Of a stretch of DNA of 64,000 nucleotides, positions 1 through 64,000 are shown one piece after another; position 1 is the stretch's first letter, and every line of letters begins with the position of its first letter. The stretch comes from Saccostrea echinata (Eukaryota). A program made the position numbers and the translations under genes. The stretch lies in contig NW_026889782.1 of assembly GCF_033153115.1 (NCBI RefSeq), forward strand, positions 25,110,001 through 25,174,000, written 5' to 3'. The notes beneath the pieces were generated by a model. The model made no database searches. It was given only the letters and a program-made list of their open reading frames with translations, and had not been told where the DNA came from.

Positions 1-11934: not shown

Positions 11935-13139
11935 TGTTACGAATTTGACATTCTCCACTATTGTTATGCATAAGTAAACAAGATGTTTCTTGTTATATGA
12001 GTCATTAAAATGATGATTCGATGGATGATTGAATGAATGAGATGTATTGATATTTATTCTTGCTTACCTGTTATTATTTATTAGAGTTATTTGAAATTAA
12101 TGATGTGCTAGGTGCAAATTGTTCACCAGGTACCGAATTTCCTCCACGTTTTGAGGAATACGGAACGTAAATAAACCATTCACTGGTCTACAAATGCTTT
12201 TATATAGTACTAAATATTCTTACCTTTGATAATTGGGGCAATTAATAAATCCATTCACTGATAATTAGAGTAAAAACCTTACAATTACATTCTGCTTTTT
12301 CATACTAAGCTGCAAAAGATGTAAAGTACATTCGGAACACCTCGGATGCGTATAATAGTTAAATGTATCCGAAGCTTTCCGGCTATTTGAAGTTATGGCG
12401 CCAAATCTCATGCAATATACGTCATAATGGGTGTAAAGGCTTTATATACGAGCTCCCCGGGCTCTGACAGTCAGACGTCTGCTGTCTCACTCACTGTGCG
12501 GTCGCCAAATCTGTCAGATAACGATGACCTTACAAGAACAAGGCTCAGAAGAGTTTAGATGGGTAATTATCCCTCAATTTGTATTGACTTGTTAGCAACA
12601 CTTGATGGCTTTATTAGTTTAATGAGTTTTATTCAGACACAAGTAGTGATCTGGACTCGTTATTGTTTATTGTTGAATAATATTTACTAAGGCACAAGAA
12701 GTGACTCCTGACATTATTATTAACAACAAACTAACAAATGCATGGTGCATTGTATTGAGTTTTGTTGAGATGTTAGCATTACTTTTTGTCCCTATACAAT
12801 TAGTTGTTTGCTATAACCTGACATTTCATATTTATACTCACTAAGTGAAGAAATCACTAGTTGGAACTTTATTCAATACCTAAAGGCATTAGGTCTATTT
12901 ACATTCATTAAAGGGTTTGTTTAAGGGTGGTTTATAAATTAACATTTGTTGGAAAGGGTGGTTGGTTTGCTTTTATTTCAGGTGAGGACCGCAGAGCCAA
13001 AGAAGAATATTTTTGTATGTTTATTGAATAAAATCTAATAAAATATTAAAAACAAATTATATTCTGTTGTCTTTCGTTCAACATTCAGATTAAGGAGCCC
13101 CACAATGTTACGCTAAACATAAAGCTGTAAGTCGTAACA
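11935..13139 (+). repeat. 3' LTR (1205 bp)
   Basis: TGTTACGA...TCGTAACA 8-bp terminal inverted repeat; TATA-like motif and AATAAA signals inside. Confidence 0.96.
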
Positions 13140-16100
13140 TGCGCATGTAAGTAAACCTTGTACGATTCAATTATTTCTTACATTTTGAAAGTGACACAAA
13201 GTGTAGATTATACAAAGGCGGATATCGTGTTTATCGTTACTACCTGCGCAGCCACCTAATTACATCTTACATTATTATTATTAAAAAAAGAACTTACCCT
13301 TGCATGATATTGTTTTAACTCTCTCTGGTTCGTCTGACAGTACTTCTAACGAAAATCTTGAAGGTATTTTCAAATACCTGACGCCAGTCGCAATTTGGAG
13401 ACTTATATGCGATTTGTACCCGATTGTACAAAATGATATACAAAAACAGGATTTTTCGCAGTAAAAACCCCTTGTCGTTTCCCTGCAGCATCGGGTATAC
13501 AGTCGACATTCTTCTTGCAAAGTTAAAGACAATACAATTGTCCACATAAAAAAATCACGTTCCTCATTTGAACCATTGTGGCAAAGTGATAATTGTGTAT
13601 GGGTCGCAATTTTATCACTTATTATCTTATGAATCACTTTTTTTTTCACAATTAAAAAAAATATAAGGGTATATCATTCATTCTACTATAAGACCTCATA
13701 TTTAACCAAAAAAAAATACCAACACAATGAATGAAAACATTGTTTGTAATTAATTAATTTTAATGTGTTTATCATTCCTATATTTACATAGTACAGGGGG
13801 AAATTTTGCTATCGTATTAAGTTTTCAACAGATAGGTGATCTGAGGTCACACTAACTCGTATTAATGTTCACGCTGACCTGGTACATACTATATTGCCCT
13901 GAGTATCAATCTACACGATTTTTTTTTTTAAACTCGTTCAGTCTTACATTCATAACTTCTCACAGTTTACGTTAAATATGTTAATTGAGAACATCGCTGT
14001 ATACATGTATATCAAATATATTGAGCGGATATAAACACCCTTAATTCATTTCAGAGTAAATTATAACTTAGTATAACCATATCTCAAGTATTTGCAAACT
14101 CTTTGTAAATCTAATTTGCCTTAATAAAGACCAAGCACCTGCGCACAATATGCTCATTTTGTTAAATACATTAGCGTGTATGATCATAAAAAGTTACATA
14201 TAATTTATTTTTCAAATGAAGTATCCCAAGATTTTTTCACATTTTTCAGCATTATTTTTTTTATCTTTATAAAAAACAATTTTATATACAAGTGTACAAT
14301 TTAAAAAAAGATGCTGTGTAATACGTAATATAAATGTCATATCCATAATTTACCCATTAATAAATTATTTCGTTTGATATCATTGTATTTATTTAAAAAT
14401 ATGTCATTGATGTAGTTTTTAATAAAAAAAAAAGTCTTAGTTAAGTTCCGTAAAATGTTAAATATCATTGACTGTTTTTCCGTTCTCGTCACCATTTTTC
14501 ATTTAGACGCCAAAGTTTTCGAACCATCTTAAAAAACATGGAAATTTCAATCAGGTATGAAATTTAACAGTAAAATACCGTAATTGTGTTATCTATTTTT
14601 TGTACCCTAATTTATCAAAAAATAATTTAGATTCCGTATACATGATATAAAGTAATTCAATATTTCTTCTTTTAGAAACGCAAAGGACCTTTCACCAGAG
14701 AAAAAAAAATCAAGATATCGTTAACATTATGGTAAGTAAATTTAAAATATTTTTTTTCACCAGATGTATAAATTTTTTCGTTATATTTCAATTTTTACGT
14801 TGTATATTCAAGTTAAAATCACTTTTTAATTATAGCAAGAAAAAATGCAGCTTGCAAGAAACAGAGGAAGAAAAGAAAAAACTTACACAAAGCGAAGAAC
14901 AAAGAGGTTGAGGAGGAAGAGAAGGAGGAAGATGAAGGAAAAGAAGACGGTGAACAGGGTGAAGAACAGGATGAGGAAATGATGAAAATGGAGTGCTAAA
15001 AACTATAAAAGAAACTATAATTGTGATATAAAGTGTTTGGATATTTAAAAAAAAAACGTAAGTTAAAAAATATAAGTTGGGATTTTTCAACCAAAATAAT
15101 TGTCAAAGTTAAAAGTGTGAAAATGAAAGATAAATTTACAAAAGTAACCGTAAAATTTGGCAGTCATGCAAAATTGACGGAGTTATCTTTCTTACATTTC
15201 TCATAAGTTGTTTTTTAATTACTTTTTTGGTAAGTTTTATTAAAATAAAAAAAAATTATTTATCAAAAGAAAATTATATGTTAAATAACTACTTTATGTT
15301 TTTTGCTAGTGTCTATTTTACAAGTTATATATCAAAGTAATTGACTTACCTCCTTTTCTGTGTCTGTATTTCTCTGTGTTGTATTTACGGCATCTGTCTA
15401 CTTTTTTTCTTTAGGGCTTATATATGATCTGTTAGTTGGATTTGATAATTTTTATTTATATTTTATTCTTCATATATGAAATATTTCTAAAAATAAAATT
15501 GATGTCTTTTTAAAAAAAAAAAAAGAAGAAAGATCTCTCACGATCCGTGTATAGTAAGCGCATGAAATACCCAATATTAAAGTAAACATGACCGAGTTAT
15601 TTTCCATGCATCATTTTTCCGTGCCGAGTTAGTCTTTGTTATTTTTTTTTTTAAAAATACTTGTTCTTTAACGATATTTTTTTGAAAAGTCTATTTAATA
15701 TGTTAAATCATTTTTTTTTTTTCAATATAAAAAGAATAATACGATGTTGTATCAAAATTCTTAAAGAATTTCTTAGCTTATCATGGAACATAAACCATAC
15801 GTCTGTAAATGTGGTATCTTTTCGAAAAAAATTTAGTGGCCATTAAAACGGCCGTTGGGTTTAGTCATTAATCATGACCCTATTTTTTTCTGTTCTTCTT
15901 CGTTCTTCTCTTCGTATTCATGGTCAAATACAAAAACAGCTTCACCGTTAAACCACCGCATTCTCCCTAATGGTAGTTGTTCTTTTAATTCTTGATCCCA
16001 ATCTTCTAATAGAGGGATTTTGTGGTCTCTTATAATCAAACTTTGTCCGATTGCCATTCTTCTTCTATTTTCAAAAACAATATTATCACCCCCCTTGAAA

Positions 16101-16444
16101 AACATTTATATAATAAATATTAAAATTTATGCTGACATAAACGCTCTATATTTAGAAAATGATATAGCAGACAGGTTGGCACAGCCTTGCGCTGCGCACG
16201 TTTGGACCATTGAGTACGCATGCTCAATCATCCTCATCATCATCTTAAGATTACACCACCTTTAGGTAATCAAATCTACCACATGACCTAATATTGCATC
16301 ATACATCTATAATTAAATCATCCGCCATCTTGATTCTATAAATTAATGTGATTCATAAATTACATCATCTTACGTCATACATCTAACATTAGACCATCCG
16401 CCATCTTAAATCCATTTAAAAGGATATATATGCAGCATCAATTG

Positions 16445-16959
16445 TGCCTTTAAAAACTCTGAATCTACTGACTAAAATACCAAAAAACATTCTATACAAC
16501 TCTTCTTGCCCTTGATAGCCTGTAGTTAAATATTCTTTTTGATAAATCCAGTTGTCTTGAAAGATAAGGCTTCATGAGGTAGGTTTTTAGAGGAAAAGCT
16601 TCGTCATCAACGATAACACAGGGAAGAGGATTTTCTCTTCCAGGCAAAGTTTTCCCAAGTGATACATTTAATGACTTCTCTTCTAGAGCTTTGAAAATAG
16701 ATGAATTAGCAAACACACCCTGTCACTGATTCTACCATTACATCCAAAATCAACATATATAAATCTATAATCTGCATCAACCAATGTAAAAAGAACAAAA
16801 TCTGAAAAATTGTTTGTAGTTGTAATACATTGATCCCCTTTTTATGGAGCATTTTATTGCTACATGTTTCCCATCCATTGCAGCAATACAGTACGGGAAG
16901 TTCTATTTTTCCTCAAGTTGCTTAGATACTTTATCCCATGCTTCACTTGTATCTGGCAC
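16445..16959 (-). pseudogene. PIF/Harbinger transposase fragment (HARBI1-like DDE)
   Basis: NFPYCIAAMDGKHVAI, YYNYK, VDADYRFIYVD, DEAFPLKTYLMKPY, FNYRLSRARRVV*NVFGIL; stops and frameshifts present. Confidence 0.92.
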
Positions 16960-16985
16960 CTGAAAGAAACAAAATATTTTTTTAG

Positions 16986-17491
16986 GATTCAAACAGTCAA
17001 ATGGATGATGACGATTTTGACCGACGTGAAGACACACGTTTGAAGAAACTTGAAACTTAGATGATGGATTTTCACCACAAAATAGAAACAGTAAGAGAAA
17101 AAGAATATCTCGAGCAGAGCCAAAAGCTTCTGCCCAGGAGATGGATGAGGATGTTTTGTTTGGACAATATATGGCAGTGGAACTGAGAAAAATACAAGAT
17201 CAAAGGAAAAAAGCTTATATAAAACTTAAGATACAGTCTCTACTTTGTGAAACACAGTTTGGATCTGGATCAGAATTGACCTCTAACAACTTCATTTCAA
17301 ATGATAGAAACCAAGCAACTTCAACAAATCAGAGTCAAAGTTATGGAAATATCAGTTGGATGAATTTGTCTTCAGGGATGACACACCATCCTTTAATGTT
17401 TAATAACAAACAATATACTAGTAGATTACCTTCAGATAATCCTCCTTTAAGACCCTTTATATTGCTTCGCATGTCTCAGGAACTATTTTAG
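16986..17491 (+). pseudogene. Harbinger accessory (MADF/Myb-SANT) protein C-terminal exon with a BESS-like motif
   Basis: DEDVLFGQYMAVELRKIQDQRKKAYIKLKIQSLL, adjacent to the Harbinger transposase. Confidence 0.75.
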
Positions 17492-18216
17492 ACAATGTGG
17501 ACACTGGAGCTCGGGATAAATATGATATTGACTGATTAGTGTTTCTCTTCTTATTTTTTCCCTTTTTTAATATTTATTATTTTTCATCTTTAATTTTTAA
17601 TATTAAATTTAAGATATACAAGTACATAAACAACATCAGTTGATTTCTTTCCAGACTAACACTGTATCTTTTCAACTTCCAGTTTCATATTAAAATAATC
17701 AGGTTTACAAAATTATTTTTTTTAGAAAACAACCTAATGCGCCCGCAAGAAAGCTGTTAAGTGTTTTACAATAAATTTTATTCGTTTTTTCCTTAATTGT
17801 TTTGAGTATTTTTTATATTCTCTACAGACATTTTGGTGATTGATTCTGTATTTCAGAAAAATTAACCGCCATGAGGATATAATTCTCATTAATTCTAAGC
17901 AAGATATTCCTGTATATTTTTTATCTTTTTGTTGTACGTTTTTTTTATGTATTAAAATCCTCTCTGACTTCTTATTATAGTTCCACGGACCTGAACCCTT
18001 TGGATCAACGTAAGACTTTCTTAACATTTCGGCGATTGGGAGGTAAATTACATAATTCAGCTCAGCTTGTGTTTTTTTTTTTCTAATACAAAAAATTCTA
18101 TACTTAAATATGTTTTCCTTCTCTAATAGTTTCATTCGGATTCTCTTTTCAGTCCTGTTATATAACCGACTGTTATAGCCAACAAAACATCTTTACCCAC
18201 TTAATATATATATATA

Positions 18217-19291
18217 CGAGGGGTTATCAAAAAGTTCGTGGACTGACGCGATAAAATTAATAATATGTAGTCTTTTCTTACAAAATTTATGCGGAACATA
18301 AAACAACAAAAGTTTAAGAAATGTTGAAAATTTTAGCTTGATAAGTTGATAATTTGCCAAATTATTCTAAAATTAAAAAGACTTTATGTGATCACCCGGC
18401 GCTGTCGCCGTTTAGTGTCATGACGTCCGCTTAACGTCATTGTTTCTTAATGTCCGCTCTCTCTACCTCATACACTTATCTTGATGAGATTACCTGGAGT
18501 TAAGTTAGGACTTAAACCCGTCTTATTTATATGAATTTACAATGTCATGAGCAGCTGTTTTCAATGCATATAATATTGTAAATGGATCTTTATATGGGGA
18601 AAGATCCTCACTTGATTATGCCAGAATACTTAGCTTGTTGGAGTTCAATTTCTACCACACATGATCAACGTCACTTTTCGACGTGACTGACTTTTGACAC
18701 CCTGACTACAAATCGACACTAGCTGTGCATATTTCATCTCTCTGAATCTTTTTAGGCATTAAAAAACAAGTACTCTGGATGCATTTTATTTTTCTGTAGC
18801 CAGTTTAAACATTCCTTAGGTCAATACCAGTTTTTCCAGGACCGAAACTCTATAGAGTGTTTGAAAAAGAAACCCCTCCCCCCTTTTGACGTTATTTTCA
18901 AGCCCATAATTGTTTGGACACTCCATATAAAATTTACGATAAAATTTCATAGAAATTACAGAATGGGGTAAAAATTCCAAATTTTACTGAACAAATGTGT
19001 CATACCACATGCCTGAATTAACGAGATTTTCTGATGACAAATACTCATATCTAAAGAGTTTTTCTCAGTTACACTCAGGTAGGAAAAAACGTCATATTAG
19101 AGGTTGCGCCGCCTGGACATACCTTTGCTTACAAAAACACTAACGTTTTATTAAAAAAATAAAAATTATGATTTATGGTTTATTCTATAGATAGAAAGGA
19201 TGATGCTAACTAAATGTGTAAAAATTCATTGATGTACCTAAAGCGGTTTTAATTTTATCACGCTAGTCCACGAACTTTTTGATAACCCCTC

Positions 19292-19292
<1 letters not shown>
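18217..19292. mobile_element. Non-autonomous mariner/Tc1 element (MITE)
   Basis: 28-bp perfect TIR CGAGGGGTTATCAAAAAGTTCGTGGACT; TA target within a (TA)n tract. Confidence 0.92.
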
Positions 19293-19338
<46 letters not shown>

Positions 19339-19507
19339 TATTAGTGTTTATTATTGCACGTTTTCCAGAATTTTTTTCTTTCATTATTGCCCTCTTCTCT
19401 GTAGATCACATGAGACGGAAACGATCCAGTGAGTTTATTCTCTCTCTCTTACTAGATCTCTCTCAAAAAAAACTTTAAACTTTCATTTCTTACATGTCTC
19501 AAGTTTA

Positions 19508-20124
19508 TTAGTCCCCTACCGGTGAAACCGAAGGGGACTATAGGTTTCCTCTGAGTCTGTCCGTCCGTCTGTCAGTCTGTCCCACTTGGTTTTCCGCACT
19601 TTTCTTCTAAACGCTTGCAGAAATTGAGCTGATTTTTGGTATGTGACTTAACCTTGATGAGTTATAGATCAAGTTGCATTCCGTTCCGCTTCATTAATTT
19701 TTGACGGAATTATGGCATTTTCATTTTTTAACGGGAACCAGATTACACTTGCCGGTAGGGGACTAGTATTGCTAATGCAATACTCTCAGAATGCTCGTTT
19801 TTTTACGCATGTTTCTGTGAAATAATTCTCTTTTTTTTCAGTCCCCGGACTAAACTTTATAAACCGGAGGGGACTATAGGTTTCCTCTGAGTCTGTCTGT
19901 CAGTCTGTCCCAACTTGGTTTTCCGCACTTTTTTTCTGAACGCTTGCAGATATTGAGCTGATTTTTGGTATGTGAGTGTATCTTGATGAGTTACAAATCA
20001 AGTTTGCATTATGTCCCGCTTCAATGATTTTTTGACGGAATTACAGCATTTTTAATGGGAACCAGATTACACTTGCCGGTAGGGGACTAGTATTGCTAAT
20101 GCAATACTCTCAGAATTCTTGTTT
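19508..20124 (+). mobile_element. Two tandem ~290-bp HINE-type elements (19508-19800 and 19838-20124)
   Basis: AGTCCCC..GGGGACT subterminal IR, GTCT/GTCC microsatellite, and 3' GTATTGC-TAAT-GCAATAC hairpin, all duplicated. Confidence 0.8.
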
Positions 20125-23021
20125 TTATTTCTCTCTTCCTTGTAGATCCCTTGAAAAGGAAACGATCCAGTAATTCTCTCTCTCTCTCTTCCTTTCTCTG
20201 ATTCTGTTTCAAACTTTAAACATACATTTTTTACATGACTTCATACATGTTTTTTTTTCCTTTCAAATACATTTTTTTCATTCTTGCTCTCTTCCGTATA
20301 GATCTGATGAAAAGGAAATGGAAACAAACCAATAACTAACTTCTGTCTCTCTTAACTTAAACTTTCATTTCTTACATTTTACAAATTCCATTTATATGAA
20401 CCTTAGTTATATGTTATATACACCCAGCTTTGAAATTGAAGAGGGTCGGTGTAAAAAAAATAATAAATTGAATTCAAAAGAAAATCCTTGTCATGATTGA
20501 AGAAGTGTGAAGTGAATTTGGGCCCAGCTTTAAAAAAGTTATACAGATAAATGGTGTTACCAAATTGTCGACGACATATTTCACAGAATACAATTTAGGA
20601 ACTCATTTATCTGTTCGTATATATGAAGATTATAAGTACTCGTTAACGTGAACACAAACAGACAGCTGACATACATTTAAGTCTTCATCAACCGATTTTA
20701 CTACGATTACTTCTCGTACAGTTCTTCAAGCGTCAAACCTTGTCCCATTGTGATTTACATTTGTAACGGGGCATATGAATCTGGAGGCCCCAGAAATAGT
20801 CATGGATTTCATATTGTTTCTCTTTCAAAGTTTTCTCCAGTTTTATTTTATACTCAGATGTGGTAAACTAATCAAGTTACACAAAAGATTACACATGATT
20901 CCTTCGGGCTATCCAAACGGATATGATCTCCATTCCCGGGATGAGATAAAACTCAGAAAAATTCTGGTCTGAGCAGCCATAGTTTTTGGTACTGGATTAC
21001 AGATGGTAACGAATGAGACCGAGAGTTATCAAGCTGCCATATTTATGCATACAGCGAGAGCGCAAAAGAAAGCACTCTAAAGGGGAAAGTCAAGAATATC
21101 ATGGAGGAGTCAAAATATGTTATTTTGTGCTTATGAATACATATATTCGGGAGAATAACTCATTATGAGATTAGAAACACTTTCAAACATCCCTCTTCCC
21201 ATATGATGGAGGTAAGGTTAGGACATGATTGATTTCACAGTATTTATGATTCTTGACATTAATCCTTCGTTTAGAATAGAAGTTTTCATGTCCAAACCAT
21301 AAGGAGACCTGAATACACAAACTACTTATTTGACAAAAATAATCCACCAAATGTGTTATCAAGTGAAGATATTAGCTTTATTAAAGCGATATTTTCTGAA
21401 TTTAGACCAATATGCCAAGTCCCCTGAATAACTTACTGACAGCGAAACATCGTCAACACTGGCGAACTCGAACGATAACACAGATCAGTTAGAGGAAGAA
21501 TCAACATCTGAATATGAAATAAACCTTTTTTTTTCTTTTTTGTACTGCGAATGACTATTAAAATAAAACTACTTAAAGAATCAACAATTGATATATTTTT
21601 TCAAAAAAGAGAGAATTTTGTAACGTGTATACGCGCACATGGGAGCTGGTAATATGTTTGTTGTGCTTAGTGTTGTGTGGCAGATCAGAGATAAACATCC
21701 AGGCAGCTTTAAGCAGTAGACAGACGTTTTGCATAAAATTTTTTAAAAAGTATTTATATTGTGATTGTACAGTATTCATTTACATTTGATTTAAAGACCT
21801 CAGTTTTCTTCATTGATTTTGTATCAATCAAGATATAATTGAACTTTCCATTCAGTCACAGATGGAGGATGGAAGGAGTTCTGTTCATGTCGTCACTGAA
21901 AGATCAGCAAAACATTCAGACGTTTTCCCCAAGTGATGGAACGCATGGTGTCTGCAAGGCGAAAGTAACCCTATCTAGGCTGTAAAAGAGATGGAAAATA
22001 AGGATGTTTTGGATTTCAAAAAGCATGCAGATGATTGCACAGGCAACAGGAACCAAGCGGAATACGGATCAAGAGTAAAATGGCATAATATTCCAGTATC
22101 AAAAGGAAGAGCCAATTCAAGATATTCTTAAAATATGAGATCAGTCAGCCAGAATATAATTCCATTGATGTGGACGAACCGGAGGTACCGAACATAGAAA
22201 CATGAAAAATTATCACCCGGAACCACTTTACTTTTTATTATATTATTCATAACATTATATTATATATATTTGAAATTTCACCTTAATAAAAGATCACAGT
22301 GAATGTGTGTAGAATGCGACACACCTTCTTCCAAAAATGCATTAATTGGTCAAGTTTTATTTTTATAGGTCTAATAGCTTTCTAGTTACATTGTATGAGC
22401 CGGACAGCATCTTAATTAAAGGTCACAGAGACCTTCTTTTAATGAGTGACACATCTTCTACCCAAGATGTATCAGCTGACAAAAAAGGTTAATAATTCTG
22501 GGACTACAGACAGAAGGGCTGATTTGAACGCCATAACAGTAATACGTTCCCTTTTATGACCGGCCTATAAAAATAAATTAAAAAGAAAGGAAAAGTCTAC
22601 AAACATACTATAGTCTGTCCCACAACCGGAACGTCACCACTTTTTGCAAGATATCTCAAAATAAATAAATACCTTGGCCTTCAACCTAGGTCCGATCGGT
22701 AGATTGATTTTTTTCCAAACTTTCTGCTTTTATACGAATCATCGAGGTCAACCAGTGTATACACACGGCGGCAAATTCAAAGTCTACGGGGATTTAACAT
22801 TGCCAAAATGGCTGCCACTTCGGAAGGGGATCCGTCATTAATTTTTATTCTTCGGAATTTTCCGTAGCCTTCCGTTAGTGACGTCATTGACGTTTCAACG
22901 CTGCGCACGTTGGCTCTATTTACGCATGCGTTACAAAAATAACGTGTTTTTGCAATTCACATAGGCTTTAAGCATTTAATTTTTAAAGAAAATAACCAAC
23001 TATCACAGCAGAATTTGCAAA

Positions 23022-26000
23022 ATGCCACGGCAGAAAAAGAACAGACAAGTTGTAAAATCACTACAGGTACATGTATAAGCATGATAACTGAGGTATAACG
23101 TTATATGTTGACAACTTTGAGCTATGCAGCTATTTTTGCAACCATGGACCTACGGTGCTAGGCTATATTCTGGAATGTCCATATAAATTCCTAGAACAAG
23201 CATTTGTGTAGAAAAAATTGACTTTACCTTATGTGAGCATACCTTGGTATAGTTAATCCAACTCAGAGGACAGGGCATTAAGCCTGTATACTTCAGAATC
23301 TCGGTATCACCAAACAGTTGCACACACATAGGCCTATAACGTTCACCCTTGTTAAATTATATCCAGTGCTATATTTCACCTCAGCCATAACTTAAACACT
23401 ATAATTGCATTCCATATTCAGAACACTCTACACACACACAAATCCATAGTTGGTAAAATATAACAGGCAACAGTTTTGAAAGTTCTAGCTGTTGTGTTGA
23501 CTGTTGTCTGCTCAAAAATGACGTCAAGAAACGACCTTGCCCTCTAAAAAGTGTGGTGTAAGGTCTATTCACACCCATGTAAATTTTACCCGTGTTATTA
23601 ATATAGGCACATAATTAGTGAGAGAGAAGTCTAAATTTAGCATACACTGTATATGGTTTCATACCTGGCCATGCCTTTTCTTTCACATTTCAATAAATTA
23701 AAAAAAAATCAAAAACCAAAAAGCACGTCTTTATTATTTTTTTTTTTATAAACAAGAAAGACAACTCTTAGATACTGAATAAAAACTAGCATCTCAATTG
23801 CTGGCAAGAGTTACTTCCCACACAAGTTAACTACTCAAGCAAAATAAACCGAGACAAACTTACCATAATGTTTCATTTTTCACAGTAAGGACAACAAATC
23901 AAAACTTATATTTTGTACAGAAGCAAAAATCTTAAATATCAAAGATGAATTTAAAAACTGAATATAGTGATGCCATGAGTTGCAAATCTATATGCATAAG
24001 CTATCTATTTTTATTGTTATAATATGTATGTTATAAATGAGGTTCAAGTAAAAGTTATATGTATATGTCAAATATGAGCCTTTCACAACTTCAAGATGAA
24101 ATTTTCATTCTTCTAAGTAATGTACATATATGTACTTGTTTAAAATTGAAATCAGGAATATTTTTCTTTTAATGCATGCAAGAAGTTGTGATTGGACAGC
24201 ATTGTTAAATTTAAAACACAGTAAGAGTGCATTATAAAACCTTGCACATTGTCTTGAAATTCATATGAAAAGGCTTATGGGTCAGGCCCGTAGGAAGCAA
24301 TTTCAGTTGGAAGGGGGGGGGGGGGGGGGCAAAGCCATACATTTTCAGATGTTTTTATTGAGGGGGCACAAGCATATAGTAGTTAATATGTTTTCTATAT
24401 ATCGGCAAAATTATACTCCCCCCCCCCCCGACCATGTAGGTTATAGTGTTCATTTAATGCACAGCTGAGTTTAGAGATTTATGATTCTCTTTTATTCTAA
24501 GTTAGATAATACATCTATATTAATAACACAGAAAATATTGCATATTTTCAAGGATCATTGTTATCATTATTCAGCTGTTGAAATAAATGATAAATCTGCT
24601 GTGTTTAGAATGAACATTGTGTCTCCTGAGGCTTTTAGGATTCCAATACTTAATGAGTTGGTAAAGCTGATATTGCCAATTAGGCAAATTTTTTTTATGG
24701 GGAAAAAAACTGTTCTTCATTGGAAAAGGGGAAGGGGAGAAAATAAACCTAAATTCATTTTAGCTCACCTGTATCGTATGAAAAGATTTGAAATTGATTT
24801 CATAGGTGTTCTGAATATCTTATAACTCAAAAGAGTTCATATAAACAAAAATAGTAGCCATAGAATGAACTTAATAAAATACATATTAAGGTGGTCTAAA
24901 ACTATTACTTTAACATTTTTTTTTATAATACATAGGTTCTTGACATTCTTAATAAGGTCTATCAGACTTTTGAGCATGAGAGCAAACAGGGAAGGGTAAA
25001 GAACATCTCTAACCCTCTGAAGAGACTTTCTACAGCAACAGGTATTAATTATCATAGAAATATTTTGTTACCGACAGATATCTGTAATAATGGACCTTTT
25101 CACAAGATATCCTGCAACTAACACCAAAAAAAATCCAATTCTGAAAAAAGAAAATCTAAGTTATTTAGATAAAACAAGAGGCCCATGGGTCATATTGCTC
25201 ATCTGAGCACTCTGTTTAGGAAAAGCAAGATTTAGTTCAGAATTGAGAAGTCTAAAAAATATATATATAGTCTCACCCTATCCCAGGGAGTAATGATTTG
25301 AAACAAACTTGCTTCTATTTCATCATAACTTAGCTGTTCCTGATAGAAGACTTCTTCCATATATACTCCCTTGTAAAACTTTTATTGTCTAATGTAGCCA
25401 TGCCATACCCCCCAGGGGTAATGATTATAATAAATTTAAATCTACACTAACTGAGGATACTTTAGAATTAATGTCCCTAATAATATCTCAGTTGTTCTTG
25501 ATAAAAAGACTGTTGAAAGATATTTCCTACATCTTCCTATGTATAACTTTAATCCCCTGTTTTGGCCCTGCCCTACTCCCAAAGGCACCATTTGATTAGA
25601 CCCTGAATCTACACTATGCAATGAAGCTTTCACACAAGTTTTGCAATGAAACTTTCACATAAGTTTCATCTCTTCTGTCCCAGAGGTTCTTAAGAAGAAT
25701 TATAAAAGATGCCACTTTATTTCCAACATTTGAAAATTATCTCCCCTTTAAAGAGAGTGGCCTTTCATGTGAACATATTTGAAATTCCTTTACCCAAGGA
25801 TGCTTTGTGGCAAGTTTGGTTGAAATTGGCTTAGTGCTTCTGGAGAAGGAGATAAATTAGTGAAATGTTTATGTTGCCGACAATAATGAAAACGACAGAC
25901 AACAGACACATTTTGATCAGAAAAGCTTTCTTAAGCCTTTGGCTAAGGTGAGCTAAAACTGTCTTGCTTCTATTGCATTAAAATGAATTGTGAGTAATTG

Positions 26001-29000
26001 TTTAGAAAAAAAGATTATTATTATATAAAGAAATGACATAGTTATCATATTTTAGATATAGTTCTCTACTTACACAATAAGTCATTTTAATAAAATTATA
26101 TAAAAAGAATATATAAAAATATATATAAAAAAAAATTGAAAACATAGTCTGTGCATTGTATCCTCTGGTACGTGAAGTACATAAATATTTTAATATATTT
26201 TAGGAATATCTGAAAGAACCCTGAAAGCAAACATCCTGGTTGATCCTGTAACAACTGTGATTGAGGATCTGCAAGTCCCTCCTGTACAGCAGAAGGTCCA
26301 CTCCAATAAGGGGCTTGATGACTTCGATGAGGACCTGGTGAAAAGGACCATCCATGAAATGCAGTTGAGGGGCGAGTATGTATCTCTTCGTCGACTGTCA
26401 GGTGTGTTGGTGGAAAGGGGAATCAGGCTCACCAAGTCATCTCTGGCAAGACTTGTGAAGAAACTTGGGTTCAGGTAAGAATCAATTAAAAAATATAACC
26501 TACAAATAAAGCATATAATTATTAAAATTGTTTAATAATATACATTTATTGACTGGGTTCGAGTGCGACAAGCATTTTGTCAGACCCACAGGGTCGACAA
26601 AATGCATTTTGCCCTTGAACCAGTCAAGAAATGTTGTTATACCTTTTATTTTATTATTATTGTCCAATATCTTGCTCCGCAGTCAAACATCGATTTTTTA
26701 CCTCACCTGCGCTGAAAGCTCAAATGAGCTTTTCTGATCACTCGTGTCCATCGTCCGTCCATCCGTCTGTAAACTTTTCACATTTTCAACTTCCTCTCAA
26801 GAACCACTAGACCAATTTTAACCAAAGTTGGTACAGAGCATTTTTGGATGAAGGGGAAGTTAACTTGTTAAAATGAAGGGCCAAGCCCCCTCAGAAGGGG
26901 AGATTATCAAGAAAAGGCAAAAATAGGGTGGGGTCATTAAAAAATCTTCTTCTCAAGAACCACTGGGCCAGAAAAGCTATAACTAATGAGGAAGCATCCT
27001 AGGGTAGTGTAGATTCTTATTCGTTAAAATCATGACCCCAAGAGGTAGGGCAGGGCCACAATAGGGAATCCAAGTTTTACAATGAAATATATAAAGAAAA
27101 ATCTTTAAAAATCTTTTTCTCAAGTACCACTGGGCCAGAAAAGCTGAAACTTATGTGGAAGTATCCTGGGATAGTGTAGATTACACATTGTTAAAATCAT
27201 GACCCCTGGGGGTGGGACGCACAGGCACTTGTTTCGTATACAGGGCACCTACTTATTTTTACTACAAGGTACCTAACTCAGTTTCAGGCACCCCCTCTTC
27301 AAGCTCGTATTTTGTTCATATATCAATCATTAACCTACTTTAAAATTATATTGTTCACTTCGAGAGACTTTTTCCTTGTCAAATAAATCCTTTCAGACAT
27401 CTCTGGTCGAGCCTCTTTATTGTAAACCACTCATTAATTACCTCGATACATTTCAAGACTTTAGATGGGACACAAATTTCCGGTTGGGGTTATAATCAAA
27501 GGATAAAACCAGAGACCTTGGAATGGAATACTTGGAAGTCTCTGGTTTTATCCTACCCCCAACCGGAAGTTGTATCCCATCTAAAGTCTTAATATCTATT
27601 GAGGGAATTTTCGAGGTACCTTGTGGTAAAAATAAGTAGGGATGCCCCGTATACGAAACAAGTGCCTGTGGTAGGACTGGGCCACAATAGGTATTACATG
27701 GGAGAAAGTCAGGTGTGAAGAACAGCAGGGCCAAACTTACTCAGGTGAGTGTTGTGGCCCATGGGTCTCTTGTTTTATGACCACTCAGTAAACATAGGAA
27801 ATGCTAGACTTATTTTAGTATAGATTTATGTAGGAACAAATTTTTAAAGGTATATAAATAAACATCGTTTGCATGCATAAAAATAGAACTGAACTTTATC
27901 TTTTTTTTAAAGAAATGTTTCATTCTCTTTCAGATTCTACAAGTCTGGTTCAGATCGGAGGTACATTGGAGAGCGTAATGACATTGTCAGTATGCGCCAT
28001 ACTTACCTGAGGTCCATCCGAAACTTTAGAGAGGCGGGTCGTCCTATCGTGTACTTGGATGAGACTTGGTTGAACACCAATCATGTAGCAAGGGGAGATT
28101 GGGTGGACTGTCCTAGGACATCTACCTCTGCCTTTGAGTCGCATCGTGGAGGTCATGGGCGCTTCGTCCCACCTGGGAAAGGCTCTCGTCTGATAATTGT
28201 GGATGCTGGTTCTTCGGCTGTGGGCATGATCCCGGGGTCATGTCTAATGTTTGAGTCGAAAACTGGCACTCATGATTATCATGATGAGATGAACTCAGGA
28301 AACTTCACGAGGTGGTTCACTGAGCAGTTGCTCCCTAACCTACCGGGTAATTCAGTCATCGTGATGGATAATGCTTCCTATCACAGTCATCTGGATCCCG
28401 AGTCTAAGTGTCCGACATCGTCGGCGCAAAAGGCCGAGATCCAGTCTTGGCTTGATAGAAAGGGTATTCATTACACTCCGGCAATGATTAAGGCTGAGTT
28501 ACTCACATTGGTGAAGCAGCATAAGCCTCGACCAAAGTATGTGATTGACGATTTGGCTTCACAGGCAGGTCACACAGTTTTGCGTCTACCTCCTTATCAT
28601 TGTGAGCTGAATCCCATCGAGCTGGTTTGGGCTGAATTGAAAAGCTTCGTCGCCAGGAGCAATACCACATTTAAGAAAGATAAAGTGATGGAGCTATTCA
28701 ATCAAGCAAGATCAGCATACGATGTGGAGAAGTGGAGGAGGGTAGAGAGCCACGTGATAAATGAGGTAGAGACAAAACTGTGGAAACTTGACGGAGTTCA
28801 GGATGATGAGGTCGCTCCGGTGATCATTGACTTGACGGACTCGGAAGACAGTGACAGTGACTTAGACACAGATTCTGGTGATGACGAAAATGACGTCGAC
28901 TCTGACGTATCCATGAACTCCGTCGAGGAATCTGATGATGAAGTCACTTGTTGCATATGTGGTGACTATAATGCTCCTGGAAGGTCTCGAAAGATTGCGT

Positions 29001-29122
29001 GGGTGGAATGTGAGTTGTGTGAAAGGTGGAGTCACCGCATATGTACCAAGCCCTCTCTAAAGTCAGGTAAGTGCCTTCGATGCTGGAACAGTTTGTATGG
29101 ACTGAATCCTCTTTCTTCATGA
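23022..29122 (+). CDS. Intact 536-aa DD83E transposase with C-terminal acidic tract and PHD finger; exons 23022-23066, 24936-25041, 26204-26474, 27934-29122
   Basis: All introns are GT-AG and phases 0/1/2 join in frame; HTH-like RLSTATGISERTLK; YLDETW, VMDNASYHS, LPPYHCELNPIE (83 aa between second D and E); C4HC3 CICG..WVECELCERWSHRIC..CLRC. Confidence 0.9.
25173..25956 (-). mobile_element. HINE (non-autonomous Helentron) in transposase intron 2
   Basis: Ends AACAAGAGGCCCATGGG... and ...GGTGAGCTAA; degenerate internal repeats. Confidence 0.8.
26545..26650. mobile_element. Short palindromic MITE
   Basis: TTGACTGGGTTCGAG..GCATTTTGTC / GACAAAATGC..CTTGAACCAGTCAA fold-back. Confidence 0.55.
26697..27774 (+). 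mobile_element. HINE in transposase intron 3
   Basis: CTCACCTG..TGAGC hairpin, GTCC microsatellite, ~150-bp repeats, 3' CAGGTGAG..GGCCCATGGG..CTTGTT. Confidence 0.82.
27220..27670. mobile_element. TIR MITE nested in the HINE (degenerate 8-bp TSD, hAT/P-like)
   Basis: ~55-bp TIR CACAGGCACTTGTTTCGTATAC...; flanks GTGGGACG / GTAGGACT. Confidence 0.8.
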
Positions 29123-29724
29123 GCCTTGCTTTGATGATTGGTGAACTGTTCCTCTTTAAAGGTAAAAGAAAGATTATTAATCATTCATTGATGCATGTAT
29201 CACCTAGTGTTTAATTATAGTTTTAAGTACTCCTATTTGAGAAAAATAAGCCATTGCAATAAACTAGGATTCAGAAAATTTTACTCTAAAATTTTGACAC
29301 TGTTGGAATGCAATTGATAATTTCATAAACAGATGAAATCCATTGATTTCAATATAACTTGGCACACAAATAGACTACACTAAGATACATAATTCTAAAT
29401 ATCGGTTTTTGATTTCAATGAAAGGTGTTGCCATGGTTACTAAAAATAAAAATTTCTGTGAAATACATTCAAAATGTACTCATCCTACAGTTTTGGTCTG
29501 ATTTCAATATAACTTAATACACAAGTAAACTACATAATTCTATTCATAGCTGTTGGAAAGTTTCAAATCCATGGGCTATTTTTCTCTTTCTTTGTTATCA
29601 GAACAAACCGGTAGAGCTACAGTCTCATCAGACATGTTTTAATGTGCACCACATCTTCTATCCGATAGTTCAGCTGACAAAATTTAATTTTTCAATTTAA
29701 TATTAAATATTGAATACTAAATAA

Positions 29725-29812
29725 TTAAGGAATTAATTTAATAGCTACCCAAATTTATATGGTATAAACAGTTTATAATGTATAAATTGGGTAGCTATTA
29801 AATTAATTCCTT
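29725..29812. repeat. Palindrome / fold-back MITE remnant
   Basis: TAAGGAATTAATTTAATAGCTACCCAA...TTGGGTAGCTATTAAATTAATTCCTTA. Confidence 0.7.
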
Positions 29813-32800
29813 ATAATTTAATTTTCATTTCATTTAGTGTAAGGAAAAAAGATTATTGCCTTGAAAATAATTCCAAATTGTACAAAATTTAAATATATAA
29901 ACGTCAGGCGGATCAATACATTTTTGACACAGTCATTGTGATGTAGGCAACCCAATTTATACAATATAAAGTAATTTTTTTATCCAATCAAATATCACGT
30001 TATATCCAGAATTAAATTACTTAAAAATGAAAAATATTTAAAGTCTCTTAGGGCAATAAAACTCTTCAATTCATTGGTGAATCTATGATACATGCATGTT
30101 TAATGATTAATTTGTCTTTCAAAAGGTGGGCCTGTGTGTAACTAATCTTTTTTATGTATCTTGCCTATATTCATGAGACTTTACCTTAATACATTGCTGT
30201 AATCACACTTTTGTCCTTTGGGTGAAATTTCAACAGTATGGATCAGCTATAACTGAAAATAAAAAGGTCATTACAGATTTGAATTCCTATTGTAGATCCA
30301 TGCAAACTTAAATCTATAGACTATATGCACATGCTTGGATATGAATTTTGTTTTACTCTGCTGTTCTATAGATCATAAATAACCATATCAAGTTAGTAAA
30401 GTGCAGAATTAAACTTTAATGAACAAGTCATAATTTCACTGCATTTGGAATGAGTTAGAACTGAAAATACACTCCTTGTACCTGTAGCTCTATTTCAGTT
30501 ATTTCAGGGTTCAAATAGAGTACAGCATATGTAAACATAATCATGATAATATACTGCCTGATTAGTTACACACAATGCCCCCTACCGAACCAACAAACCT
30601 GACTTTTGATGAGTGAAGCTGCTTCCCCTCCTCTGTATTCCATGCATGTTAAATTTTCACAGGGCAGCATTTAGTCTCAGTTCCTTATTGTGATTCACTT
30701 CTCCTCTACAATTGGGACTTGCATGATCAATATTTTTTTTTTCATTTCTTACATACACTTTGTAAAATTAATTGCAAGAAAAACTTCAAAACAAATTTCA
30801 GTGGTTTTCATTCATGAGATATATATATTGATACATAATTTATTCAATTTTTATAAAAGCCCTACTGCATTTCAAGTTTTGCTTAACTTAACAAGACCAA
30901 TTTACTGTGATAAAACCTACTGTGATATATATGCTGGGTTTTTTTTAAAACATATTATGTACATAATTATTTGCAAGAAAAACCAAATTAATTTCAGTGA
31001 TTTTAATTCATTTGTGATTTTTTTTATCATGATACATAATACTGTTTATTAAATTTAAGCTTTAATATAAAAAGCATACTGTATTTCCATTTCTGACTTA
31101 TCAGTTTACCATGTTTACTGTGATAAAATCTGCTGTGATAAATGTTATTGTTTAACTAAATATGTACATTTAAACATATGAACTGTAATAACAACAAATT
31201 AACTATAAATGGTATTGTTACTCTAAAGTGATTATTTACATTTTATTTTTTTTTCTCATTATTTTATATTTTCAATCTACTTTTTATGCACTTTGGCACT
31301 GTGATAAAAACTTTACTGTGATTATTGCTTTTATTTAATATCGAAATACTCAACAACAAACTAAGTGTCACACTTCAACCCTATAATACTCTGTATCAGT
31401 GATTGTTCTTAATCATGTTAATCTGAAACATGCATATTTGTGTTCAACTATATTTTATATATTTACATAAATATATACTGTAGTATTTTTCTCTTCTTAA
31501 ATTCTCTGTGAAAAAAAAATTTGCTGTAAATTACACCCTCTTTTTTCTAATTATCTTTTTTTTTTCTTCAAATTAACCATTGCCTTACTGCTACTTATTA
31601 ACTGACTGTAAATGCTATAGTTTCATACAGGGACATAACTTGCTTATTCAACGATTTTGTGCTCTAATTATACCATAAACAGTTGACTATGACTGTATGT
31701 TTGCATTATGGATATATCATGTAATACTTAAGGTTCTTTCAACCAAACATTGAATGTGTACAATGGTGTTGGTTTGATATGCACAACAACAAAGCTAGTC
31801 AAAAAAAAAAAAAAAAAAAAAAAATTAAACTAGCTATCAAGTTTGTAGTCTAGCATAGCAGTAACTTACTGCATGTGATAAATATATTTATAAACTAGAC
31901 TACAATAAAGTTATATATACAAATACTGAGCCCATTTCTACATGGACCCATGAATGGCATATGATTACAGTGGTAATTTTCAGTACACATTTCATTGTTG
32001 GTTTACATGATATGGAGTCACTGGCACGACAGAGATGTCTGTAAACTTCCGTCTTTGTGACATTACCAAATGCTTACATACAGGGCAAGATATTTCAGAA
32101 ATTCCCAAAATATCTTAATTTCATATTAATACATAAAGCAAGTAGTGTCTGTGATTGAAATACTATAGGAATATTTCAAATGTTTGTCTGAACTCTTTAT
32201 ATTGATTTCTTTGATAAGTATAATATGTGTTGTATTCAGTAAATCATTGTTAAATATGTTATGGGATGACACTATACAAACTTCGATCACTACAAATTTC
32301 TGAAATTTTCTTTAAAATATTTTGTTAACATGGTTAAGAAAACTAAAAATTCTGCAATGATTTTATACATGCATTTTGTGATTATTCCACACCCGATACC
32401 AAGGATATTGTGCAATATAGTAAAAAGGATTAATTGTAAAATAATATGAGTTACATGTATCAACTTATCCTGTTATGTGTGTTCATCTTATATAATATAT
32501 GTACATATTATCATGCAGATTTTCTTAAATTTGTGAAATAAATTCTTTGTTGAATTCCATACTATATTTGTTTTTCTTTCAAAGATATAATGAAGTTTCA
32601 TAATTGAAGTATGAAATCCCATATCCTTAGACAATATGCTGCATAATGCATTACTATGTGTATATGATATTGAATAGTCATATTTATTGTTATATACAGC
32701 TACTTGTTGTTTGACAAGATATGAAAAATATGGGTAAGAAAAGATACCTGTTTCAAACAAGGTGAAAGGTTATCCTGACAGTGAGGTCCATCAGAACACC

Positions 32801-35145
32801 TGTAGAAGTCTATTCACCTGCAAATACATGTATGACAATTAAAGCTTAACTTGGATTTTACGAGGCTAAACAATATGTTTGCTTCCTGTAACAGTAAACC
32901 TGGATCAACTTAAGCAATTTGCAATTTTTACACAATACTATAATGTAAATTAAACCCATTCTGTACATAGAGGTTGCATCAGCAAGCAAACACTGTTAAT
33001 GTGGGTGGCATGTGACCTGTGTCGCAGTGTGTGCACAATGAATTAAACCTTTCTAAAAATATACATGTCAAATAAGTCACAACCATTTACATTTTATAAA
33101 ATTCAATTATCATTGATCATTGTTGATTTCTATAGTATCATCATTTAGTATGTCTTCATTGACTTGGAGATTGTTTGTGAAATGTGCCGTAAGATTGCCA
33201 TATACATGATATACATGTATAGGGCATGTGCTCCATGTCTGAAATCCTCCATAAGAAAAAACAAAAAAAAAATCAGGAAAGAAATTTGAGTGCCAAAATA
33301 TTGGTATTATTAATATATAGAAAATAGCATATTGAATGCTTAGTTAGGGTATATTATTTTGACTATTTCCTGCACTGTTACTGTCAATTTATCAAATTTA
33401 TGCATAAATACAACTATATTATACATCTTTACATGTAGTGTTAAACTGTTAAAAGCGAAAGTAGACATTCTGCATAATCAACAGAATAAAGAAAATTTAA
33501 GAAATTAATTTCCAACATAAAAAGAAAGTCAGCATTGTGTTTTTAATTTTATCTTTTTTTCCTGAGTAGCTCTATACGGTCATATCAGTTCATTAAACAA
33601 TGTTAACCTGTTAACATATTAAAACTGGACGAATACATGTTGTCTATAGTAGGTCACGGGTATTTTGTCATCTACAGGGACGTGCGTGTACCATGCGTTT
33701 TGGCATATTTATCATAAAACTTGAAACACTTCTTCATTGAACATTTGTACTGCAGTAAACAACAAAAAAAACAACATTTAAAAAAAACTTACCTTTCTGA
33801 ACAAGGGATGATGTGATTTGCATCTACCTCCGGCCTAATGTGAATGATGAGTGAGTGCGTCCATAAGCTGTACTGTACTATATTCGGACTATTGACTCAT
33901 TTTTCACAATAAAACTCGCTAAAATATTTTTGAATATTATGTGTTTCTCATATTTTTACTAAAAACACGTTGAACTAATTTCTTTCATTTTAAATACATT
34001 TTTTTCATTTTTCATTTGGAAAGAACAACTACTCCCTTGATAAACTGGTTCTCCGCCCCGTAATCTAGACGATAATGGACGAGTTTACCATGTTAAATCC
34101 CCGTAGACTTTGAATTTGCCGCCGTGTGTATACACTGGTTGACCTCGATGGTTCGTATAAAAGCAGAAAGTTTGGAAAAAAATCAATCTACCGATCGGAC
34201 CTAGGTTGAAGGCCAAGGTATTTATTTATTTTGAGACATCTTGCAAAAAGTGGTGACGTTCCGGTTGTGGGACAGACTATAGTATTTCGGGACATTTTGT
34301 AGTGCTGAATTTCTGATCCCATGCTGATAATTCTTTTAAACGGAATACTTGTTTTGGCATTTTTTTTCTCTGCAATTTGAAACATATGGGCGCACTTGCG
34401 ACCTTTGGCTTCTATTGCGACGATCTATCGTATTTTCATCAATAAATCGGCAACACTCAGCAAAGATGATTCATTATAGACGTCGCCAGGTAAATGTACC
34501 CAAACGTACCACTGAGTGATTGCATAGGTCAAGATGTGGCGTTAATTGATAAAAATTCAGCGATTTTACAGCGAAAAGGAGAGAATTTTGTTGCGGTAAC
34601 AAGCTGGACACTTAATCTATGCCTTGCAAAAATGCATAAGACGTTGTTGTGAAATACAGAGCTTTTTACCCTATTTAGCAACTTTAATGGTCTCTGGCAA
34701 CAATTTTAGTTTTTCATCAGTAATCGCTTGTTGGCAATGCATTGCCTTAATTTTCTAATGTATATTTGGTAGCTTTTGAGAATTATTTTTACTGTATTTT
34801 TGTTTGCTTTCTGTAAATGCAATTATGCTTTATGACGTATATTGATGTAAGGGAGTAAAAAAATTATATTTTCCTTTCCTCCTCATAAGTGAGCAGTTTT
34901 AAGTAGAAAGGATTAACTAAGTTTGAAATCTATATATAGCATGCATTTCATTTTTGCCGGCACTGTGGCATACGGTAATATATCCTTTTCTGCTTCTCAA
35001 AATCACTAAAGAACAATAACCTAAGTGAAAACGTTTTAAACAAATACTTCAAGAAATTTTCTAATGTAGCTTAAATTAATAACTATAGACTTAAAATATA
35101 TCATAAATTATTTACCGAACAAACTGAAGTCTTATTAATTTTCAG

Positions 35146-36340
35146 GAAAGTCTGAGAGTCCATATGCTCGTCCTAGCGTCCAACGATCAGTTGCTGCGGC
35201 ATCTACCTCCACTTCGGTTATGACCACGCTACAACCCCAGACGGCCATTTTACTGACCGGTACACCAATGTATCAAACTTTCCGATTGTGACTCTTCCTC
35301 CAGTTTCAAGCATAACCAGTATTCCTACTAGTAGCATGATCGAGTCAGCCACTCAGACACAGAGAAGTCAGCAGAACGTATTAGATAACCGACAAGGGAG
35401 CATGACTGACCCTGGTACAATGCACACATTTGATTCTTTGGCTCTGCCTTTAGCATTTATTAGTACAGCTTCCCAATAGGAGTCCATGTATCACAAAGTT
35501 TGAAAGAAAATTTTAAAATGAATTTCTTCATCTGAACACGCAACTATATCATGACCCAAATGTCTGAGTATGACACAAATTAAGCTTAAGATTAAAGAAC
35601 AAAAATTGTAAACGTATCTCAGTGGATGGATGCCCGTTTGATTTTTGTTTTTTTTTAATTGAAGCATCCAACTAAAACCTTGTCCTTGTTCAGATACATG
35701 GTAAATAACAGGATGGACAGATAATTTGCATCATTATGCATCATTTTAAAAAGTCGATCAACTCGGCAGTCAGTAGGGAGTCCGTGCAAAACTTTGATTA
35801 GTTTATATGCAACCACCAAGTAATAATCAGTTGAGAAATCCTCAAACTAGCGTACCATCTTCTTGTTTAAGAGCTTAGTAAAGAATTTCAAGGGAAGAGA
35901 GAGGATAAGAGCTTGTGAGAGTGTTAGGTCCTTTTCCTTACCCTCCCATTTTCTATTTGCGTTGTACCCCCATTAGTGTCCTTTCAAAGAAACTAGGGGA
36001 TTGGCGCATGGTCACCAATTTATCATATTCCTTAGGGGGTAGTGTAAATGATTATACAGATTCAGAGTTGTGTACATTTTGATGATGCATTAAATCATTT
36101 CCGCCTAAGGTGAGGGGGCGCTAAGGGATTTTAGATTGTTACCTACGTCCTAAAGATTTTTGCTTGTTGGGCCTTCAATATTTTAGACTCATACTTCTTA
36201 GACAAATGTTTGCTCATGTGCTGTTCAATACCTTGCTCATGGAGTGAAAATTGTTAAACATTCCTTCACTTGGAAGTGCAGCATAGATCAAAAATTGATA
36301 GTATTGTTCACTATTTAGATGATTTTGTATTCGCTGGATA
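35146..36340 (+). pseudogene. DIRS/Ngaro-type (tyrosine-recombinase retrotransposon) gag and RT relic
   Basis: IGVHVSQSLKE and QWMDA (gag-like); LGPFPYPP..TPISVLSKKLGDWRMVTNLSY..GSVND, DKCLLMCCSI, IVHYLDDFVFAG (RT). Confidence 0.85.
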
Positions 36341-37779
36341 ATTGTATAAAAATATGATTTTCAAAGCAAATTACAGTCTTGTAAGCTTTTTGAAAGCTTC
36401 CATTCTTAGCAATGTTGATCTTACTGATGAACGTCGAGTTATCCCCTTTCCCATCTTTCTGAAATTTCGACTGGAAAATGATAACCCATTAATCCCAATT
36501 TCAAATGCTGATAGCAATATTAGATGAGATATTATTAGATATATTACTAGCAATATTAGATATTTTCTCCCCGCAGATACCAACGCAGTCCACAGCTAGT
36601 ACGCTTTTTTACATTTCTTCCGGTAATACCAACAATGACCAATCAAGCTCAGTCACAGAACGTTCTTCTAACAACCGTGAAACTAAATATAAGCAAGCTA
36701 TTTCACCTCTAAGGAACACTGTGAACAAAACTGCAGAAGTTGGGGTATTTTTTTCACCACAACGACAGAATTTAGAAGCAGGAACTCCCCCTCCCCCCCC
36801 CCCCCCCAACAAATTTCTGAGTTGGAATTCGGTCTCGCCAGTCGTCCGAACATACAGGCCTGCAGGTTTGACAATAATTTAGTCTTGCTTATACTAAACA
36901 TATGGAGAAATGATGTGCAGTTTATTCATGAGATTGCTTCCACGTGATTCACTTCTCATTAATATTCATAAGATCCTGCATAAACTCGAAATTCAATTTC
37001 TTTAAAGTTTTATATTAAAACCTGCAAGCCCGTTTCGTTTTGTTTTTTCTTCAAGCCTTCTTCATAATTGTATGGGTAGAATTTTGAGTTATTAACAGCT
37101 GACGACTCATGATACCGTTTTTTGATAATAAGTAGGTCACACTGATGCAAGAAATTGCCGTTTTCAAATTAAAAAGGCGGTCGTATCTCTTCATAAAATG
37201 GTAAATGATCTGTATTTTATAAAAATAAGCACTCTCCTGCACCTATTAATCGGCGGAAGAACTCTGTCAACCTGCAATAAACACTTACATTTTCATCATC
37301 AAAAATGATAAAAACACCACTTCTGTGTTCTTAGTAGTAAAGGGTACATTATACAGTCAACATTTTTTTTTAAAATTAGGTCAATGTCATAACCTCAAAT
37401 TTTAATTAGAATATAAAAAAAAAACCGCATGACTATTTAAGTATTTCAACATGATATGAAAATATCACATAACCTATCTGGTCAGTATGAATAAAAATAA
37501 TAAAAACACTTGTCATAAAAAAAGGCTTCGAGCCTCTGAGATGGATACTTTCAACATCACAATATACCCTGTCATTTATGTATCCTCTTCAATTATATAT
37601 AGATACATGTATGTATCAGTTCATAAAAAGCTGAAAAAAGGAAGTAAACATTTGTGTTAAAAAAAAAACTCTATACTTATATAAAGGATGTATCAGTACA
37701 TTAAAAAACCCACAAAAAAAAACAAGTAGGCATCTACATAATGAGACACGTTCTACACATATTTATATATATCTATCTA

Positions 37780-39032
37780 TCTATACTTATAAATTAATAA
37801 ATTTTGCAAATAAACTCCAAAAAGGATGCACCAGAGTTTTTACTTACTCCTCTAAGAATACACTAGATACAATATGATGTCCGTAAACTATATTTAGATT
37901 TCACTCGCATAGTAAGTATCGTGCATTAAATTAAAAGTCAACGTTCATTCTCTACAAACAGCCATAAAATAGCTAAAACGTGAGTATGGTGGCGTTTCCG
38001 GTTGGCGGATCTAAGTTACTGCCAATTTTTAATGAAACTGACAACAATCAATCGTTTATTTATTTCATAAAACGTCATCACTGAATTATTCAATCAAAAC
38101 TTGATTAAATGCCATAAAAGAAATTAGTTGTGATAACCGATTAAAAAGGGAAATGTGCAAATTATTTTTGTCATTCACCGATCTTCATATTGACGAAAGC
38201 TTCTAGAACATCATATCGATGTTAAAAAGAAAAACGAGACAACTGTAGAAACATAAGAAAAGCTTATGTGTGAATGGTCATTGAAACAATGGTAAATCAT
38301 TGATAACACTACATGTATAAGTTGTGAATATATTTATATATCGAGAGAGTATTACATATATGTAGTAGGGTTTCCTTATAAATTTATCGGTAAAATGTGT
38401 ATATATTCCTCACTGCTCACATGAAAAGAGAAAATTATTTAATAAGTTATTTTTTATATACAATTAATACTGTAAAATGTTGTGCTTTCATCAATATATT
38501 TCATTTTCTTCTTCTTCTTTTTTTTTTTTTGAATACAGTGTATCAAATACTCGGCATATTCACGGGGCGTTAAAAGCTAATTTTTACGCAGATACTTGCG
38601 TATTGGTTTATGTAAATGTATGAACCTTATTGATATGTAAAAAAGGTAAAGTACATTTTTTACATATCAATAAGGTACATACATATTTATAAACCAAGAC
38701 ACAAGTACCTGTGAATTTTTACCCCCCCCCCCCAAAAAAAAATCAATTTATCAGTAAAATGCTTTTAATTTATCCTTGACGGAAATGAAATAAGAGCATA
38801 CAATATATCCATAGCATAGTATAACAGGTTTCACAATAAACATCAATTTATGAAATTATTTTTTCAAGTTTTTACAAAAGGGGTGGGGTGGGGGTGGAGA
38901 CGCACATGCGGGATTTCGAACAAAGTATTTCTTCCTGCTATAACCCTGTAGGCTGTCAGTAGAAACTACAATATATTTATGCCGGTAGTGGTATAAATTC
39001 AATTCCCCGCGCTTGCGCGGGATTTCAAGTAG
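37780..39032 (+). mobile_element. Non-autonomous Helitron
   Basis: 5' TCTATACT..., 3' hairpin CCCGCGC-TT-GCGCGGG about 11 nt before GTAG|T; inserted between A and T; splits a local TGTATCAGT-containing repeat. Confidence 0.75.
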
Positions 39033-39264
39033 TATTTATATATAGAGAGAGAGAGAGGAATGTATCAGTTCATTAAAAAGCAAGGAAACATCTGTATATA
39101 GCAAATGTCAAACTATTAAACCTTACTTTTTACATTCATTACTTCATTAATTACACTTCCACTCATATGTTTGTGAAAAACTCTCTTGTAAGATATTCCT
39201 GTATATTCCCCCACCCTCTTCCCAAAAGACATTCTTTTTAGAAATGGATATACAGGTACATGGC

Positions 39265-53200: not shown

Positions 53201-56200
53201 TGCATGGATGATGCATCTGGACCTACTTATGGACTTGAAAGACTTGGATGCTGAATCTGGGCCATGAATTTCAGATGCTGGAGGAGGTTAAGGTTTTTGG
53301 AGCAGGTTAAAATTTTTGGTGCAGGTGCCCTTTGATAGCAATTTCTAAGTTACTACTGGTCCTAACTTCACCAAACTTGCATGGATGGTGCGTCTTATGA
53401 TACTGATGCACCAGACAGGCTTGAATGCTGAATCTGAGCCATAGGTTTCGGATGCTGGAGGAGGTTAAGGTTTTTGGAGCTGGTTAAAGTTTTGGGAGCA
53501 GGTGCCCTCTGATGATTATATCTTAGTTATTACTGGTCCTAACTTCACCAAACTTGCATGGATGATGCGTCTTATGATACTGATGCACCTGACAGGCATG
53601 AATGCTGAATCTGAGCCATAGGTTTCGGATGCTGGATGAGGTTTTGTTTTTTGGAACAGGTCACATGTTTTATAGGTAATAGTACTGTACTATTTCAAAC
53701 TTGCATAGTTGATTTAACTATAATATAAACTAGTTCTAATTGTAACGGGGACCGTTACAGATGTTCCCCAAACGCTCCCCAACTCCCTTTTTGTGCCAAT
53801 TTCCTTTAAAACTTTTTTTTTTAAGATGCTCAGTTATCGCAGGATTTCATAAAAAAAAATTTAAAAGCTACAATGATATTTTTTGTCATTAAACGCATTG
53901 CAGGCAAACGCACGTGCATACACATGCAAGGTGATCATTGCATGTTGTCTAAACTATTAACATATCTTTATATTCTATAATATAGCTAAGAATCAATAAA
54001 AAGTCATAAAAATATAAATGTTACCGTTTTTCAAATACATTGTTCATATTTCGCATTGCACTTGCGCAAATACATGCAAGCATGCCCTTGCATTCAATCT
54101 TGATAGTGGTATCATGTAGGAATTCATTATTTCTATTCATATTCTAAATTTCATCCTGTTCTGTTGAGAAACAACAAAGTTATAGGCATCTAAAGTTTCA
54201 GCCAATCAGATTGCAGCACACGTAAATTAACATGCTTTTATGATAATTCTTATATTTCATGCTGTAGATCTTCATAATGTATGACTATGTTCAAAATTTC
54301 AAAGGATTATGACGTAAAACAAGAAAGATATTGAGAATTTAGTTTCAGCCAATCAGAGCGAAGCACACGTGCATGCGCGTAAGATCATAAATTAACATGC
54401 TTTTATGATAATTCTTATATTTCATGCTGTAGATCTTCATAATGTATGACTATGTTCAAAATTTCAAAGGATTATGACGTAAAACAAGAAAGATATTGAG
54501 AATTTAGTTTCAGCCAATCAGAGCGAAGCACACGTGCATGCGCGTAAGATCTTGCTATTTTGACCACGTCATCTTGTTGATACTACTAATATATCCATAC
54601 ATTGTGAGTTTCAAAAAATTCCATCAAGAAATAGAAAAGTTAAGGCTTCATTTATTATATTGGTAATTTCACATGTTGCACGTGCGCGCTCTTGCCAGCA
54701 CACGTGCATGTACGTGCTTTCATGAACATTCTTATATATCATGCTGTAGACCTTCATAATGTGTGACTAAGTTCAAAATTTCAAATGATTATGACGTAAA
54801 ACAAAACAGATATTGAGACTTTAGTTTCAGCCAATCAGAGCGAAGCGCACGTGCATGCACGTGAGATCTTGCTATAATGACCATGTCATCTTGTTTATAC
54901 TACTAATATATCCTTACATTATGAGTTTCAAAACATTTCATCAAAAAGGTTACAAACAGTAATCTGGAGATGTTTTTTTTATTTTCAACATTGGAATATC
55001 GCAAATGAAAATGGTGTCGTCAAACAGCCTTCAATGTCTTATCTATTCAAATCCCAACTATATAATAAAACAGTTATGGACTCTTTTGGTGTTGAATATG
55101 GTTTGTTATTCACCCGAAAAATATCCATATTGACCTCAGCTTCGCCTCGGTCAATATGAATATTTTTTTTGGTGAATAACAAACCATATTCAACACCAAA
55201 AGAGTCCATAATTGTATAATATCACATGATATTGTATCATATGATATGATACAATGTTGTATCAAATTATATTGTATCAATTGATACAATATCATATAAT
55301 GTATCAAATATGATAAAATATCATACTATATTATACAATTTAATATCATATGTTACAATATTGTGATGTATTATGTGATATGATATTGTATCATATAATA
55401 CTATATTGTATCATAAATAATGATATAAATTGTATTATGTGATTAAATACAATAATGTATACAATAGGATACAATGTCATATCATATGTTACAATATCAT
55501 ATTGGATCATTATTTATAACAGTATTATATTGTATAATATGATATAAATTGTATCATAGGATGCAATATCATATTTTATATTATTGTATTGATAAACATT
55601 GAATCTTATAATACTATAAAATGAACATATGGTTATCATGCAATTTTTTAACATATGACAATACGATATTGTGTCAAAACAGTATCCATGAATATCCAAG
55701 ATCATTAACAATGATTTTTATATAATATGATAAAGTTGGTCTCAAAAAGGTGATGCTTCCCCTTCATAAAGGTGATGCCTCGTCTCGGTGAGCTTTGTAA
55801 TCTGTGATTACCTATGTTTAAACTTTATAAAGGTACATGTGTACTTAATTCAAGGTGTTTTACATGAATGGTAGAAATGTGGGTGTTACTTTTCACTGCT
55901 TCTCCAAATTATCGTAAGACAGTCGGTGTTAATTTTAGATTAGGTAAAGGTATGATCAAGCATGACAGTGTCACCTGAATAAACAACCCATTACTCTGGT
56001 CCCGTGTCTAACGCCTGGGGCCATTTAAATGACCTAGTAGGTGTTAATTAGGTGACGCTTGCCTGTACACAGCCACTTCAAGGTATCAATAGTAAAAAAC
56101 AATAGATTATGAATAACAGGACCCTAGACTCATTTCGAGCGATCAAGAACTTTGAGCCATCAAGAGTTTCCTGTATATGATTCCATAAAGCTTTCAAAAT

Positions 56201-59200
56201 TTAGAATACACATAATGTTTATCTATTTATACAGAGAGATGATGATGATGAGATTATGAAAGAATTTGAGGAGGTTTGTATTTTCTCTTCCTCTCCGATT
56301 TTCCCTCTGTATTCTCTTTCTAATGCTAGCTTGTTCTCTCTCTCTCTTTCTCTTTCTCTCAGCTACTGACCTTACCCTGTGTGGTGTCCAGAAAAACAAT
56401 ATAAGCTCCACATCTTTCCCTGCTTGCTTTATTTTGATATTTTCCCTGAATTATTACAGATGATGCAACAGAGGCAGGAAAGGCAGTTGGTAAGCATAAT
56501 TGACATAGGTTTGTACTGTGTGTGTCCAGCTCATAAGAATTAAAATACAAAGTTTATACTGTTACTGTGCTAGTAGTAAATCAAGTTTCCATGCATTTGT
56601 GCAAACTATAAACTAGTAATTAGATGTGGTGTGATATTTCAGTTGTCAAGCAATTTTTTTATGATCATAATGATATCAATTGAAAAGTATTGTAAAATAT
56701 GTTCAAGATTCATTTTTGAATTAAGTCTGTTTTTGATAAAAATAATGAAACTAATTAAAAGGAAAAAACTTTATCTTCTGAATCAAGACAACATGATAAA
56801 ATGATCATCCCTCTATCCTGGAAAACAGTAAAGATCACAATAATTAAGTGCTATTCATGGAAGAAACTTGACATGTGAAATACAGAAGTTTATATCTTCT
56901 AGAAAATTGCAGGCATTTCTCAAATGCTTTTCTAGTATTTGTCAATGTTGGTTGGCTTTTCTTTCAAATGTCTTAATATGTACAAGGTTTTGAAAATTAA
57001 TTTTTGATTATCCAAGCAGAAGAATCAGTGGAGCTGTCAAACTGTAATGGATAATTAATTTTCATTTATTTCAATTCTAAATGTTTATAAAATTTAATTA
57101 TGGTAAAAATATCCCCCCCCCCCCCTCAAAAAAAAAAAGAAGAAATTATAAATGTTTTATGTTGGACTTATTTCATACTAAACTATAGATTTCTTTTTGA
57201 AGTTCGCACAGAGTTCATTCCTATACTTTCCAACCAAAGATGAGCCCCAGGTTCAACTCTGCGTTGTGTACGAGAGCCATGGGGGTCTTGCAATTAACAG
57301 GCCATTCAAACTGAATGATACAGTAAAGGTATGTCAAATAGAATGGAGGGGGTTCAAGCTAATACACATCACACTTTTTAACATGATGGGCTGAAGATCC
57401 ACATATAGAATCTTTAAGTTTGACAGGTACGCAAATTGTTATCATCAGTGTAAGAAGAAAAAGTTTTATATTAATTTACAAAATAAATACCAGAGAATAT
57501 ATATGGTTTTTAATTTTCACTTTCATACACATTGATGAGCAATGCCTGTGAATAATGAAGAGTTTAATAAGTTCATATAATTAATTAAAGTGTAACACTG
57601 TTCGTAAATAGGTATTGACAGCCGTATATCTATTTCATCGCCACTATCTCTACAGCCCAAATATAAGCCGCAGACCTCTTACAGTTTTAAGTATTTTGCT
57701 GTAGAGGTCTCACCTGTGTGGATGTACCACTTGCCTCGCTGTGTTACTTGGTCGCGATGAAATTATCAAATGTTATGCTAAATGGATAAACTCAGGTGAC
57801 CTATTGCTATCTGTTTTCGTCCGTCGTCGTGCGTCGTGTGTTAACATTTGAACATTTTTAGCTTCTTCTCTGAAACCACTGAACCAATTTCAACCAAATT
57901 TGGCATATAGCATGTATGGGTGAAGGGGAACAAAAATTGTGAATTTCACGGTCCCTGTCCCCCTGGGGCCTGGGAAGTTGGTCAAAAACCACTAAAATTA
58001 GTGCAATCTTTAAAAATCTTCTTCTTTACTCCTGGACATCAAGTAGTTAAACTGTTGGTATGATCGTAATCAGCATTGAGTTCTCTACCAAAATTGTGAA
58101 ATTTATGGCCCCAGGGTCAGGGGTTCTTGTGCTAGGGCGGGGCTAAACAGGTTATATAGTGAAAATGCATTCTTTCTTTGAAATTCTTCTTTTCTGTTTG
58201 TGAGCATTAAATAAACTAACCAAGTGCAAAGGTAAGTTGAAAATGACCGCCTTTTCCAAAATTGTGAATTTCATGGCCCCAGGGTCAGGGGTTCTAGTGC
58301 TAGGGCGGGGCTATATAGATTATATAGTAAAAAATGAATTATTTCTTTGAAAGTTTTCTTCTTTGCTCCTGAGTATTAAATAAACTAACCACATAATTAC
58401 ATAAGTACTTAATTATGTTGAATAAAGCTACCTCTTCAAAAATTGTGAATTTCATGGCCCCTGGGTTGGGGATTCTGGCGTTAGGGTGAGGCTTTATTGA
58501 ATATATAGTGAAAATGCATAAATTCTTTAAAACTCTTCTTTTCTGCCCCTGAGCATTTAACCAATAAACTATGTACATAGTTATGAGGAGGAAGAATGCC
58601 TCTTTGAGATTTTTGAATTTCAGGGTCCCTGGGTTAGAGATTCTTGTGTTAGGGGGTGGGGGGGGGCTCTGATGTTTATATAGTGAAAATGCTTGAATTC
58701 TTTGAAAATCTTTTCCTTTGTTATTTGGTATAATGCCAATGATCTTAGTATATATTTATGAAAAAACTGCTTCTTCCAAAAATGATTAATTTCCTGTCCC
58801 CTGGGGCAGAGGTACTTTGGGGTAGGGGGGGGGGGGTAACATAGTCTGAAATAATTTAATGCTTTGAAGTTTGCACTTTGGTATTATTCAACAGCATGAT
58901 GAAATAAAATTTTTAAAAATTTCCAAAATTTCGAAAGATGTGGCCCCAGGGTCAGTGGTTCCTGTGGGATGGGGAGCTCAACTATGGACCCGCCCTAACA
59001 TAAGAAGCCCTGACCCAGGGGCCATGAAATTCACTAAAAGTGGAAATGCATTTTCTCTTTGTTGCTCTGATCTACCTCTGGGTTTTAAGTAACCAAAATT
59101 AGCATGCTGAGTGTATAATTATGATAAGCAATGGTGCCTCTTTCAAAATTGTAAATTTCATGGCCTCTAGTTTAAGACATGAATCAAATTCAATTGTTGG

Positions 59201-60177
59201 AAAGTTGTTGCATGATACTCAGGTGACCTATAAGGCCCATGGGCCTCTTGTTATGAAATTATTGGGCTATAGGCTTCAAAATGTAATGTTATCACACACA
59301 AAGAGAGTTGAAAGTGTAAATATTTAGAAATAGAATATGTACATAGAAAAGAAATAAATGCATAAAATCCAAAGACCACGAAAGGAAAACTACACATCAA
59401 AACTACACGTCGAGTTTCATGTGTGCAATTGGGTGTAACTTAATTGAATGGTTTATATAACTGTGTGATGGTGCCCATTTACGAGTAGGGTTCAGCTTTA
59501 AATTGCCCTTTCAATAAATCTTATAGGTATAATCCCTGTTTGCCCTCAATAGATTTGATGATTTGGATTTAAATTTTTAACTTACTTGCAAGGTTAATTG
59601 TATTATAATGAGTAATTAATGCAGTGCAAATCAACACAAAGTACAACAAGTCGTGCAAGTTATTATTAAGTAATTATTTTATATTCTTTTCAGAGCGTTT
59701 TCAGCTGGATATGCGTGGAGATCGATCCTGAAATTCTCCCCCCCGTTTTCCACTTGGAGTGTCGCACACCCACCAACTGCCCTAACCCCAGTTGCCCACA
59801 CATTTATGAACTAAAAAACAACTTCAAAGTGAAAGTGGGGGACTTGCCAAATATATTATACCTGCGTGAAGGGGTAGGTATTTCAGAAACCATCATTAAT
59901 TGACAATGCCCACTAAGAATTGACAATGCCCACTAAGAAAATGCATTTTATACTTGCATATACATTGCTATCACAAAGTAAGGTTCTTTATCATTTTGTA
60001 ATGAAAAGTTGAACACAAGCAAGAATTGCTTTTGCATGAACAGACATAAATTAAGTCTCATAAAAGAATTGATACAAAATTTGAATGAAATTACATGAGG
60101 AAATTTATTCTTCTCTTTTTTTTTAGTATTTTGCCACAGAAGAAACTTTCACTGGATTTGGGGATGTTCTCATGTAA
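44269..60177 (+). CDS. Multi-exon (~20) gene: N-terminal zinc ribbon, ubiquitin/PB1-like domain, disordered micro-exon region with SIM-like motifs, C-terminal UBX-like domain
   Basis: Exons include 44269-44356 (MFCIECG..KFCGSCGAPV), 45988-46264 (ILEVRFLDNRGKRL...), 47994-48023, 48156-48185, 48320-48349, 49704-49763 and 50520-50579 (DI/VILSDSSEDE), 57189-57328 (PTKDEPQVQL..INRPFKLNDTVK), 59694-59873 (SVFSWI..), 60127-60177 (stop). Phases at ~46.3-48.0 kb and ~56.3 kb are not fully resolved. Confidence 0.72.
51817..52549 (+). mobile_element. HINE (intronic)
   Basis: TTAGCTCACCTG..GTGAGC start, GGTGAGCGATGTGGCC..CTTGTT end. Confidence 0.8.
53069..55819 (+). mobile_element. HINE with ~156-bp repeats, containing a nested element with ~162-bp repeats (~53741-55060), a palindromic MITE (~55060-55222) and an ATATC/ATACA-rich tract
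   Basis: TTAGCTCACCGAGACGA / TCGTCTCGGTGAGCT subterminal IR; 3' GTAATC-TGT-GATTAC hairpin. Confidence 0.8.
57791..59252 (+). mobile_element. HINE of the same family as 7863-10910, with diverged Cg170-like repeats
   Basis: CTCAGGTGACCTATTGCTATC..GTCGTCGTGCGTC start; CTCAGGTGACC..AGGCCCATGGGCCTCTTGTT end. Confidence 0.88.
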
Positions 60178-62130
60178 CAAGAGAATATAAATTTGTAGCA
60201 GTTTTTTTTTTCTTTTCCCCATCACATTTGTATAGAGTACCATTTTTCATTATTGAGCATTTGATATCATTATGAGCAGAGATTTTTTTTCATAGACAGC
60301 AATATGGCTGCTTTGTATCAACCATTAATAGAGCGAATAAAAAAACAGAAAATATTATCAATGCATGGATTTGGAAAGGATTAATGTTTGGAATGATCCT
60401 GTACAATTTAATAAACATAAGAAATAACACAGTATTCATTTTCTTCTTTATTATATCTTATTATTATATCAGTGATCAACTGTTTATCCTCAAATTGAAT
60501 GTAAAAAGTGGGTATCTTGACAGAGGAACTATTAAAAATGAATCAAGGTCAGATATAACCAATGTACTATTATTTTTGTTCTCCATCGCCCCAAAGGGAA
60601 TTTTTCACTAAATCCACTTTAATGTGGATAAAAGTACACGATCAAAATACACCTTTTTAGAATTTTAAAATGGTACCTATTTGACCAAAAAGAGTCTTTA
60701 AAATATTTTTGGAAAAGTCAAAATTATAAAAGCCCCAGCAGTATTGGAACTCGTGACATGAAAGATTTGTAGACAAACCGATTGTTATATACCGTTGGTA
60801 ACAATTATGGGTAAGGAATGATTCATAAAATTATACTTGATTCTTCTGGTATATTTTGATCAGAACAATATCCAAAATATGGAGGCATCCCATTACACCT
60901 GAACTTTTTTTTTATTTTGATACTGAAATTTTGACCTTTACAGAGTATCAGTTCACTAATCCTAGTTTCAGAATCTGATTCATTCAAGTATTAATCACCT
61001 TCAAATATCGTTAATCCAACATCTATTTATATTATTATATTGCTTAATCTAGGTTGAAGGACTTACAGTAAAACTCAAATACAGCTTTTTTTTATTATAA
61101 ATTCATACTTCATTAAAGCAAGTTTTATTAATGCATTGGTAAGTTAAGTAGATGTATTGAAATAACCAACCAAAATCACTTATACATGGTGCTTCACTGT
61201 AATCATGTTGTACTTGGTTAGAACGTGAGTTTTTGGCCAAAAAGTTTCGTTCGAAATTCAGTCAAGTTAAACATTAACTTCATTACTATCAAGCGGCATG
61301 GTCTCGCTTATGGTCAAATTTGATATTTCTGCTTTCATTTTTGACAATGCTTTAAAATGCATTTCTAATTATAAACCAACTTTGAGCGTCAGTTACAGAT
61401 ATGAGCAAGATACAGATCTCAAATTTTTCTGTCATGTAAACAAGGCTCCGGTCATGTTTTTGTTTCCATTTGGTCAAAATAGCGAAAAAAGATCTTTTTC
61501 AAACTGATTTTTCTTTCTTCTGATTAGTTTTGAACATAAACAAGTAGTTTCTAGCATTTGTCGGATTCATTTTAGGTCTAAACCTGGAAAATTCAAAATG
61601 TAAACAAAAACATAACTCGAGATTTGTTTACATAACAAAGAATTGTGTGCTATGTATCTCACTTACAACTTGACGACCGATGTTCAAATTTTGGTTGAGC
61701 ATTAGAAATGCCTTACTTAAGTATTTACATTATAACTTTTTAAGCACTCTTCAGTAGTGTCACATTGTCAACAAGTTGTGAAATTGTTATCTGGGAGGCA
61801 TAGTAGTAAGTTGCAGGACTCTTTAAATTTGCATTCACTGGTTAAACTCCCAAGTAATATAAAGAACATTAAAAGAACTACTGGATAATATAAATTAAAA
61901 TTCAATGCATTGATATTTTTTTTATTGTTTTTTTTTTTCATTTGTACATGTTTTACAATTCCCATCCCATATAATATGTTTCCTGATGATGTACAATGCA
62001 CATGTACTTGATGTGTACAAACAGATGTTCATAATTAAACATACACAACCCAGAATTTATAGAATATATTATTAATTATAAGAATAGGATATAAAATACC
62101 CCCCCCCCCCCCAAAAAAAAAGCAAAAAAA

Positions 62131-63505
62131 TTAATGATATATTTGGTGTTCCAATACATCTTTGAGTGCAATATACATAGTTCTGGCTTCTAATATTGTT
62201 GAAGGACGGTAATAGTCTGAGATGATGTCAAAAGCTTCCTTAATGTCATCATCCAAGTCATTTTGAAAGCAGCATTGAGATTTCAGAAAATGAAACCGCT
62301 CATCATTAACATCGATATAATGAAGATAATTTTGGCACTGTGGATTGCCTGAAATAAAAAATGAAATAAAACATCATACACAATTAACTAAACATGTTTT
62401 TCAGTTTTCAATATAAAATTCCTTTGGAAAAATTAGGAAAATACTTTGTATATATTAAATCATTTGTGACCTTGTTGTTCTTAAACGATGTGTTTCATAG
62501 GACATAGGTAAACAATTGCAATTTTTTTCTCTTATAAAAGTATTACACAGCGAAACAAGTCATTTTCTTGTGGGTTAAGCATCTTTCAAAGTCAAGACTT
62601 TCTGATCCGCTCCGCTCTACATAAACCCTTGACCGAATAGGCAGTGTTTGGCTGGGTTAGAAACCTCGCACGCTGGTTGGTGTCGTACAAGTTTGCATGA
62701 TCCAATAAGAAACGTGGTTTCAATAATGATGTTAATTGTGCATTGATCAATGTTGAATCATTGTCAAATAAATTTGAGACGAACTGCCTATTCAATCAAG
62801 GGTTTATGTAGAGAGGAGCAGATCAGAAACTCTTGACTTGGAAAGATGGGGTTAAGAGATTATATATACATGTATGTCAACATATTAAATGATCTTTTAA
62901 AAAGAGACTTTAAATTTCATGCATTTTTAATTCCAACAAATTTTTAACTAAAAGATACTCTGACAGGGGCCAAAATTTTAACTTTCTTTAATTGTTACTA
63001 TAGATATATACATGTACATGCTACTTTAACACAAGAGGAATGGGGAAATGTCTGGTATAAAGCTTTTTTTGTAACACAGTTCCTTGTAAGCAACTTATGA
63101 TGAAATTTCTTGATTTTAAGTTCATTTATACACAATTTTCTATGAGAAAAAAAATCAGTTAACAAATGTACAAAAGTCTGTTGATCCAGCATTGTAGTCT
63201 TTAACAGTGTCCACAAGAGTTACATATAAAAAATTGAATCTAAAGAACTTTCAAATACAAACCTATTTTTACTTTCAGCAAAAAAAAATATGTGAACCGA
63301 AATTTGATCACTTAATTTGTAAATGATTCCAGAATCAAAACAAGTAAACTGACCTAACATTTCAGGAACATGATAAAGGAGCTCAGGTATCCCAGGAACA
63401 ATATCACCTGATTTTTGTTTCCTGATTCTGTGGTTATTCCAGGCAAATTTCACTTCTTCCAATTCTTCTCTGATAATCTGCATGTAGCAGTACTGAACTA
63501 AAGTT
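62131..63505 (-). CDS. 3' exons (63354-63505 and 62131-62348) of an IS3EU-type integrase-core DDE transposase; 5' part outside the window
   Basis: LVQYCYMQIIREELEEVKFAWNNHRIRKQK..PGIPELLYHVPE joined in frame to ..PSTILEARTMYIAL* across a GT-AG intron. Confidence 0.82.
62580..62848. mobile_element. MITE with 8-bp TSD GGGTTAAG (hAT/P-like)
   Basis: ~55-bp TIR CATCTTTC.AAGTCAAGA..CTCTACATAAACCCTTGA; exact TSD on both sides. Confidence 0.88.
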
Positions 63506-63757
63506 CTGAAATGAAACTTGATATTAGTTTCTTGGCTTCAAACATGGATCTGATTGGTTCATTAGCTTTTGATACTTTTGATATTGAATTTAAACCACAC
63601 ATATTTGTGTGATATACCGACAAACCGGTAGCAACTGACAAAGCAAAGACAACAGAAAATATAAACAACAAGAGGCCTTGACAGTCACTTGAGTCCCATA
63701 ACCCTTAGATTGACATGTCAGAGTCTCATGTTTGCATTTTCAGCTTCATTTTGAGTT

Positions 63758-64000
63758 CTAAACCCTTTCTACAACATTTTTGTAAACAATATTTTCTATG
63801 AAAAAATCAATAGACATTCTTCCAAATCTAATGTGAGGAACAAGTGTATTCCAACAAACAGGTTCAGCTCTATTTTCAGATTTCATCCACATAACAACAA
63901 ATTTGAAGAGTTTTTCTTCATGAATGCACATTGAGTCTCTTTTGATTAAAAGAATTAACAGATCTTTATGAAATGTACAAAACAAGTCTGCATTTTCTCT
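63758..64000 (-). pseudogene. BACK-domain fragment (BTBD/kelch-type), next to a HINE end within the transposase intron
   Basis: LLIKRDSMCIHEEKLFKFVVMWMK..LVPHIRFGRMSIDFFIENIV; HINE-like terminus AACAAGAGGCC..CACTTGAG at ~63667. Confidence 0.75.

What the first reader, a model, noticed from the sequence alone, without database searches (positions are those of the whole stretch)
22608..34282. Giant, potentially active, intron-containing Sailor (DD83E) transposon
Seen: 11.7 kb bounded by ~190-bp TIRs that differ at only a few positions, an intact TA TSD, and a 4-exon, 536-aa ORF with no stops or frameshifts. The ORF track shows only parts of it. The introns have absorbed two HINEs and two MITEs without breaking the gene. 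A probable further donor sits ~39 nt after the stop (29161/2), close enough to avoid NMD. Known: IS630/Tc1/mariner elements are usually a few kb and intron-poor, and DD~82E spacing defines the Sailor group. Inference: a large spliced Sailor lineage that is recently mobile or under selection.
Basis: partly seen in the sequence, partly recalled or inferred. Interest (0 to 1): 0.75.

Follow-up and report, generated by a model that had tools for sequence, protein, structure and literature searches.

The report
Giant intron-bearing Sailor transposon, recently mobile
This is a real, unusually large (11.7 kb) cut-and-paste DNA transposon of the Sailor group in an oyster genome, with a four-exon transposase gene and several almost identical copies elsewhere, so it moved very recently.

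Summary
The element is 22611-34279 (11,669 bp). It has 190-bp TIRs with 2 mismatches and a TA duplication at 22609-10 and 34280-81.

- **Ends:** almost all ends read TATA. Uninterrupted paralogous target sites show a single TA (8 of 8 for a sister giant copy, 1 of 1 for a non-autonomous copy). So only TA is duplicated, and the "TATA TSD" published for Sailor is TA plus the element's own terminal TA in this family.
- **Classification:** Sailor membership is supported by DD83E spacing, the three published signature motifs and a Tc1/mariner fold. No tree was built.
- **Gene model:** the four-exon, 536-codon model is arithmetically sound. It is supported by conserved ATG, splice sites, exon lengths and pN<<pS in a diverged subfamily, and by collinear annotated proteins of other bivalves. 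No RNA junction confirmed it. Contigs of three runs instead carry a junction that is GT..AG on the opposite strand.
- **Mobility:** four full copies differ by 0.15-0.66%, have unrelated flanks, and all four exons are intact in each.
- **Scan history:** the scan flagged a sister copy before (s1-818041).

Verdict: a new variant of a known kind.

The parts
22609..22610 (.). left target-site duplication TA
   Evidence: Outer TA is intact in 94 of 94 ends. Empty paralogous sites carry a single TA.
22611..22800 (+). left terminal inverted repeat (starts TAGTCTGTCCC)
   Evidence: 2 mismatches to the right arm (22653, 22739); pairing stops after 22800.
23022..23066 (+). exon 1 (ATG, 15 codons, basic PRQKKNRQ stretch), donor GT at 23067
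   Evidence: ATG, frame (with an in-frame 3-nt indel) and donor are conserved in the diverged copies C32b and C64, while the flanking sequence is not alignable.
24936..25041 (+). exon 2 (106 nt)
   Evidence: AG/GT and length are conserved in 4 diverged copies at about 70% nt identity. The peptide is 63% identical to C. angulata P0005.
25451..25958 (.). nested high-copy interspersed repeat in intron 2
   Evidence: 5325 first-look candidates, 73-80% identity. It is related, in inverted orientation, to the repeat in intron 3 (I2/I4/I5).
26204..26474 (+). exon 3 (271 nt; helix-turn-helix part of the DNA-binding region)
   Evidence: 66% identical to P0003 and 41% to Mytilus P0010, collinear with exons 2 and 4. 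Weak HTH hits only.
26694..27200 (.). nested high-copy repeat in intron 3 (HINE-like; elsewhere it carries a tandem tail of about 165 bp)
   Evidence: 7551 first-look candidates, 87-90% identity over the whole length, with overlapping tandem hits.
27220..27672 (.). nested MITE-like element in intron 3 (palindromic core 27400-27617, outer arms 27220-27274 / 27614-27672)
   Evidence: 2468 first-look candidates, matches on both strands., I3.
27934..29122 (+). exon 4: DDE catalytic domain, acidic tract, PHD finger, stop TGA 29120-22
   Evidence: Pfam DDE_3 1.1e-11. AF2 model pLDDT 75.6; best Foldseek hits are Sleeping Beauty, Mos1 and SETMAR catalytic domains at E about 1e-7.
28058..28621 (+). catalytic triad codons: D42 (28058-60), D145 (28367-69), E229 (28619-21) of the exon-4 peptide; spacing 102 / 83
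   Evidence: invariant in 15 of 15. The E of NPIE aligns with LNPIE of SB100X 5cr4 (E 0.005).
28418..28537 (+). Sailor-specific insert in the D-E spacer, predicted helix - long loop - helix (SAP/LEM/HeH-like)
   Evidence: Pfam HeH in 4 of 13 homologous spacer pieces (best 1.8e-5) and Ish1 in 4 of 13; the window's own piece gives no hit. VIA-align Z is at most 4.3, but many SAP/LEM domains are among the top 50.
28949..29083 (+). C4HC3 PHD-type zinc finger (exon-4 peptide residues 339-383)
   Evidence: Regex match. Pfam PHD E 0.019, below the cut-off. Alfin-like PHD E 0.043. Conserved in bivalve and limpet relatives, absent from the arthropod ones.
29067..30125 (+). optional intron used by the public gene model (donor inside the PHD coding part; acceptor before the mini-exon GPVCN-stop at 30126)
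   Evidence: P0001 ends ...SLKSGGPVCN. The exon was found at 30126. Donor and acceptor region are conserved in C32b and C33c; the acceptor is lost in the degenerate C64.
30548..30740 (.). conserved non-coding block 1 of the 3' region
   Evidence: About 95% conserved between subfamilies whose introns do not align. Found only inside Sailor copies, 12 candidates. No ORF and no fold signal.
31955..32094 (.). conserved non-coding block 2 of the 3' region
   Evidence: About 98% conserved; element-specific; z-scores near 0.
26500..28006 (-). stretch skipped in contigs of runs X1, X4 and X5; GT..AG on the minus strand
   Evidence: table 5 (26497>28005, cut +2, CT..AC). Minus-strand context cag|gtaagta ... 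tttatttgtag|.
34090..34279 (-). right terminal inverted repeat
34280..34281 (.). right target-site duplication TA

Best explanation
This is an autonomous Sailor (IS630/Tc1/mariner group) cut-and-paste DNA transposon of 11,669 bp. By the names on its best protein hits, the host is an oyster genome.

**Gene.** Its transposase gene has four exons.
- Exon 1 gives the start and a basic stretch.
- Exons 2-3 give the helix-turn-helix DNA-binding region.
- Exon 4 gives the DDE domain (DD83E), an acidic tract and a C-terminal PHD finger. The DDE domain carries a Sailor-specific helix-loop-helix insert.

**Mechanism.** The protein is inferred to bind the 190-bp TIRs, excise the whole unit and insert it at a TA, with a preference for Y-TA-R. 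It duplicates only the TA. The element itself ends in TA, which is why the ends read TATA.

**Size.** The element is large for two reasons. Its three introns (about 4.5 kb) have taken up other repeats. It also carries about 5 kb of 3' sequence with a few strongly conserved non-coding blocks and an optional terminal mini-exon.

**History.** The whole 11.7-kb unit, nested repeats included, transposed at least three times very recently. A family of about 5.1-kb non-coding elements with 93-94% identical TIRs is probably mobilised in trans.

**Shown:** anatomy, copies, TA duplication, purifying selection, fold.
**Inferred:** splicing in vivo, present activity, the roles of the PHD finger and the insert, and trans-mobilisation.
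For: **Copies**
- Full-length copies on C86, C36 and C33 align end to end at 98.6-99.7%, and homology stops at the ends.
- Substitution divergence is 0.15-0.66%.
- All four exons, the ATG and the splice dinucleotides are intact in 4 of 4 near-identical copies.
- The exon-4 frame is open at 6 places in the genome.

**Ends**
- 30 of 33 distinct ends read TATA+GTCTG.
- The end motif occurs 47+47 times, against 0 in the control.

**Empty sites**
- The repeat that hosts the C36 copy reads ...cacactct TA gattcacc... in 8 of 8 fetched paralogs.
- 38 of 39 paralog alignments start at query position 3.
- The paralog of the L044 site reads CCC TA GACC.

**Sailor features**
- Motifs and spacing.
- Fold.
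- The LNPIE alignment to SB100X.

**Gene model**
- Exons and splice sites are conserved in copies whose introns are unalignable.
- Window against C32b gives pS/pN of 0.121/0.018 (exon 4), 0.240/0.034 (exon 3), 0.652/0.244 (exon 2) and 0.75/0.065 (exon 1). The summed dN/dS is 0.17.
- Exon 2 and 3 peptides are collinear with annotated proteins of Crassostrea angulata and Mytilus edulis.
- In the one run that is RNA on record (X6, a relative), contigs lie on exons 3 and 4 and end at 26473 and 27929. Unique intron bins have depth 0.
Against: - None of the three predicted junctions is among the 15 joints listed for four runs; 73 further joints were not shown.
- In X1, X4 and X5, contigs run unspliced across both sides of exon 2 and across the 5' side of exon 3, and continue about 23 nt past its donor. 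The library kind of these runs is only guessed.
- Those three runs carry a junction (26497>28005) that removes the first 71 nt of exon 4 and is canonical only on the opposite strand.
- No sense mRNA was shown in this species.
- No phylogeny with reference ITm families was made.
- No empty site exists for the window's own copy; its flanks have no close paralog.
- dN/dS was computed against one diverged copy only, because the script stopped before the other two.
Confidence: 0.85

Rival explanations
1. The element is structurally intact but no longer autonomous in practice. Its transcription is mainly antisense or unspliced and leads to silencing, and the recent copies were made by transposase from another subfamily or at an earlier time.
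For: - The minus-strand GT..AG junction is seen in 3 runs from 2 studies, and contigs cover sense introns 1 and 2 without splicing.
- A second giant subfamily with an open exon 4 exists, at C32:7909561 and C33:33041191.
Against: - All four exons are intact in 4 of 4 young copies.
- The TIRs of the other subfamily are only 84-86% alike.
- The kind of the runs X1, X4 and X5 is a guess, and contigs cannot show absence.
Confidence: 0.2
2. The four-exon model is wrong. The transposase is only the 376-aa ORF of the last exon, and the upstream 'exons' are chance open frames.
For: - No RNA junction was seen.
- The Sailor paper lists a 376-aa Crassostrea gigas transposase and 338-432 aa for molluscs. 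That is the length of the ORF 27992-29122.
Against: - A 376-aa product would lack any DNA-binding region.
- Exons 1-3 are conserved in sequence, frame, length and splice sites where the introns are not, with pN well below pS.
- They are collinear with the N-terminal parts of annotated bivalve proteins, and with arthropod relatives in the same alignment.
Confidence: 0.05
3. The copies arose by segmental duplication, or the locus is a domesticated host gene rather than a transposon.
For: The gene has host-like architecture: introns, an optional terminal exon and conserved non-coding blocks.
Against: - Homology ends exactly at the TIR ends and the flanks are unrelated.
- TA is duplicated at sites that are uninterrupted in paralogs.
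- There are 94 ends in the genome.
Confidence: 0.02
4. The 26497>28005 junction is a DNA deletion derivative present in the sampled animals, not a spliced antisense RNA.
For: - The runs X1, X4 and X5 are only guessed to be RNA, and their contigs cover sense introns.
- Four letters fit on either side of the joint, as in microhomology deletions.
Against: - None of the 23 exon-4 matches in the assembly starts at the deletion point.
- The junction has a strong minus-strand donor (gtaagta) and a pyrimidine-rich acceptor.
- Depth is low on 22990-23789 and on the unique parts of 27390-27989. DNA of full copies would cover those stretches, although the tool warns that a hole proves nothing.
Confidence: 0.25

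Closest known systems
Sailor (DD82E) superfamily of IS630/Tc1/mariner transposons (Shi et al. 2021, PMC8533490; abstract and sections 3, 4.2 read, passages found)
   Same: - DD83E spacing. The paper says DD83E is frequent in Mollusca.
- Motifs IVYLDET, VIVMDNA and HCELNPIEL.
- Ends that read TATA followed by GT.
- Host range that includes molluscs and arthropods.
- A Crassostrea gigas founder of 376 aa, which equals the last-exon ORF here.
   Different: - Length is 11.7 kb (up to 14.8 kb in an older copy), against the published range of 1.38-6.98 kb and 2.2-2.5 kb for molluscs.
- The gene has four exons and 536 codons. The word 'intron' occurs in the paper only in its reference list.
- A C-terminal PHD finger is present. 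The term 'PHD' has 0 occurrences in the paper.
- Only TA is duplicated, not TATA.
- The D-E insert, for which the paper found no homology, looks SAP/LEM/HeH-like.
TLEWI, Tc1-like elements with spliceosomal introns in pteriomorph bivalves (Puzakov et al., bioRxiv 10.1101/656579; abstract read)
   Same: An IS630/Tc1/mariner transposase gene with spliceosomal introns in bivalves.
   Different: By its abstract, TLEWI is DD36E, lacks TIRs, is low-copy and is interpreted as domesticated. This element is DD83E, has 190-bp TIRs and a TA duplication, and has multiple near-identical copies.
Tc1/mariner transposases with solved structures (Sleeping Beauty 5cr4, Mos1 3hot, SETMAR 3k9j)
   Same: RNase-H-like DDE catalytic fold (Foldseek E about 1e-7, TM about 0.65 per target), the LNPIE motif at the catalytic E and a TA target.
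   Different: The D-E spacer is 83 residues instead of 34, with about 49 extra residues that form additional helices. It also has a PHD tail. Sequence identity is 13-15%.
P element and other transposons whose transposase depends on splicing (recalled, not checked here)
   Same: The transposase can only be made from a spliced mRNA. An optional last intron changes the C-terminus.
   Different: It belongs to a different superfamily, and no tissue-specific splicing has been shown here.

Membership tests
Sailor (DD82E) | Long D-to-E spacer (DD78E-DD111E, mostly 82 or 83) | tested here: met
   D145 to E229 leaves 83 residues between them. Both are invariant in 15 of 15 aligned sequences. The three aligned arthropod relatives that lack the tail (P0049, P0114, P0105) carry a 2-residue gap and a 1-residue insertion in this spacer, which gives 82 by my count.
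Sailor (DD82E) | Signature motifs I/VVYLDET, VIIMDNA, HCELNPIEL (PMC8533490 section 4.2) | tested here: met
   The exon-4 peptide has IVYLDET, VIVMDNA (one I>V) and HCELNPIEL.
Sailor (DD82E) | Ends flanked by TATA; TIR then starts with GT or CC | tested here: met
   30 of 33 distinct ends read TATA+GTCTG. The pattern occurs 47+47 times, against 0 in the control.
Sailor (DD82E) | The four bases TATA are a 4-bp target-site duplication (as the paper interprets them) | tested here: not met
   Uninterrupted sites have one TA: 8 of 8 paralogs of the C36 site, 38 of 39 alignments from query position 3 and 1 of 1 for L044. The inner dinucleotide varies in 7 of 94 ends and the outer in 0 of 94. This bears on the paper's interpretation rather than on membership.
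Sailor (DD82E) | Placement inside the monophyletic Sailor clade | not tested
   No reference sequences were available, because the paper's supplements are closed. Indirect support only: 80-86% identical Crassostrea proteins, and the paper's 376-aa C. gigas founder.
IS630/Tc1/mariner group | DDE RNase-H-like transposase fold, TA target, TIRs | tested here: met
   Foldseek top hits 5cr4, 3hot and 3k9j; Pfam DDE_3 above its cut-off; TA duplication.
Tc1/mariner proper | DD34-41E/D spacing | tested here: not met
   The spacing is 83.
IS630 (bacterial) | NCBIfam NF033545 above its cut-off | tested here: not met
   39 bits against a cut-off of 100.
TLEWI | DD36E, no TIRs, low copy number | tested here: not met
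   DD83E, 190-bp TIRs, 94 ends.
PHD finger | C4HC3 ligand pattern and Pfam PF00628 above its cut-off | tested here: inconclusive
   The pattern is present at residues 339-383, but Pfam gives 15.4 bits against a cut-off of 24. The best solved relative is an Alfin-like PHD at E 0.043. The model has pLDDT 51-78 there.

The most novel reading that the evidence does not exclude
A still-mobile IS630/Tc1/mariner transposon has taken on the architecture of a host gene.

- Its transposase can only be made by splicing three introns, which double as a dump for other repeats.
- An optional, conserved last intron switches a chromatin-reading PHD finger on or off.
- A SAP/LEM-like DNA-binding insert sits inside the catalytic domain.
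- Conserved 3' non-coding blocks and a spliced antisense RNA regulate it.

On this reading, transposition would be controlled by host splicing and aimed by chromatin state. The published 4-bp TATA duplication of Sailor would then be a misreading of a TA duplication plus a TA element end across the superfamily.
Probability: 0.2. Interest if true: 0.8.

Novelty: new variant of a known kind. Interest (0 to 1): 0.6.

Why it matters
- **Size and tools.** It would be the largest Sailor element described, and a rare case of an intron-bearing Tc1/mariner-group element that is demonstrably mobile rather than domesticated. An intact, very young cut-and-paste transposon of an oyster is a candidate tool for bivalve transgenesis.
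- **Published transposases.** Molluscan Sailor transposases of 338-432 aa may be last-exon fragments that lack the DNA-binding region.
- **Target duplication.** The empty sites call for a re-check of the TATA duplication that is used to set Sailor apart from the other TA-duplicating families.
- **Testable modules.** The PHD tail and the SAP/LEM-like insert give testable ideas on how target choice is made.

Tried and rejected
- **Empty site for the window's own copy.** The flanks hold only diverged dispersed repeats, at best 76% identical, that do not reach the insertion point. No empty site was found.
- **RNA check.** One search gave no listed junction of the model.
- **PDB sequence searches.**
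  - The exon-4 peptide gave only weak hits.
  - The profile A1 gave SB100X at E 0.005.
  - The spacer profile A2 gave nothing meaningful.
- **Foldseek on the spacer model.** Nothing at E <= 0.001.
- **Non-coding features.**
  - Rfam on 22000-35000 gave one palindromic hit below the gathering score.
  - Tandem repeats gave nothing relevant.
  - The conserved 3' blocks have no ORF, no fold signal and no shared words with the TIR beyond single 9-mers.
- **dN/dS.** It was obtained for window against C32b only. The scripts stopped with errors before C33c and C64.
- **Exon-4 identity profile.** The per-100-nt profile used a wrong offset and is discarded.
- **Literature.**
  - The search for a PHD finger in Tc1/mariner transposases listed 9 papers. 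By title and abstract start, none describes such a fusion.
  - The search for Sailor in bivalves listed 3 papers, none on this element.
  - A 2026 bivalve TE preprint has 0 occurrences of 'Sailor'.
- **What I could not see.** The supplements of PMC8533490 (Table S6, Data S2) may hold the mollusc element coordinates, the evidence for the TSD and the reference sequences needed for a tree.
- **Joined model.** The joined 536-residue protein was never assembled, searched or folded. All searches were made exon by exon, and full-length residue numbers are not given.

Full report
**1. What is at the coordinates**

- The region holds a long inverted repeat, with arms 22592-22800 and 34090-34298 at 96% complementarity.
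- Reading both ends and comparing them with other copies in the same genome shows where the shared sequence starts. It starts at TATA followed by GTCTGTCCC on the left, and ends at GGGACAGAC followed by TATA on the right.
- A whole-genome pattern search with TATA plus 26 terminal bases (up to 2 mismatches) found 47 forward and 47 reverse hits, and 0 for the reversed control.
- In those 94 ends the outer TA is never changed, while the inner two bases differ in 7.

**2. The duplicated target is TA**

- *First site.* A non-autonomous copy (L044) has a 96-97% identical paralogous locus on another contig.
  - That locus reads ...AAACCC TA GACCTC... .
  - The left flank aligns up to CCCTA, the right flank from TAGACC, and the overlap is 2 nt.
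- *Second site.* The sister giant copy on C36 sits inside a dispersed repeat with 572 first-look candidates.
  - 38 of 39 paralog alignments begin at position 3 of a query that starts with TATA.
  - 8 of 8 fetched paralogs read ...cacactct TA gattcacc... with a 2-nt overlap.
- *Consequence.* The insertion duplicates TA, and each element end carries its own TA.
  - The window's element is therefore 22611-34279 (11,669 bp), with TA at 22609-10 and 34280-81.
  - The 188 compared TIR positions have 2 mismatches.
  - The base outside the TA is C or T in 31 of 33 ends, which points to a Y-TA-R target.
- The Sailor paper describes a 4-bp TATA duplication and TIRs starting GT or CC (PMC8533490 sections 3.3 and 4.2). 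In this family that reading does not hold. I could not see the paper's supplements.

**3. The gene**

- Exons are 23022-23066, 24936-25041, 26204-26474 and 27934-29122. They add up to 1611 nt, which is 536 codons plus a stop. All three introns are GT..AG and the phases are continuous.
- Searches were made exon by exon. The joined protein was not built.
- Exon 4 hits Pfam DDE_3 (1.1e-11). It hits PHD weakly, at 0.019 and below the cut-off.
- A protein search found 2432 relatives at E <= 0.001 among 3873 candidates.
  - The best is a 422-aa 'uncharacterized protein' named for Saccostrea echinata. Its contig lengths equal those of C36 and C32 of this genome.
  - Next come Crassostrea and Mytilus proteins, then tick, beetle and aphid proteins that cover about 75% of the query.
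- In an alignment of 15 sequences, D42, D145 and E229 (in NPIE) are invariant. The E of CELNP is not. This gives DD83E.
- A profile of that alignment matches Sleeping Beauty SB100X at ...LNPIE... (E 0.005).
- An AlphaFold model of the exon-4 peptide has mean pLDDT 75.6. Its best Foldseek matches are the Sleeping Beauty, Mos1 and SETMAR catalytic domains, at E about 1e-7.
- The motifs IVYLDET, VIVMDNA and HCELNPIEL match the Sailor consensus in the paper.
- The paper's founder from Crassostrea gigas has 376 aa. That is the length of the ORF from the first Met of exon 4 here. This suggests, without proving it, that published mollusc Sailor transposases are last-exon products.

**4. Support for splicing**

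- *Direct RNA support is lacking.* I laid contigs of four runs on 22990-28989.
  - In X1, X4 and X5 (kind only guessed as RNA), contigs run unspliced through exon 2 (24418-25816). They also run from intron 2 through exon 3, to 23 nt past its donor (25802-26497).
  - The one joint outside repeats is 26497>28005, in all three runs. With the cut shifted by 2 it is CT..AC, which is GT..AG on the minus strand. The donor is gtaagta and the acceptor is pyrimidine-rich.
  - None of the three predicted junctions is among the 15 listed joints; 73 more were not shown.
  - In X6, an RNA library on record from a relative with 4-9% differences, contigs lie only on exon 3 (26341-26473) and exon 4 (from 27929).
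    - Positions 27929-33 are identical to the last five bases of exon 3.
    - One 133-nt record has 25 unplaced letters at that edge.
    - The unique intron bins have depth 0.
    - This fits a spliced mRNA but was not reported as a joint.
- *Comparative support is strong.* A second subfamily of giant copies has mostly unalignable introns and TIRs only 84-86% alike. These are C32b at about 13.1 kb and C33c, plus the degenerate C64 and C16.
  - Even so, it keeps the ATG, an in-frame 3-nt indel in exon 1, identical exon 2 length and all splice dinucleotides.
  - Window against C32b gives pS/pN of 0.121/0.018, 0.240/0.034, 0.652/0.244 and 0.75/0.065 for exons 4, 3, 2 and 1. The summed dN/dS is 0.17.
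  - That comparison used 395, 72, 35 and 13 codons, and only this one pair was computed.
  - The exon 3 peptide is 66% identical to residues 24-112 of a C. angulata protein and 41% to a Mytilus protein. Exon 2 is 63% identical to another C. angulata model. All are collinear with exon 4.

**5. Mobility**

- Full-length copies lie on C86, C36 and elsewhere on C33. They align over the whole length and stop at the ends.
- Substitutions amount to 0.17%, 0.18% and 0.66% against the window, over about 11,650 aligned bases.
- All four exons are intact in 4 of 4 copies.
- The nested repeats are present in all copies. They were therefore acquired before the last rounds of transposition, and the 11.7-kb unit moves as a whole.
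- The C36 copy has since gained a further 1,238 bp in intron 1.
- An older copy on C32 spans 211050-225851 (14.8 kb, 92-96% identical), and its exon 4 matches only in three overlapping pieces, which suggests frameshifts.
- Ten examined elements of 5.1-7.8 kb share only the TIRs and subterminal 230-340 bp with the giant, at 88-94% identity. They are 88-99% alike among themselves and have no ORF of 100 aa or more. This is a non-autonomous family, and it makes up most of the 94 ends.

**6. Why it is so large**

- Introns 2 and 3 hold dispersed repeats with 5325, 7551 and 2468 first-look candidates.
- The repeat at 26694-27200 occurs elsewhere with overlapping tandem units about 165 bp apart. This fits the Helentron-associated elements described in oysters (PMC7492417, title and abstract start only).
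- The 5 kb after the stop codon is AT-rich and mostly element-specific.
- Within it, three stretches are conserved between subfamilies.
  - The acceptor region and mini-exon at 30066-30194.
  - 30548-30740, at about 95%.
  - 31955-32094, at about 98%.
  - The last two occur only inside Sailor copies, at 12 candidates each.
  - They have no ORF and no fold signal. Their role is unexplained.

**7. The C-terminus**

- Residues 339-383 of the exon-4 peptide fit the pattern C-x2-C...C-x2-C...H-x2-C...C-x2-C.
- This tail is present in the bivalve and limpet relatives and absent from the arthropod ones.
- The public model P0001 ends ...SLKSGGPVCN. It uses a donor at 29066/7 inside the finger and an acceptor at 30125/6, which would remove the last cysteine pair.
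- Donor and acceptor are conserved in C32b and C33c. A PHD-less isoform is therefore plausible, but it was not seen in RNA.

**8. The Sailor insert**

- The stretch between the second D and the E contains two confident helices separated by a long loop.
- Pfam HeH/LEM matches 4 of 13 homologous spacer pieces (best 1.8e-5), and Ish1 also matches 4 of 13. The window's own piece matches neither.
- VIA-align against 48,161 chains gives only weak scores (best Z 4.3, MANF SAP domain, rmsd 1.7 over 40 residues).
- At least fifteen of the top 50 rows are SAP, LEM or HeH domains, among them LAP2, emerin, Hcc-1, SLX4, Tho1, PIAS1 and Ku70.
- Foldseek found nothing at E <= 0.001.
- This is a lead, not a finding. 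The paper reported no homology for these inserts.

**9. Comparison and verdict**

- The element is a member of Sailor by every feature I could test except a tree.
- It differs from what is described in five ways: size (published maximum 6,979 bp), introns, the PHD tail, the optional last intron, and a TA rather than TATA duplication.
- It differs from TLEWI, the known intron-bearing Tc1-like group of bivalves. By its abstract, TLEWI is DD36E, lacks TIRs and looks domesticated.
- Another window of this scan flagged the C36 copy (s1-818041). The tail was noted separately (s1-803383).
- Overall this is a new variant of a known kind and of moderate to good interest.

Noticed in passing
window 26500-28006, minus strand: Contigs of three runs (two studies) skip this stretch. 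The junction is GT..AG only on the strand opposite to the transposase, with a gtaagta donor inside exon 4. It is either a spliced antisense RNA or a deletion copy. The acceptor side is not conserved in the other subfamily.
   Followed up: partly
window 30548-30740 and 31955-32094: Two non-coding blocks in the 3' region are 95-98% conserved between subfamilies whose introns do not align. They occur only inside Sailor copies, have no ORF and no RNA fold signal, and are absent from the non-autonomous family.
   Followed up: partly
window 28418-28537: The Sailor-specific insert between the second D and the E looks like a SAP/LEM/HeH helix-loop-helix. Pfam HeH matches 4 of 13 relatives, and many weak structural matches are to SAP and LEM domains. 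The window's own sequence gives no Pfam hit.
   Followed up: partly
L035-L044 (e.g. G000:C29:21706654-21711749): A family of non-coding elements with a core of about 5.1 kb has TIRs 93-94% identical to the giant's and the same TATA ends. It makes up most of the 94 ends in the genome and is presumably mobilised in trans.
   Followed up: partly
L049+L050 (G000:C32:7902500-7918500) and L051+L052: A second giant Sailor subfamily of about 13 kb has an open exon 4. Divergence from the window copy is very uneven (exon 4 pS 0.12, exon 3 0.24, exon 2 0.65, TIR 84-86% identity). That suggests recombination or gene conversion between subfamilies.
   Followed up: partly
L031 1469-2706 (G000:C36, intron 1 of the sister copy): A further insertion of 1,238 bp lies in intron 1 of the C36 copy and is absent from the window copy at 23778. 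It shows that the introns are still taking up other elements. The kind of element was not determined.
   Followed up: no
window 25489-25958 and 26696-27165: Two copies of one repeat family lie in opposite orientation in introns 2 and 3, on either side of exon 3 (arms 73-83% complementary). Such pairs can pair in pre-mRNA.
   Followed up: no
window 29726-29813: An AT-rich palindrome scores for mir-1781 on both strands, at 41 bits against a gathering score of 68. It is probably a chance hairpin.
   Followed up: no
L035 and L037 (G000:C143:27046-32139 and C3:3917959-3923022): Two non-autonomous copies have identical flanks on different contigs. This is a duplicated or uncollapsed region of the assembly rather than two insertions.
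   Followed up: no
window 22269-22579 and 34422-34591: Both flanks of the insertion contain other dispersed repeats (843 and 159 first-look candidates). The element sits in repeat-rich DNA.
   Followed up: no
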